From NCBI GenBank assembly GCA_963626615.1, contig CAVFYD010000001.1, positions 1,012 to 65,011 of the forward strand: DNA of 64,000 nucleotides, read 5' to 3'. The translations under genes were made by a program, and so were the position numbers. Source of the stretch: Sphaerochaetaceae bacterium (lineage in GTDB: Bacteria > Spirochaetota > Spirochaetia > Sphaerochaetales > Sphaerochaetaceae). The number at the start of each line of letters is the position of its first letter. Positions within the stretch are counted from its first letter, which is position 1. This document shows, piece by piece, positions 1 through 64,000 of the stretch. The notes beneath the pieces were generated by a model, which was not told the DNA's origin, searched no databases, and worked only from the letters and a program-made list of their open reading frames with translations.

Positions 1-955
1 CCTTGTAGTACTTGCCGTTGTCACCCATGACCTTCATGGTCATGCCACGGAGATCCGGAGATATTGACGGCTCGATGTCGACGGTGTACTCCGTGCTGCT
101 TCTCTCCGTGCTTTTCTTTCCATTCCTGCTGAAGCTGTTTATGATGTCGAGGGCTGTCTGGTCGGAGTGGTCCACGATATCCCGGTTCTCCCTCAGAAAA
201 TCGAAGAGCGAGAGGAGTGCCGCAGTCTTGTGTACACAGAGCTCGTAGACTCCTGTCCTGTCGGAGCGGGTGATGGAGCACTCGCTCCTGACAAAGGAGG
301 CGTAGTAATACCATGAGTTCACCTTCGCACATGTGATGCCGAGTATTCCCTTTCGGCCGAGATTTATCATGACGAGAGCCGTGTCATTCTTTGCGCTGTC
401 GCTGACCATGACTTCATATAAGAGTGCCTTGTCGTCACTGTCTCCGGGATTTGCGATGCGTGTGCTGCGGTTTGTGACGGCACCCGCCTTTACCATCTGA
501 AGGGCTTCCTCGTATGTCTTCTTCGTCGGACAGTATTCCTCGAGACTCCTGCCGAAGTTGAGGTAGTGGTAGCCTCCGTCATCCTCGAATGTGAGGGGGA
601 CGTATTCCTTCTTCGGCGGGGCCTTCTTCTCCGGGGCCGTTTCACTGAATACAGCCTTGCCGAACTCGTCCTCTATCTCGAAGAGAACGGCTGCGATGTG
701 CTTGCAGTATCTGTGCTCCACTGCATATGGACACGTGCATGTCGGTCCCTTCACCTTTCCGTTCTCTATCGTGAGGCCGACATAGTAGTCTTCGGTTCCC
801 TCGACTGTGGCAGTATAGTCGTTTCCGTTTCTTTCAAGGTTCTCGACACAGCAGTCCGAGTAATATTCTTCACCTCTCCTGAGAATCTGAGAAGGTATAT
901 AGTCTCTCCAGTTCATCATGGGGATATCGTACAGAGGAAAAGGATGCTTTTCCAT
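1..955 (-). CDS. SWIM zinc-finger domain protein (N-terminus complete, C-terminus runs off the window start)
   Basis: Hand translation of the minus strand from ATG at 955 gives MEKHPFPLYDIPMMNWRDYIPSQILRRGEEYY... It contains CTCPYAVEHRYCKH, a CxC-x9-CxH SWIM signature. The frame stays open to position 1. It is absent from the ORF track because it has no stop inside the window. Confidence 0.75.
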   Translation of the reverse strand, partial: MEKHPFPLYDIPMMNWRDYIPSQILRRGEEYYSDCCVENLERNGNDYTATVEGTEDYYVGLTIENGKVKGPTCTCPYAVEHRYCKHIAAVLFEIEDEFGKAVFSETAPEKKAPPKKEYVPLTFEDDGGYHYLNFGRSLEEYCPTKKTYEEALQMVKAGAVTNRSTRIANPGDSDDKALLYEVMVSDSAKNDTALVMINLGRKGILGITCAKVNSWYYYASFVRSECSITRSDRTGVYELCVHKTAALLSLFDFLRENRDIVDHSDQTALDIINSFSRNGKKSTERSSTEYTVDIEPSISPDLRGMTMKVMGDNGKYYK

Positions 956-1035
956 ACAGCAGACGAAGATTAACCCATTCTTTTCATCTTGATTATTACT
1001 TATGCGCTGTGTAAGTTATTGCTGTCGGGTTTGAA

Positions 1036-1911
1036 ATGAAGAAGAAAATGATTCTGCTTTTCTCTGTCATTATCATCGTGATGACAGGATGTGCCAGTGT
1101 TGAAAAGGGAGAAGATGAAATGGCTGAAGTGAAGACTGCCGTATTCGAAGGCGGAAAAATGGACTATATTGTTTTCGGCAGCGGAGAGAAGGCTTTTGTG
1201 ATTCTGCCCGGACTCGCTGTCCACAGCGTGATGAGCCTTGGAAACGCAGTTCACGCCGCCTATTCTTCATTCTGTGATGAGTACACCGTCTACCTCTTCG
1301 ACAGGACAGAACATATCGGGGAGGGATGCTCAATAGGAGACCTCGCACATGATACTGCACTTGCACTTGAGGCAATCGGAGTGAAGAATGCTGATGTCTT
1401 CGGTGCTTCGCAGGGGGGCATGATGGCAATCTCTCTGGCAATAGAACATCCCGAACTTGTTCATAAGCTCATACTGGGGTCAACACTTTCCCGTGTCAAT
1501 GAAACTTTCCTCACTGTCGCTTCAGTGTGGCTTGAAAAGGCTGAAAAGAGGGACGAAGAGGGGCTTCTGGCTGCGTTTGTCGATTCCGTCTATTCGGAGA
1601 ATACGCTTTCACAGTACAGGGAGACTCTTATGGAATCAAACCGTGGAATAACAGAAGAGGAGTGGAAGCGTTTCATCATTCTTGCATCCTCCTGTCTTGA
1701 GTTTGATTCATATGATGAACTCGGAAAGATTCAGTGCCCCGTTCTCGTTCTCGGCTCGGAAGGCGACAGGGTAGTGACGGCAGAGGCGTCACGCGAGATA
1801 GCCTCGGTTCTCAACTGCGAACTCCATATATATCCCTCCGTCTACGGACACGCAGTCTACGATGAGGCTCCGGACTACAGGTCGCGGTGTCTGGAATTCC
1901 TCAGAAAATGA
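1036..1911 (+). CDS. alpha/beta-fold hydrolase, probable lipoprotein
   Basis: Lipobox-like N-terminus MKKKMILLFSVIIIVMTGC. Nucleophile elbow GASQGG (GxSxG). C-terminal His context YGHAVYDE. Confidence 0.8.
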   Translation: MKKKMILLFSVIIIVMTGCASVEKGEDEMAEVKTAVFEGGKMDYIVFGSGEKAFVILPGLAVHSVMSLGNAVHAAYSSFCDEYTVYLFDRTEHIGEGCSIGDLAHDTALALEAIGVKNADVFGASQGGMMAISLAIEHPELVHKLILGSTLSRVNETFLTVASVWLEKAEKRDEEGLLAAFVDSVYSENTLSQYRETLMESNRGITEEEWKRFIILASSCLEFDSYDELGKIQCPVLVLGSEGDRVVTAEASREIASVLNCELHIYPSVYGHAVYDEAPDYRSRCLEFLRK

Positions 1912-2152
1912 AGGCAGGAATGCAGGATGTGCGTTCTTTCTGCTGACTCTTTCTTCCCTTGTAAGAAGATAGAAGAATGATGTTAAGGAAAGGACAGAAA
2001 ATTCCGCTAATTTGCATTTTTATCTGCTTTTCTGCTTCATTCATCAATTTTTGATTCTGAAATTGATGAATATTGCATTTTTATTTATCATTGTGTTCTT
2101 TTGGAATGATGTGCAAGATTCCGGTTTTTTGCCGTTATTTTCAGATATTGCA

Positions 2153-2181
2153 TTGACTAAAGCGCAGAATATCTCTATTTT
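2153..2181 (+). promoter_or_regulatory. sigma70-like promoter candidate for gdhA (TTGACT-17 nt-TATTTT)
   Basis: TTGACT at 2153-2158, an exact 17-nt spacer, then TATTTT at 2176-2181. It lies 57 nt upstream of the gdhA ATG. Confidence 0.4.
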
Positions 2182-2237
2182 TTTGTGAAAAAACTAAAAA
2201 TCGCAGGTTTAGTAAATTCCGTTTTCGGGAGGATGAG

Positions 2238-3596
2238 ATGAACGCAGCAACGGAGAGTGTATTCGAGCGTGTTATGATGAATGACCCGGGCCAGGTGGAG
2301 TTCCAGAGTGCAGTAAGGAATTTCCTTATGTCGATTGACAAGGTGATCGACAGGTTTCCGGATGTCATATACAACAGGGTTCTAGACAGAATGGTGGAGC
2401 CGGAGAGGACAATCATGTTCCGTGTTCCTTGGATCAGCGACGAAGGAAGACTCGAGATAAACAGGGGCTACAGGGTTCAGATGTCATCGGCCCTCGGACC
2501 GTACAAGGGAGGACTGAGATTCCATCCGTCGGTAAACCTCTCGATCATGAAGTTCCTTGCCTTCGAGCAGGTATTCAAGAACTGTCTGACATCTCTCCCG
2601 ATGGGAGGAGGAAAGGGCGGAAGCGATTTCAATCCCAAAGGAAAGAGCGATGGCGAAGTCATGCGCTTCTGTCAGTCGTTCATCACGGAGCTCTACAGAC
2701 ATATCGGACCGGATACCGATGTTCCTGCAGGTGACATCGGAGTCGGAGGCAGGGAAGTGGGATACATGTTCGGTCAGTACAAGAGAATCACGAATTCCTT
2801 CACCGGCGTTCTCACAGGTAAGGGACTCGACTTCGGCGGCTCTCTCATCAGACCCGAGGCTACAGGCTACGGCCTTGTCTATCTTTCCGAGGCAATTCTC
2901 GCTGACCGCAGGATGAGTCTTGCAGGTTCCACGTGTCTTGTCTCGGGTTCTGGTAACGTTGCCCAGTATACTGTCGAGAAGATAACAGAGCTTGGCGGAA
3001 AGGTCGTCACCCTTTCTGACAGCAGCGGTATGATCTACGACGAGAAGGGAATCGACAGGGAAAAACTGGAGTATGTAAAGCTTCTCAAGAACGTCATGAG
3101 GGGAAGAATCAGCGAGTACGCGGAGAAATACCCCGGAGTTGTATATATCCCGCGTAAGGGAGGAACACCGAACCCCGTCTGGGACATAAGGGCTGACTAT
3201 GCATTCCCGTGCGCAACTCAGCTTGAAATCCTGAAGGACGATGCGCTCAATCTCGTCAGAAACGGCGTGAAGTACGTCGGAGAAGGCGCGAACATGCCCT
3301 GTTCGACTGAAGCTGAGGAAGTTCTTGTATCCTCAGGTGTTCTCGTTGCTCCCAGCAAGGCTGCAAACGCAGGCGGTGTTGCGGTGTCGGGTCTCGAGAT
3401 GAGCCAGAACAGCATGAGACTCTCGTGGACAAGGGAGGAAGTGGACCAGAGACTGAAGGGAATCATGAAGAACATCTACTGCGGTATGTCCGAGGCTGCA
3501 TCCCTCTATTCCGATAAGGACAACTTCATTGACGGTGCGAACATCGCATCATTCATGAAGGTGTCGCGTGCGATGCTTGCTCAGGGCTACGTCTGA
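2238..3596 (+). CDS. gdhA: NADP-specific glutamate dehydrogenase
   Basis: 452 aa. Classic Glu/Leu/Phe/Val dehydrogenase motifs KGGLRFHPSVNLSIMKFLAFEQVFKNCLT and LPMGGGKGGSDFNPKGKSDGEVMRFCQSF. The RBS gggagg precedes the ATG. Confidence 0.95.
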   Translation: MNAATESVFERVMMNDPGQVEFQSAVRNFLMSIDKVIDRFPDVIYNRVLDRMVEPERTIMFRVPWISDEGRLEINRGYRVQMSSALGPYKGGLRFHPSVNLSIMKFLAFEQVFKNCLTSLPMGGGKGGSDFNPKGKSDGEVMRFCQSFITELYRHIGPDTDVPAGDIGVGGREVGYMFGQYKRITNSFTGVLTGKGLDFGGSLIRPEATGYGLVYLSEAILADRRMSLAGSTCLVSGSGNVAQYTVEKITELGGKVVTLSDSSGMIYDEKGIDREKLEYVKLLKNVMRGRISEYAEKYPGVVYIPRKGGTPNPVWDIRADYAFPCATQLEILKDDALNLVRNGVKYVGEGANMPCSTEAEEVLVSSGVLVAPSKAANAGGVAVSGLEMSQNSMRLSWTREEVDQRLKGIMKNIYCGMSEAASLYSDKDNFIDGANIASFMKVSRAMLAQGYV

Positions 3597-3615
3597 TATT
3601 TCCACCTCATATTTT

Positions 3616-3646
3616 CCCCGGGCTCTTCGGCGTCCGGGGATTTTTT
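3616..3646 (+). terminator. rho-independent terminator after gdhA
   Basis: CCCCGG...CCGGGG stem followed by TTTTTT. Confidence 0.7.
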
Positions 3647-3961
3647 ACGGTCGCAATCTTCTGTTTGAACATTGAATTAAAAGAAGATGCAGATCCTCTC
3701 TTCGGAGCTTTTGTGCATGCATGTCCCGTGACAGATGAGCCGGAGCGGGGGCATACGGCTCAGTCTTCCGTCATCTCACCGGCTTTGCCCCGATGGCTTT
3801 CCGGGACGGTTAACAGACACCGGTAATGCCTGTTATCGGAGTCGCAGCTGTCATCAGCGTTCTCATCGTCCCGTTTTCTGCTGACAGAAAGAATCGTCAC
3901 GATAATCGGTGAGTGGACTTTCAAAGAGTCCGATCATTCTGTAATATATATTCATCACAAG

Positions 3962-5194
3962 GTGGTTACAATGAACAGTGACGCGAAACTCATAATAGAT
4001 GAAGCACTGAGGGATTCTCTTCCCGACAGCGCAGTGAAGAAGGCACTCGATAAAATTACATTCAGAAGCGGTAAGCTCGTACTCGTTGCAGTCGGCAAGG
4101 CCGCATGGCAGATGGCAGCGGCAGCATATGCTGTTCTCGGCGAGCGTATCGACAGCGGCTGCGTGATCACGAAGTACGGACACAGCAAAGGGCCTGTCGG
4201 CTCTCTCGAGATATATGAAGCGGGACACCCCGTATCCGATGCGAATACCTATAAGGCAACGGAGAGATGCATATCTCTTGTGAGCAGTCTCACTTCCGCT
4301 GACAACGTCCTTTTCCTCATAAGCGGAGGCGGCAGCGCTCTCTTCGAGAAGCCTCTTGTAACGGAAGAGGAGAACCAGGACATAACACGGCAGCTTCTTG
4401 CATGCGGGGCCGACATCGTCGAGATGAATACCATCCGCAAGAGGCTTTCAGCCGTCAAGGGCGGAAAGTTCGCTCTTTTGTGTGCTCCTGCCCACGTTGA
4501 TGCCATTATCCTCTCCGACATCATCGGAGATCCTCTCGATATGATAGCATCCGGTCCGGCCTATCCCGATTCCTCGACAACCGGAGAGGCCCTGGCCATT
4601 ATCAGAAAATATAATCTGAAGCTCTCGCCGGAGGCAGAGAAACTTATCGCTCAGCCTACTCCGAAGACGCTCGATAACGTCACATCCTACGTAACGGGAA
4701 GCGTGAAGCAGCTCTGCCTCTCTGCTGAAAGAACGGCAAAAAAACTCGGCTACGAGACTGTATTCCTCACATCATCCCTCAACTGCGAGGCGAGAGAGGC
4801 CGGAATGTTCCTCTCTGCCATTGCACGTGACAACGCATCCTCGGGCCGTAAGCTTGCCTTCATAGCTGGCGGTGAGACAGTTGTACATCTTACAGGAAAA
4901 GGCAAGGGCGGAAGAAACCAGGAAATCGCACTTGCAGCGGCTGCCGGAATAAAAGGTCTTGATAAGTGCTCGATATTCTCAGTCGGAAGCGACGGCACTG
5001 ACGGTCCGACAGATGCCGCAGGGGGCTGTGTCGACCAGGACACCGCCTCCGTTCTGGAGGAGAAGGGAATAGACATCTCTCAAGTCCTCCGGAACAACGA
5101 CGCCTACAATGCCCTCAAGGCAGCGGATGCTCTCGTCATGACAGGTCCGACAGGAACAAACGTCAACGACCTCACGGTTCTTCTTCTGAATTGA
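3962..5194 (+). CDS. glycerate 2-kinase / hydroxypyruvate reductase-like protein (MOFRL family)
   Basis: Motifs LFLISGGGSALFE and GGETVVHLTGKGKGGRNQEIALAAA are typical of the TtuD/GckA family. The start may be the ATG at 3971 rather than the GTG at 3962. Confidence 0.85.
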   Translation: MVTMNSDAKLIIDEALRDSLPDSAVKKALDKITFRSGKLVLVAVGKAAWQMAAAAYAVLGERIDSGCVITKYGHSKGPVGSLEIYEAGHPVSDANTYKATERCISLVSSLTSADNVLFLISGGGSALFEKPLVTEEENQDITRQLLACGADIVEMNTIRKRLSAVKGGKFALLCAPAHVDAIILSDIIGDPLDMIASGPAYPDSSTTGEALAIIRKYNLKLSPEAEKLIAQPTPKTLDNVTSYVTGSVKQLCLSAERTAKKLGYETVFLTSSLNCEAREAGMFLSAIARDNASSGRKLAFIAGGETVVHLTGKGKGGRNQEIALAAAAGIKGLDKCSIFSVGSDGTDGPTDAAGGCVDQDTASVLEEKGIDISQVLRNNDAYNALKAADALVMTGPTGTNVNDLTVLLLN

Positions 5195-5201
5195 AACCAT
5201 C

Positions 5202-5232
5202 AATCCCGGGCCTGCCCGGGATTAGCTTTTGC
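5202..5232 (+). terminator. hairpin terminator candidate after the glycerate kinase gene
   Basis: AATCCCGGG-cctg-CCCGGGATT stem followed by a weak T tract (agcttttgcc). Confidence 0.45.
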
Positions 5233-5442
5233 CTCAGACTTGAAAAAGATGTCAGTCGGAGAATGTCATTAATCCGCCGAGGTTCCTCTTCGGTTGTGCT
5301 GACAACAGCCGTCAAACCATACGAGGACTCAGGAGAGCCCCCCGGGAGGCGCTATTGTTATCGAAACGGGCATAATAGTTATCGACATGAGAGGTGACAG
5401 AGAGTACCATAGCTATGTAACTTAACCGGTTTAGGAGGGATT

Positions 5443-6747
5443 ATGGACACTTTCCGGCAGACACTTCTCAGAACAGCGCTCCCGATAACGGGGCAGAGCA
5501 TTCTCCAGTCTTCGTTCTCGCTCATCGACCAGCTGATGGTCGGACAGCTAGGAACAGTTGCCGTTGCGGCAGTGGGAATCGGCGGCAAGTTCTCGTCGTT
5601 CTATACTGTTCTCCTTGCATCCCTAATTTCCGCCTACGGGATAATGCTGAGTCAGTATGTCGGGGCCGGAGACAGCAACGGGGAAGCGAAATCATTCCGT
5701 CTTGCATCTCTTTTCTCGCTTGTTCTCACACTTCTTTTTCTTATTCCCTCACTTGTTATCCCGAAAGGGGTGATGAGCCTCTATATAACCGACAAAGAGA
5801 CAATAGATCTCTCTTCGGAGTATCTCCTCATCGTGAGCCTCGGTTTTCCTGCCCAGGCCCTGACACTCATCTTCTCGACAATCCTGAGGTCTCACGAGAA
5901 GGCCCAGATGCCCCTGTATGCCTCACTCATATCTGCTGTGGTCAACAGCGGTCTCAACTACGTCTTCATTTTTGTCTTCAATCGGGGTGTCACGGGAGCC
6001 GCAGTGGCGACTGTAATCAGCCAGTACACGGCGGCCGCTCTTGTTATCATTCCCTCTATCCGAATGATGAAAAAGGCAGACGGCACAAAGGATGGGGAGT
6101 ACGTGAAGGCATTCTTCCGCATATTCCTTCCCATCGTATTCTGCGAGTTCTTCTGGGGACTTGGGGAGAATGTCTATGCCTCGGTCTACGGACATCTCGG
6201 AACCGGGAGCGCAGCGGCATACTCTCTCACGGGGCCCGTGCAGTCTCTTATGACAGGAGCGCTCACAGGCCTGAGCCAGGCTTCCGGAATCCTCATCGGA
6301 AAGGAACTCGGGAGAAAGGACTATGAAAACGCATACAGCCACAGTTTGATAATCATCAGGTACGGCGTTCTCTTCTCCGTAATTCTCTCCGTTATCCTCA
6401 TATTCGTCAGACGATACTATCTTTCGCTGTATTGTGTCGGTGAAGAGGTGTCATATCTTGCGTCAATGCTTCTTTTCGTCTACTCGTTCTATGCTCCCGT
6501 CAAGGTCAGCAATATGATAATAGGCGGGGGGATAATCAGGGCCGGCGGCAGAACCGATCTCAGCATGTATGTCGATGTGATAGGCACGTGGGGAATCGGA
6601 GTGCCTCTTGCATTCCTTTCGTCACGTCTTCTTCATTTCCCGGTCTACCTTGTATATGCAGCGCTCTCCTTCGAGGAAGTTGTCAGACTCATAATCGTCT
6701 GCCGTATCTTCGTGAAGAAAAAGTGGATGGAAAGCATCACAGCCTGA
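5443..6747 (+). CDS. MATE family efflux transporter
   Basis: 434 aa and about 12 predicted TM helices. N-terminus LRTALPITGQSILQSSFSLIDQLMVGQLG is typical of the MatE family. Confidence 0.9.
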   Translation: MDTFRQTLLRTALPITGQSILQSSFSLIDQLMVGQLGTVAVAAVGIGGKFSSFYTVLLASLISAYGIMLSQYVGAGDSNGEAKSFRLASLFSLVLTLLFLIPSLVIPKGVMSLYITDKETIDLSSEYLLIVSLGFPAQALTLIFSTILRSHEKAQMPLYASLISAVVNSGLNYVFIFVFNRGVTGAAVATVISQYTAAALVIIPSIRMMKKADGTKDGEYVKAFFRIFLPIVFCEFFWGLGENVYASVYGHLGTGSAAAYSLTGPVQSLMTGALTGLSQASGILIGKELGRKDYENAYSHSLIIIRYGVLFSVILSVILIFVRRYYLSLYCVGEEVSYLASMLLFVYSFYAPVKVSNMIIGGGIIRAGGRTDLSMYVDVIGTWGIGVPLAFLSSRLLHFPVYLVYAALSFEEVVRLIIVCRIFVKKKWMESITA

Positions 6748-6784
6748 GAAAAAGAAGATTCTGTTTGAAGAGAGCTTCTTGATA

Positions 6785-7085
6785 ATGTACGATGACAGTA
6801 TGACGAAGGAAATCTTTGAAAAGGCCCTGGGCATCACTGCCATGGTTCATGAAAGACGGGGAACTTGAGAGTGACGGCGTCTTCCGCATCACAATCGACT
6901 TCGACGACGCTGCTTTCCCCGATATGAGGGACAGCGTGGAGAAGGAGTGGGGGCACCTCAGCTTCTTCCAGTATCCCTGTGTCATAAAAGCGAGAATCCC
7001 GAGAGTGAAGGATGAAAGCGGTAAAACATCACTCGTCAGTCCCCCGTGGAAGAAGACAGTCGGGAGCTTTGTTTCACTGAAGTAG
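6785..7085 (+). pseudogene. decayed N-terminal fragment of an ISL3-family transposase
   Basis: Frame 1 reads MYDDSMTKEIFEKALGITA. After a frameshift near 6840 the text continues PWFMKDGELESDGVFRITIDFDD...EKEWGHLSFFQYPCVIKARIPRVKDESGKTSLVSPPWKKTVGSF. This follows the ISL3 N-terminal pattern (ILGL..PW.V..V.......I.I......W.HL..FQ....L.A.IPRVKC...G.....VPWA...S.FT). The zinc-finger cysteines are lost and there is no DDE domain. Confidence 0.6.
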
Positions 7086-7098
7086 AGGAGAAGAAAAG

Positions 7099-7812
7099 AT
7101 GAGTTACAGGACAGTTGAGGCGAGACTTATGGAACTTGCCGACTCTGACGGCTTTGATGCCCTCTACGAAAACCCCAGGAAGGTCTATGACTATCTCATA
7201 AAGGAGAAAGGGGCAGACAGGTCACTCTGCCGTGCGGTTGCGTACGCACTCCTCTTTGACGTCGGAAGAGGGGGAATCGGGGAGAAGGGAAGCCTGAGAC
7301 GGAGAATAAACACACTCTCCCTCAAAGAGGACGTGAGTATATCTCTTTACAGGATATTCTCCGCTCTCTGTTCCGGAGAGCATCTCTCTGCGCTCTCCGA
7401 AGATAAGAAGAAGGCCCTTGATGACTTCTGCTCCCGGGAGCATACATTCAGAATTTCCGGTGAGGCCGACTGGCATTCGAAGAAACATTACACACTGCAC
7501 TGCTCTTACCGCTATGAACTCACCCTGGCCGTGAGTGACAGGAAGAAGGTTGAGGAAGATACCCTGGAGTTCCTCAGTAAGCCTGGCTCTGCAACATCTG
7601 ATGATATTGCTTCATATTACAGGAATGAAATAAAGAAAGCTGTAGATGATGACTTTGATTATTTCTGCTCCGACATCGAAGATTACTACGAGCCGGCTGT
7701 CGAAGAGTATGACGGTGAAAGCGGGAACAGTGCCATAGATGAATACTTAGAGGAGCACGGTCTCGTTCTTGTCGCGTCTTCCTTCCGTGGCGATACGGAC
7801 AGTGACTGGTGA
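7099..7812 (+). CDS. hypothetical protein, paralog of the 9985-10797 product (cassette gene A)
   Basis: 237 aa. RBS gaggag lies 8 nt upstream. It shares blocks with gene C: DGFDALYENPRKVYDYL/NGFEYLYKNPVILKEAL, AVAYALLFDVG/AFIYAIMSGVG, EEHGLVLVASSF/GDHGLVPLTASF. I recognise no family. Confidence 0.7.
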   Translation: MSYRTVEARLMELADSDGFDALYENPRKVYDYLIKEKGADRSLCRAVAYALLFDVGRGGIGEKGSLRRRINTLSLKEDVSISLYRIFSALCSGEHLSALSEDKKKALDDFCSREHTFRISGEADWHSKKHYTLHCSYRYELTLAVSDRKKVEEDTLEFLSKPGSATSDDIASYYRNEIKKAVDDDFDYFCSDIEDYYEPAVEEYDGESGNSAIDEYLEEHGLVLVASSFRGDTDSDW

Positions 7813-7815
7813 CAT

Positions 7816-9891
7816 ATGGAAAAGGCAGACAGAAAGAAGATAGAGGAGATCATCAGACTCAGAACGCGTGAGCTGACAGGGGAGAAGTACAGCCAGGAAA
7901 GCGGTGAAGTCTTCACCCGTGACTGCACGGAGCGGAAGATTCGCTCAGCCGAATATTTCGCTCCGATTCTCGAAAAGAAGTTCGGAGAAAAATACCCCGG
8001 TCTCGACTGGAATGAGGTAAGTGCCAGTTTAACTGTCCTGAGCAGTTACAGTCCGGATACCATCGACAGAGGAGATAATTTTTTGTATGCAGTCGCATAT
8101 TTCATCCTCGATTCCGTTAATTTTGCTCAGGGCAGCAATGACAGAATGGACGAGCTTAAACGGATTTTGAGGGAATGTTCGGCTGTAAACCTTGTGGATG
8201 GCGATCTGTATGATGGCTTTGCAAGGAAACGCCTGATTTATGCCGTACATCCTCTCTATCATCGGAATTTCGCAGATGACATAGTGGAGCTTATCTGTTT
8301 CAGAAATCTCGATTTCGTCAATTACAGAAATGAAAAGAGGAGCTTGGGAGGTTACAGCTTCATCTGTGACGGCTGGACGACTTCGCTTGAGAAGAAAAAG
8401 CCCTGTGACAGTGATTTCTCCGTCAGAAAGTACTTCGACGATATGATGGCACTCGTACCCGAAAGCGATAAGGAAGATGCCATGGAAGCCTACAGAAAGC
8501 TCTTTTTCGAGATGATTGACTGCTATCTTGATTCAGAGAGAAAGCTTGAGAAGCAGGAAGCGAAGCTGAAGGCGAAGAGAGAGTATCTTGATTTTCAGAT
8601 CGGGGAAGCAGTCCGCATGGGAATGAAAATGCCTCAGGAGGAACGTCTTTCTCTCCTGAAAAAGGACGATGAGCTTCAGGAAAAGGAATCAGCATTCAGT
8701 TTCAAGAGGATAAATTTCAACGACACGTTCGCCTATGGTTCCTTCTCAGAACCCCGTCTTCTTCATCGTGAGAGCAGCGCCTTCGGGAACATAAGCGTAT
8801 CTGATCCGTACAAGGTCATAGCAGGTTACTTCTTCCTTCTTGAAAAGGGTGACGATTATGCGTGGCTGCTTTCAGCTTCCACTGCGACACTCGGATTTGC
8901 CTCCGGTCTTCTTCCCTGGGCCGAATGCGAATGGGATGCGGATGAAGACGGATGCAGAATGCATAATAAGGAAGAAGAGTATTCTGTATGCGAAAACTTC
9001 TATAAACCCGTTATCGATCCCTCATCCCTCGGCCTTGACGATACGTTCACTCCTTCTCTTAGCCCGGCAAAGTATGTTTATCTGAAGACTGAGGCCATCC
9101 CGCCCCGTTATTCAGTCACACTTCCCGACAGGGATAAGCTTCTTCCGGTTCTGGGAGAAGATCTCACATCGTCTCTCGAAAAGAGCTACGTGGCATCCTA
9201 TCATGGAACGCATTCGGTAGAACCGGAGAACACCTTTCTCGAAGATTATGTCAAGCTCATGAATCAGCTGAGGAATGCGAAGAAGGAGAATGCAGAGCTC
9301 AGCGGGAAACTGATGGAGAAGGAAAATGCCGGAGGAAAAAGCGGAAAGGAAGAGAAAAGCCCTGATGAAAGAGTTCAGAACGAACTGAATGCACTGAGAG
9401 AGAGCATGTCACTCATCGAGAAGGAAAACAGCATACTCCAGCGTGAACTCGAAAAGGGAAAAAGCGAGATTGCAAGGCTGAAAAAGGAACACAGGGATGA
9501 GAAGGAAGAACTCGATTCTCTGCGTGAACTTGTCTTTGCCTCACGTACGGACAGTGCCGGGGATGCAGATAAGGACAGTCTGAGCATGGAGTGGCCGTAC
9601 GAGAATGTGCACAGCATAGCCGTCATCGGCGGACACACGGACTGGATAAGCAAGATGAAGGCGCTCCTTCCGTCTGTGAAGTTCTACGGCGACAGAATCC
9701 CCGACAGGGATGCGCTCAAGCATACTGAAGTCGTCTGGTTCCAGACTAAGTTCGCTCTGTCTCATCCGACGTATTACAAGGTGATTGATATGGCAAAGAA
9801 CCTTAACCTTTCCATCCGGTATTTCCTTTCTCCCGGCGTATACAGTTCGGCAGAGGCCATTGCCGATGATGACAGAAAACGGGAATTATGA
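7816..9891 (+). CDS. large coiled-coil protein with a DUF2325-like C-terminal domain (cassette gene B)
   Basis: 691 aa, starting 3 nt after the gene A stop. Heptad-rich K/E stretches lie near aa 240-300 and 480-575. The C-terminus HSIAVIGGHTDWISKMKALLPSVKFYGDRIPDRDALKHTEVVWFQTKFALSHPTYYKVIDMAKNLNLSIRYF fits my recollection of the DUF2325 pattern (vlivGG...f......l...D.V...t..vSH......k..ak....v.f). Confidence 0.75.
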   Translation: MEKADRKKIEEIIRLRTRELTGEKYSQESGEVFTRDCTERKIRSAEYFAPILEKKFGEKYPGLDWNEVSASLTVLSSYSPDTIDRGDNFLYAVAYFILDSVNFAQGSNDRMDELKRILRECSAVNLVDGDLYDGFARKRLIYAVHPLYHRNFADDIVELICFRNLDFVNYRNEKRSLGGYSFICDGWTTSLEKKKPCDSDFSVRKYFDDMMALVPESDKEDAMEAYRKLFFEMIDCYLDSERKLEKQEAKLKAKREYLDFQIGEAVRMGMKMPQEERLSLLKKDDELQEKESAFSFKRINFNDTFAYGSFSEPRLLHRESSAFGNISVSDPYKVIAGYFFLLEKGDDYAWLLSASTATLGFASGLLPWAECEWDADEDGCRMHNKEEEYSVCENFYKPVIDPSSLGLDDTFTPSLSPAKYVYLKTEAIPPRYSVTLPDRDKLLPVLGEDLTSSLEKSYVASYHGTHSVEPENTFLEDYVKLMNQLRNAKKENAELSGKLMEKENAGGKSGKEEKSPDERVQNELNALRESMSLIEKENSILQRELEKGKSEIARLKKEHRDEKEELDSLRELVFASRTDSAGDADKDSLSMEWPYENVHSIAVIGGHTDWISKMKALLPSVKFYGDRIPDRDALKHTEVVWFQTKFALSHPTYYKVIDMAKNLNLSIRYFLSPGVYSSAEAIADDDRKREL

Positions 9892-9927
9892 AGATTCCGC
9901 TCTCAAAAAGGACGATAATTACATCTT

Positions 9928-9956
9928 CTTGCCCACGCACTGTTTTCAAATTATGT
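9928..9956 (+). promoter_or_regulatory. possible internal sigma70-like promoter ahead of cassette gene C (TTGCCC-17 nt-TATGTT)
   Basis: Hexamers at 9928-9933 and 9951-9956 with a 17-nt spacer, inside the 93-nt B-C gap. Confidence 0.3.
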
Positions 9957-9984
9957 TAGAGCCAGAAAGGCCTGTCTCGGAGGG

Positions 9985-10797
9985 ATGAAAATGGACGACT
10001 ATCTGACAAAATACAGAAAAGCTGCGGCAATGCTGAAGGCTCTCATGGAGAACCAGAGAGACCTCGGACTCTCTGTCAAGGAGCTGAGCGACTCATCGAA
10101 GGTATGCGAGAACATCGCAGATATCGTAACTGACATGATAGACAGGAACGGATTCGAGTATCTTTATAAGAATCCTGTCATCCTGAAGGAGGCGCTTCCG
10201 CACTCTGATGACACGGAGAGGAAGATTTCGAATGCCTTCATCTATGCGATAATGTCGGGAGTTGGAGAGAAGAAGAAGGAGTCCATAAGTGCAGTCAGGA
10301 CTGAAATCGAGAGCCTTTCTCTCACTAAGGCCATGCTGCATTTCCTTGACGTGATCTTCTCCTCAATATGGGAAGAATACTTTCTCAAGGATGCAGACAA
10401 GCGAGAGTGGGGCGGCTGCGAAGTCTTCTGCTTCCGGACATGGGATACAGAGTTCTGCGGCGGGGCCGTATGGACAAGCAGGGATGGAACGAAAAAGGTG
10501 GTATCCTCCTTTACATGCCGTGTGAAGTTCAAGGCCGAGAACATGGCCATCATCATGTCGGACATCGGTGACGATCACTACGCTTCGGCAGATGCAATCG
10601 CCGTAAAATACAGGAAGGGACTTGAGGAGTTCATCTCTGCAGACTTCAAGCAGTGGTGCGAGAGCGGGAAGAATCCCCCGAAGGCCGAGAACTACGACCT
10701 CCTGCGCGGCCCTGCGGCACTCCAGTTCTACCTTGGAGACCACGGCCTCGTGCCTCTGACAGCTTCCTTCGACGCTCACAGCAGGGATATGGAATGA
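9985..10797 (+). CDS. hypothetical protein, paralog of the 7099-7812 product (cassette gene C)
   Basis: 270 aa. The RBS ggaggg is adjacent, so the second ATG at 9991 may be the true start. Similarity blocks are listed under gene A. Confidence 0.7.
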   Translation: MKMDDYLTKYRKAAAMLKALMENQRDLGLSVKELSDSSKVCENIADIVTDMIDRNGFEYLYKNPVILKEALPHSDDTERKISNAFIYAIMSGVGEKKKESISAVRTEIESLSLTKAMLHFLDVIFSSIWEEYFLKDADKREWGGCEVFCFRTWDTEFCGGAVWTSRDGTKKVVSSFTCRVKFKAENMAIIMSDIGDDHYASADAIAVKYRKGLEEFISADFKQWCESGKNPPKAENYDLLRGPAALQFYLGDHGLVPLTASFDAHSRDME

Positions 10798-10801
10798 AAG
10801 G

Positions 10802-10835
10802 AGCCGCCTTCGGAAACGGAGACGGCTGTTTTTTT
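10802..10835 (+). terminator. rho-independent terminator after cassette gene C
   Basis: AGCCG...CGGCT stem enclosing ccttcgg, followed by a T7 run at 10829-10835. Confidence 0.55.
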
Positions 10836-11024
10836 ATCGCTAATTCCTTATCTTATTATCTGATATGAAAGCAATGTTACTATTTATAGTGTTATTATGA
10901 TAACATTTTCAGGATATTTTATGCAAAAATCTGCATTATTATTCAAAAAGTATTTATTTTTTGGAAGTTTTGTGTGATACTTCTCCCCATACTTAAATGC
11001 ATTTTCATGCACACAGGAGAGATT

Positions 11025-12266
11025 ATGAAAAAAACTATCGCTTTACTCGTTGTTTTAAGCCTTGTTTTCTCAGTTTTCGCTGCAGGTGCACAGGAGGCAT
11101 CATCCTCAGCTGCTGCTACTGCTGCTGCAACAACTTCTTCCGAAGCTGCAGAGAACTTCCACATCGGCATCGTCACAGGTTCTGTTTCCCAGAGCGAGGA
11201 TGACCGCCGCGGTGCTGAAGCTTTCCAGGCTAAGTACGGTGAAGATATGGTCAAGCTTGCAATTTACCCTGACAACTTCACTGAAGAGCTCGAGACGACT
11301 ATCCAGACAATCGTCAATCTCGCAGACGATCCTCTCATGAAGGCTATCATCGTCAACCAGGCAGTTCCCGGAACAGCTGAAGCTTTCAAGCAGATCAAGG
11401 AAAAGAGACCTGACATCCTCTGCTTTGCAGGCGAAGCTCACGAAGACCTTCCAATCATCGGTGCGGCTGCTGACCTTGTTGCAAACAACGACTTTGTTTC
11501 ACGCGGTTACCTCATCATCAGAACTGCTCATGAACTCGGATGCGACACATTCGTTCACATCTCCTTCCCGCGCCACATGGCTTATGAGACAATGTCACGC
11601 CGTGTTGCAATCATGAAGAAGACCTGTGAAGAGTTCGGCATGAAGTTCGTTCTCGAGACAGCTCCGGACCCGACAACAGACGTAGGTGTTGCAGGTGCTC
11701 AGGCTTACATCCTCGAAAAGGTTCCAGAGTGGATCGAAAAATACGGAAAGAATGCTGCATTCTTCTGCACGAACGATGCTCATACAGAACCTCTTCTCAA
11801 GCAGCTCCTCACATACGGCGGTTACTTCATCGAAGCTGACCTTCCGTCACCTCTCATGGGATATCCTGGAGCACTCGGACTCGACCTCACAGAAGAAGCA
11901 GGCGACTTCGAGAAGATTCTTGCAAAGGTTGAAGCTGCAATCGTCGAGCAGGGCGGTGCAGGAAGATTCGGAACATGGGCTTACTCATACGGTTACACAG
12001 TTTCCGCAGGTCTTGCCGAGCACGCTTACAACGTCATCACAGGAAAGAGCGAGCTTCTCGATATGGATGACCTGGCTGAGGCTTACAAGGTCTATTCACC
12101 GAATGCAAGCTGGAACGGAGCTAACTATGTCAACGCTTCGACAGGTGTCAAGCTCGACAACGTCTTCCTTGTTTACCAGGATACATATGTCATGGGCAAG
12201 GACGGAGACAAGTATATGCATTCGACAGAAGTCGAAGTTCCGGACTGGGCTTACACAACAATGTAA
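11025..12266 (+). CDS. ABC transporter substrate-binding protein (DUF3798-type, from memory), secreted (signal peptide, no lipobox cysteine)
   Basis: RBS aggaga then ATG at 11025. Signal peptide MKKTIALLVVLSLVFSVFAAGAQ. An Ala/Ser/Thr linker, then FHIGIVTGSVSQSEDDRRGAEAF. It is followed by ATPase and permease genes. I prefer this start over the ORF-track start at 10974. Confidence 0.8.
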   Translation: MKKTIALLVVLSLVFSVFAAGAQEASSSAAATAAATTSSEAAENFHIGIVTGSVSQSEDDRRGAEAFQAKYGEDMVKLAIYPDNFTEELETTIQTIVNLADDPLMKAIIVNQAVPGTAEAFKQIKEKRPDILCFAGEAHEDLPIIGAAADLVANNDFVSRGYLIIRTAHELGCDTFVHISFPRHMAYETMSRRVAIMKKTCEEFGMKFVLETAPDPTTDVGVAGAQAYILEKVPEWIEKYGKNAAFFCTNDAHTEPLLKQLLTYGGYFIEADLPSPLMGYPGALGLDLTEEAGDFEKILAKVEAAIVEQGGAGRFGTWAYSYGYTVSAGLAEHAYNVITGKSELLDMDDLAEAYKVYSPNASWNGANYVNASTGVKLDNVFLVYQDTYVMGKDGDKYMHSTEVEVPDWAYTTM

Positions 12267-12290
12267 GACTCCCTTCAGGGACAATGGAGA

Positions 12291-12318
12291 GGAAGGCCGG
12301 CAAAGGCCTTCCTTTCTT
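12291..12318 (+). terminator. intra-operon hairpin / attenuator after the binding-protein gene
   Basis: GGAAGGCC-ggcaaa-GGCCTTCC followed by tttctt. This position is typical for raising binding-protein mRNA over the downstream genes. Confidence 0.5.
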
Positions 12319-12385
12319 AAATTTTCAGACGGAGGGAAGAAAATCTTCCTTCGGCCTGAAAATTTAAAACACTGGAGTAGATATT

Positions 12386-13981
12386 ATGGATAACAAAGCT
12401 CCTTTACTGGAGGTAAGGAACGTCAGCAAGGATTTCTTCGGAAACAAGGTCCTTTCAGACATCAACTTTACCATGGAGAAAGGGCAGGTCTTGGGCCTTG
12501 TCGGAGAGAACGGCGCGGGTAAGAGCACCCTCATGAAGATTCTCTTCGGTATGGACGTGATCAGGGAAACCGGAGGATACGGTGGTGACATCATAATCGA
12601 CGGCGAGACTGTCCGCTTCAATACACCGTTCGACGCCCTGGCAGCCGGAATAGGAATGGTCCATCAGGAATTCTCACTCATCCCCGGATTCACTGCTGCC
12701 GAAAACATCGTTCTCAACAGGGAACCTGAAAAGCCGACGTTCGTTGCAAACATCTTCGGAAGCAGACTTGATCAGCTTGACCGGAAGGAGATGAACAGGA
12801 TTGCCGAGGAATCAATCGAGAAGATGGGTGTTCATATCGACAAGAACATGGTCATCTCCGAGATGCCTGTCGGGCACAAGCAGTTTACGGAAATCGCAAG
12901 AGAGCTCAGCAAGGAGAACATGAAGATTCTCATCCTCGACGAGCCTACTGCTGTTCTTACAGAGAAGGAAGCCGAAGCACTCCTCGATTCAATCAGGGGT
13001 ATTGCGGCAAAGGGAATCTCCGTCATCTTCATCACGCACCGTCTTCAGGAAATCCTCTCTGTCTGTGACAAAGTCCTCGTAATGAGGGACGGTCTCATCG
13101 TCAGGGATGTAAAGGCAAAGGATACATCCGTTGCCGAAATCTCGGCATGGATGGTCGGACGCGGCAAGAGCGAGGAGAAGAAGCAAGAGGTTGTGAAGGA
13201 CAAGAAAGTCTCGAGCGACGAAACCGTGCTCTCAATTTCCCGCTTATGGGTCGACATGCCCGGTGAGCTCGTACGAGATGTCACCCTGGATGTCAGAAAG
13301 GGCGAGATTCTCGGTATAGGAGGACTCGCTGGTCAGGGAAAACTCGGTATCCCGAACGGAATCATGGGGCTCTATGACGCCGGAGGAAAGGTCACTTTCG
13401 AGGGAAAGGAGATTCCTCTCAATACTCCGCGTAAGTGCCTTGACAGCAAAATGGCATTCGTCAGTGAGGACAGACGTGGTGTCGGACTTCTTCTCGACGA
13501 GACTCTCGAGTGGAACATCGCATTCTCTGCAATGCAGGTCAACAACAAGTTCCTGAAGAAGTATCTCGGCGGGGCCATCAAGTGGCGTGATGACAAGGCA
13601 ATCAACGAGGTAACCGAAAAGTACATCGACGAACTCAAGATAAAATGCACGTCTTCGAAGCAGAAGGCAAAGGAACTCAGTGGCGGTAACCAGCAGAAGG
13701 TGTGTCTCAGCAAGGCATTCGCACTCGAACCGAAACTTCTCTTCGTCAGTGAACCGACGCGCGGTATCGACGTCGGCGCAAAGGCCCTTGTCCTTGACGC
13801 CCTCAGGGCATTCAACAGGGAAAACGGCGTCACTGTTGTCATGATCTCTTCCGAGCTCGAGGAGCTCAGAAGTGTATGTGACCGTATCGCAATCGTATCG
13901 GGCGGAAAGATTGCGGGTATTCTCCCGGCATCCTCACCGAGCGAGGATTTCGGTCTTCTGATGGTCAGCAACGTAAAGTAG
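12386..13981 (+). CDS. ABC transporter ATP-binding protein with duplicated ATPase domains (sugar/nucleoside type)
   Basis: 531 aa. Walker A GENGAGKST, signature LSGGNQQKV, Walker B ILILDEPT and LLFVSEPTRGID. Confidence 0.9.
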   Translation: MDNKAPLLEVRNVSKDFFGNKVLSDINFTMEKGQVLGLVGENGAGKSTLMKILFGMDVIRETGGYGGDIIIDGETVRFNTPFDALAAGIGMVHQEFSLIPGFTAAENIVLNREPEKPTFVANIFGSRLDQLDRKEMNRIAEESIEKMGVHIDKNMVISEMPVGHKQFTEIARELSKENMKILILDEPTAVLTEKEAEALLDSIRGIAAKGISVIFITHRLQEILSVCDKVLVMRDGLIVRDVKAKDTSVAEISAWMVGRGKSEEKKQEVVKDKKVSSDETVLSISRLWVDMPGELVRDVTLDVRKGEILGIGGLAGQGKLGIPNGIMGLYDAGGKVTFEGKEIPLNTPRKCLDSKMAFVSEDRRGVGLLLDETLEWNIAFSAMQVNNKFLKKYLGGAIKWRDDKAINEVTEKYIDELKIKCTSSKQKAKELSGGNQQKVCLSKAFALEPKLLFVSEPTRGIDVGAKALVLDALRAFNRENGVTVVMISSELEELRSVCDRIAIVSGGKIAGILPASSPSEDFGLLMVSNVK

Positions 13982-13994
13982 GGGGGAAGGTAAC

Positions 13995-15086
13995 ATGAGC
14001 GAAACACTAACTGTAAACAGTACTTTCATGGACAGGATACAGAAGGCTGCCCGGTCGTTCGGTCTTCCAAGACTGATTATTGCAGGCTTTCTTCTCGTAC
14101 TCTTCATCGCGGCTCCCTTCGTCGGCGCCAACTTCTTCACCCAGATAACGAACACAATCAACCGTTTCAGCTGGAACGCGGTGCTCGTTCTGGCAATGGT
14201 TCCGATGATTCATTCCGGATGCGGCCTCAACTTCGGTCTTCCTCTCGGAATCATCTCCGGACTCCTCGGAGCAACGCTCTCGATAGAGCTCGGCTTTACG
14301 GGAATCTCGAGCTTCTTCATGGCAATCGTGCTCTGCACACCGTTTGCCATTCTTTTCGGCGCAGGCTACGGATGGCTTCTGAACAAGATAAAGGGCGGCG
14401 AGATGATGATAGCAACATACGTCGGCTTCTCGGCGGTGTCGTTCATGTGCATGATGTGGCTTCTTCTTCCCTATCACAGCCCGACGATGGTCTGGGGCTA
14501 TGCTGGAACGGGACTGAGAACCACAATCTCGCTTGAAGGATTCTATAACGGAGCTCTCTCGAACTTCCTCAAGATTGAAATCGGTCACTTCTCGTTCCCG
14601 ACCGGTGCCATCCTGTTCTTCGCATTCCTGGCATTCCTCATGTGGGCATTCCTCCATACGAAGACAGGTACTGCAATGACGGCTGTCGGCTCCAACCCCG
14701 TGTTCGCAAAGGCAAGCGGCATCAATGTGGATTATATCAGACTCCTTTCTGTAATCATGTCCACATGGCTTGCAGCAGTGGGAATCCTTGTTTACGAACA
14801 GGGCTTCGGCTGGATACAGCTCTACATGGCTCCGTTCAATATGGCACTTCCGGCAGTCTCTGCCATCCTCATAGGAGGTGCTACTGTCAATAAGGCAAAC
14901 ATAAAGAACGTCATCATCGGTACTTTCCTCTTCCAGGGAATCGTCACCATGACGCCGACAGTCATCAACAACCTGATGATCATGATTACAGGTGAGGGAC
15001 TCGACATTTCCGAGGTCATCAGAACAATCGCTTCCAACGGTATGATTCTCTATGCCCTGACAAGAAAGAGTGAGGCAACAAGATGA
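13995..15086 (+). CDS. ABC transporter permease
   Basis: 363 aa, polytopic. It sits in an operon with the ATPase. The stop overlaps the next start (ATGA at 15083). Confidence 0.85.
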   Translation: MSETLTVNSTFMDRIQKAARSFGLPRLIIAGFLLVLFIAAPFVGANFFTQITNTINRFSWNAVLVLAMVPMIHSGCGLNFGLPLGIISGLLGATLSIELGFTGISSFFMAIVLCTPFAILFGAGYGWLLNKIKGGEMMIATYVGFSAVSFMCMMWLLLPYHSPTMVWGYAGTGLRTTISLEGFYNGALSNFLKIEIGHFSFPTGAILFFAFLAFLMWAFLHTKTGTAMTAVGSNPVFAKASGINVDYIRLLSVIMSTWLAAVGILVYEQGFGWIQLYMAPFNMALPAVSAILIGGATVNKANIKNVIIGTFLFQGIVTMTPTVINNLMIMITGEGLDISEVIRTIASNGMILYALTRKSEATR

Positions 15087-16186
15087 AAAAGATATTGAAT
15101 TTCATAAAGAACAATTCAGTCCCACTGATGTTCATAATCATTTGTGCCGTATGTATTCCCGTCTCGGGATTCAGCGTAAGCTTCCTCCTGAGTGAAATCG
15201 TCACACGTATCGCACGTAACTCGTTCCTCATCCTTTCTCTTCTCATTCCTATCATGGCAGGTATGGGACTCAACTTCGGTATGACACTGGGTGCAATGGC
15301 AGGAGAAATCGGACTCATTCTCGTCTCCGACTGGAGAATTGCAGGCATCCCGGGAATCGTCCTTGCAATGATTATCTCGATTCCCATCTCTGTCTTCCTG
15401 GGCTGGCTCTGCGGAACCATCATGAACAAGGCGAAGGGCAGGGAGATGATCACCGGCTACATCATGAACTACTTCGTGAACGGTATCTACCAGCTTCTCG
15501 TCCTCTTCGGCATGGGCGTCATCATTCCTATCATCCACGATGACATCCTTCTCCCGAGAGGTTACGGCATCAGAAATACAGTCTCCCTTGCCGACATGAG
15601 ACAGTCTCTCGACAACGCTCTTGCAATCCGCATCGGCGGCGTAAAGATTCCTGTTCTCACGTTCGTCATCATCGCCCTCATGTGTCTCTTCATCATCTGG
15701 TTCAGAAAGACGAAGCTGGGACAGGACATGAGAGCTGTCGGACAGGACATGGAAGTTGCAAGAAGTGCCGGTATTGCCGTCGAGAAGACCCGTGTCATCT
15801 CCATCATCATATCGACAGTCTTCGCAGGCTTCGGCATGATCATCTATCTTCAGAACATCGGTAACCTTTCGACATACTCGGCTCACTCTCAGATCGGTAT
15901 GTTCTGTATTGCGGCACTCCTCGTCGGCGGTGCGTCTGTCGACAGGGCTTCAATCGGAAACGTGTTCCTCGGTGTAACACTGTTCCATCTCATGTTCATC
16001 GTCGCTCCGACTACGGGAACCGTCATCACGGGAGATTCCATGATCGGTGAGTATTTCAGAGTATTCGCATCCTACGGCGTCATCACGCTTGCTCTTGCAA
16101 TGTATGAAAGCAAGAAGAGAAGACAGAAGAGCCAGGGCGGTGCAGCGCTTGCCGCAGCACAGAAAGAGGAAAGTGTGGAGGCATAA
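15083..16186 (+). CDS. ABC transporter permease (second subunit)
   Basis: 367 aa, polytopic, and translationally coupled to the previous permease. Confidence 0.85.
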   Translation: MKKILNFIKNNSVPLMFIIICAVCIPVSGFSVSFLLSEIVTRIARNSFLILSLLIPIMAGMGLNFGMTLGAMAGEIGLILVSDWRIAGIPGIVLAMIISIPISVFLGWLCGTIMNKAKGREMITGYIMNYFVNGIYQLLVLFGMGVIIPIIHDDILLPRGYGIRNTVSLADMRQSLDNALAIRIGGVKIPVLTFVIIALMCLFIIWFRKTKLGQDMRAVGQDMEVARSAGIAVEKTRVISIIISTVFAGFGMIIYLQNIGNLSTYSAHSQIGMFCIAALLVGGASVDRASIGNVFLGVTLFHLMFIVAPTTGTVITGDSMIGEYFRVFASYGVITLALAMYESKKRRQKSQGGAALAAAQKEESVEA

Positions 16187-16187
16187 C

Positions 16188-16703
16188 ATGAAGATTCATT
16201 TCAGTAAGACATTCTGGTTCAGAACAGTTAGCATAGTGCTTCTCATAGTGATTGCCGTTGTTATGCTTTTCATCGGACGCAAGCACATCATCTACATCGA
16301 CAACAAGACCTACGAGTTCGAAGATGAATTCGAGGACGAGTATGAAGACAGATTCGAGGACGGCGAAATCAAGGCGCTCTATAAGGTCGAATTCGTAAAT
16401 CAGGATGGAGAGACAAAGAAACTCTATAAGCGTGAAAGAGGTGAGATGTCCATAATGGGACAGAACACCACCCTTGCACTTACTGTGACGGAGACGAAGG
16501 GAGGAGAAGAGGTCGTCCACAGGATTAAGCTCCATATCCCGTTCGGAAAGGATGCTGTGGTCATCAATGTTCCGGCTCTTCTTGCGGGACTCGACCAGAG
16601 CTTCTGGATGACGGACTTCGTTTCTCTTGCGACAACGACGACGTCAGCGGCGGAAGAGGAAGTAGTTCTTTCCGATGACTTCGGTATCGGGGACAGCCTC
16701 TGA
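16188..16703 (+). CDS. small membrane-anchored acidic protein at the end of the ABC operon
   Basis: ATG at 16188, 2 nt after the permease stop. One TM helix (FWFRTVSIVLLIVIAVVMLFI), then an acidic repeat YEFEDEFEDEYEDRFEDGE. The ORF-track start at 16047 lies inside the permease gene and is rejected. Confidence 0.6.
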   Translation: MKIHFSKTFWFRTVSIVLLIVIAVVMLFIGRKHIIYIDNKTYEFEDEFEDEYEDRFEDGEIKALYKVEFVNQDGETKKLYKRERGEMSIMGQNTTLALTVTETKGGEEVVHRIKLHIPFGKDAVVINVPALLAGLDQSFWMTDFVSLATTTTSAAEEEVVLSDDFGIGDSL

Positions 16704-16721
16704 GTCATCTTCACTCATAAT

Positions 16722-16756
16722 GCGCCATCTCATGAATTTTTGAGGTGGCGTTTTTA
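16722..16756 (+). terminator. rho-independent terminator after the ABC operon
   Basis: GCGCCATCTCA...TGAGGTGGCG stem followed by TTTTT. Confidence 0.6.
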
Positions 16757-16781
16757 TTCGCAGCGCTCTATACTCTTGACT

Positions 16782-17456
16782 ATGAAACTTCTAATCGATT
16801 CGGCTGACATCAGTGAAATAAAGAGACTCTGTGAGTATTATCCCATAGACGGCGTAACGACCAACCCGTCAATCCTTGCTTCGGCAAAACGTCCTCCCTA
16901 TGAGGTGCTGAGGGAAATCAGGGAGTTTATAGGAGAGAAAGATCTCCACGTGCAGACTGTTGCAGATACGGCTTCCGGAATTCTTGCGGACGCAATGAGA
17001 ATAGTCGGTGAAACAGGAAGAAATACATACATAAAGGTTCCTGCAGTGAAGGAAGGCTTCAAGGCAATGAAGATGCTTTCGGAGAAAGGCTACAGGGTAA
17101 CGGGTACTGCTGTCTATACACCTCTCCAGGCATACCTCGCGGCAAAATGCGGTGCTCTCTATGTCGCTCCTTACGTCAACAGGATAGACAATCTCGGCTT
17201 TGACGGAGTTGAGAGCGTGAAGAAGATGCAGAACATCTTCGAGAATCACGGGTATGAAACGAAGATTCTTGCGGCATCCTTCAAGAATTCCATGCAGGTC
17301 CTGGAACTCTGTGAGTACGGAATCGGGGCTGCAACGCTGGCGCCATCAGTCATGGACGGGCTTGTGAAGAACAGCGAAATCGAGTCAGCTGTCAGAGCTT
17401 TCACGTCAGATTTTGAGTCACTTGTCGGAAAAGGCAGAACTATGAGCTCTCTCTGA
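16782..17456 (+). CDS. transaldolase family protein (fructose-6-phosphate aldolase / TalC-like)
   Basis: MKLLIDSADISEIKRLCEYYPIDGVTTNPSILA, plus the Schiff-base lysine context YIKVPAVKEG. I use the ATG at 16782 rather than the ORF-track start at 16740. Confidence 0.85.
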   Translation: MKLLIDSADISEIKRLCEYYPIDGVTTNPSILASAKRPPYEVLREIREFIGEKDLHVQTVADTASGILADAMRIVGETGRNTYIKVPAVKEGFKAMKMLSEKGYRVTGTAVYTPLQAYLAAKCGALYVAPYVNRIDNLGFDGVESVKKMQNIFENHGYETKILAASFKNSMQVLELCEYGIGAATLAPSVMDGLVKNSEIESAVRAFTSDFESLVGKGRTMSSL

Positions 17457-17581
17457 GAGTCAGTTCCTGCTGCTGATAATATCTTCATGTTATGAGGGTT
17501 CCGGAAAATATCAAGATTCATGCAGTTTTCTCACCATTTGTTATTATTGCATAAAATTATGTTTTCCCTGACGATATTCCC

Positions 17582-17935
17582 ATGAAGTATTTGAAGCAGA
17601 TTCTGATTATCTTTCTTGTTTCGTTTGCCGGCGAGTTTCTCAGAGGAATAATTCCGTTTCCGGTGCCATCGGGAGTATATGGGCTTGTAATCCTTTTTCT
17701 GCTCCTGATGACAGGTATTGTGAAAGCTGAGAACGTGAAGGAGACGTCATCCTTTCTCATCGGGATAATGCCCGCGCTTTTCATTCCGTCGGCAGTCGGG
17801 ATAATCAGAGTGAAGAACGAAGTTGGAGGTATTCTTATCCCTCTTGTCATTGCATGTACCGTTCTTACAACTCTCGTGATGGGTATCTCGGGAAAGATTA
17901 CGGATGTCATCATAGGGAGGAGAAAGCATGAATGA
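17582..17935 (+). CDS. lrgA: CidA/LrgA family holin-like protein
   Basis: 117 aa with 4 TM helices. It overlaps the following LrgB-family gene by 8 nt. Confidence 0.8.
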   Translation: MKYLKQILIIFLVSFAGEFLRGIIPFPVPSGVYGLVILFLLLMTGIVKAENVKETSSFLIGIMPALFIPSAVGIIRVKNEVGGILIPLVIACTVLTTLVMGISGKITDVIIGRRKHE

Positions 17936-18620
17936 TATTCTATCCTCGTCGCTTTTCTTCGGCTTTGTTCTTTCTCTTGCCTTCTATGAAGCGGGGCTCT
18001 GGCTCAAGAGAAAGCTCCGTCTTGCCGTCTTCAATCCTCTCCTTGTTTCCGTAGTTCTTGTCATACTCTTTCTGACTCTTTTCGACGTGGATTACGACAC
18101 ATACAACAGCTCCGCAGATATGCTGACATGGCTTCTGACTCCGGCAACCGTTGCCCTGGCTGTTCCTCTTTATGAGGAGATCAGGGTTCTGAAGGAGAAC
18201 CCTCTTGCAATCATTTCCGGGATAGTCGCAGGAACTCTTACATCGCTTGCGGGAGTACTGACACTTGCTCTTATATCCGGACTCTCACACACTGAGTATG
18301 TGACACTCCTTCCCAAGTCGGTGACGACTGCAATCGGAATGCCTCTCTCTTCAGAGTACGGAGGCTATTCGTCCATCACTGTTGCCGCAATAATAATCAC
18401 AGGAATATGGGGAAACATGACGTGTCCGTTTGTTCTCAGGCTCTTCCGTATTAAGAGCCCTGTTGCAAAAGGCGTTGCAATCGGAACATCTTCCCATGCA
18501 ATAGGAACGAGTAAGGCTGCAGAGATGGGAAATGTCGAAAGCGCAGTCTCGAGTCTCTCTCTTGTCACGGCAGGTATCCTGACTATGGTCCTCTTCGGAA
18601 TATTTGCCGAATTTGTCTGA
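17928..18620 (+). CDS. lrgB: LrgB/CidB family protein
   Basis: 230 aa, polytopic. Motifs KSVTTAIGMPLS and GTSSHAIGTSKA are typical of LrgB. Confidence 0.85.
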   Translation: MNDILSSSLFFGFVLSLAFYEAGLWLKRKLRLAVFNPLLVSVVLVILFLTLFDVDYDTYNSSADMLTWLLTPATVALAVPLYEEIRVLKENPLAIISGIVAGTLTSLAGVLTLALISGLSHTEYVTLLPKSVTTAIGMPLSSEYGGYSSITVAAIIITGIWGNMTCPFVLRLFRIKSPVAKGVAIGTSSHAIGTSKAAEMGNVESAVSSLSLVTAGILTMVLFGIFAEFV

Positions 18621-18970
18621 TGTGCAGTGCGGAAGTTGAGAAAGCATAAAAGGGCCAGGAAGCACGAGCGGGCTCGGGAAAATTGTGAGACTCGACAATA
18701 AGAAGCGTCTTACATTCAATGAAGAGAGCTCAGAAGGGCCAGCCTGGGGACCGTTTCTGTTGATTTCGGCATCGGCCTTGAGAGGAAAGTTCCACGTGAG
18801 ATTCCTTGTCACGGCCGGGGAGGCGTTCGCCTCTCTTCATCCTGCGAAACCGCACTCATTGTCTGATCGAGGCATGGACGCACTGTCCTGTATGCCGTAG
18901 AGAGCGTACGCATGAGCCGTGACAGGTACGCTTTCTGCTGCCCACGAAAGGGGTAGATGTCAGAAGCCTC

Positions 18971-18998
18971 AAAAAAAAACAACCTCCGCGAACGGAGG
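18971..18998 (-). terminator. rho-independent terminator of the 19026-19709 gene
   Basis: On the minus strand, CCTCCG-ttcg-CGGAGG is followed by a T9 run (the A9 at 18971-18979 on plus). Confidence 0.7.
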
Positions 18999-19025
18999 CT
19001 GTTGAGTGAGTTCGACTTATATGTT

Positions 19026-19709
19026 TCAATCGTTGAAGCCGATTGTGAAACCGACATAGGGCTGGACTTCGAAGCCGACTCTCTTGAGGTCAGCAACTTC
19101 TGTGCTGTATTTCGTGTGGTCTTCCTTGTAGATTCCTGTGTAGAATGTTGCTGCTGCCATCACTCCTGCTCTCATGCCGAATGACCCCTGGCTGTCGATG
19201 TTCATGTAGACACCGGCTCCTCCGACAACCTGACACTCAACCTTTGTTAACGAGTAGTTCTGGTAGATGAGGTAATATGCGGAGCTTGTTTCGATGAGTG
19301 TCGAATTTGTGTAGGTTACAGCCTTGTCATATGTGACTGCAAAACCGAATCTGACATCGAGTCCTGCGTTGCTTGTCATCGGGACTCTTCCGACCATACC
19401 TGCCTGACAGTAGACGGGGAAGTCTCTTTCTTCGAAATCAAGTTCTGTGCCGTCAACGTCACTCTTGAGTGGAACTGTAACACCGATGTTGGTGAAGAGG
19501 CCTACATAGCTGTTGAGGTAGTAGTCATAGTCGAATGCGATACCTGCGCCCATGAGAGTATTCACGGATGTATTTTTTCCGCTTGATGATTCCATCTTTC
19601 TGTAGTCTCCGACTGCTCTGACAGTGATGACTTCCCTCGGAAGACTGCCAGCAAAGACAGTTGTGACTGCAATAATCATTATTAATAAGACAATGGATAA
19701 TTTCTTCAT
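19026..19709 (-). CDS. secreted protein, probable small outer-membrane beta-barrel
   Basis: Signal peptide MKKLSIVLLIMIIAVTTVFAG. Alternating hydrophobic pattern. C-terminal VGFTIGFND. Confidence 0.65.
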   Translation of the reverse strand: MKKLSIVLLIMIIAVTTVFAGSLPREVITVRAVGDYRKMESSSGKNTSVNTLMGAGIAFDYDYYLNSYVGLFTNIGVTVPLKSDVDGTELDFEERDFPVYCQAGMVGRVPMTSNAGLDVRFGFAVTYDKAVTYTNSTLIETSSAYYLIYQNYSLTKVECQVVGGAGVYMNIDSQGSFGMRAGVMAAATFYTGIYKEDHTKYSTEVADLKRVGFEVQPYVGFTIGFND

Positions 19710-19875
19710 TTGTTTGTCTCCTGTTGCTTTAAGTTTAATTCAGAGTCCGACAGAATTGGAAGTGGGCCTCTGTGTTCAAATTGTGTAATCTTTACTCTTT
19801 GTCAAGGATTTTCCCGTTTTCCTTTTCTGTTTGACTTTTTCCCCGGATGATTCAGAATATTATACGGAGGAAAAT

Positions 19876-20562
19876 ATGGCACTGAAAATTGCTCTTATTT
19901 CACTTGTCGGATTACTTGTCGACATCGTTTTCATCAGAACAGAGTATGAGGGACAGATGATAAAGGCGACTGTCCTCAAGGCTCTTGCGTCGCTCTTCTT
20001 CGTCATTCTCGGTGTGGTATGTTATATGGAGAAGTCTTCGCCCTTCGGTCTTCTCGTTCTCATCGGTCTTGTGCTCGGGATGCTGGGAGATATCTTTCTC
20101 AACATGCGTAACTGCGTGAAAGGCGCTCTTTCGATGAAGATCTTCGCAGTCGGTATCCTTTTCTTCCTTTCGGGGCATTTTCTCTATATCGCCTCCCTTA
20201 TCTCTCTTTCGTCAAAGGCTGTGCCTCTCGCACTCGGCTTCGCTCTTGTTCTTTCATGTGCATCCATTCCCCCTCTCATGAAGAGAATCACGGCTCCGAC
20301 GAGGGCCCTCAAGATATTCGGCTATGTTTATCTTGTGGTTGTAATCGCGATGTTCTCGTCCTCTCTTTCCGTAATGATCCATAACGGGGGAGGAGTGTGC
20401 GGAATCCTGTTCACCATCGGCGCTCTTCTCTTCGTCGTCAGTGACTTCATCATGATCTACTACAGCTTCGGTAAGAAGATAAAGCCGCTGAGGGCCGTTA
20501 ATCTTCTTTCGTATTACTGCGGTCAGCTTCTCATTGCGCTCACTATTCTCATGGTAAAATAA
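19876..20562 (+). CDS. YhhN / lysoplasmalogenase family membrane protein
   Basis: Polytopic. Motifs LGMLGDIFLN and FVVSDFIMIY match the family GD..fL and SD.. signatures. ATG at 19876 with RBS ggagg. Confidence 0.7.
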   Translation: MALKIALISLVGLLVDIVFIRTEYEGQMIKATVLKALASLFFVILGVVCYMEKSSPFGLLVLIGLVLGMLGDIFLNMRNCVKGALSMKIFAVGILFFLSGHFLYIASLISLSSKAVPLALGFALVLSCASIPPLMKRITAPTRALKIFGYVYLVVVIAMFSSSLSVMIHNGGGVCGILFTIGALLFVVSDFIMIYYSFGKKIKPLRAVNLLSYYCGQLLIALTILMVK

Positions 20563-20601
20563 GACTTGCCTGTGAGGGAATAAGGGGACTACCATATTCT
20601 C

Positions 20602-20614
20602 TGGTCATACCACA
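20602..20614 (+). promoter_or_regulatory. candidate GntR-family operator TGGTCATACCACA
   Basis: The palindromic core TGGT-CAT-ACCA lies 6 nt downstream of a TTGCCT-18 nt-TACCAT promoter-like pair. It matches 12 of 13 positions of the site at 23534-23546. Confidence 0.4.
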
Positions 20615-20633
20615 GACACAAAGGAGTTTAACA

Positions 20634-22628
20634 ATGAAGGAAGGAACAAAGAGGTCTTTCATCGTCCTTGCCGTTCTGCTTCTCGTCATCTTCAGCTCGA
20701 TGATAGCTGCCGATAAGATACAGACGGGTAACGGAAAGGTTGAGGTTACGGAAGGCTGGATAGAAACGGATGTGGGCAATCTCATGTACAAGCTCTATTC
20801 ACCTGTCAGTGCAACAGAGGAAAATCCGGCTCCGGGCGTCCTGATGCTTCACGGCTATCAGAACGACCACGAGACATGTGCCGCATACGCCATCGAACTC
20901 GCACGGAGAGGGTGTGTCGTACTCTGCCTTGACGAGTACGGACACGGCTCGACTACAGCCGGCCTTGTGAACCGCGGCTATGTCAACCACAAGGTCACCG
21001 TCAACTACGGCGAGGACAGCACGGAGGACGGTACTTTCAAGGCTATCGGCGGCCAGACAAGATACAGGGTCATGATGAACTTCTCCAACCTCAGTTTCTT
21101 CGATTCCCGCTATACGACGGACAGTGACGGCAATACGCTTACTGACTCTTCTGCCGGCGGCAATTACGCCTACGCTCTTCTTGCTGCGATGGAGAATGTC
21201 GACTCCTCGCGTCTTGTAGTATCGGGACACTCGATGGGAACATGGTCAAGCTGGTCTGTTGCTGCCGAATTCTCAGACACTGAAATCGCACCGAAGGCAG
21301 TTGTGCTCCAGTGCGGAGAACTCTTCAGAAAGAGTGTGTATGATTCTGACTCCATTCATTTCAGCAATGTTCTTCTCCTGCAGGCTAAGTGGGATGAATT
21401 CAGCTACTTCAGGGATTACAGGAGGGTAGTGGACGATTCACTTCTCCAGAGCGACCTCAGACGGGAATTCCTGGGTGTAACAGATGGAGAGGCAGAGTGG
21501 GACACAACCTACGGATCCTTCACTGACGGAACGGCAAGAAGAATCGAGCTTCTCTATACAAACCATCGTCTCACGACACACAACAGCCACGGCCTCAGTA
21601 CTGCAATCGACTGGATAGACTCCGCTGTCGGACTCGATACTGCGCTTCCATCCTCCAATCAGATAGCGATGTACAAGGAAGTGCTGGTGCTTATTGCGAT
21701 GCTCAGTGCCGTATTCAGTACGCTTCCTCTCATGAATATCCTCCTCGGGACTCCTTTCTTCAGAACAGTTAAGCAGGATCTCCCGTCAAAAGATGGAGTG
21801 AAGAGCAACGGAAAGTGGTGGAAGGGATGTGTGATCACGATGCTGATAGCAGCTTCGACTTACCCCTTCATGACACAGCTCGGACACGGACTCCTGCCGC
21901 TTCCGGAGAACATCTTCCGCATGACGGTCGGTAACGGATTCCTCTCCTGGTATCTTCTGATGATACTGATTATGGTGATTCTGACTGCCATCAGTCTCAA
22001 TAAGAACAGAAAGAAGGGGGTTAGGGACCGCTGGCTGGGTATGGGGCTTGCAGAAAATGATAACCCCGACAGGATGAGCTGGCCGCTACTGGGAAAGTGT
22101 GCGCTTCTCGTTCTCTGCATTCTTCTCTACATCTACATTATTCTTCTCATATGTGAAAAGGCATTCCTTCTCGACTTCAGATTCATCTGGCCGTTCTTCA
22201 GGACCTTTGACTGGACAAGACTGGGGCAGTTCTGCGTCTACTTCCCGGTATTTGCTCTCTTCTTCATCCTGAACAACAGCAAGATAATGGCTTCGTCGCG
22301 CACAGATGCGTCTTATCTGGAGGGAGCAAGGGGCTTCTGGCTTTCGTGGTGGAGGAACGCACTCATGATGGTCGGCGGTATTCTCATCATAGTTCTTATC
22401 GAGTACATACCGTTCTTCCTCAACATCGGGCCCGGTGCCGACGTACTCTTCGGCTCGACGTTCGGAGGCCCGTTCATGTCGCTTCTGATTCTCTTCGCGC
22501 CGCAGGTAATCGTATTCAGTCTTATCGGGACCTACGCTTACCGCAGGACGGGGAGTGTCTATACAGGTGCTCTCCTTATTGCTTCCATGGCCTGCTGGAT
22601 AGTTACCGGCGGTTCGTCGATGATGTAA
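20634..22628 (+). CDS. alpha/beta hydrolase domain fused to a C-terminal polytopic membrane domain
   Basis: 664 aa. N-terminal signal anchor, HGYQNDHE, and nucleophile elbow GHSMG. From about aa 340 there are roughly 8 hydrophobic helices. Confidence 0.75.
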   Translation: MKEGTKRSFIVLAVLLLVIFSSMIAADKIQTGNGKVEVTEGWIETDVGNLMYKLYSPVSATEENPAPGVLMLHGYQNDHETCAAYAIELARRGCVVLCLDEYGHGSTTAGLVNRGYVNHKVTVNYGEDSTEDGTFKAIGGQTRYRVMMNFSNLSFFDSRYTTDSDGNTLTDSSAGGNYAYALLAAMENVDSSRLVVSGHSMGTWSSWSVAAEFSDTEIAPKAVVLQCGELFRKSVYDSDSIHFSNVLLLQAKWDEFSYFRDYRRVVDDSLLQSDLRREFLGVTDGEAEWDTTYGSFTDGTARRIELLYTNHRLTTHNSHGLSTAIDWIDSAVGLDTALPSSNQIAMYKEVLVLIAMLSAVFSTLPLMNILLGTPFFRTVKQDLPSKDGVKSNGKWWKGCVITMLIAASTYPFMTQLGHGLLPLPENIFRMTVGNGFLSWYLLMILIMVILTAISLNKNRKKGVRDRWLGMGLAENDNPDRMSWPLLGKCALLVLCILLYIYIILLICEKAFLLDFRFIWPFFRTFDWTRLGQFCVYFPVFALFFILNNSKIMASSRTDASYLEGARGFWLSWWRNALMMVGGILIIVLIEYIPFFLNIGPGADVLFGSTFGGPFMSLLILFAPQVIVFSLIGTYAYRRTGSVYTGALLIASMACWIVTGGSSMM

Positions 22629-22634
22629 AGAGAG

Positions 22635-22654
22635 GGGCTCCCGCAGGGGAGCCC
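22635..22654. terminator. bidirectional hairpin between convergent genes
   Basis: GGGCTCCC-gcag-GGGAGCCC, an 8-bp stem between the stops at 22628 (+) and 22674 (-). Confidence 0.5.
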
Positions 22655-22673
22655 TTACTTTATGTCTTTCAGT

Positions 22674-23393
22674 TTATTCCAGGATCACGTCATTTTCCTG
22701 TTTCCTGAGATGGACACTCAGATAGTCCGAAGCGTGTCCGAGCAGGCGGTACATCGCCATATCTGCAGCATAGGCATCGCGCCTCTTCACTGCGTCCGTG
22801 AGCTCGCGGTACATCGGAAGCCCTGCCTTGAACTCCTCTTCACTTCTGTAGTGTTCCTTTATGAGGTTTCTTATCATCTTCTCGAAACTCTGGAATACCA
22901 TGTAGTAGGCCCTGTTGCCGCTGATTTCCGTTATGCACCTGTGGTATTCGTAGAGGGCATCAACGGCATTGTCCCATTTCGAGGAGCTAATCCTCTCCGT
23001 ATTCTTCTCCAGTATCCTCAGTCCCTCTTCTGTCAGGGAAGCGCATGCAAGTCTTGTGCATTCCCTCTCGATGAGGATTCTGAGATCCATGAAGTCCCCG
23101 AAGAGCCGTCTGTCGACTCTGGCCGAGTCATAGCTCATGATGGCCGCAAGCGTCTCCGGAGTCGCCTTCCTGGAGTACTGTGCGACAAAGGTTCCCTTTC
23201 TCGGGACAATCGTCACGAAGCCCATTCTCTCAAGATCCATGATTCCCTGATTGATGGAACCCCTGCTCATCCCCAGTTCTTCCGCGAATTCCCTCTCTGC
23301 GGGAAGTCTGTCCCCCGGCCTGAGTTCTCCCGAGAGTATTCTCGACTTTACGACTTCTATGAATCTTGATTTAAGGCTTTCCTTTCCGGCCAT
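22674..23393 (-). CDS. GntR family transcriptional regulator (FadR subfamily, FCD domain)
   Basis: 239 aa. Winged HTH LRPGDRLPAEREFAEELGMSRGSINQGIMDLERMGFVTIVPRKGTFV, followed by an all-helical C-terminal domain. Confidence 0.9.
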   Translation of the reverse strand: MAGKESLKSRFIEVVKSRILSGELRPGDRLPAEREFAEELGMSRGSINQGIMDLERMGFVTIVPRKGTFVAQYSRKATPETLAAIMSYDSARVDRRLFGDFMDLRILIERECTRLACASLTEEGLRILEKNTERISSSKWDNAVDALYEYHRCITEISGNRAYYMVFQSFEKMIRNLIKEHYRSEEEFKAGLPMYRELTDAVKRRDAYAADMAMYRLLGHASDYLSVHLRKQENDVILE

Positions 23394-23498
23394 CTTTTCC
23401 CTCCTCTCTTCTCAGAAGTCTAACCCAGCTTACTGCAGAAAGCAAGTGTGGCTTTAAATTTTATGACCAGAGTCTTGTGAAAAATCTGTAATTTCTTA

Positions 23499-23527
23499 TT
23501 GTAAGCCCTCTGGATGTGCAATAAACT
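23499..23527 (+). promoter_or_regulatory. sigma70-like promoter candidate (TTGTAA-17 nt-TAAACT) for the oxidoreductase operon
   Basis: Hexamers at 23499-23504 and 23522-23527 with a 17-nt spacer. Confidence 0.4.
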
Positions 23528-23531
23528 AATC

Positions 23532-23546
23532 TGTGGTTATACCACA
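23532..23546 (+). promoter_or_regulatory. candidate GntR-family operator TGTGGT-TAT-ACCACA
   Basis: Perfect 6-bp inverted arms with a 3-nt spacer, 4 nt downstream of the predicted -10. It sits in the divergent region next to the GntR gene. The GT-N-AC core is typical of GntR/FadR operators. Confidence 0.5.
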
Positions 23547-23563
23547 AATGGAGGAACATACCG

Positions 23564-25114
23564 GTGAGTAAGTACGACGTAATCGTTGTCGGCGCAGGTA
23601 ACGGAGGTCTCTCCGCCGCACTATGGCTGGCAAAGAAGGGCAAGAAGGTTCTCGTTCTCGAGAAGCATAATCTTCCGGGAGGATGTGCAACAAGCTTCGT
23701 AAGGGGAAACTACGAGTTCGAGGCAACGCTGCACGAACTGTGTCAGATGGGAACCGGAGAAGGGGAAGGCAAGAGAGGCGCCGTGAGGAAGCTTCTGGAA
23801 GACGACTATAAGCTTGATGTCGAATGGTGTGCAGTCAACGAAAGCTTCTCCGCGATTGCGACGGACGAAGGAGGCTTCAGCGTTTCGATGCCTGCGGGAG
23901 TGCAGAATTTCATCGATGAAATGGAGAAGGCAGTACCCGGCTCGAGAGAGAGCATGACGACGGTCATGGAACTGGGGAGAATGCTTGTCGACGGAGTGGA
24001 GTGGCTCTATGAGAGACACAACGAACCCGAGGGTATCGAGAAGGTCAAGATGATGCTGAAGTATTATGACCTCATGTGTCTTGTTCCGATGCCGTGCGAG
24101 GAGATGCTGAGACGCATCGGGGTTCCGGAGAAGGCAAGAAACATATTCGAAAGCTACTGGACTTATGTTTCTGCGGACTCGACGGAAATGAGCTTTGCCC
24201 CGTACACATTCATGACGTATGTATACCTCACGCAGAAACCATGGTTCGCGAAGAACCGCTCCCATGAGATATCTCTCGCATTCGACGAAAAGATAAGAAA
24301 GATGGGCGGTGACATCTGGTACAACACGACTGTGGAGAGAATCAACATCGAAAAGGGTGAGGTGAAGGGTGTAACTCTGAAGAGCGGCGAATTCATCCCC
24401 TCTTCCTATGTCATATCGAATCTGATGCCGCATGTCGTATTCGGCCGCATGGTGGATGAGAAGGAGGTTCCCGTCTATGACAGGAAGAAGATGAATGCAC
24501 AGCGTCTTGCCCAGTCATGCTTCACCGTATACCTGGGGCTCGATGCATCTGCTGAGGAAATCGGACTCAAAAACTACGACACATTCATGCGCTATAACCC
24601 GAATAACCATGAACAGTTCCTTTCGTCTTCCTCTCTTGATACACATAAGGACATAACATGCACGGTCCTGACGAATGCCCTTCCAGATGCCGCAGGCGAG
24701 AACCGCGCATTCATCCAGTTCTCCAAGTTCTATACGGGAGACCCGTTTGCCGGTGTGAAGGCGGAAGACTACTTCCGGATCAAGGACAGAATTGCTTTGG
24801 AGTGCGTCGAGCGCTACGAAGAAGTGACGGGGTGTGACCTCCGCAGCCACATCGAGGAAATCGTGGTGGCATCACCCGTGACATGGGCACGCTATCTCGG
24901 TACCCCCAACGGTGACGTCTACGGTTATATCCCGGCAGGATGGGACGGAATGTTCCCCCGTGTGCAGTGTGCGCATAAGGAAGACTACACGATAAAGGGC
25001 CTCAGGTTTGTCGGCGGACACGGTACCCAGATGGACGGGTACTCGCAGGCATATCTCTCGGGACAGGAAGAGGCAAGATACTTCTACGAAGAAATGGAAA
25101 AGGAGGGAAAGTAA
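23564..25114 (+). CDS. NAD(P)/FAD-dependent oxidoreductase, phytoene-desaturase (CrtI-like) family
   Basis: 516 aa. GTG start with RBS ggagg. Dinucleotide fold YDVIVVGAGNGGLSAALWLAKKGKKVLVLEKHNLPGGCATSF. Confidence 0.85.
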   Translation: MSKYDVIVVGAGNGGLSAALWLAKKGKKVLVLEKHNLPGGCATSFVRGNYEFEATLHELCQMGTGEGEGKRGAVRKLLEDDYKLDVEWCAVNESFSAIATDEGGFSVSMPAGVQNFIDEMEKAVPGSRESMTTVMELGRMLVDGVEWLYERHNEPEGIEKVKMMLKYYDLMCLVPMPCEEMLRRIGVPEKARNIFESYWTYVSADSTEMSFAPYTFMTYVYLTQKPWFAKNRSHEISLAFDEKIRKMGGDIWYNTTVERINIEKGEVKGVTLKSGEFIPSSYVISNLMPHVVFGRMVDEKEVPVYDRKKMNAQRLAQSCFTVYLGLDASAEEIGLKNYDTFMRYNPNNHEQFLSSSSLDTHKDITCTVLTNALPDAAGENRAFIQFSKFYTGDPFAGVKAEDYFRIKDRIALECVERYEEVTGCDLRSHIEEIVVASPVTWARYLGTPNGDVYGYIPAGWDGMFPRVQCAHKEDYTIKGLRFVGGHGTQMDGYSQAYLSGQEEARYFYEEMEKEGK

Positions 25115-26311
25115 ATGGCGCGCAAATACAGCTATTCCAGAAAAGGTCTCAAGGGACTTACACCGTTCCCGTTCCTGGGAGAGGTGAAGACAAGACTCAA
25201 GGCCATCGAGGCTTCTCCCGACACGATGCCGCAGTCGGTATTCTCGGCGAATGTGCTCGCATCATCCCTGCATCCTTCCGTACAGTGGACGAAGATTTCG
25301 TCGGTCAGGGAGCATAACGGCGCAAAGAGCTTCACTCTTGTTCCCGACAGGGAGAAGGGAACGGAGAGCCTTGCTTTCTTCAGGGCAGGTCAGTATGTCT
25401 CGGTCTCTCTTGAAATCGGAAAGGCCGTTCTCAATAAGCCCTATACGATAGCGTCTTCTCCGAAGGACGCGCTTGCGGGCAGCTATACTCTCACAGTAAA
25501 GGAGACGAGAAACGGCTTTGCCAGCCGCTACATTCTGAATAACTGGAAGGTTGGAACATCAGTTAAACTCAGCGGCCCTCTGGGAGAGTTCTATCATCAG
25601 GGCCTCAGGGACAGCAACTCTGTCATTGCAGTTGCAGGTGGAAGCGGAATCACACCGTTTATCTCGATGGCAGGAGCAATAAGGGACGGCCTCGAGGATT
25701 TCTCCCTTACGGTTCTATACGGTTCAAGAACGAGTGACAATATACTTCTCAGGGACGAAATCGAGAAAATCGCATCCGAATCGAAGGGGAAGGTGAAGGT
25801 TGTCCATATCCTCTCGGACGAGGAGAAGGATGGCTTCGAACACGGCTTCGTCTCTGCCGACATAATCCGGAAGTATGCACCGGAGGGTGAATATTCCGTC
25901 TTCATGTGCGGACCGGGGGCGCTCTATTCCTACGAAAAAGGAGAGATGGAGAAGCTGGGACTCAAGAAGCGCTTTGTCCGCATGGAGCTCAGCGGCGACT
26001 CGGCTCTCCGTGACAGGGAAGACAGGATCTATGACCTTACTGTCGTAATCAGAGGTGAGAAGAAGAGTGTGAAGGCACACTCTACGGAGCCTCTTCTCTG
26101 GGCACTCGAAAGGGAAGGCATCAAGGCTCCGTCGCACTGCAGAAGCGGCGAATGCGGCTGGTGCCACTCGCGCCTCATCTCAGGCGATGTCTACATCCCG
26201 GAGGACAGGGACGGGAGAAGGGCTGCTGACAGGAAATTCGGCTGGATACATCCCTGTGCCAGCTATCCCTGCGGCGATGTCGAAATCGAGATATATCCTC
26301 CCGAGGAGTAA
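25115..26311 (+). CDS. ferredoxin-NADP reductase-like flavoprotein with a C-terminal 2Fe-2S domain
   Basis: The ATG directly follows the upstream TAA. FAD motif KPYTIASSP, NAD motif VAGGSGITPF, cluster motif CRSGECGWCHSRLISG. Confidence 0.85.
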   Translation: MARKYSYSRKGLKGLTPFPFLGEVKTRLKAIEASPDTMPQSVFSANVLASSLHPSVQWTKISSVREHNGAKSFTLVPDREKGTESLAFFRAGQYVSVSLEIGKAVLNKPYTIASSPKDALAGSYTLTVKETRNGFASRYILNNWKVGTSVKLSGPLGEFYHQGLRDSNSVIAVAGGSGITPFISMAGAIRDGLEDFSLTVLYGSRTSDNILLRDEIEKIASESKGKVKVVHILSDEEKDGFEHGFVSADIIRKYAPEGEYSVFMCGPGALYSYEKGEMEKLGLKKRFVRMELSGDSALRDREDRIYDLTVVIRGEKKSVKAHSTEPLLWALEREGIKAPSHCRSGECGWCHSRLISGDVYIPEDRDGRRAADRKFGWIHPCASYPCGDVEIEIYPPEE

Positions 26312-26340
26312 GAACAGAAAAACATAAAGAGCAATACAGA

Positions 26341-26377
26341 GAGAAGCGGCGACCGGAAGGCCGCCGTTCTCTCTTTT
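26341..26377 (+). terminator. terminator candidate after the reductase gene
   Basis: AGAAGCGGCG...CGCCGTTCT stem with one bulge, followed by ctcttttc. Confidence 0.5.
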
Positions 26378-26452
26378 CAAAAGTCTTTTTCTGCATTGAA
26401 TTACCGCCCTTCATGCTTTTTCAAAGCATCCGATACTGTTAAACTAGTCGTC

Positions 26453-27961
26453 ATGAAGAAGACTCTCCTTGCATTATCTGTAATTCTCGTTCTCGGCTTT
26501 TCTCTTTATGCTACGGAAACTGCGAATCCCTGGGCACTCAGCTCCGTAAAGCTCGGAATCGGAAACGACAAGTATGCATACGGCCTCAGCCGCAATGACG
26601 ATGACCAGCTCTCATATTCCGAGCATGTGTCTCTTTCGGGTGAGAGATGGTATGTGAAGGCGAATTTGAACGGTATCACGAACCGCGGCTGGAAAGAAGG
26701 CTGGGACATACGTGATTCATCAGTCAGGGACTGGAATGACGAGGACTTCTATCACGGAAGACTTGATGTCACCGAGATTATCACAGGCCTCAACTGGTCG
26801 TTCGATTTTTCAGACATGTTTGCCGTAACTGTCTCTCCCGAGACAGGCTTCTTCCTCTCCGGCTATACAGGATACGTCTATCTTCAGAACATGATTCACA
26901 AGATTTTCGGAATGCACAGAGTGGATCTCCCGTATGACTACGAGGATGTCAGATTCCATTATTATCTCGGGGGAAATGCGAACTTATACTACAATATTTG
27001 CTCCCTCAAATCCACACGCCTTTCGCTTGTCCTGGGGGCATCGGTATCGTATGCATTCGGTTTCGAGTCAACAGAGAAGGCTACGGCAACGCTTACACTT
27101 CAGAACGACTACAGCGAAGTCCTGGGCCTGACGTTCGGCTGGAACTGGACGCAGGAGCATAACGGCTCGAGAACAATGGAGCTCTATTCGAGGTACATCA
27201 ACGGACCTTATGCGGCATACAGGATAAACACGGGACTATTCACGCTCGACTATTTCACGGAGCTTACGAACCATTTCGGCTATGCGGTATTCTCAGTTGA
27301 TGTGATGAGCTTCTTCCATCCGACGACCTGGCAGGAGAACAACTTCTATCTCTCGATGGGGTTTGCCAACATGATAGGAATCAGATTCCAGGATCAGGAA
27401 CTCAACTGGCCTGTAAATGACAACTGGTCAATAGTACTCAAGAACAGGTATGTTGCAGGTTACCCGACTGACAGGAAAGGTGAACTTGAAAGCAAGGCAG
27501 ATGTCGACTACAGACTGAAGATGGGACATGTGATGGACACTTTAGGCTTCGAGTTCTCCTACCCGATAGCGGCTCTGAAGAACTGGGTTGCGCCGTATGT
27601 GTCGTTATCTCTCGGCTATATGCGGTGGGATTTCACGGCTCTTACGAACATGCTCGATTTTGCCCAGACTCCTTCGAAGAGCTGGAGTATGCGCCGCGAA
27701 GGAGGTGAGGGCTACGACCACTCGTTTGTCGTCGACCTCGAGGCAGGCCTCACTCTCATCCCCGAGGGACTTGTCTCATTCAATTCGACATCCCTTACTC
27801 TTTCCCTTTACGGCGGCCTCTCGTACGTGACGGGTGACTTCGTGAAGGGCTACAGGCAGGTTACGGAGGATAAGATAACAAGCTGGGACTATACGACTTC
27901 CTGGAAGGACAACTTCATATTCCGCTGGGGCCTCACCATTAACTTCGGTTTCGATATCTGA
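26453..27961 (+). CDS. secreted protein, probable outer-membrane beta-barrel
   Basis: Signal peptide MKKTLLALSVILVLGFSLYA, using the internal ATG at 26453. Rich in Y/W/G/N/D. C-terminal WGLTINFGFDI. Confidence 0.65.
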   Translation: MKKTLLALSVILVLGFSLYATETANPWALSSVKLGIGNDKYAYGLSRNDDDQLSYSEHVSLSGERWYVKANLNGITNRGWKEGWDIRDSSVRDWNDEDFYHGRLDVTEIITGLNWSFDFSDMFAVTVSPETGFFLSGYTGYVYLQNMIHKIFGMHRVDLPYDYEDVRFHYYLGGNANLYYNICSLKSTRLSLVLGASVSYAFGFESTEKATATLTLQNDYSEVLGLTFGWNWTQEHNGSRTMELYSRYINGPYAAYRINTGLFTLDYFTELTNHFGYAVFSVDVMSFFHPTTWQENNFYLSMGFANMIGIRFQDQELNWPVNDNWSIVLKNRYVAGYPTDRKGELESKADVDYRLKMGHVMDTLGFEFSYPIAALKNWVAPYVSLSLGYMRWDFTALTNMLDFAQTPSKSWSMRREGGEGYDHSFVVDLEAGLTLIPEGLVSFNSTSLTLSLYGGLSYVTGDFVKGYRQVTEDKITSWDYTTSWKDNFIFRWGLTINFGFDI

Positions 27962-28215
27962 CCCCACCGCCTTCTTCTCCCATGCTGCAATGTCCGGGTG
28001 AAGAATGAATTCTCATTCATACTCACCGCTCTTATAGTGGCATCTGAGGTAACGGCAGGTATTCCTTCGGCCTCAGATGCAATGAGGACGGCAGCCTACC
28101 GTTCTGGAGAACGTGACGACCGTATGGGAGAGCTGGCATCAGTGGAGAGAATGAAAATACCCCGGCGGAAAGTTTTCTCTTCCACTGGGGTATTCTGATT
28201 CTTCAGTCCTGAACT

Positions 28216-29088
28216 TCAGAATGTCGTTTCGTCAGGATTCCTTGCGGGGACTATTCCCTCGGGATTCACCGCTTCTATAAGACGCATGTCTTCTGCTGTT
28301 ATCTCGAAGTCGAAGACGTGCGTGTTCTCCTCGATTCTCTCCGGCGTGACGCTTTTGGGCAGCGGAATGTATCCTGACTGCAGGGCATAGCGTATGCAGA
28401 GCTGTGAAATGGGACGGCCGTATTTTTCGCTGAGCATGATCATTGTCTCATTTTTGAACATGCCGCCTGTTCCCATCGGTGAGTAGGCTTCGAGAGTCAT
28501 GTTCTTCTCTCTTGCATAATCGGCCACCTTCTTCTGGTTGATTCCCGGACAGAACTTGATCTGGTCTACAACGGGGAGTATTTCCGCTTCCTCGAGGATG
28601 TTGTCAATGTGATGGGGCCAGAAGTTCGAGAGACCGAGAGCCCTGATTCTCCCCGCTCTGAAGGCTTCCTCCATTGCCTTCCAGCATTCCCTGTCTATTC
28701 TCTTCCAGTCTGAGCGGAATGCGAGGGGATTTGGCCAGTGGATGAGATAAAGGTCGATGTAATCGAGGCCGAGTGCCTCGAGTGACCTGTCAATAGCCTT
28801 CCTTGCTCTTTCATAGCCGTGGTCGGGATTGGCGAGCTTTGTCGTGATGAAGAGATTCTCTCTCTTTTCTCCGCTTTCCCTGAGGTAATCGGCAATAGCC
28901 TTTCCGACGCTCTCCTCGTTGCCGTATGCCGTCGCGGTATCTATATGGGTGTAGCCGCATCTCAGTGCACTGAGGACTGCGTTGTATGCCGTCTCTCCTG
29001 AAGGGGACTGCCAGGTGCCGAAGCCGATGACGGGAATTCTCACTCCGTTCTGGAGTGTTAGCGTATCTTTAGGTGATGTGTAGTTCAT
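28216..29088 (-). CDS. aldo/keto reductase (2,5-diketo-D-gluconate reductase-like)
   Basis: 290 aa. GFGTWQ, YTHIDTATAYGNEESVG, LYLIHWP and the catalytic residue contexts are present. Confidence 0.9.
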   Translation of the reverse strand: MNYTSPKDTLTLQNGVRIPVIGFGTWQSPSGETAYNAVLSALRCGYTHIDTATAYGNEESVGKAIADYLRESGEKRENLFITTKLANPDHGYERARKAIDRSLEALGLDYIDLYLIHWPNPLAFRSDWKRIDRECWKAMEEAFRAGRIRALGLSNFWPHHIDNILEEAEILPVVDQIKFCPGINQKKVADYAREKNMTLEAYSPMGTGGMFKNETMIMLSEKYGRPISQLCIRYALQSGYIPLPKSVTPERIEENTHVFDFEITAEDMRLIEAVNPEGIVPARNPDETTF

Positions 29089-29168
29089 ATTTCTGCCTCC
29101 GCTTACGATTCTACGGGAAAGTGACGCAAGACGGAAAGCAGGAAAATGATTTTTCTACCCGGAAAGCG

Positions 29169-29471
29169 TCATCTGATATAGACACGCCTGAAGCCGTCGG
29201 GATAGTAGGCGTAGTCCTTGTCCTCGGTTGTCCTCAGAATGTGTGTGAATCTCATCCCGCGGAAACATATGACGGTGAGGCCGTCATAGGAACCCATCAG
29301 CTGCATATCGCCCTTCGTCTTACGGCAGTATACGAGAAAGACGGAGGATTCAATCTTCTTCGCCTTCACGAGCGTGAAGAGGGCAGAAGTGAATGAGGAG
29401 GATGGAATTGTCTCCTCGATATATGTCTTCGGACTTTTAAGGATACACATCAGCTGGTAGTTGTAGCACAT
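29169..29471 (-). CDS. hypothetical small protein upstream of the aldo/keto reductase
   Basis: 100-aa ORF with protein-like composition on the same strand as the AKR gene. It has no clear RBS and the start is uncertain. Confidence 0.35.
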   Translation of the reverse strand: MCYNYQLMCILKSPKTYIEETIPSSSFTSALFTLVKAKKIESSVFLVYCRKTKGDMQLMGSYDGLTVICFRGMRFTHILRTTEDKDYAYYPDGFRRVYIR

Positions 29472-29569
29472 GGGAATAACGTAGCCCGAAGGGAAAGAAA
29501 AGAAGAAAACTTTTGTTAAATTCCGACTCTCGATGGTGATTTTCCTTCTTCTGTGCGGATAATGGAATC

Positions 29570-30226
29570 ATGAAAAAACCTTTTCTTATATTTCTCTTTC
29601 TGCTGGCTGCACTGTCGCTGTACTCCTCAAGGAGTATAGAGGTGGGAACCGGAGGGGCATACAACAATACCCAGGACAGATTCGTGAAGCCGTTCGCGGA
29701 TGTTACCTACACGCTCGACAGGTTCTCCTTCTACCTTGACTACAAGTACGGGAAGACTGTCACGGGCTATGCCCAGTACAACTGCGACGAGGGAATCTGG
29801 AACCATCAGGTTGATCTGACAACGCGCTACATCTTCACAGAAGGCGGCTATTCCTCTCTCGGCTACATGTTCATCGTGAACCTCGAAAAGTGGGGACTCT
29901 TTCTGAACGTCGGTCTCGGTGCTTCCGCCAACCTTTCGTATTCGCAGTATTCCAGAGAGCCTCTCTTCATGCTCACTAAGCTCATGAGACTCAGACTGGG
30001 CTACAGGGGCGCCAGATTCTCGGCTTATCTTTTTCTCGAGAACAACTACCGCTTCGAGCGTGAATGGAACCCGAAGGAGGCTCTGGGATTGTCTCTCGGA
30101 TACAATATCACAGACGTTGACACTGTTACGCTTGACGTTGCTGTTACGTCATGCGAAATGCTGATTGATCCTTACCGTATCTTCTATTCCGGAAGGGCAA
30201 GAGTCGGCTACAGGAGGGTATTATGA
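29570..30226 (+). CDS. secreted protein, probable small beta-barrel
   Basis: Signal peptide MKKPFLIFLFLLAALSLYS. Y/G-rich alternating pattern. The stop overlaps the next ATG. Confidence 0.6.
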   Translation: MKKPFLIFLFLLAALSLYSSRSIEVGTGGAYNNTQDRFVKPFADVTYTLDRFSFYLDYKYGKTVTGYAQYNCDEGIWNHQVDLTTRYIFTEGGYSSLGYMFIVNLEKWGLFLNVGLGASANLSYSQYSREPLFMLTKLMRLRLGYRGARFSAYLFLENNYRFEREWNPKEALGLSLGYNITDVDTVTLDVAVTSCEMLIDPYRIFYSGRARVGYRRVL

Positions 30227-31173
30227 GAAAAATCGTATTCGTACTCTTGATTGCGGTGCTCTGCATCACATCGTGCTCGGCCCCAGTATTCAATCCTTTC
30301 CGGTTCACCTCGAACCCGTTCCTGAAAAAGACCTGGATAAGCGAAGATACCATCACAACAGACACAATCTCCTTCTCCGTCACTACGGACAATCACTTCG
30401 ACAGGGAGAACTGCACCTGGTATAACGAAAACTATTACAGCTTTCTTGACAGCAAGGACTATCCGTTCGCAATCTCCCTCGGAGACATTACAGATACAGG
30501 TGTCTTTGTTGACAGCGCGCTTGAATTCGTTGAGGAAGTAAAAAAACGCACATCAGACAAGTTCTTCACGACCTGTGTCGGTAACCATGACAGACATTCC
30601 GTTGATTCCAGGTGGGACAACGGAAAAGAGGTGGAGTATGAGACGGCCGGCTGCTACTACTACGGCAAGACCGAGAACGGTGATCCGCTTCTTGCCATCT
30701 ACAAGCTCGACAACTCCTACGACTGTATTACCAATACTGAGTTCGAGTACTTCGAGGAGGCATTGAAGAAGGAGACGGCACGCTACAGGATGATTATAAT
30801 CCACGAGAATGTGGCGACGGGAAACACGCTTGGGCCGACGCTCGTTCTCTTCGGTCTCAGCAGTCAGGAGACGAACAGACTGTACAGAATAATGACCGAG
30901 AACAATGTGGGGCTCATCCTCTCGGGGCATAACCATATAGGAAATGTCGAGTACCATCTCTCGGAAAACCTGGGTGAACTCAACATGGCAGCATATCACA
31001 GGAAGAACAACGCACTCCTCAATATGGAGAGTCCCGGCTACTTCTACGACTTCACTCTCAATACGAAGACAGGCTGTGTCGTGATAAGCGGGTACCTTGC
31101 AAAATATGTAAAGAATGCCGCAGATGCCGTAGCTGAGAAGACCTTCTCCTTCAAGCTGCCCAGGAGCAACTGA
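30223..31173 (+). CDS. metallophosphoesterase (calcineurin-like), lipoprotein
   Basis: Lipobox LIAVLCITSC. Motifs ISLGDITDTG, VGNHDRH and SGHNHIGN. Confidence 0.8.
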   Translation: MRKIVFVLLIAVLCITSCSAPVFNPFRFTSNPFLKKTWISEDTITTDTISFSVTTDNHFDRENCTWYNENYYSFLDSKDYPFAISLGDITDTGVFVDSALEFVEEVKKRTSDKFFTTCVGNHDRHSVDSRWDNGKEVEYETAGCYYYGKTENGDPLLAIYKLDNSYDCITNTEFEYFEEALKKETARYRMIIIHENVATGNTLGPTLVLFGLSSQETNRLYRIMTENNVGLILSGHNHIGNVEYHLSENLGELNMAAYHRKNNALLNMESPGYFYDFTLNTKTGCVVISGYLAKYVKNAADAVAEKTFSFKLPRSN

Positions 31174-31177
31174 CATA

Positions 31178-31204
31178 AGAGAGCCCGGAAATCCCGGGCT
31201 CTCT
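31178..31204. terminator. strong hairpin between convergent genes
   Basis: AGAGAGCCCGG-aaatc-CCGGGCTCTCT, an 11-bp stem with no clear U tract. Confidence 0.5.
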
Positions 31205-31443
31205 CAGTCAACTGACAGGCTTCAGTATGGCTGTGATATAAACAGATTATCTTTTATTGTAAAGAAATACGTTGATGTCGGTTTTAGATGTGGAACGGAA
31301 CGGCGACAAAAAAACAGAGCTGATATTGAACCCCTCCCGGGAATGACCCTCAGCCCTGCGTCTATTGTAAAATAACCAACTTTAAAATCTGACTTTATCT
31401 TAAGCCGACTTTTCTTGAGTTGTAAAGAATTATTTTTATTTTT

Positions 31444-32157
31444 TTAATCGTCCTCTTCCATTCCCGAGTGTCTCTCCCATTCTCCTGTCGAGAATGTGAA
31501 GCTGAAATCATCGGCATCCAGCGCCTTTCCGTCCTTTTCGACGGCAATCTCGAAGAGAAAGGTGTCGACAAAGCCGATCGGGATTGTCCGGATGATGTCA
31601 GTTATGTCCTTTTCAGAGTAGACACCATCTTTCCCGAGGCCTATTTTCAGAAGAAAATAGCAGGTATCATCCTCGGGTGTGCATTCATGATATACCCAGG
31701 AGTAGTCGAACTGATATTTTCTGAGCTGCAGGTCTATCGTTTTTGCAAGGAAGCCCGAGAGCCTCTTTTTGAACCGTTCGGTATCATCCTCGGGGGAAGA
31801 GCCGCTGTTCTTCTCCCATTTGTCGCAGAACCAGTTGTAGGTGTAGTTCATATCACTGATGATTTCTTTCCCGTTCCTGCCGAGTACGCGGTATTTGACA
31901 CATGTGTAGCCGTTGTCGTCGTCACAGATGAACGTGCTTGCTTCTGTGATTTCTCCGAGTTCTTTAGCGAAGCTTGCCTTTTCCTTTTTCGAAAAGAGAA
32001 CTCTCTCTGCATCCAATCCGCAGATTTGTGTTATGTTGATTTCCAGCTTTTTGTAACCGACTCTTCCGTCTTTCGTCACAGAGATGAAGTCGAGAGTGCT
32101 TTCCGCTTTTATGTCAGCGTCCTCCAAGTCTGCCAGTATATGTTCTTCCAGTGTCAT
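31444..32157 (-). CDS. hypothetical acidic cytoplasmic protein with an internal duplication
   Basis: I prefer the start MTLEEH at 32157, which has RBS ggagaaaaagg. Both halves end in a similar block: NYTYNWFCDKWEKNSGSSPEDD versus FSFTFSTGEWERHSGMEEDD. Confidence 0.6.
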   Translation of the reverse strand: MTLEEHILADLEDADIKAESTLDFISVTKDGRVGYKKLEINITQICGLDAERVLFSKKEKASFAKELGEITEASTFICDDDNGYTCVKYRVLGRNGKEIISDMNYTYNWFCDKWEKNSGSSPEDDTERFKKRLSGFLAKTIDLQLRKYQFDYSWVYHECTPEDDTCYFLLKIGLGKDGVYSEKDITDIIRTIPIGFVDTFLFEIAVEKDGKALDADDFSFTFSTGEWERHSGMEEDD

Positions 32158-32662
32158 TCCTTTTTCTCCTTTTCTTTCCTTACATGATAGTACTCGAGAG
32201 CAGAGAGAAAAGGGAGAATGTCGCATTTTTTTCCTGTCCTTGCAGTCTCATTTGTTTTTTGGATAAGAGTATCTGTGATATTTCTATGCCGAGGTCTGGG
32301 TCAAAGAAATTTTCCGAGCGTGTTTCAGAGAGCAACCACACGGAGTATCTCAGTATCGGAAGTTTGTCTCTTGGGAAAATCATGTCAGTTTGATTCCCTC
32401 TCTCCGTAGCGGGGTGCTTTTCCCGGGTATTCCTTATCTCTGTTTATGCAGAGAGGGGACTCTCTCCTGAATCCGTGTTCTCACGATTTCCGGAACATCT
32501 GCAGATTGTCTGTTCTCCTCACCTTTCCCGACTGTGAACGGGGGAAGGGGGCGGGTGACGGAAAAATCGTCATGATTTCTCAATATTTAACGTGTAACTG
32601 ACTTGTTCATAAACAATAAATGTTTAAAATACTCCATTGGTATTTTATTTAAGAGGTTTAAT

Positions 32663-33961
32663 ATGGATACAATTCTCATTACATTATCCTTTGCCATGAT
32701 TGCGGGCCTTCTCATGAGCAGACTTGCAAAGAAGGTTAATCTTCCTGCTGTCACGGCTTACCTTGTTGCAGGACTCCTGATCGGGCCGTACTTCATCGGC
32801 AGACTCGGTATAGAAGGGCTGGGATTCAACAGCCTTGAGGCAGTCAACTCCTTCGATATCATCAGCCAGACTGCCCTGGGATTCATCGCATTCGCCATCG
32901 GTAACGAATTCAGGCTCAAGGACCTCGAGAGCATGGGGCGTGCCGCAATCACTGTCGGTATTCTCCAGGCCGTGATCACGACCATCATCGTCGATATCGC
33001 ACTCTGTGCACTCCACTTCATCGCACCGTCCGTACTCTCGCTTTCATCTGCAATCACGCTCGGTGCCATCGCAGCAGCTACGGCTCCCGCCGCCACGCTG
33101 ATGGTTGTCAGACAGTACAAGGCCGAGGGACCTCTTACGAAGCTCCTTCTGATGGTCGTCGCAATCGATGACGCTGTCGGCCTTGTTCTCTTCTCCGTTT
33201 CCTTCGGTATCGCATCGGCACTCGAGACAGGAACGGCAAGCATCGTCACGATTCTTGTCGAGCCTCTGCTTGAAATCGGACTCTCGTTCGTTCTGGGGGC
33301 AGTCGCAGGATGGCTGCTGAACATCCTCGAGAGATTCTTCCACTCGAGAAGCAAGCGTCTTGCCCTCGCTGTCGCATTCGTATTCTTCCTCGTCGGCTTC
33401 TCCGACAAGGAATTCAATATCGCAGGAGTTCTGACACTCCGCTTCTCGCTGCTTCTTGTTCTCATGATTACCGGAACGGTGTTCTGCAACATCTGTGAGA
33501 CGAGCCTCGAACTCATGGACAGGGTGGAGAGGTGGACTGCACCTCTCAATATGCTCTTCTTCGTCCTCAGCGGAGCTGAGCTCAATCTCTCGATTCTCAT
33601 GAATCCTACGGTAATTCTTATCGGAGTCATCTTCATCCTTTTCAGAAGCATCGGAAAAATCAGCGGTGCATATATCTCCTGTAAGATGGAGCACACAAGC
33701 GAGAACATCCAGAAGCACCTGGGAATCACACTGCTTCCGCAGGCCGGAGTTGCCCTCGGTATGGCACTTACGGCTGCCAATCTCTCTGACGGACCTGTTG
33801 TGAGAAGCGTCGTTCTCTTTGCTGTCCTTGTCTATGAGCTTGTGGGCCCGACACTCACAAAGCGCAGCCTGACACTTGCCGGAGAAATCAAACCGGAAGG
33901 AAGAAAGTCTTCAAGAACCGTAAACGGGGAAGACAAAAAAGACGCATTTACAGTAAAATAA
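32663..33961 (+). CDS. cation:proton antiporter (CPA2/Kef-like membrane domain)
   Basis: Internal ATG at 32663 with RBS aagagg. About 12 TM helices. N-terminus LSFAMIAGLLMSRLAKKVNLPAVTAYLVAGLLIGPY is typical of Na+/H+ exchanger family proteins. Confidence 0.85.
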   Translation: MDTILITLSFAMIAGLLMSRLAKKVNLPAVTAYLVAGLLIGPYFIGRLGIEGLGFNSLEAVNSFDIISQTALGFIAFAIGNEFRLKDLESMGRAAITVGILQAVITTIIVDIALCALHFIAPSVLSLSSAITLGAIAAATAPAATLMVVRQYKAEGPLTKLLLMVVAIDDAVGLVLFSVSFGIASALETGTASIVTILVEPLLEIGLSFVLGAVAGWLLNILERFFHSRSKRLALAVAFVFFLVGFSDKEFNIAGVLTLRFSLLLVLMITGTVFCNICETSLELMDRVERWTAPLNMLFFVLSGAELNLSILMNPTVILIGVIFILFRSIGKISGAYISCKMEHTSENIQKHLGITLLPQAGVALGMALTAANLSDGPVVRSVVLFAVLVYELVGPTLTKRSLTLAGEIKPEGRKSSRTVNGEDKKDAFTVK

Positions 33962-33964
33962 CGT

Positions 33965-35044
33965 ATGCAGTACACTACGCAGGACTTACGGATTGAAAAC
34001 ATAAAGAGCATAAAGAGCCCCGAGGAGCTCGCTTCTCTCTTTCCTCTCCTTGAAGAGGACAGAAAGAGAATCTGCTCTTTCCGTGAGAACGTAATCAACA
34101 TAATCACGGGACGCGACGAGAGGATGCTTGCCATCGTCGGTCCCTGTTCCATCCACGACCCCGAGGCCGCAGTCGAATACGCAAAGAGGCTGAAGAGGCT
34201 CAGCGAAGAGGTAAGTGACGAGTTCTACGTCGTCATGCGCACCTACTTCGAGAAGCCGAGAACGGCCCTGGGCTGGAAGGGTCTCATAATTGACCCTTAT
34301 ATGGATGAGTCCTATGACATAGGAAAGGGCCTCGAAATCTGCCGTCGTCTTCTTCTTGAGATAACCCGTATCGGCCTTCCTGTCGGATGTGAGGTCCTCG
34401 ACCCGATTGTCCCCCAGTACACCGACGAGCTCATGAGCTGGTCGAGTATAGGAGCACGAACGACGGAGAGCCAGACACACAGGGCAATATCATCAGGACT
34501 GTCTGTTCCGGTAGGCTTCAAGAATTCCACTTCCGGGGACTACAGCGCTGCTGTCAATGCGGCGAAGAGCGCAATGGCGGGAGCTGCCTTCATCGGTGTC
34601 CAGCGTGACGGCATGATAGCACGCTACATGACGAAGGGTAATCCCTATACCCACATAATCCTGAGGGGTGGTGTCCACGGTCCGAACTACCACGAGAACG
34701 ATGTCGAGAGTGCCGAGAGCGACATGAGAAAGGCGGGACTGGAGCCCAGGATTGTCATTGACTGCTCCCACGCCAATTCCAACAAGGATTACACGAGGCA
34801 GAAGAGGGTTCTGAGGTCAGTCATCGACCAGAAGGCCTGGGGAAACATCTCGATAAAGGGCTTCATGCTCGAGAGCAACATTGAGGAAGGAAACCAGAAG
34901 ATTCCGTCAGACCTTTCTCTTCTTAAATACGGTGTCTCAGTAACCGATGCCTGCATAGGCTGGGAGGAGACTGAGAGAATCCTGATGCACGCCGCCGAAA
35001 TTCTCAGAGAAAGCAAGAGAAGGGGCGGGGAGGATATTCTATGA
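33965..35044 (+). CDS. 3-deoxy-7-phosphoheptulonate (DAHP) synthase, class I (AroF/G/H type)
   Basis: 359 aa. LAIVGPCSIHD, RTYFEKPRT..GWKGLI, and GARTTESQ.HR motifs. Confidence 0.92.
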   Translation: MQYTTQDLRIENIKSIKSPEELASLFPLLEEDRKRICSFRENVINIITGRDERMLAIVGPCSIHDPEAAVEYAKRLKRLSEEVSDEFYVVMRTYFEKPRTALGWKGLIIDPYMDESYDIGKGLEICRRLLLEITRIGLPVGCEVLDPIVPQYTDELMSWSSIGARTTESQTHRAISSGLSVPVGFKNSTSGDYSAAVNAAKSAMAGAAFIGVQRDGMIARYMTKGNPYTHIILRGGVHGPNYHENDVESAESDMRKAGLEPRIVIDCSHANSNKDYTRQKRVLRSVIDQKAWGNISIKGFMLESNIEEGNQKIPSDLSLLKYGVSVTDACIGWEETERILMHAAEILRESKRRGGEDIL

Positions 35045-35598
35045 AGGAAGCTGTAATTCTGCTTGCGCCCGGCTTTGAGGAGTGTGAGGCACTCTGCGTC
35101 TATGACACACTGAAGAGGGGAGGCGTGAAGACCTCATTCCTTGCTGTGGGAGAGAGGAATGTCGAGTCTTCCCACGGCGTCAGGATAACGGCTGACGAAG
35201 TCCTGACGGAGAAGACTCTTGAACGCTCCTTCGACCTCGTCTTCCTTCCCGGAGGAATGCCGGGAGCGGAGAACCTCTATAAGAGTCCGCTTGTGAGAAA
35301 ACTCGTCACGAAGACAAACGAGAACCTCTCGCTTGTCGGTGCCATATGTGCTTCCCCCTCTGTCGTCCTGGGACCGCTGGGACTTCTCGAAGGCAGAAAG
35401 GCGACAGTCTTCCCCGGATGCGAGAGCTACTGGCCGGAGTTCGATTTCTCCACAGACGGCGTCGTCGTCAGCGGCAACATCGTCACGGGAAAGTCCGCAG
35501 GCTGGGCATTCGATACGGGCCTCGTGCTTCTGTCACTCCTGTGGGACAGTGAAACAGCGGAAAAGGTAAGAAAGCAAATCTACTATAAAGAAGGATAA
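35041..35598 (+). CDS. DJ-1/PfpI family protein
   Basis: 185 aa. Nucleophile elbow GAICASPSVVL. ATGA overlap with the DAHP synthase stop. Confidence 0.85.
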   Translation: MKEAVILLAPGFEECEALCVYDTLKRGGVKTSFLAVGERNVESSHGVRITADEVLTEKTLERSFDLVFLPGGMPGAENLYKSPLVRKLVTKTNENLSLVGAICASPSVVLGPLGLLEGRKATVFPGCESYWPEFDFSTDGVVVSGNIVTGKSAGWAFDTGLVLLSLLWDSETAEKVRKQIYYKEG

Positions 35599-35603
35599 AG
35601 TTT

Positions 35604-36626
35604 ATGAGTCAGTTTCCTGAAAACTACACCCCCGTTCTGAACCTTCATGAGACGGAGCGTGCCATCAAGGCAGTGAAGGACACATTCGAGAAGGAGCTGA
35701 GTGCAGCTCTTAGACTGAGAAGAGTCACATCCCCTCTCTTCGTGGAGAGCGGAAGCGGTATAAACGACGACCTCAACGGCGTCGAGAGACCTGTCTCCTT
35801 CCCTGTGAAGAACATGGGTGAGAAGAAGATGGAAATCGTCCAGTCACTGGCAAAGTGGAAGAGAATGGCTCTTGCAGAGCTGAAGTATCCTGTAGGCCTC
35901 GGACTCTATACGGATATGAACGCCCTCAGACCCGATGATGACATTGACGCAATTCATTCCATTTATGTCGACCAGTGGGACTGGGAGAAGGTGATGGGAG
36001 AGGGGGAAAGAAACCTCGAATATCTCAAGGAGACCGTAAGGACAATCTACGGCACCATCAAGAGAACCGCATTCACAGTCGAGGAGCTCTATCCCGAACT
36101 TGATGATTATCTTCCCGAGGAGATAACCTTCGTCCACACGGAGACACTCAGGGATGAGTATCCGGATCTTACTCCCGAGGAGAGGGAGAAGGCCGCAGCA
36201 AGAAAGTACGGTGCAATCTTCCTTATCGGAATAGGCTACGGCAACCCCCCGCACTCGGGACGCGCGCCCGACTATGATGACTGGTCAACGGAGACAGAAG
36301 GCGGCAGACACGGTCTCAACGGTGATATTATCGTATGGGACAGAGTCCGTAACAGCAGCCTTGAACTCTCGAGTATGGGAATAAGAGTCGACGAAGAGGC
36401 TCTCATGCGCCAGCTCAGAATCAGAAAGACCGAGGGTCGCTCCCAGCTCTACTGGCATAAGCGTCTTCTCTCCGGTGAATTCCCGCAGACAATCGGAGGC
36501 GGTATCGGGCAGTCGAGACTCTGCATGTTCCTTCTCCAGAAGGCACACATCGGAGAAGTGCAGGCATCGGTGTGGCCGAAGGAAGTCTACGACGAGGCAA
36601 AAGCACACAGTACACCTCTATTCTGA
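35604..36626 (+). CDS. asnA: aspartate--ammonia ligase (asparagine synthetase A)
   Basis: 340 aa. The N-terminus TERAIKAVKDTFEKELSAALRLRRVTSPLFV and GGGIGQSRLCMFLL are characteristic of AsnA. Confidence 0.92.
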   Translation: MSQFPENYTPVLNLHETERAIKAVKDTFEKELSAALRLRRVTSPLFVESGSGINDDLNGVERPVSFPVKNMGEKKMEIVQSLAKWKRMALAELKYPVGLGLYTDMNALRPDDDIDAIHSIYVDQWDWEKVMGEGERNLEYLKETVRTIYGTIKRTAFTVEELYPELDDYLPEEITFVHTETLRDEYPDLTPEEREKAAARKYGAIFLIGIGYGNPPHSGRAPDYDDWSTETEGGRHGLNGDIIVWDRVRNSSLELSSMGIRVDEEALMRQLRIRKTEGRSQLYWHKRLLSGEFPQTIGGGIGQSRLCMFLLQKAHIGEVQASVWPKEVYDEAKAHSTPLF

Positions 36627-36635
36627 AAAAGAAAG

Positions 36636-36655
36636 GAGCCGGCTGCATCCGGCTC
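36636..36655. terminator. hairpin terminator between convergent asnA and the M20 operon
   Basis: GAGCCGG-ctgcat-CCGGCTC. On the minus strand it is followed by a T-rich run (ctttcttttt). Confidence 0.55.
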
Positions 36656-36690
36656 ACTTCAGAATCTTCCCCCTCTTTCAGGGGGACTTT

Positions 36691-38004
36691 TCATGCCTTT
36701 CTGATGACAGTCCTGTAGAACTCTACTCCCTTGGGAAGAGACGAGACATACATGTTCTCATCAATCGCGTGGATGGACTCAAGCTGCTGCTTATCTATGT
36801 AAATCGGGGCAAAACGAAGTGCGTTGTCCGTGATTTCAGAATAGAAGTAGGCATCAGTTCCGCCTGTCATGATGTACGGCGACGGAATGACATCGGGATA
36901 GATTTCCTTCACTGTCTCCTCTATGAGCCTGAAAGGAGATGCAGTGTAGTCCACGGCTTTCTGAGGCTCGTTGCAGTCGGAATAATCTGCCTCGAGACTG
37001 TACTTCTCGAGGTAAGGCTGAAGAATCTCCTTTGTCTTCCCGACACCCTGATGCTGGATGAAGCGAGTGTTGATGTTGACCCATGCCTTCTCCGGAATGA
37101 CGTTTTTCGCGTCGGCTCCTCCGCACATCGTGAATGCCATCGTCGTACGGATCATGGCGGCAGCCTTGGGGCTTATTGCGGGAAGAAGCTTTCCCAGCAC
37201 CGGCTTGAGACCCTTTGCATGGCGCATCGCAAAGCCCAGTACTCCCTTCGTCTTTCCTCCGAGGCGCCGGAACATCTCGAGAAGAGTGGGACTGAATTCG
37301 ATAATGTTCGGATTATTTTTCTCTATATCGCAGATGAAGGCTGCAAGGCGTGCTATCGGGGTATTCTTTCCCGGGGCCGATGCATGGCCGCCGTTTGATT
37401 TTGCACTGACCACGATGTTTCCCGTTCCCTTCTCGACGGTGCCTATCATGGCAAAGCGTCCGTTGACACCACTCATCGGCTCGTCGACTATCATGCCTCC
37501 CTCGTCCATGAGAAAGAGGAGCCTGACGCCCTGACTCTTCAGGTACGCGACGGTCTTCGGGGCACCGCTGCCACGTACTTCCTCAGTGGAAGAGGATGCA
37601 ATGTAGACATCTCCCCTAGGCGTGAAACCTTCCTCAAGAAGCTCTTCGATTGCCTCCATGAAGCAGAAGAGTGCCCCCTTGGTGTCCACCGTTCCGCGTC
37701 CCCAGACTCTGCCGTCCTTTATCTTCCCGCTGAAGGGAGGCTCTGTCCACTCTCCAGATGCCGGAACGACGTCCTGGTGACTCATGAAGAGAATGGGGTC
37801 TCTCTTTCCCTCTCCCGTCCACTTTATGAGGAGGGAGGAGTCGATGTACTTCACATCGAGGCGTGAGAAAATCAGGGGAAAGTTCTCCTTCATCACTTCA
37901 TGAAGTCTGTCGAACTTCTCCGTATTCGGAACATCTGCTTCAGAAACTGTTTCGACCTGAATCATTTTCGAGAGCTTTTCTGCATAAATCATTTCGTCTT
38001 TCAT
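36691..38004 (-). CDS. M20 family metallopeptidase
   Basis: 437 aa. FMSHQDVVP and GRGTVDTKG motifs. Confidence 0.85.
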   Translation of the reverse strand: MKDEMIYAEKLSKMIQVETVSEADVPNTEKFDRLHEVMKENFPLIFSRLDVKYIDSSLLIKWTGEGKRDPILFMSHQDVVPASGEWTEPPFSGKIKDGRVWGRGTVDTKGALFCFMEAIEELLEEGFTPRGDVYIASSSTEEVRGSGAPKTVAYLKSQGVRLLFLMDEGGMIVDEPMSGVNGRFAMIGTVEKGTGNIVVSAKSNGGHASAPGKNTPIARLAAFICDIEKNNPNIIEFSPTLLEMFRRLGGKTKGVLGFAMRHAKGLKPVLGKLLPAISPKAAAMIRTTMAFTMCGGADAKNVIPEKAWVNINTRFIQHQGVGKTKEILQPYLEKYSLEADYSDCNEPQKAVDYTASPFRLIEETVKEIYPDVIPSPYIMTGGTDAYFYSEITDNALRFAPIYIDKQQLESIHAIDENMYVSSLPKGVEFYRTVIRKA

Positions 38005-38684
38005 TTTTTCTTCTCCTCGAGCATTCCCTTCTTATACATGAAGAAGCTTATTGCAATGCTCATTGCGCCGACGACTATCATCAGCACTGTTGTCTGGCTG
38101 ATGAGGGAGGGAACGAATATGCACAGCAGAGTCATGAAGAGCACCGGAACAGCGGTGAGCTTCCAGCTCTTCGAGAAGTACTGGCAGCCCAGAGCTCCGA
38201 AGAGGGCGGGAAGCAGGTTGTCGAATGCAGGCTTCAGCGTCGGGTTCTGGAGTATCGGGGTGAGTGGAATGAGAAGCAGGACGCCGATGAAGATGACAAG
38301 CATCGTCACAAGCGACGATGTTGCGACCGAGAGCGTCGTTATCACGCTGTCTTCCTTTGTCCCTGCACTTGTTCCCGCAATCTCACGCGCAGAGTATGCG
38401 CAGGGGAGCTTCATGTTGATGATGTTGCCGGTGATGAACGAGAGGTATGATGCTCCCGCTCCGAGAATCGGAACGTAGATCAGGAACTCCACGATACATA
38501 TCGGAAGATACGTAACGCCGACACGCAACAGTCCCTTTGCCCATCCCGACCAGTTGATGCTTGTTCTGAGGATAGCCGAGAAGATGAACGGAACGGCAAA
38601 GAGAAGTCCCAGGCCTATCGAATTCATTATGATACCGCATCTGTGAACAGATTTTTCGAAGTCTGAATAATCGAATTTGTCCAT
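38001..38684 (-). CDS. polytopic membrane protein of unknown function, operonic with the M20 peptidase
   Basis: 227 aa with about 6 TM helices. 4-nt overlap with the peptidase start. Confidence 0.65.
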   Translation of the reverse strand: MDKFDYSDFEKSVHRCGIIMNSIGLGLLFAVPFIFSAILRTSINWSGWAKGLLRVGVTYLPICIVEFLIYVPILGAGASYLSFITGNIINMKLPCAYSAREIAGTSAGTKEDSVITTLSVATSSLVTMLVIFIGVLLLIPLTPILQNPTLKPAFDNLLPALFGALGCQYFSKSWKLTAVPVLFMTLLCIFVPSLISQTTVLMIVVGAMSIAISFFMYKKGMLEEKKK

Positions 38685-38694
38685 TGCGTTCTCC

Positions 38695-39456
38695 TTATGC
38701 CACGATAGCGGCGGCTGCCATTGCGACGAGCATCGAAAGTGAAAGGGAGAAGTTCTCCATCCATTTGTATCCCCTGTCTTCGAGTACCATGCAGATCTTC
38801 ATGACGAGGGCCGCGACGAAGGCCGTAATGAGCGGTACTGCAGATGAGAGATTGTCGAGGGGATCGGAATTCGTCAGACCGTTGAAGGCCCCTGCGAGGT
38901 AGGAGCCGATGAATGTTCCGCAGAAGCCGATGAACATGCTTACCATCGCCCAGTCGGAGAAACTCTTTCCCTTCTTCTCGCCGCTCTTGTTCTTATTGAG
39001 AAGTCTGTTGCACTTCCTGCTGTACCAGGGACAGAGGAAGATTGTGCACAGAACTCCCCAGCATATGCCGCTGGTCATGACGGCAAGGATTGTGACGAGA
39101 GTCTGGGAAGTGAGGACTGACGAATTGAGTTCGGTTCCCATGGCCTGCGCTGCAGCTTCAGCGGCAATGGCCTCATAGGAAAGGTTGCCGACAACGCTGA
39201 GCCGCAGCCATGCAGTCGGGACACCGAGGGATCCCGAGAGTGCAATGACTCCGAGAAGAATCGAAACAGCAGGAAGGACGGTGAAGAGGGCCGACGATGT
39301 TATGGCCTTCTTCAGAACGGATTTCTCCATTCCAATCTTCAGTCCCGCTCTGTAGAACTTGATGATGAAGTACAGACAGCCCAGTGCGATGAAGAGCAGA
39401 ACTCCTCCCACAACCAGGTACAGTACCGGTGAATTGGCAAGACTCAAGTAATCCAT
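38695..39456 (-). CDS. polytopic membrane protein (resembles DUF5058-type proteins from memory, unverified)
   Basis: I prefer the start MDYLSLANSPVLYL at 39456, with RBS ggagg. It contains GVPTAWLRLSVVGNLSYEAIAA. The ORF-track start at 39630 has no RBS. Confidence 0.65.
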   Translation of the reverse strand: MDYLSLANSPVLYLVVGGVLLFIALGCLYFIIKFYRAGLKIGMEKSVLKKAITSSALFTVLPAVSILLGVIALSGSLGVPTAWLRLSVVGNLSYEAIAAEAAAQAMGTELNSSVLTSQTLVTILAVMTSGICWGVLCTIFLCPWYSRKCNRLLNKNKSGEKKGKSFSDWAMVSMFIGFCGTFIGSYLAGAFNGLTNSDPLDNLSSAVPLITAFVAALVMKICMVLEDRGYKWMENFSLSLSMLVAMAAAAIVA

Positions 39457-39657
39457 AAAGCCTCCGGAAAAAAATAATAAGTCCATTTTATGTATGATAA
39501 TCCTGTTATTACAAGTAGAAACATGCAGAAAGTCAGGATAATTCACATCCCTTTTCTTCATAACTCCCGGAAAAGGGATATATCCAAACTGAGAGAGGAC
39601 ACCCGGTGAACGGTCAGCTCTCCTCCACATTTTTTCAGTACCGTTTCCAGGATCTGG

Positions 39658-40968
39658 TCAGAGAAAATCGCTCAGAACGAACTTCCATGCCGGGATAACC
39701 GTTATCTCCCTGTTATCATCATGGATTGTCTCTGAAGAATATGATGTTACAATATAACCTCTGGTGAGTCCTGTTTCCTTCATTGCCGATGCAAGGCCTC
39801 TGAGTTTTCTTTCCTTTGACGCGTCGTAGTCATCAGTAACCTGCACAAGAAGAAGGGGAGTCTTGTCATCGTCGTAGAGAATGAAATCACACTCTTCATC
39901 GTTCTTTGTCCTGTAATATGCAATGTTCAGATCCGTTCTTCGCCTCAGCTCCATAAGTACAATGTGTTCGAGTATTATTCCCGTCCCCTTGTCAAACTCC
40001 CTGAACAGAACAGCCATCTGGTGGTCTATCACATACATCTTCTTGTCATTCCTCTCCATCTGCTTTTCTGTTCCGTAGATAGGAACACTGATCATGAAGG
40101 AGGATGTGACCATCATGTCAAGGTAGGAGGAAATCAGTTCGATGGAGGTGGAGTATCCTATGCTCTTCATTACGGCCATGAGCTTCCGTATCGTATAGGG
40201 AGAACCGGAATTCCTCACCATCCTCTTCAGCAGTGCTTTCATCAATGCGCCTCTCGATACGTCGTATCTTTCAATCAGGTCCCTTGAGAAAACAGTATCG
40301 AAGTACGATGAGAGGGTCAGTTTTCTTACTTCCTTATCCGTGTTGTCATGCAGTACGGGATAGGAACTTCTTTCCATATATTCTTCAAACCAGTAAATAA
40401 GCAGAGTTTGGGTCAAAGTGCTGTAAGAGCCGTCTTCAGAGTTATACGTTACTCCATTGAAGGAGAGGAATTCCCTGAAGGAGAGGGGATAGAATCTCCA
40501 GGAGAGCGCACGGCCTCTGAGTTCGGTCGGTATCTCGAGCGAAAGTTGATTTGCGCTGGAACCGGTGATGAAGATGTGACAGAGAGGATATCTCTCCATC
40601 ATGTAGCTGACGCCTCCGCCCCAGGAAGGAATTCTTTCTATCTCATCGAGAAAGAAATAGACTTCCTCTGATCTGTAGTCGGGATAAAGGGAGAAATATG
40701 CGTCGCTGACGAGAGAGAAGGGGAAGTTCGTATCGTCTGAAGTGAAGAAACTCAGATAGCATATCTTTTTCTTTTCAAGACCGTTCTCAATGAGCTTTCT
40801 GGCATAGTGCTTCAGGTAGGATGTCTTTCCCGTTCTGCGCCCGCCGACGATGCACGTTGCCATTCCCCTGACTTCTCTGATGGAGAAATCTCTCTCAAAG
40901 TAATCATGAGAAGTTACAAGTTCTCTGTCTGACAGTATCTTTTCTCTCATTTCTTCTATGTTCATCAC
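39658..40968 (-). CDS. AAA-family ATPase with a DUF4143-like C-terminal domain
   Basis: 436 aa. Walker A GGRRTGKTS, Walker B-like YFFLDEIERIP. The size and architecture are typical of the AAA_14 + DUF4143 family. Confidence 0.85.
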   Translation of the reverse strand: MMNIEEMREKILSDRELVTSHDYFERDFSIREVRGMATCIVGGRRTGKTSYLKHYARKLIENGLEKKKICYLSFFTSDDTNFPFSLVSDAYFSLYPDYRSEEVYFFLDEIERIPSWGGGVSYMMERYPLCHIFITGSSANQLSLEIPTELRGRALSWRFYPLSFREFLSFNGVTYNSEDGSYSTLTQTLLIYWFEEYMERSSYPVLHDNTDKEVRKLTLSSYFDTVFSRDLIERYDVSRGALMKALLKRMVRNSGSPYTIRKLMAVMKSIGYSTSIELISSYLDMMVTSSFMISVPIYGTEKQMERNDKKMYVIDHQMAVLFREFDKGTGIILEHIVLMELRRRTDLNIAYYRTKNDEECDFILYDDDKTPLLLVQVTDDYDASKERKLRGLASAMKETGLTRGYIVTSYSSETIHDDNREITVIPAWKFVLSDFL

Positions 40969-41622
40969 GAAACCTCAGTTATATGATAACACATTTTATG
41001 CCGAGAATCCGACATCTGATAGTCTTACACTGACAAACAGACAGCTTTTTGATAAAATAATCTTATCAAATAGCAAATGTACGACACGATATAACTGAAT
41101 ATTCCGACCAAAAGTACAATGCATTGTCGGTTTGGTCGAAGTTTTTACGAAAAACTCCGGCATGAGCGATGGCGGGGTTGCGAGAAAAAAATACTGATGA
41201 AGGAAAGGAAAAGGAGGAAGTCCGGCTGGTTGTAACTCGGTGTGGGGTCGGTTATGGCTCGATATTTTACTCTGCCAGAATCGAAAACCCGATTGCTGCA
41301 TTCAATGCAGTTTATTGACCTTTCTGAGTTATGGAAAACATCAGTTTTCCTTGCTGTACACAAATCCTTTCGATGCGAGAGAGGAAGGTAACACCTCACG
41401 ATATCTGAATTCTCAGATAACGGGGGCCGACGGGACCCCGAACACTGGGGTGCCTGTATACAGAACAGCAGGCTGCAATTGTGAAATCCGGCGGGGAATT
41501 GACACTTTTTGCCTTTGTTTTTCTTTATCTTGCAGTGTTGAGCAATTTATTTACATTAAATTTGTTTTTGATGTAGTGTTCTGTCTCCAGTTGGAGTATA
41601 CTGACTCAAACGGAGGAAAAAG

Positions 41623-42342
41623 ATGAATCTCATCACAGTTAAGGATTATCAGGAAATGAGCATCAAGGGTGCTCAGATTATTAAGGAACTCATGCTCACT
41701 AAGCCGGACGCAGTACTGGGACTTGCAACGGGAAGTACGCCGGTGGGAATGTACAGGGTTCTTGCCCAGATGTACATGAACGGTGAGATTTCATTTCGGA
41801 AAACAACAACCGTCAACCTTGACGAGTATTATCCGATAAAGAAGACGAACGAGCAGTCATACCGCTATTTCATGAACGACAACCTCTTCGATCATATCGA
41901 TATAGATATCGAGAAGACGCATGTTCTCAACGGAGAGGCACTTGACCCTGATAAGGAATGCAGGGATTACGAGAAGATGATAGAAAATCTTGGAGGAATC
42001 GACCTTCAGGTACTGGGAATCGGGCGCAACGGTCATATCGCATTCAACGAGCCGGGCTCCTTCCTCTATCCCCATACGCATAAAACAGCTCTGACGGAGA
42101 GCACAATCGAGGCCAACAGCCGCTTCTTCGCTTCTTCTGACGAGGTGCCCCGCTATTCCCTTACAATGGGTATGGGGACAATTCTCAGGGCAAGGAAGAT
42201 AATCCTTCTCGCGACGGGAAAGGACAAGAAAGAAGCAATTCAGAGGATGCTGGAGGATACTATCGACACATCGTGCCCGGCGACACTTCTTTCCATCCAC
42301 AGAGATGTGACAGTAATCGTCACAGAGGATGTCCTGGCCTGA
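41623..42342 (+). CDS. nagB: glucosamine-6-phosphate deaminase
   Basis: 239 aa. LGLATGSTP, VNLDEY, and GIGRNGHIAFNEPGS motifs. Confidence 0.92.
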   Translation: MNLITVKDYQEMSIKGAQIIKELMLTKPDAVLGLATGSTPVGMYRVLAQMYMNGEISFRKTTTVNLDEYYPIKKTNEQSYRYFMNDNLFDHIDIDIEKTHVLNGEALDPDKECRDYEKMIENLGGIDLQVLGIGRNGHIAFNEPGSFLYPHTHKTALTESTIEANSRFFASSDEVPRYSLTMGMGTILRARKIILLATGKDKKEAIQRMLEDTIDTSCPATLLSIHRDVTVIVTEDVLA

Positions 42343-42344
42343 GT

Positions 42345-43517
42345 ATGAAGATAACGAACTGCCGCATTGTCCTTGAGGACGAAGTAATCGAAAGGGGTAC
42401 CGTCGAATTCAGGGACGGCATCATAAGAGGTGTTTCAGATAAAAGTGCTCCCGATGCAGAGAGAGATGCATCGGGTCTCACTCTTGCCCCGGGATGTGTT
42501 GATCTCCATACCCACGGCTCCGGCGGCTATGACTTCATGGACGGTGACGAGGAAGCAATCCACGGCGCGGCGAGGGGACTGGCCCGTTTCGGTACGACGA
42601 CAGCTCTGGCGACGACTCTCACATCATCCGACGAGGAACTCTTCTCCTTCTTCGACAATCTCAAATCAGCTCAGGCGAGAAGGGGAAGAAACGAAGCAAG
42701 ACTTCCCGGAGCACACCTCGAAGGGCCTTACTTCAGCATGGATATGAAGGGGGCACAGGACCCCAGGTACATAAAGAATCCGACTCCCGCTCACTATAAT
42801 ATGGTGCTCGAGAAGTCTCACGGTAATATCAGACGGTGGTCAGTTGCACCCGAACTCGACGGAGCCATGGATTTCATAAGGGATATCTCCTCAAAGGGCA
42901 TAATCGTCTCCGGCGGTCACACGAAGGCCGACTTCAGGACAATCGGAAAGGCCGTAGAGAACGGAATGACGATGCTGACGCACTACTACTCGGCAATGTC
43001 GAGCATGACGAAGAGCCACTCCTGGAAGATACTCGGCACAACAGAGGCCGGCTTCTACTTTGATGCTCTTACCGTTGAACTCATATGTGACGGCTGTCAT
43101 CTTCCCGAGGACCTTCTGAAGCTCATATTCAAGCTAAAGGACCACAGCAGGATTATTGCGATATCAGACAGCATGAGAGGTGCGGGCTTCACATCCGGCC
43201 ACTCGATTCTCGGCCCGAAGAACAACGGAACGAACGTCATGATCAGGGACGGAGTTGCGTACCTCGAGGACCTCAGCTGCTTTGCCGGTTCCGTTGCAAC
43301 GGGAATAAGACTTGTAAAGACTCTCTCGACACTTGTCGGTCTGAGTCCTGTCGAAGTATTCCGCACCACGTCCCTCAATCCCTCGAAGCTGTTGAAACTC
43401 GATTCTTCAATCGGCTCCATAAAGGAAGGAAAGAATGCAGACTTCATCCTCTTCGATGATGATTTCAATCTCGATTCCGTTTATATAGCAGGTGAGAAGG
43501 TCGATAGCGGTAAATAA
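42345..43517 (+). CDS. nagA: N-acetylglucosamine-6-phosphate deacetylase
   Basis: ATG at 42345, 2 nt after the nagB stop. APGCVDLHTHGSGGYDFMDG and an amidohydrolase-fold pattern. Confidence 0.9.
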   Translation: MKITNCRIVLEDEVIERGTVEFRDGIIRGVSDKSAPDAERDASGLTLAPGCVDLHTHGSGGYDFMDGDEEAIHGAARGLARFGTTTALATTLTSSDEELFSFFDNLKSAQARRGRNEARLPGAHLEGPYFSMDMKGAQDPRYIKNPTPAHYNMVLEKSHGNIRRWSVAPELDGAMDFIRDISSKGIIVSGGHTKADFRTIGKAVENGMTMLTHYYSAMSSMTKSHSWKILGTTEAGFYFDALTVELICDGCHLPEDLLKLIFKLKDHSRIIAISDSMRGAGFTSGHSILGPKNNGTNVMIRDGVAYLEDLSCFAGSVATGIRLVKTLSTLVGLSPVEVFRTTSLNPSKLLKLDSSIGSIKEGKNADFILFDDDFNLDSVYIAGEKVDSGK

Positions 43518-43568
43518 GATAGATTTATCGTCTCAAATCGTGTAAAGTTATCTCTCGGTAGGCGGAGG

Positions 43569-44750
43569 TTGTTCCAATTGAGAAAGAGAAAGGTAGCTGC
43601 AGTATTCGTGCTCTTGTTGTTATGTACAGCTGTGTCTGCATCTCCGCTCTTCAACAGAGGTCTTTCAAATACCTCGAACGGCATCAACCAGCTTGCCGGC
43701 GGCTATCTCCCGGTATCTTTCTCGGTCAACAGGTCATCACGCCTTCAGATTCTCCCGAAAGGAGAGGACAAGGCAACGCTTTCGTTCTCCTCGTCATACA
43801 GCATTTCGAATACATATGAGTACAACTATTGGGATGATGCAACAGGAACGCCCAGTACCGGATGGACCAACAGCGGTGAGGAAATATCTACACAGAACCG
43901 GTATTACTTCAATCCTGTAGGCTCAATGAGCCTTTCGCTCTCGCAGAAGTTCGATGACTGGACATATTCCGTTTCCTTAAGCTCCAGGTATTCTTCTCCG
44001 CAGGAATATCTTACAGGTGCAACGAGCAAAGATACCGATCTTGTATTTTCAAAGTATGACAGTACCGGCGGATGGACTCGGAAATATACTGATAAGGATG
44101 CCGTCTATGCCTATCCATGGCTCTACGGGGAGAGAACCAATCTGACGGCATGGATGTCACTCGGGGCTTCAAGAGATATTTCCACCGTGAAGAATCTCAG
44201 CTCTCTGAATGTCTCGCTTTCGTTCGAGGCGGGGCCATGGTGGCTATTAAACAGAGTGTCGAACGGGGGAATAACGCTTTCGGATTACTGCCGCGTTTCT
44301 GCATCGTGTACGCAGAGCATGCTCATAAAGAGTGAGGAGCAGACAATATCTCTCAGATGGCTGAGAATAAGTCTTTCACACTCGAACAGCTTCTCATATA
44401 CATTCGGTAAGATTGTCCCGCAGAACAAACTCAATTCTTTCAGGCTCCGGGGCTATCTGACTGATTCTGTATCCGTAGGATTCTACGGCCCGCAGATTCT
44501 GAACTCCGGAACATCTGTGGGAGTTTCCGTCTCATACAATCACAGTCTCTACTTCGGAGGATTCCAGAACGAGAAGAGCGGAAAGAGCAGGGGACTTGCC
44601 TATTCATCATCTTTAACGACATCATTCAGCCTTTCGGTTTTCAATCTTATTTCATTCGGCTACAGCCTGACGTGGGAGATTGCAGGCGGGTACACATCTT
44701 CTCCCGGGCTCAGGGGAAGTGGCGAAGTCGGAATGTCGTTCAATCTGTAG
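43569..44750 (+). CDS. secreted protein, outer-membrane beta-barrel-like (operon member 1 of 4)
   Basis: TTG start (alternative TTG at 43578). Signal peptide VAAVFVLLLLCTAVSAS. S/Y/T/G-rich. C-terminal GEVGMSFNL. Confidence 0.6.
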   Translation: MFQLRKRKVAAVFVLLLLCTAVSASPLFNRGLSNTSNGINQLAGGYLPVSFSVNRSSRLQILPKGEDKATLSFSSSYSISNTYEYNYWDDATGTPSTGWTNSGEEISTQNRYYFNPVGSMSLSLSQKFDDWTYSVSLSSRYSSPQEYLTGATSKDTDLVFSKYDSTGGWTRKYTDKDAVYAYPWLYGERTNLTAWMSLGASRDISTVKNLSSLNVSLSFEAGPWWLLNRVSNGGITLSDYCRVSASCTQSMLIKSEEQTISLRWLRISLSHSNSFSYTFGKIVPQNKLNSFRLRGYLTDSVSVGFYGPQILNSGTSVGVSVSYNHSLYFGGFQNEKSGKSRGLAYSSSLTTSFSLSVFNLISFGYSLTWEIAGGYTSSPGLRGSGEVGMSFNL

Positions 44751-44760
44751 GAGGTGTGGA

Positions 44761-45945
44761 ATGAAAAGATTATCGGCTCTGATTACTGTTCTGTTTTCGC
44801 TCTTCACGCTTTCCGCAATGACATTCTCCTCATCTGTCATCTCGACTGACGGGGACATGAAATTCTCGGGTGGCTTCTATCCCGTAAACGGGAAATTCCG
44901 CTATGAGGCGGATCTTCCGGATGCCCTGGATGAGATGGGACTGTCTCTTTCTCTCAACTTTGACGCAGGCCTCAAGCACAGGCTTCTTGTCCAGAATCCG
45001 GAGAACGGTGAACACATTACATCTTCCTCATCTCTTTTCGATACAGATAATGCGCGCCACTACCAGGTGCATTACATCTACACATCCCTCGATTTCAAGA
45101 TAGGACTGATAAACGTCAATTACCTCACATCCCCGCTTCTGGCACTTGTCTTGTCTCTCGAAGGGGACTTCGAGAATGCCTACGAGAGACTGGGATGGCT
45201 TGGCACGGACGGGGATGAGGCTACCTTCACGAAGATTGCTGATGGAAACAGGGTATCACGTTTCAACAGCTACAGCGGTGTTCTCGAATTCACAATATCG
45301 GAATACGGCTACAGACAGCTCAGACACACAGGTATGAAGGTCGGTCTTGAGTACAACTACACCGAAGAGACGAGGATGACGAAGGACGGCCTCTGGGCAG
45401 ACATCTCTCTCAGGTACATGCCGTCATGGTTTCCACTTCACGATACAACAGGCTCTTCGTACGTTTCGGCAAATGCCAGTGCAGGTGCAGCATACACGCT
45501 TCTCAACATAAATCAGTTTGCTCTTTCGACGGCGAAGGATGTACTGAAGATGTTCTCTCTTGTTCTCGAGAGTCAGTTCGACGTCCGTTTCATCGCCGGT
45601 AAGGGAATGCCGCAGTACGCACTCGAGAGAAATATGTGGGGAAGCCACACGGCCAACTCGATGTTCCTCATGGGAAATACCACGAAGCTTGTCTTCAGAG
45701 GTCCGCAGATTCTTGAAGATGTCTATCCGACGATTATGCTGACGAGTGACATTGCCTATGCCTGCGGTCCTGTCGCAAACGGAAACGGCAGTATCAGGTG
45801 TTTCAGCGGAAGCGTGTCTCTCAGAGGGGAAGCGGACCTTTTCGATACTTTATATATCTATGCGGAATGCGGGTGGGTATATGCATCTGTCTATGAGAAG
45901 GATAAGGGCTTCAGATATTCATTCGGAGTGAGGATAGGAGTATGA
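44761..45945 (+). CDS. secreted protein, outer-membrane beta-barrel-like (member 2 of 4)
   Basis: ATG at 44761 with RBS ggagg. Signal peptide MKRLSALITVLFSLFTLSA. C-terminal FRYSFGVRIGV. Confidence 0.6.
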   Translation: MKRLSALITVLFSLFTLSAMTFSSSVISTDGDMKFSGGFYPVNGKFRYEADLPDALDEMGLSLSLNFDAGLKHRLLVQNPENGEHITSSSSLFDTDNARHYQVHYIYTSLDFKIGLINVNYLTSPLLALVLSLEGDFENAYERLGWLGTDGDEATFTKIADGNRVSRFNSYSGVLEFTISEYGYRQLRHTGMKVGLEYNYTEETRMTKDGLWADISLRYMPSWFPLHDTTGSSYVSANASAGAAYTLLNINQFALSTAKDVLKMFSLVLESQFDVRFIAGKGMPQYALERNMWGSHTANSMFLMGNTTKLVFRGPQILEDVYPTIMLTSDIAYACGPVANGNGSIRCFSGSVSLRGEADLFDTLYIYAECGWVYASVYEKDKGFRYSFGVRIGV

Positions 45946-46580
45946 GAAAGAGACTGATTGCCGCTGCTGTTGTTTTATTTGTACTTTCGTCTCTCTTTTC
46001 TGCCGTCATTCCCCAGTCTGACAGGATTACGATGTATCTCAGGGGAACGGTTTCTCCTGTCCTTGTCAGCGAGAAGGCATTCTCGTATCCGGCAAAGGAC
46101 GGGAATATTCACTTCGGCCTGGGACTTGATGCCTCTCTGGACCTCTACCAGAATGATACGGGTGCGAAGTGGGGCTTCAGCGCAGCACTTCATGCTTCAT
46201 ACCCGCTGGTGTCGAAGAAGTTTGAAAACTTTGTGTCTTCAGATATGACAGACAGACACGTCTTCATGCTCTTCGGAGCGGGTGCCGTGTTCAGATGTAC
46301 GCCGTCGACATACATTGACGTCACACTTGCCGTCAGGGCATGTATAATGACATATGATTATTTCAGAAGCGGAATCATTCTCGGTGCTGCCATAGAACCT
46401 AAGGTTGACATATTCTTCACAGATGACTTCTTCCTCACTGGAGGCATCAGCCTTGCCGACGGCATCATGAAGCTTACACCGGGGAATAGCGAGATGTGGT
46501 TCGAAAGTGGTTACACTGCGCTGATGTTCCGTGCTCAGATAGGAGCAGGCTGCAGATTCGGGGGGGACAGAAAACGATGA
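45942..46580 (+). CDS. secreted protein, small beta-barrel-like (member 3 of 4)
   Basis: ATGA overlap with the previous stop. Signal peptide MRKRLIAAAVVLFVLSSLFSA. Confidence 0.6.
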   Translation: MRKRLIAAAVVLFVLSSLFSAVIPQSDRITMYLRGTVSPVLVSEKAFSYPAKDGNIHFGLGLDASLDLYQNDTGAKWGFSAALHASYPLVSKKFENFVSSDMTDRHVFMLFGAGAVFRCTPSTYIDVTLAVRACIMTYDYFRSGIILGAAIEPKVDIFFTDDFFLTGGISLADGIMKLTPGNSEMWFESGYTALMFRAQIGAGCRFGGDRKR

Positions 46581-47293
46581 AGAAAAGAATAATTCTTGTA
46601 CTTATGATATTCTCCGTTCTCTCTCTTTCCGCACGTCCCCAGTTCTTCCTCGGCGGCGGGGCCGAATGGGGAAGAGTACATCCGACAGAGAACATGCTTG
46701 GAGATATGAAGACCAACCAGCGTTATTATACTTCATCCCGTGATTTCAAGTTCTTCTCGTTCCTTGTTCCGAAACTCGGACTGACAGTAATTCCCTATAC
46801 GGATTTTCCGCTCGGACTGAATGTCGAGGGAGGTTTCGGTTATGTTACACAAGTCAATACGGGAACAACGGATTACAATCATTCTCCTCTAAGCAGTGCT
46901 GACTACTACCGCTATGGTTCCGATAACATAATCCTTGTCTCCGGTGGACTTACATACATTCATCTTGCCGACAGTGACAGATATTTCTCGGTAGGGGCAA
47001 GCCTGAAGTACAACTGGAACAGATATATCCTGTCCAATGTGAGACTTATAAAAGGTAAAAGAATCAGGGAAAGGAATGACATGATCATCGACGAGCATTC
47101 AGTTTCCGTGGGTATCGGGATGATGGGGCGCTATGACGCGGAGTATTTCCGCCTTGATGCGGCACTGAGGAAGGACCTGGACTTCGAGAAGGGCATTTCC
47201 TCGCTCTTCGACGGTGACGGCTATTCCTTCTCGATATCAATGACATTCGGCTACGTATTCACGATACTCAACGAGCATCAGTTCATGAGGTAA
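46577..47293 (+). CDS. secreted protein, small beta-barrel-like (member 4 of 4)
   Basis: ATGA overlap with the previous stop. Signal peptide MKKRIILVLMIFSVLSLSA. Confidence 0.6.
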   Translation: MKKRIILVLMIFSVLSLSARPQFFLGGGAEWGRVHPTENMLGDMKTNQRYYTSSRDFKFFSFLVPKLGLTVIPYTDFPLGLNVEGGFGYVTQVNTGTTDYNHSPLSSADYYRYGSDNIILVSGGLTYIHLADSDRYFSVGASLKYNWNRYILSNVRLIKGKRIRERNDMIIDEHSVSVGIGMMGRYDAEYFRLDAALRKDLDFEKGISSLFDGDGYSFSISMTFGYVFTILNEHQFMR

Positions 47294-47297
47294 AAAC

Positions 47298-47675
47298 ATG
47301 CTTCTTTACGATATTCTCGACAAACTTGAAAACTATGCTTCCATCATTCCCCATATGGACAGGGTAATCGACATAATGGATCACTCGAAGCCCTACGATG
47401 ATGACGTGGGTGAATACAGCGCAGGCGGGGACGGAAGCGTGAAGTACATTGTCTCTGCGCATCTTTCCTCTTCTTCCGGCTTCGAAGGTGAGAGAAGGGA
47501 AGGGAAACACATTCTCGAGATAGTTCTCGAAGGCGACGAAATCGTCTCTGTCGACGGCTCCGTGTTCCGTATGTCTCCGGGAGTCTTTCTCGTCTATGAC
47601 GGCGAAGCAAAGATAAAGAGAGGAATCGCTTCCTCTCTTCCCGTTGCATTCAAGACTGTAAGGTTTGTCCTATAG
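47298..47675 (+). CDS. YhcH/YjgK/YiaL family protein (EbgC/NanQ-like cupin)
   Basis: 125 aa. N-terminus MLLYDILDKLENYASIIPHMDRV and the block GKHILEIVLEGDEIVSV resemble the family pattern (H..y.Diq.vleGeE). Confidence 0.6.
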   Translation: MLLYDILDKLENYASIIPHMDRVIDIMDHSKPYDDDVGEYSAGGDGSVKYIVSAHLSSSSGFEGERREGKHILEIVLEGDEIVSVDGSVFRMSPGVFLVYDGEAKIKRGIASSLPVAFKTVRFVL

Positions 47676-48977
47676 AATCTTCTGGAGTGCTATATCGTAG
47701 ACAAAGAGCGAGTTCGGCTCTATGTCCTCTCCGTCACCTTCGCTCAGGCCGCTGTACTCTGGCGGAATGAACGCTCTTATCGCCTCACCCACGTGCATGT
47801 TCGTCACGGCACTCTGGAGACCGCTTGAGAGGCTGATCACGCTTACCTCTGCATTCCAGTCGGCATCTGTGAACTCGAGTTCTCCCGTCTCGTAGTCGAG
47901 TATGTATTCGTTGTAGTCCATGATGACCGTGTCATACTGGGTCGGTTTCCCGCCGAGTTTCTCGTCGCTGTCGAGGAGGAGAATCTGCACTCCGTTATCG
48001 AGTACGGTTATTCCGTCTTCCGTGCTGTTTCCTCTAAGGAATTCCTCGGCTTTCAGTCTGTTGGCCTCTGCCATTTTCTCCTGCTGTGCATAGTACTCCT
48101 CGTTGAGATAGAGTATGTAGAGGTTATAGGCATCGTTGATCTCTTCCTCTGTGAGTGGAGATGTTTCCGAGTAGAGCGCGTCGAGCATTCCTGCCATGAA
48201 CGGGATTATGTCGATGTCGATTTCAAGCCCCTTCAGGTCCCTGATGACAGAGAAGCCGTAGGCATATGAGAAGAGTTCCGCCTCATCTGAGGGCTCAGGA
48301 AGGGAGAGAAGATACTCCACATTCTCCGGCCTTTCCCCGTGCTCGACAGAGACGCCTTCAGTTATGTAGAGAGTGTAGTATTCGTTGATAACATTCTGGA
48401 GGTTACCAAGAGTTATGAAGACGGGCCTCTTCTCGTCGAGTGATGCGTCATACATCCCTCTCATGAAGTATTGTGACACGAACGGGATACCCGATTCGAT
48501 GAGGTCGTTCATGTTCTTTACGCCGTATGCATAGCTGTAGATGCTGATTGTGCTGTCTGTCTCTCCTCTTACGATGGGCGTAACGGGGAGTACAGTCTCC
48601 TCTTGCGGTCCATCTTCCTCCTCAGTCACTTCGCTTGCCTTGCTTTCTTCGTCCGTGATTACTTCAATGACCGGAATCTCATCCTCTTCGCGGATGACTA
48701 CGTCGACCTTATCCGCACTTTCGTCCGTGGAGACTACGATTATGCTTTCCTTCTCCGGTGCGACTGTCTCTGCAGGCTCTGCTTCTGCCGGAGTATTCTG
48801 CGCTTCAGTTACAGTAGCGGCAGGAGCTTCCTCCTCTGCGCTTTCGGTTATTGTTGTCTCTTCCGTCTTCTCTTCGATGACGGCAGGTGCTGACTGTTCC
48901 TCTTTCACTGTAGTTCTGCAGGAAAAGAGGAGAAGTGTGAGAGTTATTACAAGAAGTGTGTTCAGCAGTTTTTTCAT
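47670..48977 (-). CDS. FKBP-type peptidyl-prolyl isomerase lipoprotein (Mip-like) with an acidic low-complexity linker
   Basis: Lipobox TLLLFSC. E/T/A-rich linker. Two FSYAYG-type FKBP_N-like repeats. C-terminal FKBP core SGLQSAVTNMHVGEAIRAFIPPEYSGL...IEPNSLFVYDIAL. Confidence 0.75.
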   Translation of the reverse strand: MKKLLNTLLVITLTLLLFSCRTTVKEEQSAPAVIEEKTEETTITESAEEEAPAATVTEAQNTPAEAEPAETVAPEKESIIVVSTDESADKVDVVIREEDEIPVIEVITDEESKASEVTEEEDGPQEETVLPVTPIVRGETDSTISIYSYAYGVKNMNDLIESGIPFVSQYFMRGMYDASLDEKRPVFITLGNLQNVINEYYTLYITEGVSVEHGERPENVEYLLSLPEPSDEAELFSYAYGFSVIRDLKGLEIDIDIIPFMAGMLDALYSETSPLTEEEINDAYNLYILYLNEEYYAQQEKMAEANRLKAEEFLRGNSTEDGITVLDNGVQILLLDSDEKLGGKPTQYDTVIMDYNEYILDYETGELEFTDADWNAEVSVISLSSGLQSAVTNMHVGEAIRAFIPPEYSGLSEGDGEDIEPNSLFVYDIALQKIL

Positions 48978-49030
48978 GATTCCTCCTCTCACGATTGTAG
49001 CACAGAGAAAGGGTAGAACAAATGGAGATT

Positions 49031-49059
49031 GAAAGAAGAGGGCGGGAATGAACCCGCCC
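49031..49059 (-). terminator. rho-independent terminator after mscL
   Basis: On the minus strand, GGGCGGG-ttcatt-CCCGCCC is followed by tcttcttt. Confidence 0.65.
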
Positions 49060-49081
49060 CTGTAAGTTGAGTGATCTTTTC

Positions 49082-49585
49082 TCAGTTCTTCTTCTCGAGA
49101 AGTGCCTTGATGTCCCTCAGGAGAAGTACCTCTTCAGATACCTTCACTTCTGCAGCAGCTGCTGCAGCGGCCTCTTCAGCCTTTTTCTTCTCCTCAGCAG
49201 CCTTGGCTTCGGCTTCAGCCTTTGCCTTGAGGGCATTCTCCTCGGCATGCTTTGCTTCCTTCATTCTGTTCGCTGTCCTGATAATCAGGAAGAGCACGAG
49301 GGCTGTCAGCAGGAACTGGATGATTGTCTGAATCAGGACGCCGTAGCGGATAGCGACTTCGCTTGCCGTCTCCGTTGCCGGAACGAGGACGATCTTGAGT
49401 TCCTTGAAGTCAATCTTGCCGATGATGAGTCCGATCACCGGGTTTATGATGTCCTGAACAACAGATGTTACGATTGATGTGAAAGCACCGCCGATTACGA
49501 TACCTACTGCCATGTCCAGTACGTTGCCGCGCATGACGAATTTCTTGAATTCCGATAAGAACTTTGATTTTTTAGCTTTTGCCAT
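49082..49585 (-). CDS. mscL: large-conductance mechanosensitive channel
   Basis: I prefer the start MAKAKKSKFLSEFKKFVMRGNVLDMAVGIVIGGAFTSIV at 49585. The MscL signature is canonical. There is an unusual C-terminal KAEAEAKAAEEKKKAEEAAAAAAAE extension. Confidence 0.9.
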   Translation of the reverse strand: MAKAKKSKFLSEFKKFVMRGNVLDMAVGIVIGGAFTSIVTSVVQDIINPVIGLIIGKIDFKELKIVLVPATETASEVAIRYGVLIQTIIQFLLTALVLFLIIRTANRMKEAKHAEENALKAKAEAEAKAAEEKKKAEEAAAAAAAEVKVSEEVLLLRDIKALLEKKN

Positions 49586-49695
49586 AATATTCTCCGTACT
49601 CATGATTCTAAATAATTCCTCTCTGTTTGTTAATTGTCTCGCATGAAAAAAGAGGTAAAGCCGGAGCATTACCTCTTCTCTGGGCTTAACTGTGC

Positions 49696-50769
49696 TCAGT
49701 TGTTTGCTGTTTCAGCAGTCTCTGCCTCTTCTGCTACCACGATACCCTTGAGGTAGATGCGGAACCAGAGGAGTGAGTTGGGCTCGATTGAGCTTGTGCC
49801 GCTCTCGCCGTAGCCGTAGTCTGGGTGGATGTAGACGTAGCATTCCTGGCCGACCTTCATGTTCGTGCATGCCTCGACGAAGCCCGGGATGAGGCTCTCG
49901 AGTGAGAATGTGACATCCGTGCCGCTGTCGACCTGGGTGCCGTCAAGGAGATAGAGATCGTAGTCAACGAGGACCGAGTCAGTCTCCGCCGGGGTAGCGC
50001 CGAGTGTCTCGTCTTCACTCAGGATTTCCATGAGGTCGCCTGAAGGAAGGACGATGATTCCCTCGTTTTCCCTGTTCTGTGCGAGGAATTCCTCTGCAGC
50101 GGCGAGGTTTTCTTCAGTGACCTGAGCAACATATTCCTCGTACTCTGCGTTGAGCTTCTCCGCATAGGCGTTGACAGCTTCTGTCATCTCGTCAGTCGTC
50201 ATGGTGACAGGCTCGTCAAGATAGAGAGCTTCGGCAGCGCCCTGCTGGAATGTAGCGGTTTCGATTGCATAGCTGTTCATCCAGTAGAGCTGGACGGCAT
50301 AGATGAAGCCGTAGGAGTAGGAGAACCTCGAAAGAAGATCGTCTTCGGCAGGAGCTTCGAGTGCGCTGATTTCATCTGCTGTGAGAAGAGCGCCCACGTC
50401 TCCTGTGAGACCTGCACCGTAGTAGTTGTCGATGTAGTCTGTGACGATTGCGTTCATGTCGTCAGTGCTGATAAGCGGGGTAGCCGTGAAGTATGCAATA
50501 CCGTCCTGGATACCTCTGAGCCAGTAGCCGCCGTCGAAGGATACACCCTGGCCTGTCAAGGATGATGTAATCATATAACCGTAAGCGTAGCTGAAGGACT
50601 CATCGACGCTTTCTCTGTCAACTGTTGCGTAAGCAGGAACAGAAGCCAAAGCCGCTGTCTCTGCCTCATACTCTGCAATGATTGCTTCCTTTGCGCCTGA
50701 TGCCGCAAGCGGAAGTGCAAGAGCAAGAATCAAAACGAAAAATACTGGAAAACTCTTTCTGCTGTGCAT
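49696..50769 (-). CDS. FKBP-type peptidyl-prolyl isomerase (Mip-like), secreted
   Basis: Signal peptide. FSYAYG and FSYSYG repeats. FKBP core IPGFVEACTNMKVGQECYVYIHPDYGYGESG..IEPNSLLWFRIYL. Confidence 0.8.
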   Translation of the reverse strand: MHSRKSFPVFFVLILALALPLAASGAKEAIIAEYEAETAALASVPAYATVDRESVDESFSYAYGYMITSSLTGQGVSFDGGYWLRGIQDGIAYFTATPLISTDDMNAIVTDYIDNYYGAGLTGDVGALLTADEISALEAPAEDDLLSRFSYSYGFIYAVQLYWMNSYAIETATFQQGAAEALYLDEPVTMTTDEMTEAVNAYAEKLNAEYEEYVAQVTEENLAAAEEFLAQNRENEGIIVLPSGDLMEILSEDETLGATPAETDSVLVDYDLYLLDGTQVDSGTDVTFSLESLIPGFVEACTNMKVGQECYVYIHPDYGYGESGTSSIEPNSLLWFRIYLKGIVVAEEAETAETANN

Positions 50770-51104
50770 TTAAAAATGCTCCTTTTCATACTTTAGGTAT
50801 AAATTTAATTAAGAGATGTGTTCCGGTCAACCTTGTTCTTCTTCCGTGCAGTGGATTTTAGATGAAGATGGAGAAGGTGACTGAATGAATAGCTGTCATT
50901 ACCTCTGAGTGCATCAATCGCGTCCAACATGATGGTCTCATTCATGGTTCTCACCTTAATATATCTTTGTGCTGCCGGCATACGGTATAGGACAGGGGAC
51001 AGTGAGAACAGGTGTATATCATGTGTTCTTTTTCATTTTCAGCCACTCCTCCGTATTCTTTCGGAAACATCATTTAGGAGCGTGAATATACCTTCTTCCG
51101 ACGC

Positions 51105-51133
51105 TTGACGGAGAGCGGTGTTTCGTCTATTCT
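51105..51133 (+). promoter_or_regulatory. sigma70-like promoter candidate (TTGACG-17 nt-TATTCT)
   Basis: Hexamers at 51105-51110 and 51128-51133 with a 17-nt spacer, 33 nt upstream of the 51166 ATG. Confidence 0.45.
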
Positions 51134-51165
51134 AACACAGTTAATTAACATTTAAGGAGAAAGAC

Positions 51166-51330
51166 ATGTCCAAAGCACATAGAGGAAGCGGCATCAGAGA
51201 TCAGTTCAACAACGGAAGAGGCGAATGCCCTGTCTGCAAGAGAACTGCTGTCAAGTGCCTTTATGAGAAGGAAATCGATGGCTCTAAGGTCAAGATTTGC
51301 AAAGAGTGCAACGCTAAGCTCTCAAAGTAA
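51166..51330 (+). CDS. small zinc-ribbon protein (54 aa), not in the ORF track
   Basis: RBS aaggag then ATG. MSKAHRGSGIRDQFNNGRGECPVCKRTAVKCLYEKEIDGSKVKICKECNAKLSK carries a CxxC...CxxC pair. The next gene starts 4 nt downstream. Confidence 0.6.
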   Translation: MSKAHRGSGIRDQFNNGRGECPVCKRTAVKCLYEKEIDGSKVKICKECNAKLSK

Positions 51331-51333
51331 ATC

Positions 51334-51783
51334 ATGGCGTTCTTTTCTAATCGGGAAAAGCCTGAGATAAAGGAAGAGATGAGGATGCGCTTCTGTGCAC
51401 CCTCATTTTCTTTCTCTTACGGCGACATTCTTGATATCTGGAGCCTTCAGGACCTGAAGAAGGAGGCGGGAAAGATAAGGGGAAGGATAGTCGTCCTTCA
51501 TCCCGGCCTCAACACAATGCTCTCACCCCGTCACTGGATGAAGGAACTCAGTGCAGCCTCATATCTTGTTATCTGCGGCGACGGCGGGGATGAACATATC
51601 CGGAGGCTGAAGAAGGAGGCCGACAGGGTTGTCTACGGTCTTGTTCCCAAGGGCCTCACGGGCGCCTGTATCTCCCCGAACGCAGAAGAAGCTGAAAAAA
51701 CAGTCGATGCGATAGTTGAAGAAACAGGCAGGGATGCTGTTACAATCAACAGTACGGAAGGAGAATTGAAGTGCTCTCAATGA
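51334..51783 (+). CDS. hypothetical protein
   Basis: 149 aa, tightly packed between the zinc-ribbon ORF and yicC (13-nt overlap). I recognise no motif. Confidence 0.55.
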   Translation: MAFFSNREKPEIKEEMRMRFCAPSFSFSYGDILDIWSLQDLKKEAGKIRGRIVVLHPGLNTMLSPRHWMKELSAASYLVICGDGGDEHIRRLKKEADRVVYGLVPKGLTGACISPNAEEAEKTVDAIVEETGRDAVTINSTEGELKCSQ

Positions 51784-52637
51784 CAGGTTACGGGACGGGT
51801 GAGTACCGCTCCCAGGATTTCATCATCGGAGTCGAGATAAAATCATACAACAACCGCTATCTCGACATATCTCATACCATCAATCCTCTTCTCTCGTCGT
51901 TCGAGGAGTACATCGACAGCGAGATAAAGAAGGTCTGCAGGCGCGGTCACCTTGATGTTTCTGTTCATCTCAGGACGCTGAGAAGCCGCGAGGCGCTCTC
52001 TGTCGACACAAATCTTCTTCTCGAGTACAGGAAGGCCTTTGAGGAAATTTCGAAGTACACCGGCGGAAAGGAGCCGACAGTTTTCAACTATGCCTCGATA
52101 GAAGGCATCATCACTCCGCTCACGTCTCTTGACAGTTCGATATATAAGGAAGGCGTCGAAATCGCGCTTTCCTCAGCCCTGAAGATGCTCTTTGAGGCAA
52201 AGAAGAGAGAGGGAGAGGGGACTAGAAAGGACCTCGAGAAGCTCGGTGGAAAGTTCGAGTCTTCCCTCAGTGTAATACTTTCGAAGAGAAGCGAGATGGA
52301 GGAATACTTCAAGGGTGTGCTTCTCACGAAGTACGAGGAACTTCTCGGGGAGAAGGGGAAGGATGACCCGAGATTCCTCGGCGAGGTTGCCGCTCTTCTC
52401 GTGAAGTATTCGATAAACGAGGAATGCTCACGTCTCAGGGTACATATCGCAAGATACTACGAGCTTCTGTCGTCGGATGAGCCTGTTGGAAAGGAACTGG
52501 ACTTTCTCTGCCAGGAGATGAACCGCGAGATAAACACTACGGCATCGAAGAGTCAGATGGTCGAGATAAATCTTGCAGTCGTCACGATGAAGGATGCCCT
52601 TGAGGACATCCGCGAGCAGGTGAGGAACATAGAATGA
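51771..52637 (+). CDS. yicC: YicC/YloC family stress-induced protein
   Basis: 288 aa. N-terminus SMTGYG and C-terminal GKELDFLCQEMNREINTTASKS are characteristic. Confidence 0.9.
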   Translation: MLSMTGYGTGEYRSQDFIIGVEIKSYNNRYLDISHTINPLLSSFEEYIDSEIKKVCRRGHLDVSVHLRTLRSREALSVDTNLLLEYRKAFEEISKYTGGKEPTVFNYASIEGIITPLTSLDSSIYKEGVEIALSSALKMLFEAKKREGEGTRKDLEKLGGKFESSLSVILSKRSEMEEYFKGVLLTKYEELLGEKGKDDPRFLGEVAALLVKYSINEECSRLRVHIARYYELLSSDEPVGKELDFLCQEMNREINTTASKSQMVEINLAVVTMKDALEDIREQVRNIE

Positions 52638-53158
52638 GAATAGCAATATCGAGTAAATCGGGATGCGGGAACACGACGGTGTCCACGCTTCTTTCGAAGA
52701 AGCTGGGGTACCCGATCATCAACTTCACGTTCAGACAGATGGCAGATGAGAGGGGTGTCGACTTCTGGACTTTCTGCCGCATGGCAGAGGACGACTACGA
52801 CATCGACAGGGAACTCGACAGGAGACAGGTCGAGATGGCGATGAAGGAGAAGAACTGCATTCTTGCATCGCGCCTTGCTGTGTGGATGCTGAAGGACGCC
52901 GACCTCAAGGTCTATCTCACGGCCTCCGCCGAAACGAGGGCGAAGAGGGTACAGATGAGGGAAGGCGGAACACTGGAGGAGAGAATGGCTCAGACCGAGG
53001 GCAGAGACAGGAAGGACTCCAACCGCTACAGGATTGTCTACGGTATAGACAATTCGCACCCGGAAGAGGTAAGTGATCTCATCATCGAGACAGACAACAG
53101 AAATCCCGAAGAGATTGTCTCCATTATCCTTGAGAAGATTGCCGAAAAAGAGGTATAA
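52634..53158 (+). CDS. cytidylate kinase-like (family 2) nucleotide kinase
   Basis: 174 aa. P-loop SSKSGCGNTT. The pattern resembles archaeal-type CMP kinases. It occupies the position usually held by gmk between yicC and rpoZ. Confidence 0.7.
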   Translation: MRIAISSKSGCGNTTVSTLLSKKLGYPIINFTFRQMADERGVDFWTFCRMAEDDYDIDRELDRRQVEMAMKEKNCILASRLAVWMLKDADLKVYLTASAETRAKRVQMREGGTLEERMAQTEGRDRKDSNRYRIVYGIDNSHPEEVSDLIIETDNRNPEEIVSIILEKIAEKEV

Positions 53159-53189
53159 ATACAGTAACGGTTATCAATAAGAGGGTACT

Positions 53190-53606
53190 GTGAAAGATAA
53201 GAGAGACGAGGAGAGCATTGTAAGACGCAACACCAGGCAGAAGGCCATGGTGCTGGAGACTGTCAGGGAACACCATGACCATCCGACTGCAGACTCCATC
53301 TACATGGATGTGAGAAAGAAGGACGCAAGGGTCAGCAAGGGCACCGTCTACCGTAATCTCAAGGAGCTTTCCCGCACTGGCGAAGTGAATCATCTTTCCG
53401 TTCCCGGAGCAGACCGCTACGACCTCCGTACCGATCCCCATCCGCATGTCATATGCACACTCTGCGGGGCCGTCGAAGATGCTGAGACAGACTATGACAG
53501 TTCACTCGACGAAGAAGTTGAAAAGGCCACGCTTTACCGCGTGACGCTCCACCAGACCGTATTCGAGGGTATATGTCCCGCCTGCCAGAAGAAAGGCTTG
53601 AAGTAA
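53190..53606 (+). CDS. Fur family transcriptional regulator (PerR/Fur-like)
   Basis: 138 aa with a GTG start. HPTADSIYMDVRKKDARVSKGTVYRNLKEL winged helix. HPHVICTLCG and CPACQ metal-binding cysteine pairs. Confidence 0.85.
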   Translation: MKDKRDEESIVRRNTRQKAMVLETVREHHDHPTADSIYMDVRKKDARVSKGTVYRNLKELSRTGEVNHLSVPGADRYDLRTDPHPHVICTLCGAVEDAETDYDSSLDEEVEKATLYRVTLHQTVFEGICPACQKKGLK

Positions 53607-53656
53607 AACATCATTTTTTCTATTATAGAAAGGAATTCGTTTAAGGAGATATCACT

Positions 53657-53869
53657 TTGAGTATTCCACTTAACAAACTGATTGACAAAGAAACAAACGT
53701 ATATGAGATGACATGTGTTGCCATCAAGGAAGCGAACATCTACGCTGCCACAGACAAGAGAAAGGAAATCGAGAAGAACGGCGACAAGGTCGTATCCGTT
53801 GTTCTTTCCCGTGCCCTCAACGATGAGATAGCCTACGAAGGCGGAGAGAAGGACCATAAAGAAGAATAA
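53657..53869 (+). CDS. rpoZ: DNA-directed RNA polymerase subunit omega (probable)
   Basis: 70 aa. TTG start with RBS aaggag. NVYEMTCVAIKEANIY resembles the omega core helix. The syntenic position after the kinase gene supports the call. Confidence 0.6.
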   Translation: MSIPLNKLIDKETNVYEMTCVAIKEANIYAATDKRKEIEKNGDKVVSVVLSRALNDEIAYEGGEKDHKEE

Positions 53870-54791
53870 GGCTGTCGTCCTCTTCGGGCCTACGGCTGTC
53901 GGCAAGACCGCACTGACGGAATCCCTGTTCTCGAAGGGATTCGAGATAATCAATGCCGATTCCATCCAGGTCTACCGCGGTCTTTCGGTAGCAAGCGCAA
54001 AACCCGATGAGGAACTTCAGAAGAAGATAAGACATCATCTTGTAGATATAAGAGATCCCCGGGAGGAGTATACTTCCGGGGACTTCTGCGTTGATGCCGA
54101 TTCTCTCATCAGCGAGATAAACAGCCGTGGCAATATTCCTCTCATAACAGGCGGCACAGCCTATTATTTCAAGATGCTGTGCTACGGCAGAAGCCAGGCT
54201 CCGAAGTGTGACATGGCTGTGAGAGAGAAGGTCAGATCCCTTCTTGAGGAAAAGGGCCCGGACTGGCTCCGCGTTGAACTTGAAAGAGTCGACTCTGTCT
54301 CCGCTTCAAGAATATACAGGGAAGATATATACCGCATCACACGTGCTCTCGAAGTCTATTACCAGACGGGGCGTCCACTCTCGTCATTCCCGCTCTCCGA
54401 CACGCTCCGGAGCGACGTCGATTTCATCCTCATCGGACTCGAAAGGGAAAAGAGCGAGCTTATAGAGCGCATCAACCGCCGTGTCGACATCATGTTTTCA
54501 AGCGGGGCCGTCGAAGAGATGAAAGCGCTCCTTGCGGCGGGCGCCAGGAAGGACTGGCCGAGCATGGAGGCCATAGGCTACCGCGAATGGTTTGATGCAC
54601 TTGAAAGCGGAGAGTTTTCGCTTTCTCTCATAAAGGATGCAATCAGGCGTAATTCGATAAAGTACGCAAAGCGTCAGATGACTTTCTTTCGCTCGTTCCC
54701 CGATGCGGTCTGGTTCCATCCTGATGACACTGAGTCAATCAGACGCTACCTCGTCTCCCGCGGTATAGGGAACATGGAGAACGTCGAGTAG
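53856..54791 (+). CDS. miaA: tRNA dimethylallyltransferase
   Basis: The frame opens after TAG at 53829-53831. The P-loop VVLFGPTAVGKT lies at 53874-53909, so it precedes the first canonical start at 54174. The only plausible initiator is ATA at 53856, preceded by GGAG. This would give MKKNKAVVLFGPTAVGKT. Confidence 0.8.
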   Translation: MKKNKAVVLFGPTAVGKTALTESLFSKGFEIINADSIQVYRGLSVASAKPDEELQKKIRHHLVDIRDPREEYTSGDFCVDADSLISEINSRGNIPLITGGTAYYFKMLCYGRSQAPKCDMAVREKVRSLLEEKGPDWLRVELERVDSVSASRIYREDIYRITRALEVYYQTGRPLSSFPLSDTLRSDVDFILIGLEREKSELIERINRRVDIMFSSGAVEEMKALLAAGARKDWPSMEAIGYREWFDALESGEFSLSLIKDAIRRNSIKYAKRQMTFFRSFPDAVWFHPDDTESIRRYLVSRGIGNMENVE

Positions 54792-56198
54792 GGTTGCATC
54801 CCCGAAATCCGAGTCCGTACAGAGCCACCATCCCCTTGTATTCCATTCGAAGACGAAGTTCTCGTCTATCGAGTAGACGAAAATCCTGGCACTGTTCTCT
54901 TCTGTCGGGTAAATGTCCTCATCTCCGTCGTTCAGGCCAGAAGGCGTATAGTATTCGAGGTGTGCCGTGTAGCTGTTGTCACCGTTACTTTCGATTCCGC
55001 CGATTATGACACCGTAGATGATGCAGTCACTGTCGATTGCGCTTCTTCCGCCTTCAATCCAGTCATTCACGTTTATGATCGTGTTCTTCTGACTGTAGGC
55101 GAGTGCAGTGCGGGAGGAGACATAGAGTGAGGTCACTTCCATGTACTGCGCACATTCTCCCTTGAAGCCTTCGTTTATCGAGCCTGCATCAAGTTCATTC
55201 TGCTTCCCGATTGTGTATTCTATTATTCCTTCGGGATCGAGGTCCTTCGTCTCAGGGGCCTTAAACTCCTGGTAGATGTAATTGCCGACGAAATAGAAGA
55301 CGACTGCGGCTATAAGAACAGTCACAGCGGCAACGGCTCCTTTTTCCCGTAAGAGCTTCTTTCTCTTCGATTTTCCGTCCTTGCGGTTTTTCAGGGCCCG
55401 GAAAGCTTCTCCCCCTTCGCTTTTTTCCCTGTCGAAAAGTGCGTCGGCGTCGCTGCGGGATGGATAGTTCCACTCAAGATTACCGGTGCTGTCGAGGAAC
55501 CATCCAAGTGCGTACTGCGCTCCGTAGTTGAGACAGACCTTCCGCTGCTCCTTCTCCTTCAATGTGAGTGCATTCATTATGAATGATGACACTTCGTCAC
55601 TCAAGCCGTAGAGCGAGAGGTCGTATGCACGGAATCCCGAGCCCCTGACATCGCTCATTTCGTACGGAAAGCGTCCCGAGAGCGCGAAGTACAGAAGCTG
55701 CACCATCTCGAGAGCGAGCGTGAAGCTCTTCTCCCTGCCGGGAACGATGAGTGCCCTGACGTCCCTGTCCGTCTCCTCGGGGGAGCGTGAGAGCGAGAGA
55801 ATGGAGCCTATGTCAGGCGGAAGAAGAACAATCTCCTTCCCGTCCTTTATGAGCATCCTGTAGAGGGGGAAGATTCCCGTCATCAGGTCGGGAAAGCTTT
55901 TCGGGGCAGTCTTCAGTGCGTATGCAATCTTTCTCACGAAATCGAGCGCCCTGTCCCTGTGGACTGTCGTAAGAGTCGTTATGTCCTCATATGATGATGG
56001 CGGGAGAAGTATGTACTGCCCCTCGGTGTCCTTCGTGACACCGTACCACGGAAACTTCTCTATGCCGTCATCGGTAACGAGAAGCCCTTCCTCGCGCGTG
56101 CTCTGCATTATTGATGGCGGCATCTCGTAGCTGTCGCTGCCGAATCTGAGTGCCGTGTATTCCCTTTCTCCAAGCTTTATGTTTCTGAATTCGTTCAT
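54735..56198 (-). CDS. hypothetical single-pass membrane protein
   Basis: 487 aa. Cytoplasmic N-domain, a basic stretch plus TM helix (GAVAAVTVLIAAVVFYFVGNYI), then a C-terminal extracytoplasmic domain. Its 3' end overlaps the miaA 3' end by 57 nt. Confidence 0.65.
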   Translation of the reverse strand: MNEFRNIKLGEREYTALRFGSDSYEMPPSIMQSTREEGLLVTDDGIEKFPWYGVTKDTEGQYILLPPSSYEDITTLTTVHRDRALDFVRKIAYALKTAPKSFPDLMTGIFPLYRMLIKDGKEIVLLPPDIGSILSLSRSPEETDRDVRALIVPGREKSFTLALEMVQLLYFALSGRFPYEMSDVRGSGFRAYDLSLYGLSDEVSSFIMNALTLKEKEQRKVCLNYGAQYALGWFLDSTGNLEWNYPSRSDADALFDREKSEGGEAFRALKNRKDGKSKRKKLLREKGAVAAVTVLIAAVVFYFVGNYIYQEFKAPETKDLDPEGIIEYTIGKQNELDAGSINEGFKGECAQYMEVTSLYVSSRTALAYSQKNTIINVNDWIEGGRSAIDSDCIIYGVIIGGIESNGDNSYTAHLEYYTPSGLNDGDEDIYPTEENSARIFVYSIDENFVFEWNTRGWWLCTDSDFGDATLLDVLHVPYTAGDEVASD

Positions 56199-56911
56199 TT
56201 ATCTTTTCTCTTCCAGAGAACGGAGTGTGCCGTTGTTTCCCCGTTTCCGCTCAGGGCGTGAATCCAGGGGCCCTTCACGATACGGTTAATGGTGTCGACA
56301 GTACCGCGTGCACATATGTGAACCCTGTTACGGTGACTCAAGTCGAGTATGTTCTCTCCCTTTTCCAGTGCTTCGACGGCTCTTTTCCTCCATTCTTCAC
56401 ATTCGTCAATTGTAGAACAGACAGAGCTGAGATTTGTGGAGATTATGAAAAGAGTATCGGGAGATGTGTGAGAAGAGAGAAATGATTCAAGGTCCCTGCT
56501 TTCCCTTGCCGCCTTTATGTCTGTATATATGATGCTTACTGGAACTGAGGGGGAGAGCTTCCTGATGAAGGGCAGAAGGATTTCCGCACCTGCTTCCTCT
56601 TCGGCATAGTATTCGGCTTTTCTCGCTCCGAGCGTCACAATTCCTTCTTTCCCGTTTTCCTCTCCCTCGAAGAATGAGAATGCACTGTCACTCTCAAGAC
56701 GCCCCGAGTGAAGAGGTGAAAGAATTACGACTCTCTCCGGATTACCGAAATGGGAGAACGCATTCCTTAAAAGGGGAGAAGAGAGAAAGAGTGCCTGATG
56801 CGGCACGATGATTGCAGAAGCCGCATCTTTTCTCTCAATTTCTGACATGAGAACATCGAGCTCTTCTTTGTCAGAGGGGTAATATATTCCTTCGTGGTAT
56901 CTTATCTTCAC
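56195..56911 (-). CDS. MEMO1 / AmmeMemoRadiSam system protein B-like protein (divergent)
   Basis: 238 aa. YHEGIYYPSDKEELDVLM...AIIVPHQALFLSS...VVILSPLHSG parallels the family pattern AG.FYP.....L...PHAGy.ySG...vvilGp.H, but with substitutions. Confidence 0.5.
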   Translation of the reverse strand: MKIRYHEGIYYPSDKEELDVLMSEIERKDAASAIIVPHQALFLSSPLLRNAFSHFGNPERVVILSPLHSGRLESDSAFSFFEGEENGKEGIVTLGARKAEYYAEEEAGAEILLPFIRKLSPSVPVSIIYTDIKAARESRDLESFLSSHTSPDTLFIISTNLSSVCSTIDECEEWRKRAVEALEKGENILDLSHRNRVHICARGTVDTINRIVKGPWIHALSGNGETTAHSVLWKRKDK

Positions 56912-58317
56912 TTTTCTCCTCCGTCGGGGCCCAGAAGCTTCTGTACTCTCTTTTCGTCGAGTTCGACAGTGAGATTCTTCTCCTGCGTCGGGATTATGAG
57001 TCCTGTCCTGGCTCCTTTTATTCTCTTGAGGTTCTTCACCTGTGTGTAGTAGAGATCGGCCCTGTTGTTCTTTCTCGCCTTCGAGAAGAAGACTGCAAGG
57101 TAGCCCCCGTCGAGGAGTACCTCGAGCGGCACCGTCTTTCCCTTCTGGGCCTTTATTATTATATAGCCTCCGGCAAAGTCACGCGTGTGCATCCAGAGGT
57201 CGTTGCCCTTTGCGCTCTGACGGAGTATCTGGTCATTCTCCTTCGCGCTGCGGCCGACGATGATCTGCCACTCGCCGCTCTTTATGAAGAGGCCTGCCTT
57301 TCCCGGAACCAGCTTGCTCCCTTCCTTATCACCTGCGAGGGCTTTTCTGAGCTTATCGAGAGGAGTGGATTCCGAAAGAAGCGAATTATACTTTGCTTCA
57401 GTCTCCTTCCTCTCCTCTTCGATTCTGTCCTTTTCCTCGATTGCAAGAGTCCAGGCTGTCTTCTCCCTGTGGTATTCGTCGTAGAGTCTGTTGAGATTGC
57501 CTCTGCCGTCGAGCTTTTCCGAGAGAGCGAGCTTTACGTCGCTTCCTTTCTCCCAGTCGGGAATGGTTATTTCGCTCATTCCCTTCCTGTAGAGGTGGAG
57601 AGAGGCGGAGAGAAGATCCGCGTAGTGCTTCACTTCCTCGTAGTTCCTGTTTCTTTCAATCTTTTCGTCGTTCTTCCTCTTTCTTTCGTCGATTGCCCTG
57701 AGTTCACGCTCTCTTTTCTCTACAAGGAGAGTTATGTATTCGTCTCTCTTCTCCTCATTCGAGAGGGCATCCTCCTCCCTGTCGACGGCTTCGTTGAATG
57801 TCGGCGTTGAATAGGTGCGGACAGTAAAGTGTCTATCTCCCTCGCTTTCCCTTTCTTCGATTGCAATCTTCCCGCCTTTTACTTCGCCTCTCTGGGGGCG
57901 TCGGAACATGAGTTCGAGAATCGTGCTGTCCTCAGAGAGCGCTATGACGTTGGCACCGGGGCCGGAGTAGAGACGGAACAGAAGCTTCATCTTCTCCGAT
58001 GGCGACTCGAGTGTGAGGAGAAATGCTCTGTCATATGCCAGCTGATGAACAGAAGTTATCTTTTTTCCTCTTACGTGGGCCTTGAGGTACTGGGTGAAGC
58101 GCTGCATCGAGGTGCTCTTTTTACGCATGATGTTCGTTTCTGCGACACGTGTGTGAGGTGTCGCGATTTCACAGTAGAGGTACCAGGCCTTCTTCTCCTT
58201 ATGGAAGAGTGAGAGCGTGAATGAATGATAGCTGTGCTCTGTCACATCCTGGATGTAGCTCTCCTCGAGAGGCATTTCGGAGAGAAGAAGCTCGAGTTCA
58301 CGCCAGTTAATCGCCAT
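56908..58317 (-). CDS. NFACT family protein (FbpA/RqcH-like, DUF814-containing)
   Basis: 469 aa. N-terminal NFACT-N-like region, a coiled-coil middle, and DLWMHTRDFAGGYIIIKA (DUF814-type block). Confidence 0.8.
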   Translation of the reverse strand: MAINWRELELLLSEMPLEESYIQDVTEHSYHSFTLSLFHKEKKAWYLYCEIATPHTRVAETNIMRKKSTSMQRFTQYLKAHVRGKKITSVHQLAYDRAFLLTLESPSEKMKLLFRLYSGPGANVIALSEDSTILELMFRRPQRGEVKGGKIAIEERESEGDRHFTVRTYSTPTFNEAVDREEDALSNEEKRDEYITLLVEKRERELRAIDERKRKNDEKIERNRNYEEVKHYADLLSASLHLYRKGMSEITIPDWEKGSDVKLALSEKLDGRGNLNRLYDEYHREKTAWTLAIEEKDRIEEERKETEAKYNSLLSESTPLDKLRKALAGDKEGSKLVPGKAGLFIKSGEWQIIVGRSAKENDQILRQSAKGNDLWMHTRDFAGGYIIIKAQKGKTVPLEVLLDGGYLAVFFSKARKNNRADLYYTQVKNLKRIKGARTGLIIPTQEKNLTVELDEKRVQKLLGPDGGEK

Positions 58318-59605
58318 AGTTACCGTCCTTTAATGCCCTGTCGAGTTCGGAGAGAAGATAAAACGATCCCGCTCCGACGATGACGGCGGAGATGGGAGTC
58401 ACCTCCAGTGCCGTCCTCATCACATCATCATGGTTTAAGATAAGCATAATCTCCTTTGACGGAAACAGCGCCGAGATATCTTCATATATTTTTTCCGGAT
58501 CCGATTTCTTCCATTTACCCGTCGATGTGACGATTATTCTCTCAAAGAGAGGAACTATCTCCTTTGCCATTGTCCTCTGGTCCTTGTCATGGGCACATGA
58601 GAAGATAAGCGTGGAGGAGGGGGAGATATCTTCCGAGAGGGAAGATGTCAGGAGCCTTATGGACTCCGGAGTATGGGCGCCGTCGAGGATTATACGGTGT
58701 CCCGCGACAGTTCTTTTCTCGTATCGTCCCGGAAGATGGAAGGATGGGGATGTGAAGTCGAAGCATTTTCCTCCGGGAACAAGCCCGAGTGACGAGAGAA
58801 TGAAAAGTGCATAGAGCGTGTCTGTGGTGCGGATATCGTCCTTCTTGAAGTCTGTCTTCACTTCACATCCGAGATAATTGAATGTGCCGTTTCTGCCTTC
58901 AACCTGAGGTGTTGTGAATACGTGGAGCGGAGATGAAAGACAAGAAGCCTTCCTTCTGAATACATCGAGTACCTCCTCTTTCTGGTCAAGAACGAATACG
59001 GGGGTGTTTCTCTTGATTATTCCGGCTTTCTCCTGGGCAATCTTATCAAGGGTATCGCCGAGGATCTGGGTGTGCTCGAGTTCTATCTTGGTTATGACCG
59101 AAGCTGCGGGAAGGAGAGTGTTCGTCGCGTCGAGCCTTCCACCCATTCCCGTTTCTATCACAGCCCATTCGCATCCGGTACGGGAGAAGAGAAGATAGCT
59201 GTATGCGGTGTAGAGTTCGAAGGTCGTCGGAAGTGGGGCTCCGAGGCTTTCCGGAAGTGTGAAACCGGATATGAGAGTCCTCAGTTCATCGAGTGCCGAG
59301 AGGTATTCCTCATCGCTGAAGAATGATGACGAGAGCGTGAAGCGCTCGCGTATGTCATACACGTGCGGTGAAAGAAAGAGCCCTGTCCTGTGTCCCATGG
59401 CCGCGAGGAGAAAGGAGAGTGCCGTCGCTGTCGTTCCCTTGCCCTTGCTTCCGGCTACATGGATGGTCCTGAGCCTCAGTTCCGGGTTACCTATCCTCTC
59501 CAGGAGCAGCGTCATCCTTTCGAGCCTGTTCTCACGGAGCGAGGATGAAAAGGAAGGAATGTATGAGGAGAAAAAGTCATCTAATTGCATATTTACTGCA
59601 CGCAT
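58307..59605 (-). CDS. folC: bifunctional folylpolyglutamate synthase / dihydrofolate synthase
   Basis: 432 aa. Mur-ligase P-loop HVAGSKGKGTT plus ETGMGGRLDATN. Confidence 0.9.
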   Translation of the reverse strand: MRAVNMQLDDFFSSYIPSFSSSLRENRLERMTLLLERIGNPELRLRTIHVAGSKGKGTTATALSFLLAAMGHRTGLFLSPHVYDIRERFTLSSSFFSDEEYLSALDELRTLISGFTLPESLGAPLPTTFELYTAYSYLLFSRTGCEWAVIETGMGGRLDATNTLLPAASVITKIELEHTQILGDTLDKIAQEKAGIIKRNTPVFVLDQKEEVLDVFRRKASCLSSPLHVFTTPQVEGRNGTFNYLGCEVKTDFKKDDIRTTDTLYALFILSSLGLVPGGKCFDFTSPSFHLPGRYEKRTVAGHRIILDGAHTPESIRLLTSSLSEDISPSSTLIFSCAHDKDQRTMAKEIVPLFERIIVTSTGKWKKSDPEKIYEDISALFPSKEIMLILNHDDVMRTALEVTPISAVIVGAGSFYLLSELDRALKDGNYGD

Positions 59606-59745
59606 GGGGTAAATTGTAGTTAATTGTGGCCAAAAATGGTATGGTACGAATTACCTAGTAGTTGACAATTAACTGCTATAGTGCTGAAAATATGGCGTTT
59701 ATTTTACAGACTTTGTTAAATTGTCAGAATAAACAGGAGTTGAGT

Positions 59746-61473
59746 ATGGCTTTTAAAGACAGATACTGGAAGACCAATGTTGACAGTTTATGGGCGTACA
59801 GGGGAAAGGGATTCGACGGTGAATATCCGACGCTGAGGGAGACCATGGAGATAACAGCTTCCCGCTTTCCCAAGAATGAATGCTTCAAGACCATAGTTCC
59901 CGAAAAGGTTTCATATACATACGAGGAGACGCTGGCGAAAATCAGAAAGCTCGCATACTTTCTTGTCCGTGACGGCGTGAAGAAGGGTGACCATATCTGC
60001 GTAAGCGGAAAGAACAGCTCCGAGTGGGCAATAACATATCTTGCAATCTCCTTTGCCGGCGCTGTAATCGTTCCTCTCGACTATGCCCTCCATCCCGAGG
60101 ACATGACGAAGATTCTCCGTTTCGGTGATGTTGATACGATTTTCATGGATGACGAGAAGATTGATGAAGTCGATCCTGAGGGAACATTCATTAAGAAGCG
60201 CTACTCTCTCGAGAGCGGGAAGAACCATCCCTTCGTCTTCAGTCTTGTGGGCGAGGAATGCCCCCTTCCGTCCGTTTCCTGCGGCGACATTGCGGCAATG
60301 CTCTTCACGTCCGGTACGACCGGAACCCCCAAGGGCGTCATGCTCACGCATTCAAACCTCATGGCGTCGACACTCGAAGCTCAGCGCATGATAGATGTCT
60401 ATCCGACAGACGTGTTCTACGCAATTCTTCCGATTCACCATGCATATACCATGAGTGCAGTGTTCCTGGAGACAATCTCATCCGGTGCATGCTGCATTTT
60501 CGGCAAGAAGCTCATCACCCCGATAATGCTGAGGGAGCTCAAGGAAGGAAAGGTTACAATGTTCCTTGCCGTTCCGATGCTCTTCAACAAGCTTCTTGCC
60601 GGCATAATGTCAGGCGTCGAGAAACAGGGTAAGGCAAAGGCTGCACTTGTGCATTTCCTCATGCTCTTCTCAGGCGCAATGAAGAAGGTCTTCCACGTCA
60701 ACCTCGGAAAGAAGATATTCTCGAAGATGCTTCTCGAGAAGGTTTCTCTCGACAGGATGAGGATATGCATCTGCGGAGGCGGTCCGCTTCCGGCTTCAAC
60801 ATTCAGACAGTTCAACCAGCTCGGACTTGACTTTGTCCAGGGCTACGGTCTCACGGAGACAAGCCCGATTATCAACCTGAACCCTGTTGAGGTATATAAC
60901 GAGGACTCCGTCGGCATTCCTCTTCCCCGTGTCGAAGAGAAGATAGTCGACCCCGATGAGGACGGAAACGGAATAATCTACGTCAGGGGACCTTCTGTCA
61001 TGAAGGGGTACTACAAGAATCCGGAGGCAACGGAGGATGTGCTGGACAGCGAAGGCTGGCTCAACACGGGCGACGTGGGGCATATCGGCGAGAACGGATT
61101 CCTGTTCCTGACGGGAAGAGCCAAGTCCATCATCGTCACAGAGGGGGGAAAGAACGTCTTCCCCGAGGAGATAGAGGACAAGTTCCAGCTCTATGATGAA
61201 ATCGAGCAGTGCTGCATCATCCCGTATATCATCAACAGGGAAATGAAGAGTGAAGGAATAAGAATCGTGATTCATCCCTCGATGAAGTACATGAAGGACC
61301 ATACGATGGATGAGTGTGCAAAGCACATGGAGGAGATAGTCGAGACAGTCAACAGAGACCTCCAGTCCTACAAGAAGATTACGATGACAACAGTCGTCGA
61401 CGAGCCCCTCCCGATGACGAGCACGAAGAAGATAAAGCGCTTCGAAGTAATCAGAATGTACAAGGACAGATGA
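59746..61473 (+). CDS. long-chain fatty acid--CoA ligase (AMP-binding enzyme), copy 1
   Basis: ATG at 59746 with RBS aggag. AMP motif LFTSGTTGTPKGVMLTH, plus QGYGLTET and TGDVG. Confidence 0.9.
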   Translation: MAFKDRYWKTNVDSLWAYRGKGFDGEYPTLRETMEITASRFPKNECFKTIVPEKVSYTYEETLAKIRKLAYFLVRDGVKKGDHICVSGKNSSEWAITYLAISFAGAVIVPLDYALHPEDMTKILRFGDVDTIFMDDEKIDEVDPEGTFIKKRYSLESGKNHPFVFSLVGEECPLPSVSCGDIAAMLFTSGTTGTPKGVMLTHSNLMASTLEAQRMIDVYPTDVFYAILPIHHAYTMSAVFLETISSGACCIFGKKLITPIMLRELKEGKVTMFLAVPMLFNKLLAGIMSGVEKQGKAKAALVHFLMLFSGAMKKVFHVNLGKKIFSKMLLEKVSLDRMRICICGGGPLPASTFRQFNQLGLDFVQGYGLTETSPIINLNPVEVYNEDSVGIPLPRVEEKIVDPDEDGNGIIYVRGPSVMKGYYKNPEATEDVLDSEGWLNTGDVGHIGENGFLFLTGRAKSIIVTEGGKNVFPEEIEDKFQLYDEIEQCCIIPYIINREMKSEGIRIVIHPSMKYMKDHTMDECAKHMEEIVETVNRDLQSYKKITMTTVVDEPLPMTSTKKIKRFEVIRMYKDR

Positions 61474-61477
61474 CAGC

Positions 61478-61500
61478 AGCCCCCGCCGGGGCTGTTTTTC
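61478..61500 (+). terminator. rho-independent terminator after acyl-CoA ligase copy 1
   Basis: CAGCCCC-cgcc-GGGGCTG followed by TTTTT. Confidence 0.75.
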
Positions 61501-61582
61501 ATCGGACTTCCAGAAGAGTTGAGAGGAAGGTGAACGCTTCGTCTGCGGTCAAATTCCCTTCTTTAATGAATGTGCCTAAGAT

Positions 61583-61858
61583 TCAGCTCTGTTCATCTGT
61601 GAGCTCTTGTATTTCTTTCGGTTTTTTTCCGGGGCGCAGAGCATCGAATCCCAGTTCAGCTGCAGTTCTGATCCAACCATTTATCGTGCTGCGACTCTCG
61701 GGAACATACTTCGCGACTTCCGACACAGTCATGCCTGCGAGGACGAAGTTGACGCATTCGACCCTGTGGATGAATTTCGCTTCATCATCTGACGAGAGAA
61801 TCCATCTTGCCTCTGAGAGCAGTCCGGCCTTATCACTGACATATTTACGCGAAGGCAT
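61583..61858 (-). mobile_element. IS630-family transposase N-terminal HTH fragment (remnant)
   Basis: 91 aa. FIHRVECVNFVLAGMTVSEVAKYVPESRSTINGWIRTAAELGFDALRPGKKPK parallels IS630 N-termini (R....v..G.s...aA..f.vs..t...W..r....G...L.pk...G). There is no DDE domain, and only about 100 nt remain before the neighbouring gene. Confidence 0.6.
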
Positions 61859-62307
61859 GTTTACTCCTATCTGAGATTATAGGTGACAAAGCGGAAAAAG
61901 GTGAGTCTTTCATTCTGTTCAGATCACTTTTTCAATAATATGAAAAAGAAAGGACGCCGAAGCGTCCTTCCGTGTTCCCACTCGTAGGCGAGGAACCGGC
62001 CCTAAAGAGTAATACTACGCCATTTATGTAAGTGCAAAAAAAGGAAATTTGCAAGCCGTATTTCTGTTTTTTCTTCAAACTTCGACATATTGTTCAAAAT
62101 TTGTAAAAAATGAATATGAAGTGCAAGAATTCTTAATGAAATCCGTTCTTGATTGGTCTTCAGTTGTCTTTCTCCCGTCAGAATCCGGGGTGATAGTTAG
62201 CTCATACTACTACTTATAGTAGTGAAAATAACTAATGCGTGCGCGCATATAACTAATTCTCTTTTTTTACAGAAATTGAAAAAATGTTGAAAACAGGAGT
62301 AATCATA

Positions 62308-64000
62308 ATGAGAACAAAAGACAATCTCACACCATGGAATCGTTTTGATCCATACAGGGGAAAATACTTCAACGGGGAGTGGCCGACACTCAAGGAGCTC
62401 TTCGTCCTCAATACCGATCTTTACCCGGAGAGAAACTGCTGGGTTGAATTTGCACCGAAATATCTGTGCCTGACATACAGAGAGGCAGCTGACAGAGTGA
62501 AGAATGTTTCTTCATGGCTTCTTTCTCTCGGCCTCAAGAAGGGTGACAAGGTAATCGTCAGCGGCAAGAACAGCGTCGCATGGGCTGTCGTCTACATGGC
62601 AGTACTCTACATGGGCGGAACAATCGTTCCTCTCGACAACTCTCTCCATGACGAAGACTTCATCAAGCTTGCCTCCTTCTCTGATTCCGTCGTCCTCATC
62701 GCAGACAGGGACAGGATGAAGAGAGTTGCCCAATCTCTTCCGATGAAGGGCTACGCATGCCTTGAAGATGGAAGCGAGTGGCAGGACGTCATGAGTATCG
62801 AATGCGAGGAAAGGGAAGGCTTCAATCCTGTTGAGGAAGATGTAGCCGCAATCCTCTTTACATCCGGAACAACAGGTACCCCCAAGGGCGTCATGCTCAC
62901 GCATAAGAACCTCTGCTCCGATATCTACATCGCACAGAGCTGCATGAACATCTATCCCGAAGATGTCTTCTATGCAATCCTCCCGATACACCATGCATAT
63001 ACGATGCTTGCAGTATTTCTTGAGGGACTCGGCACCGGTGCTTCCGTCGTATTCGGAAAGAAGCTTGTCGTGTCACAGATGCTGAAGGAGCTCAAGGAAG
63101 GAAAAGTCACGATGTTCCTCGGTGTCCCGATGCTCTTCAACAAGCTCTATGCGGGAATCATAAACGGTGTAAAGAAGAAGGGACCCGTCGTCTATGGTCT
63201 TATCAGGGCCATGATGGGAGTTTCGGGATTCCTGAAGCAGCACTTCAACTTCCAGGGCGGTAAGAAGATGTTCTCCTTCCTTCTCAAGAAGGTCTCACTC
63301 GACACCAACAGAATATGCATCTGCGGAGGCGGCCCGCTTCCCTCATCGACATTCAAGGGCTTCAACCAGCTCGGTATAAACTTCGTGCAGGGCTACGGCC
63401 TCACGGAGACCAGCCCGATTACCCACCTCAACCCGATCTATGCATTCAAGGTCGAGAGTGTCGGTAAGGCCATTGCGATGACAGAGTGCAAGATAGTGGA
63501 CCCGGACAGCGAGGGCAACGGCATCATCTACATCCGCGGACCTCAGGTCATGAAGGGCTACTACAAGAACCAGGAGGCAACTGACGAGATCCTCGACAAG
63601 GACGGCTGGCTTAACACCGGAGATGTGGGGCACATCGACAGCGAGAACTATCTCTACCTCACGGGCCGTGCAAAGTCCATCATCGTCACCGACGGCGGCA
63701 AGAACGTATTCCCCGAGGAGATAGAGGACAAGTTCCAGCTCTATGATGAAATCGACCAGATCTGCATCATCGGCTACATCACCGACAAGGCTCTCAAGGT
63801 CGAGGGAATCAGGGCAGTGGTCTATCCTTCGAAGACTCTCAGGGATACGGGTGACAAGAAGAAGATTGAAGATACAATCACCGGAATCATCAGCGACGTG
63901 AACAAGGAACTCCAGTCCTACAAGAAGATCACGATGGTGACCGTCACCGACGAACCTCTCGAGATGACTTCCACAAAGAAGATCAAGAGATTCGCTGTTG
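62308..64000 (+). CDS. long-chain fatty acid--CoA ligase (AMP-binding enzyme), copy 2 (3' end beyond the window)
   Basis: Hand translation from ATG at 62308 (RBS aggag) gives MRTKDNLTPWNRFDPYRGKYFNGEWPTLKEL... It contains LFTSGTTGTPKGVMLTH and is collinear with copy 1. It is absent from the ORF track because it has no stop in the window. Confidence 0.9.
   Translation, partial: MRTKDNLTPWNRFDPYRGKYFNGEWPTLKELFVLNTDLYPERNCWVEFAPKYLCLTYREAADRVKNVSSWLLSLGLKKGDKVIVSGKNSVAWAVVYMAVLYMGGTIVPLDNSLHDEDFIKLASFSDSVVLIADRDRMKRVAQSLPMKGYACLEDGSEWQDVMSIECEEREGFNPVEEDVAAILFTSGTTGTPKGVMLTHKNLCSDIYIAQSCMNIYPEDVFYAILPIHHAYTMLAVFLEGLGTGASVVFGKKLVVSQMLKELKEGKVTMFLGVPMLFNKLYAGIINGVKKKGPVVYGLIRAMMGVSGFLKQHFNFQGGKKMFSFLLKKVSLDTNRICICGGGPLPSSTFKGFNQLGINFVQGYGLTETSPITHLNPIYAFKVESVGKAIAMTECKIVDPDSEGNGIIYIRGPQVMKGYYKNQEATDEILDKDGWLNTGDVGHIDSENYLYLTGRAKSIIVTDGGKNVFPEEIEDKFQLYDEIDQICIIGYITDKALKVEGIRAVVYPSKTLRDTGDKKKIEDTITGIISDVNKELQSYKKITMVTVTDEPLEMTSTKKIKRFAV

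Follow-up and report, generated by a model that had tools for sequence, protein, structure and literature searches.

The locus analysed here raises the question of what three adjacent genes without a characterised family are doing together in a spirochaete genome, a Sphaerochaetaceae bacterium of which a stretch of 64,000 nucleotides (the window) was studied. The first-pass annotation had described three co-directional ORFs of 237, 691 and 270 aa, and the ORF listing gave matching coordinates and lengths for gene A (7099-7812), gene B (7816-9891) and gene C (9985-10797), all on the + strand. The gaps claimed between them, of 3 nt for A-B (7813-7815) and 93 nt for B-C (9892-9984), were also correct. 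A Shine-Dalgarno-like GAGGAG was read from the sequence at 7085-7090 (+), 8 nt upstream of the ATG of A, and a GGAGGG Shine-Dalgarno lies ahead of C within the B-C spacer (9892-9984, +). This 93-nt spacer contains a sequence block partly conserved in a six-locus alignment, and no terminator-like or stable structure was found in it by folding (z=+1.29). The common terminator proposed for the cassette was recovered as one strong intrinsic terminator 3' of C (10802-10835, +), formed by a GC-rich hairpin (10802-10827; -19.3 kcal/mol, z=-3.26, with 0 of 200 shuffles equally stable) and a U7 run. As A, B and C are conserved across loci with dN/dS values of 0.07-0.21, the range of purifying selection, they are real genes and not chance ORFs.

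On either side, the flanks were as described previously, with a MatE exporter (5443-6747) on one side and an ABC transporter operon on the other, the latter consisting of a DUF3798-SBP, an ABC-ATPase and two permeases. Ahead of A, an ORF at 6816-7085 (+) matched annotated ISL3 transposases by tblastn (E=1e-11 to 1e-7, 92% coverage) and gave weak matches to the Zn_ribbon_ISL3 and NF033550 profiles. The ISL3 fragment reported at this point is a genuine transposase N-terminus, although 13 nt, and not 14, separate it from the ATG of A. Its zinc-ribbon cysteines are gone, and no match to DDE_Tnp_ISL3 was found in Pfam. An active ISL3 element, with an intact ~400-aa DDE transposase and inverted repeats, was ruled out, as only the first ~89 aa of the transposase remain.

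The ISL3 remnant and the transporter context had been taken as signs of horizontally acquired cargo, and this part of the first-pass annotation was not supported. The cassette occupies the same chromosomal site in relatives, with a glutamate dehydrogenase (GDH) gene upstream and the same ABC operon downstream in at least eight loci (in L010 and L018, the GDH gene is directly 5' of A); the ISL3 remnant has no homolog at the equivalent position in related loci; and the GC content of the cassette is that of its flanks. Therefore, the shared site and the flank-like GC show that the cassette is not recent cargo in this genome, and the remnant is adjoining context, outside the module. For the same reasons, with a fixed site among housekeeping genes, the module in the window and in its closest relatives looks vertically inherited.

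The paralogy claimed for the two small proteins was confirmed by BLASTP (E=2e-18, 25% identity over ~228 aa). A, the upstream-type member of the A/C family, is an acidic cytoplasmic protein (pI 4.7) in which no transmembrane segment was found, its C-terminal half being highly acidic (pI 4.4). No family was found for it in Pfam, NCBIfam, PADLOC or PHROGs, and 12 loci have an ortholog of it upstream of B. C, the downstream-type protein, shows in its AF2 model (pLDDT 82.6) an N-terminal helical extension of ~35 aa, a helical half reaching to ~aa 150 and then an alpha+beta half with strands at 152-164, 171-184 and 255-268. Foldseek found nothing significantly similar to this model in the PDB (best E=0.66). 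The paralogy of A and C is old, both belong to an orphan family of two-domain acidic proteins, and A/C-type proteins were not found on the mobile elements searched. All three products of the cassette are cytoplasmic, and no enzymatic signature was found in them with Pfam, NCBIfam and PADLOC.

The large protein B begins with an all-alpha domain (7816-9120, +; aa 1 to ~435), delimited by AF2 and by motif conservation, with pLDDT values mostly of 70-95 and a long helical hairpin (H216-267 and H274-307). No match to this ~435-aa domain was found in Pfam or in the PDB, either by Foldseek fold or by sequence profile. The coiled coil previously claimed for B was supported by long AF2 helices (439-467, 473-505 and 517-574) and by coiled-coil Pfam noise matches, which place a stalk of ~135 aa at 9130-9537 (+; aa 439-574) that terminates in a conserved E565-L566-x-x-L569-R570-E571. 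An acidic, variable linker follows (9538-9609, +; aa 575-598; pI 4.05), with pLDDT below 50 for residues 574-589 and a conserved P594-Y595 at its end, and leads to the C-terminal domain (9610-9891, +; aa 599-691).

Searches at E<=1e-3 collected 304 representative homologs of B, which places it in a superfamily of at least 304 sequence clusters, and motif conservation was judged across a 135-sequence superfamily. In the alpha domain, the invariant motifs are R40-K41, L98-D99, R163-N164, R204, D330-P331-Y332, W350, L366-P367-W368 and P430-R431, and invariant polar motifs are kept in both globular domains. Their invariance across the 135 sequences suggests functional sites, so that the earlier description of B as scaffold-like undersells the protein. 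Neither a P-loop nor an effector domain of a recognisable kind (nuclease, protease, pore or TIR catalytic residues) was found.

The C-terminal domain is modelled by AF2 as a four-stranded minimal Rossmann-like fold, with strands at 601-605, 639-642 and 666-669, plus helices. It is basic (pI 8.9), has no cysteines and conserves G605-G606-H607, W610, W641-x-Q643, H650 and Y669. The assignment of the last ~90 aa of B to DUF2325 (PF10087) was supported as remote homology, but all scores lay under the Pfam gathering cut-off of 33.6 bits. The B of the window gave no match to the profile at E<=1; sub-threshold matches were obtained for 5 of 16 B-family members (best E=0.05) and for 8 of 10 distant relatives (E=8e-6 to 6e-3, 17-26.5 bits), and the superfamily consensus reached E=1.5e-6 and 28.7 bits, still below 33.6, over profile positions 2-92 of 94. 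Membership in PF10087 by its threshold was thus not reached, and the alignment is collinear over the whole domain, with an alpha/beta fold. In addition, the top BFVD match by Foldseek was a phage protein named DUF2325 in UniProt (E=1.2e-5), and B matched phrog_11092 with E=2e-14. With DUF2325, B shares the small parallel alpha/beta fold, the glycine-rich turn that follows strand 1, and a Ser/His opening the helix after strand 3. The domain is supported as a divergent, remotely homologous DUF2325 relative. The DUF2325 protein Cj1384c of Campylobacter jejuni is a stand-alone, cysteine-rich and stress-induced protein of 104 aa (PMC9426514). In contrast, the domain of B lacks cysteines and is preceded by 600 aa of alpha domain and coiled coil. 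To our knowledge, DUF2325 has no known function, so that the kinship is mechanistically uninformative for B.

Against the PDB, Foldseek matched the C-terminal domain only with generic Rossmann 2x2, PTS-IIB, receiver and TIR folds, all at E>=0.1. The likeness to TOPRIM, TIR, N-deoxyribosyltransferase (NDT) and PTS-IIB proteins is at the level of the fold, with minimal-Rossmann matches of E=0.1-1 (prob up to 1.0, ~80-120 residues aligned) and none at E<=1e-3; those to TOPRIM/DnaG primase domains were weak (E=0.2-0.5, prob 0.96-0.98). The catalytic residues of TOPRIM (E, DxD), TIR (E) and NDT (E) are not kept in B, which has GGH, WxQ and H650 instead. A TOPRIM identity was rejected, as GGH follows strand 1, WxQ(T/N) stands at strand 3 and E/DxD is missing.

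The claim that the three proteins belong to no characterised family was upheld by negative results with Pfam, NCBIfam, PADLOC, PHROGs annotation, PDB sequences and Foldseek-PDB. In PADLOC-DB v2.0.0, none of A, B and C had a meaningful match, and 60 members of the B superfamily gave only a few weak matches, to LmuB and JetC (E>=1e-4), most likely driven by coiled-coil composition. B resembles Lamassu LmuB and Wadjet JetC in being a big coiled-coil protein that is accompanied by smaller subunits, evolves fast and is associated with islands, but the ABC-ATPase head, the hinge and the Walker motifs of LmuB, JetC and MukB are all missing from it. An SMC-like ATPase identity was rejected, as no ATPase match was found in Pfam or NCBIfam, and so was a folded-back SMC architecture, as the AF2 model runs from an alpha head through a stalk to a small Rossmann domain.

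The synteny of B with its partners, a check proposed by the first-pass annotation, was found in all 11 distinct loci with both flanks readable: A, C or both adjoin B in each (three triads, six A-B, two B-C and no solo B). The full triad was found again in lineages whose B is only 38-47% identical. As B always lies beside an A/C-family gene and the triad recurs at such divergence, the adjacency is not accidental. The trees group the C-type proteins in a single clade, which takes in the basal triad locus L010, and indicate an ancestral triad with two independent losses, of C once and of A once. The A-B-C module is ancient and co-inherited, and it is specific to one clade of gut spirochaetes.

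Between loci, identity is 82-85% for GDH, 88-95% for the SBP and 79-94% for the ABC ATPase, whereas it is 38-47% for B (73% with the closest relative), 28-58% for A and 49-93% for C. The dN of B is ~12x that of the ABC ATPase, with dN/dS of 0.14-0.21. Therefore, A-B-C diverges far faster than its flanks, yet under purifying selection. The module also occurs in four unrelated contexts (L003, L004, L014 and L015), where GDH and the ABC operon are missing.

A lineage-specific cellular complex, in which B would serve spirochaetes as a coiled-coil protein with a structural, cytoskeletal or regulatory role, A and C would be its adaptors and fast evolution an outcome of weak constraint, possibly with a tie to the neighbouring nitrogen or transport genes, agrees with a site that stays the same in at least eight loci, GDH on one side and the DUF3798/ABC operon on the other, with the flank-like GC and a lack of adjoining mobility genes other than the dead ISL3 fragment, and with purifying selection on three cytoplasmic proteins that carry no enzymatic signature. 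However, we consider it unlikely, because the same module appears in those four unrelated contexts, A or C has been lost in some loci, and the identity of B is 40% against 90% for its neighbours. A role in cell biology confined to spirochaetes is hard to reconcile with distant homologs carried by integrative or conjugative elements and with a C-terminal unit present on Firmicutes phage-plasmids.

The association with defence or mobile genes is real in other members of the family, although it is not seen at the window locus. Among divergent A-B loci, L003 has an AbiEi neighbour (E=7e-74), L011 an SNF2/DpdE-like one (DpdE/ZorD-like, E=9e-153) and L015 a PDC-S01-type AAA_14-DUF4143 ATPase (E=1.7e-54) plus HipA; L014 carries a second AAA_14-DUF4143 two genes from A and an adjoining DUF4238, and ATPase_2/DUF87-like ATPases are nearby in L003 and L013. 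These neighbours are anecdotal, a small sample of five loci, and several are only candidate defence genes. The module is like the two-gene AbiE and HipBA modules in that a small protein is putatively coupled in translation to a larger one and the pair varies among close relatives, a further tie being that some of its loci adjoin AbiEi and HipA. Classical TA pairs, in contrast, are far smaller than a 691-aa B with a 240-270-aa partner duplicated on both sides, and no homology of A, B or C to a known toxin or antitoxin family was found in Pfam, NCBIfam or PADLOC.

The distant homologs of B (304 clusters) occur as solo genes, carried by integrative or conjugative elements. Three large serine recombinases and IS1595 are near the homolog in L034, HipBA and ISL3 near that in L025 and a Y-family polymerase near that in L030; the one in L038 shares a block with an orphan D12 methyltransferase, and conjugation genes (TraG/VirD4) adjoin it. 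The coiled coil plus DUF2325-like unit was also found fused to other N-termini on the phage-plasmids phiCD211, c-st and D-1873 and on E. faecium plasmids, and the full-length alpha head of B was not found in curated plasmids and phages. Phrog_11092 and the DUF2325-like proteins PHICD211_20153 (phiCD211), CST013 (c-st), WP_002347493 (E. faecium) and A0A8S5RIN7 (virus sp. ctHG14) have a unit of ~200 aa, coiled coil plus C-terminal domain, in common with B, and the phage-plasmid and plasmid relatives match it by tblastn (E=1e-4 to 7e-11) and with the superfamily HMM (E=1e-18 to 1e-30). In contrast to the chromosomal B, proteins of this type measure 481-569 aa, have unrelated N-termini and no A/C-type neighbour, and are found on extrachromosomal elements of Firmicutes, all of them uncharacterised. 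In phiCD211, the B-related protein is ~5 kb from an annotated antirestriction protein.

Such relatives could reflect a role in the maintenance or DNA handling of mobile elements, that is, a partition, replication or chromosome-organising scaffold since fixed in spirochaete chromosomes, in which the coiled coil would bridge DNA or partners and the TOPRIM-like or DUF2325-like domain would bind nucleotide or DNA. Apart from the unit carried by extrachromosomal phage-plasmids and plasmids, this is consistent with the weak TOPRIM/DnaG fold likeness, with the basic C-terminal domain (pI 8.9) and with a long coiled coil that is SMC-like, though via composition-driven matches only. It is nevertheless quite improbable: par, rep and SMC-partner genes never adjoin in the loci examined, the acidic catalytic residues of TOPRIM (E, DxD) are not conserved, the full-length alpha head is missing from curated plasmids and phages, and such variability and partner loss would be unexpected for a chromosomal maintenance gene.

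A very improbable explanation is that the mobile-element B superfamily is anti-defence or counter-defence cargo that neutralises host immunity, the spirochaete copies being its domesticated descendants. The associations that suggest it, a B homolog beside an orphan D12 methyltransferase and conjugation genes in L038 and the phiCD211 relative ~5 kb from the antirestriction protein, are single loci. The acidic C-terminal half of A (pI 4.4) does resemble DNA-mimic inhibitors, but a 700-aa protein with three domains is not typical of anti-defence, the copies in spirochaetes keep a stable chromosomal position, and A/C proteins are not on mobile elements.

The reading that we tentatively prefer is that of a conflict module, in which B may be the sensor/effector and A and C interchangeable regulators. 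A-B-C would act in inter-genomic conflict, whether by defence against phages or mobile elements, by abortive infection or by an addiction-type function. B would dimerise via its coiled-coil stalk, with sensing or catalysis placed in the alpha head, and small-ligand binding or assembly in the DUF2325-like domain (GGH, WxQ, H650). The 3 nt between the stop of A and the start of B suggest translational coupling, and the small protein would bind B in a fixed proportion and restrain or tune it until a trigger arrives. In two-gene loci the small protein would work as a homodimer; in triads, A and C would pair as a heterodimer or serve as alternative partners. As either paralog can be lost, A and C are probably partly redundant and share the same B surface.

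Synteny, hypervariability, defence and TA neighbours, mobile-element homologs and invariant polar motifs speak for the conflict module. Speaking against it are the missing PADLOC family match, the lack of a recognisable effector domain or P-loop, the fixed site among housekeeping genes with flank-like GC in the window and its closest relatives, the small sample of defence neighbours and a dN/dS well below 1; weak constraint on a non-essential gene also yields fast evolution. It is possible, if somewhat doubtful, that the B superfamily is the core of an undescribed class of conflict systems on integrative or conjugative elements, its C-terminal unit found also on phage-plasmids and plasmids, and that the spirochaete triad is a chromosomally fixed version with a recruited, duplicated orphan regulator.

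The module is new by default, as nothing known matches it, and not through a demonstrated new mechanism; as a candidate new conflict system, it is credible but unproven. If the function were cellular instead, the module would still illustrate clearly how a hypervariable locus can hold a fixed place in the chromosome. We know of almost no experimentally studied defence biology in gut spirochaetes. If the conflict reading is true, the module would add a new protein architecture to the catalogue of bacterial immunity and addiction systems, and a new partner logic in which two ancient, individually dispensable paralogs flank an effector. DUF2325 would then gain a first functional context, and so would the coiled-coil proteins of ~480-570 aa that lack annotation on phage-plasmids of C. 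difficile and C. botulinum and on plasmids of E. faecium.

The cassette comprises three genes on the + strand, A (7099-7812, 237 aa), B (7816-9891, 691 aa) and C (9985-10797, 270 aa), and the ORF list agreed exactly with the three co-directional genes and the gaps of 3 nt and 93 nt described in the first-pass annotation. The claimed paralogy of A and C was likewise recovered by BLASTP (E=2e-18, 25% identity over ~228 residues). Ribosome-binding sites were found 5' of A (GAGGAG) and 5' of C (GGAGGG), and as the ATG of B sits 3 nt past the stop codon of A, this arrangement suggests translational coupling between A and B. The one terminator claimed, a GC-rich hairpin with a run of seven U's, lies directly 3' of C (-19.3 kcal/mol, z=-3.3), and no stable structure was found when the B-C spacer was folded (z=+1.3); therefore, a single terminator for the whole cassette is plausible.

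The B-C spacer (9892-9984) was compared in the window and in five loci with B homologs (L005, L007, L001, L008 and L010), revealing a partly conserved block, ATTATGAA.ATTCCGC.CTCA ... ATAATTACAT ... CTTGCC, without a stable RNA fold. This block could act as a promoter or operator inside the cassette and so give C separate regulation; C is also the slowest-evolving of the three genes. Antisense ORFs within A, B and C (e.g. 9544-9765 on the - strand of the window, with equivalents elsewhere) clustered as 'conserved' in an all-against-all comparison and were rejected as genes, being shadows of the conserved sense genes.

None of the three proteins gave a significant match to Pfam, NCBIfam or PADLOC in single-sequence scans, in line with the earlier statement that, the last ~90 aa of B aside, they could not be assigned to a characterised family, and no catalogued defence family was matched by any of them. 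When each family member was scanned against Pfam, NCBIfam, PADLOC and PHROGs, just coiled-coil noise, sub-threshold DUF2325 and phrog_11092 appeared; the latter, itself unannotated, was the sole real profile match (B residues 518-674, E=2e-14). Coiled-coil noise was likewise all that came from searching PDB sequences, whether the query was a single sequence or one of three profiles. All three proteins are acidic and without hydrophobic segments, so they are predicted to be cytoplasmic.

An AlphaFold2 model of B was built on 16 homologs (pLDDT 73, pTM 0.60). It predicts an all-alpha region (~435 residues) that includes a long hairpin of helices (216-267 / 274-307), a coiled-coil stalk of three long helices (439-574), a disordered acidic linker and a C-terminal alpha/beta domain with four strands (599-691). 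The model of C (pLDDT 82.6) has a predicted helical half and an alpha+beta half. Foldseek comparison of B and C with the PDB gave nothing at E<=1e-3. The best PDB matches of B (E>=0.1) were generic minimal Rossmann folds of ~100 residues, a length that only its C-terminal domain fits; TOPRIM, TIR or NDT identity of this end was rejected as a family assignment, the resemblance being weak, as was an SPFH/FliL-like identity for the alpha+beta half of C (E>=0.7). Similarly, A and C were rejected as split-off pieces of B, since an hhalign comparison of the two families revealed no relationship.

The proposal that the end of B is a DUF2325 domain stands as a valid remote relationship but not as formal membership. 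Sub-threshold C-terminal DUF2325 matches were present in 8/10 distant B relatives, and a superfamily consensus aligned with profile positions 2-92 of 94 at 28.7 bits (E=1.5e-6), below the cut-off of 33.6 bits. Among viral models, the top Foldseek match of B was a 484-aa phage protein named 'DUF2325 domain-containing' in UniProt (E=1.2e-5). The function of DUF2325 is not known (PMC9426514), and no functional information was found in the literature on DUF2325, PF10087, ISCbt2 or the homolog accessions.

Across 135 sequences of the B superfamily, the wider set of distant homologs, the near-invariant positions were R40, D99, R163, P331, W350, L366-P367-W368 and P430-R431 in the alpha domain and E565-L566, G605-G606-H607, W641, Q643 and H650 in the stalk and C-terminal part. 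As polar and aromatic positions are nearly invariant, this pattern argues for functional sites in B rather than a passive scaffold. A HEPN-like reading of R163-N164 was rejected because no conserved downstream histidine was present.

The close B family is very small, with 16 clusters of full-length members in a set of 5.8 billion proteins, compared to ~10 clusters of the A/C family. In 23 sources scanned by HMM, namely the window plus 22 fetched loci, A/C-family genes proved to be co-inherited with B, which adjoined one wherever both flanks were readable. The full triad recurs in L007 and L010 (B 47% and 38% identical, respectively), so the adjacency is conserved; A-B without C was found in L003, L004, L009, L012, L014 and L015, and B-C without A in L001 (the same contig as L016, with L002 carrying the same allele in a second sample) and L008. 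In distance trees, all downstream (C-type) proteins fell in one clade, including that of the basal L010, which, read with the B tree, implies that the triad is ancestral and that C and A were each lost once, an ancient duplication followed by differential loss. Either paralog is therefore dispensable but never both, and A and C would do overlapping jobs on B.

The first-pass annotation had regarded the context of the cassette as that expected of horizontally acquired cargo, a view not sustained here. The dead ISL3 transposase N-terminus upstream (89 aa, 6816-7085) is a genuine remnant by tblastn (E down to 1e-11, 92% coverage, against annotated ISL3 transposases), ending 13 nt before A and not 14. 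The flanks were as described, with a MatE exporter on one side and a DUF3798-SBP/ABC-ATPase/two-permease operon on the other. All-against-all comparison of flanking ORFs placed a glutamate dehydrogenase (GDH) gene upstream in the window, L001, L002, L007, L008, L010 and L018, and the DUF3798/ABC operon downstream in the window, L001, L005, L007, L008, L019, L020 and L022 (inverted in L012). In L010 and L018, GDH lies directly 5' of A, while in the window (3962-6747) a glycerate kinase (DUF4147/MOFRL) and MatE plus the ISL3 stub are inserted there; the remnant is therefore incidental. With the site conserved in relatives and a cassette GC of 0.45-0.51, like the flanks, the remnant was rejected as a mark of recent acquisition. 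With these insertions and an SBP_bac_1 gene in place of A in L001, the GDH-to-B interval is a small variable site in itself.

B-family contigs also occurred in MAG bins labelled Lachnospiraceae, Acutalibacteraceae, Eggerthellaceae, Muribaculaceae, Comamonas and Ruminococcus (L007, L008, L010, L012, L017 and L018). Where flanks were readable (L007, L008, L010, L012 and L018), GDH, the DUF3798 SBP and the ABC ATPase shared 79-95% identity with their counterparts in the window and in Spirochaetaceae/Sphaerochaetaceae contigs; by this identity, the 'H076xx cleanbin' bins most likely hold contaminating contigs from spirochaetes.

Identity between loci was 80-95% for the flanks, 38-47% for B (73% in the closest relative), 28-58% for A and 49-93% for C. 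By Nei-Gojobori estimates, B is hypervariable under purifying selection (dN/dS 0.14-0.21), with a dN roughly 12 times as high as in the ABC ATPase; no sign of positive selection emerged in 60-codon windows (dN/dS 0.06-0.33 in all scorable windows, one being saturated). Synonymous divergence was also higher in B, e.g. dS 1.2 vs 0.29 for the SBP gene (window vs L005), a contrast that codon bias in highly expressed flanks may inflate. The pattern fits either old alleles swapped at a fixed site, with recombination not claimed, or a very fast clock. A fast-evolving cellular complex, to which the housekeeping-looking window locus also lends itself, is a possible but rather unlikely explanation, set against the defence and mobile neighbourhoods of the relatives.

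Outside the GDH/ABC neighbourhood, several defence or toxin-antitoxin types were found beside the A-B pair, in a raw tally of five loci without a background rate. In L003, AbiEi (E=7e-74) lies downstream of the pair and an ATPase_2/DUF87-like ATPase upstream, where L013 also has an ATPase of the latter type. In L011, the downstream neighbour is an SNF2+SWIM helicase that matches DpdE/ZorD (E=9e-153). DUF4238 adjoins A in L014, in which an AAA_14-DUF4143 ATPase is two genes off, and in L015 the pair has HipA downstream and, upstream, an AAA_14-DUF4143 ATPase of PDC-S01 type (E=1.7e-54). Anti-defence cargo is a further reading, given very little probability. The narrow B family had no relative in viral contigs, and A/C matched no curated plasmid or phage.

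An exhaustive HMM search with the B alpha domain alone recovered 304 representative proteins (E<=1e-3), mostly of 600-800 aa and collinear, and the distant homologs keep the C-terminal domain type of B. Their recovered contexts are mobile: three large serine recombinases and IS1595 (L034), a D12 methyltransferase block next to TraG/VirD4 (L038), HipBA and ISL3 (L025), and Y-family polymerase and Metallophos genes (L030). No neighbour or partner was conserved among these contexts and no A/C relative was found near the distant homologs, a 268-aa neighbour in L030 having been rejected as one. By itself, the unit of coiled coil and C-terminal domain (~200 aa) was also found fused to unrelated N-termini in C. 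difficile/C. botulinum phage-plasmids and E. faecium plasmids. A domesticated protein for mobile-element maintenance or DNA handling would fit the occurrence on phage-plasmids and plasmids; it is considered improbable.

Several side observations concern these elements. L030 holds a second ORF (569 aa, 10755-12461) two genes 3' of the distant B homolog, which differs at the N-terminus but has the coiled coil and the DUF2325-like end (E=3e-14 with the superfamily HMM), so that two such proteins share one prophage- or ICE-like block. In two mobile-element contexts that are unrelated to each other (L030, 4793-6419; L034, 5432-6106), Metallophos (calcineurin-like phosphoesterase) genes lie a few genes 5' of a distant B homolog, and Y-family polymerase genes occur in both L030 and the E. 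faecium plasmid L033. In L025 (3593-4809), from a Sphaerochaetaceae MAG, split ORFs of an ISL3 transposase and a HipBA module lie ~2 kb from a distant B homolog, an echo of the window stub that may be coincidence. The homolog of the C-terminal unit in phage c-st (CST013; L031, 5032-6522) carries the GenBank annotation 'insertion sequence ISCbt2-a, truncated'; transposase features were not seen in it, nor did literature on ISCbt2 turn up, and the annotation may be wrong or the gene may travel with a repeat element.

The favoured reading, held tentatively and at less than even probability, is that A-B-C is a conflict module. B would dimerise via its stalk, its alpha head would sense or act, and the DUF2325-like domain would bind a small ligand or drive assembly; the small acidic partner would bind B and restrain or tune it, possibly as a homodimer in two-gene loci and as an A/C heterodimer in triads. 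Against this conflict reading stand the lack of a catalogued defence family and of a recognisable effector, the housekeeping look of the window locus, and neighbour evidence drawn from five loci without a background rate. The remaining probability goes to none of these explanations. Because its one tie to anything known is remote and leads to a domain without known function, the module by default, on distance and mechanism aside, falls outside every described kind. It is well supported but uncharacterised, bears signatures suggestive of conflict and has behind it a far larger superfamily that is unannotated; the case for a conflict role is circumstantial but merits experimental test.

Follow-up and report, generated by a model that had tools for sequence, protein, structure and literature searches.

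A three-gene cassette, here termed A-B-C, is encoded in the window (the whole stretch of DNA analysed, 64,000 nucleotides from a Sphaerochaetaceae bacterium). The explanation that accounts best for the data overall, and that we hold with somewhat better than even confidence, is that A and C are paralogs, that B is unrelated to both, that the three genes constitute an accessory operon, and that their products would form a complex centred on B, to which a role in conflict or in mobile elements can be attached less firmly. The features of the locus, all on the plus strand, are as follows.

6816..7085, plus strand: small open reading frame of 89 aa starting from TTG, resembling the N-terminus of ISL3 transposases
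7099..7812, plus strand: gene A, 237 aa, "upstream-type" member of the A/C family
7816..9891, plus strand: gene B, 691 aa, unrelated to A/C, three-part coiled-coil protein
7816..9225, plus strand: helical N-domain of B (residues 1-470), private to the clade, with a long helical hairpin at residues 216-307
9232..9537, plus strand: coiled coil of B (residues 473-574), with helices 473-505 and 517-574
9613..9888, plus strand: alpha/beta C-domain of B (residues 600-691), beta-alpha-beta-alpha
9985..10797, plus strand: gene C, 270 aa (268 aa if the start is 9991), "downstream-type" member of the A/C family
10796..10836, plus strand: intrinsic terminator, a hairpin followed by a T7 run, directly behind the C stop codon

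By alignment and phylogeny, A and C are shown to be ancient, full-length paralogs. The first-pass annotation had regarded them as diverged paralogs sharing three blocks, and BLASTP, shuffled controls and HHalign all bear this out over the full length of the proteins. BLASTP of A against C aligns residues 10-229 of A with residues 48-262 of C (E=2e-18, 25% identity, 228 columns). In Smith-Waterman alignment the pair scores 177; shuffled versions of C reach 35.5+/-5.5 (z=26), and none of 500 comes up to the real score. HHalign of the A family (alignment of 13 A-type sequences) against the C family (10 C-type sequences) yields a probability of 99.9% and E=4e-35 over 232 columns. The paralogy is therefore stronger than initially stated, because homology spans the whole length instead of three blocks. 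Taken singly, block 1 (z=10.3) and block 3 (z=7.9) hold up and block 2 (z=1.2) does not; block 2, though weak alone, falls inside the significant full-length alignment. The peptides quoted for these comparisons are all confirmed in the translations, with the block at residue 17 in A, 55 in C and 86 in B. The Tyr-Ala of the A/C-family block is nearly invariant in the alignment of that family, and C possesses an extra N-terminal helix of about 35 aa. In a maximum-likelihood tree of 23 A/C proteins, the copies upstream and downstream of B are split by one branch with 100/100 support; the duplication therefore predates these species, and each paralog keeps its own side of B.

From their layout, A, B and C look like one transcription unit, since A lies close to B, C follows 93 nt after B, and a terminator stands behind C. 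The trio is co-oriented, and B starts 3 nt past the A stop, so that A is predicted from this junction to be translationally coupled to B. A Shine-Dalgarno motif (GAGGAG) is located 8 nt ahead of the ATG of gene A. C probably starts at the ATG at 9991 and not at 9985, because all C homologues begin with MDDY and GGAGG precedes this second ATG by 7 nt. The hairpin after C (RNA fold -18.9 kcal/mol, z=-3.1) marks the end of the transcription unit.

The small ORF upstream of A matches Zn_ribbon_ISL3 only below threshold (E=0.02, 15.6 bits; cut-off 25.5). As a member of the ISL3 transposases it falls short, with the Zn-ribbon below the cut-off and no DDE part in its 89-98 aa. Intact counterparts of 97-98 aa, with 42-49% protein identity, are found directly upstream of A at three other loci (G113:C77, G109 and G107), and in G109 the stop of the small ORF overlaps the A start by 4 nt. 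It is probably the first operon gene in this cassette subtype, and the copy in the window is possibly decaying.

The B family is small, with 16 clusters at 90% identity in 5.8 billion proteins, none of them assigned to a curated family. The AlphaFold2 model of B alone (pLDDT 72.7) consists of the three parts listed above, of which the N- and C-domains contain many invariant residues in the B-family alignment. Conserved stretches of the N-domain include FTRDxTERK, DPYKVIAGYFFLLExGDD, LLPW and IPPR. For the N-domain, neither Pfam nor the PDB, searched by sequence and by fold, offers a relative. With B as query, profile searches against PDB sequences return only coiled-coil noise, and Foldseek against the PDB gives weak flavodoxin- or Rossmann-like matches confined to the C-domain. 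No enzymatic or toxin domain is recognised in B by Pfam, PDB profile, Foldseek or family scans; an RH_dom match in six B members is sub-threshold and was rejected as noise.

In the Pfam, NCBIfam, PADLOC and PHROG scans, the one informative match of B is to phrog_11092 (E=2e-14), which aligns B residues 518-674 with profile positions 312-467 of 481. This match is limited to the C-terminal third of the profile, and B therefore shares a module with this family and is not a full-length member. Common to both are the coiled coil and the C-terminal alpha/beta module, whereas the N-terminal two-thirds of the phage proteins are unrelated to B and their genes lack A/C-type neighbours. Using tblastn, the C-module of B is found in hypothetical proteins of large Clostridium/Clostridioides phages, e.g. 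phiCD211, in which a series of small genes, including three annotated as transcriptional regulators, comes after the 481-aa gene. Scans of IMG/VR viral contigs found no relative of B or of A/C.

DUF2325-like domains are widespread, also in phages, and Cj1384 of C. jejuni is strongly stress-induced. The last approximately 90 residues of B resemble DUF2325 in their flavodoxin-like beta-alpha-beta-alpha arrangement and in the pattern GG...D-hydrophobic...SH, but B adds the 470-aa N-domain and the coiled coil. DUF2325 (PF10087), exemplified by Cj1384, is an uncharacterised small bacterial alpha/beta domain (PMC9426514). PF10087 does not match the B of the window at E<=10 (gathering cut-off 33.6 bits); five of the 16 B-family members give sub-threshold matches (E>=0.05), none of them at the gathering score. 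A 517-aa metagenomic protein (L073) matches the B profile with E=5e-17 and PF10087 with E=2.4e-4 (21.6 bits, below the cut-off). The C-domain of B is thus at best a distant relative of DUF2325, and, DUF2325 itself being without known function, the likeness explains nothing mechanistically. B is a new architecture within a loosely known, uncharacterised class of coiled-coil/DUF2325-like proteins (phrog_11092).

B is present in 22 of 258 genomes of the family, comprising 18 of 80 in the same genus plus members of two other genera. Most carriers belong to the subclade nearest to the genome of the window, with 88-95% identity in the neighbouring ABC binding protein. Of the 258 genomes, 23 contain A/C-type genes and 17 possess both B and A/C. 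Across 30 loci the gene order is A-B-C (window, G109, G107, G119), A-B (at least 9 loci) or B-C (G118, G111). In this subclade of one Sphaerochaetaceae genus, every A-type copy lies upstream of B and every C-type copy downstream. The A-B junctions measure 3-18 nt or overlap (the latter in G109 and G119), even where A is only 28-33% identical. Where G117 carries A-B-LrgA-LrgB, G113:C14 carries A-LrgA-LrgB, with A standing without B.

Solitary A/C-type genes are located after gdhA in G112 and G115, a further solitary copy is found in G123, and essentially all of 31 distant metagenomic A/C loci are solitary. Three genomes of 93-96% completeness, G056, G057 and G009, encode a divergent B (31-34% identical) and no A/C protein. 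Together with the solitary A/C genes they indicate that neither partner is obligatory; that A/C-type genes are usually solitary and that divergent B is also found without them counts against a complex. The neighbours of distant A-type copies encode PRiA4_ORF3, AAA_14+DUF4143, SLFN_AlbA_2, a DDE transposase, AAA-ATPase_like+PDDEXK_9 and RecQ. The exception is the metagenomic locus L073-75, where an A-type gene lies 1 kb from the 517-aa protein mentioned above, which differs from B and combines a coiled coil with the same C-domain; this is an independent second pairing of an A-type gene with a protein bearing that domain.

The cassette diverges far more than its surroundings. At locus L001 the cassette likewise sits between gdhA and the DUF3798 ABC operon. 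Identity to the window is 43% for B and 66% for C, against 85% for gdhA, 95% for the binding protein, 92% for the ATPase and 95% for the permease in the flanks. The cassette diverges about 10 times faster than the flanks. Identities of A/B/C to the window fall in step: -/73/93 in G122 (the contig of which ends ahead of any A gene, so that no A value exists), 58/47/77 and 33/38/49. In genomes that have the ABC operon with the cassette not adjacent, the DNA is again homologous to the window from about 10890-10915, some 100 nt past C, and the content upstream of the ABC operon differs. A simple "empty site" is not definable, because this region differs between species. From the excess of divergence over the flanks and the differing content of the site, the cassette is accessory and either fast-diverging or allele-swapping, in a variable region. 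Instead of diversifying selection, swapping of old alleles could account for the strong divergence. A role together with the neighbouring DUF3798 ABC importer is unlikely, and we rejected it because the linkage is not conserved: the cassette is beside the importer operon in the window, L001 and L017 and elsewhere beside LrgAB or unrelated genes.

For the products of the cassette we tentatively propose, at a little short of even chances, that B self-associates through its coiled coil and serves as a docking platform for A-type and C-type proteins, which would be its non-redundant subunits or regulators. B would dimerise or oligomerise through the coiled coil, A- and C-type proteins would each bind to it in a distinct capacity, and the product would be a cytoplasmic hetero-oligomer; in lineages that keep a single paralog, either the A-type or the C-type protein alone would suffice. 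The first-pass annotation had suggested assembly on a common partner as one meaning of a shared module. Such an assembly of A and C is plausible in view of the fixed gene order, the A-B translational coupling and the divergence of the three genes in step, and B itself may be that partner.

Less firmly, the module may serve a function in inter-genomic conflict, such as defence, addiction or anti-defence, or in mobile elements and not in housekeeping. A specific version of this, which we regard as unlikely, is a toxin/immunity or defence-type module in which B acts as effector or sensor and the acidic A and C proteins neutralise or regulate it; on this view, A/C genes that stand alone elsewhere would be orphaned immunity or antitoxin genes. 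Such a module would agree with a cassette that diverges much more quickly than its flanks, is present in only part of the genus and keeps its paralogs fixed in position around B. It would also agree with the frequency of orphan A/C copies, with distant members adjoining transposases or genes typical of variable or defence islands, with the IS-derived ORF upstream as a sign of a mobile or variable context, and with the occurrence of the B C-module in phages. However, B contains no recognisable enzymatic or toxin domain, and a toxin would not be expected to stand without A/C, as B does in three fairly complete genomes. Searches of PADLOC-DB 2.0 give nothing meaningful for A and C and, for the B family, nothing beyond weak SMC-like coiled-coil matches (LmuB, JetC; best E=4.5e-4), which we count as coiled-coil noise; the lack of relatives in IMG/VR viral contigs likewise speaks against a conflict module, as do the housekeeping neighbours in the window.

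Quite unlikely, in our estimation, is that no complex exists at all, that A/C-type proteins act alone and that their adjacency to B represents a lineage-specific operon inherited in one Sphaerochaetaceae subclade. Most of the approximately 200 A/C clusters are indeed without a B-like neighbour, solitary A/C copies are found within the same genus and at the same syntenic sites, and B-only genomes exist. Mere inheritance of an operon, however, sits poorly with A-B start/stop coupling or overlap being kept where A is only 28-33% identical, with the maintenance of position-specific paralog clades, and with the second, independent pairing of an A-type gene with a coiled-coil protein bearing the same C-domain.

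The complex centred on B, which we prefer, would draw its smaller subunits from a large family. A search with an HMM of the A/C alignment, of the kind proposed in the first-pass annotation for the shared block, was scored against 1.84 billion representative proteins and recovers 200 relatives at E<=1e-3, counted as clusters at 50% identity; most are about 240 aa long and match end to end. Their hosts are mostly Bacillota from gut, rumen and digesters, besides the present Sphaerochaetaceae clade. Named members are annotated as "hypothetical protein" and come from Oscillospiraceae, Solobacterium and Clostridia MAGs, and one member resides on a megaplasmid of Butyrivibrio fibrisolvens. Pfam, NCBIfam, PADLOC and PHROG scans detect no family match for A or C, 43 diverse relatives are likewise without a model, and a profile search of PDB sequences with A/C gives no match. 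By these searches A/C is an undescribed protein family, without a curated model in Pfam, NCBIfam, PHROGs or PADLOC. The proteins are acidic (pI 4.7 for A, 5.3 for C) and lack a hydrophobic stretch of transmembrane grade (maximum Kyte-Doolittle value over 19 residues 1.03 in A and 1.22 in C); both are predicted to be soluble.

The AlphaFold2 model of A alone (pLDDT 84.6) comprises a helical N-domain (residues ~1-112) and an alpha/beta domain (~115-234) with strands 115-126 and 132-145, helices 148-159, 167-191 and 201-219 and a closing strand 222-234; at the C-terminus, a beta-strand leads into an acidic tail. The positions that stay conserved in the A/C family at large (W125, Y197, P199, G221 and DDYYPP..EDY) are all located in the alpha/beta domain. 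In Foldseek searches of A, SPFH/Band-7 is the consistent best class in the PDB and the BFVD viral library, with weak scores that fall short of significance (E=0.006-0.03). The matches include stomatin, HflK/C, prohibitin, flotillin and the vault shoulder domain, with TM <=0.58 normalised by target and an rmsd of 3.6-5 A over approximately 130 columns. The likeness concerns the alpha/beta half of A (~115-234), with its two long beta-strands, three helices and closing strand. In contrast to SPFH/Band 7 proteins, neither A nor C nor any of 43 diverse A/C members matches PF01145 by sequence. A is without membrane anchor, hydrophobic hairpin or C-terminal coiled coil in cis, and it has an extra N-terminal helical domain of about 110 aa that matches nothing in the searches. 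The SPFH likeness of the A model is thus a weak lead at fold level and not a membership. Matches to the Levivirus maturation-protein fold were rejected (rmsd 17-25 A, low probability), and a LisH match in A (E=0.008) is sub-threshold, occurs in only one A/C-family member and is considered noise.

That the SPFH-like domains of A and C build, together with the coiled coil of B, a ring or cage scaffold of the stomatin, HflK/C or vault type split over several polypeptides is very improbable. Band-7/SPFH is the top fold class for A in both the PDB and the viral library, and B would supply the long coiled coil, but the fold E-values are only 0.006-0.03 at a TM of at most 0.58 normalised by target, PF01145 has no sequence match, a membrane anchor is missing, and the coiled coil of SPFH families is in cis and not in trans.

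Gene B had been credited with the same N-terminal block as A and C, a claim that fails in BLASTP, shuffle tests, HHalign and profile search. BLASTP of A or C against B reaches at best E=0.87-1.4, which is not significant, and the AVAY alignment originally proposed for B scores 14 bits (E=7.2). Against whole B, the A block stays below the shuffle mean (z=-0.9), and 890 of 1000 shuffles do at least as well; z is 1.6 for the C block and 1.2-1.3 when the blocks are compared with one another. HHalign of A, C or combined A+C profiles against the B profile (18 sequences) gives a probability of 0.1-0.2% and E=0.3-0.44, the best alignment lying outside the claimed region. Pairwise and profile-profile comparisons are accordingly significant between A and C and at chance level between A/C and B. 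No B-sized protein is contained in the best 150 of the 200 A/C-profile matches among 1.84 billion proteins, the listed lengths being 95-451 aa.

The motif [AF][VF][AI]Y[AF][IL][LM], reported for all three proteins, is present in the A (AVAYALL), B (AVAYFIL) and C (AFIYAIM) of the window, but only in one of 18 B-family and three of 23 A/C-family members. Ile replaces the Tyr of the motif in most B members (consensus PAIAIFILDS). The motif was defined after the fact from the A, B and C of the window, and a count of two occurrences in 20000 shuffles of B was discarded as invalid because the motif had been built from these same sequences. The stretches concerned are all predicted to be helical, with no homology between those of A/C and that of B. 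With B unrelated to A/C in BLASTP, shuffles, profile-profile comparison and exhaustive profile search, the notion of a module common to all three members is wrong, and homotypic interaction through a common block therefore has no basis for B. That A, B and C share one homologous module of approximately 40-70 aa mediating homotypic interaction is of next to negligible probability and already refuted at the sequence and profile level: AVAYALL, AVAYFIL and AFIYAIM do occur in the three proteins, in stretches all predicted to be helical, but the blocks score against B at shuffle level (z -0.9 to 1.6), the HHalign probability is 0.1-0.2%, 17 of 18 B-family members lack the motif, and no B-sized protein appears among the best 150 A/C-profile matches in 1.84 billion proteins. 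The earlier observation resolves into one genuine gene duplication and one chance motif, and is ordinary as worded.

The cassette as delimited here has a wider bearing. The A/C family, with at least 200 clusters and no Pfam, NCBIfam, PHROGs or PADLOC model, now has a confident two-domain structural model, and a clade-specific operon pairs it with a coiled-coil/DUF2325-like protein. A bolder reading, rather unlikely in our view, takes the small ORF together with A-B-C as an undescribed conflict module, in which a DUF2325-like-headed B would be controlled by position-specific, SPFH-like A and C and the approximately 200 clusters of the A/C family would be its orphan regulator or immunity arm. 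On the same reading, coiled-coil/DUF2325-like proteins in general would be modular and work with varying small paralogs, namely XRE regulators in phiCD211 and A/C-type proteins here. If a conflict or regulatory complex proves true, the cassette would provide the first functional handle for DUF2325-like domains and such systems would gain a soluble, SPFH-like subunit; otherwise the cassette would neatly illustrate how paralogs flanking a partner gene become sub-functionalised.

Upstream of A, the first of the two full-length paralogs in the operon (small ORF)-A-B-C, lies a small ISL3-like ORF with counterparts in related loci:

6816-7085, + strand, window: small ISL3-like ORF upstream of A
2968-3264, locus L039: counterpart ORF
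3740-4030, locus L126: counterpart ORF

Intact counterparts of 97-98 aa are located directly 5' of A in other A-B-C-type cassettes (genomes G109, G107 and G113), at 42-49% protein identity and, in G109, with a 4-nt overlap of the small-ORF stop with the A start. The small ORF, labelled an ISL3 transposase remnant, appears to encode a Cys-less ISL3 N-terminal domain that was domesticated and now opens the operon. In the window copy the first ~10 residues are missing in frame, and this copy is possibly in decay.

The start region of C, the second paralog, contains two candidate codons:

9985-9993, window: ATG 9985 (listed) versus ATG 9991

The MDDY start is found in all C homologues, and GGAGG is present 7 nt 5' of ATG 9991, probably the true start; the listed ATG 9985 is less likely.

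Genes of the A type (upstream-type members) and the modules of B, the large coiled-coil protein of the cassette, also occur elsewhere:

3984-6702, L088 (Butyrivibrio fibrisolvens pNP243), and 547-3280, L072: A-type gene and DDE transposase
2459-4009 and 4983-5738, L073-L075: 517-aa protein and distant A-type gene
4041-6618, L089 (Clostridium phage phiCD211): phrog_11092 gene and following genes
335-1429, L021; 3660-4358, L023; 1-1206, L029: neighbour genes of divergent B-only loci

The two unrelated records L088 and L072 possess an A-type gene just 3' of a ~580-aa DDE transposase, where the A-type gene could be a passenger carried by an IS element. The 517-aa protein of three metagenome contigs (L073-L075) combines a coiled coil and DUF2325-like C-module as in B with an unrelated N-domain, and a distant A-type gene follows 1 kb downstream; these near-identical loci count as one independent case. 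Phage phiCD211 encodes a 481-aa phrog_11092 protein with the C-module common to B, and immediately 3' three small genes with transcriptional-regulator annotations, a gene order that recalls the layout of a large coiled-coil protein with small paralogous neighbours. Neighbours of the divergent B-only loci, judged by eye, are of the variable-region kind: a 365-aa protein without recognised type, a 233-aa PRiA4_ORF3-like protein with CxxC at its N-terminus, and a SNF2-type helicase fragment.

The H076xx-L1_cleanbin MAGs, of one GTDB genus, were labelled by their submitters in widely differing ways (Lachnospiraceae, Muribaculaceae, Comamonas kerstersii, Eggerthellaceae, Sphaerochaetaceae), and such labels are not reliable as names of the organisms.

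Two congeneric genomes carry the cassette at the same syntenic site:

7816-10797, window, versus 6001-9061, L001: compared stretches

Identity is 43% for B and 66% for C, against 85-95% for gdhA and the ABC-operon proteins on the flanks. The divergence of B and C above their flanks stems either from diversifying selection that is strong or from old alleles having been exchanged.
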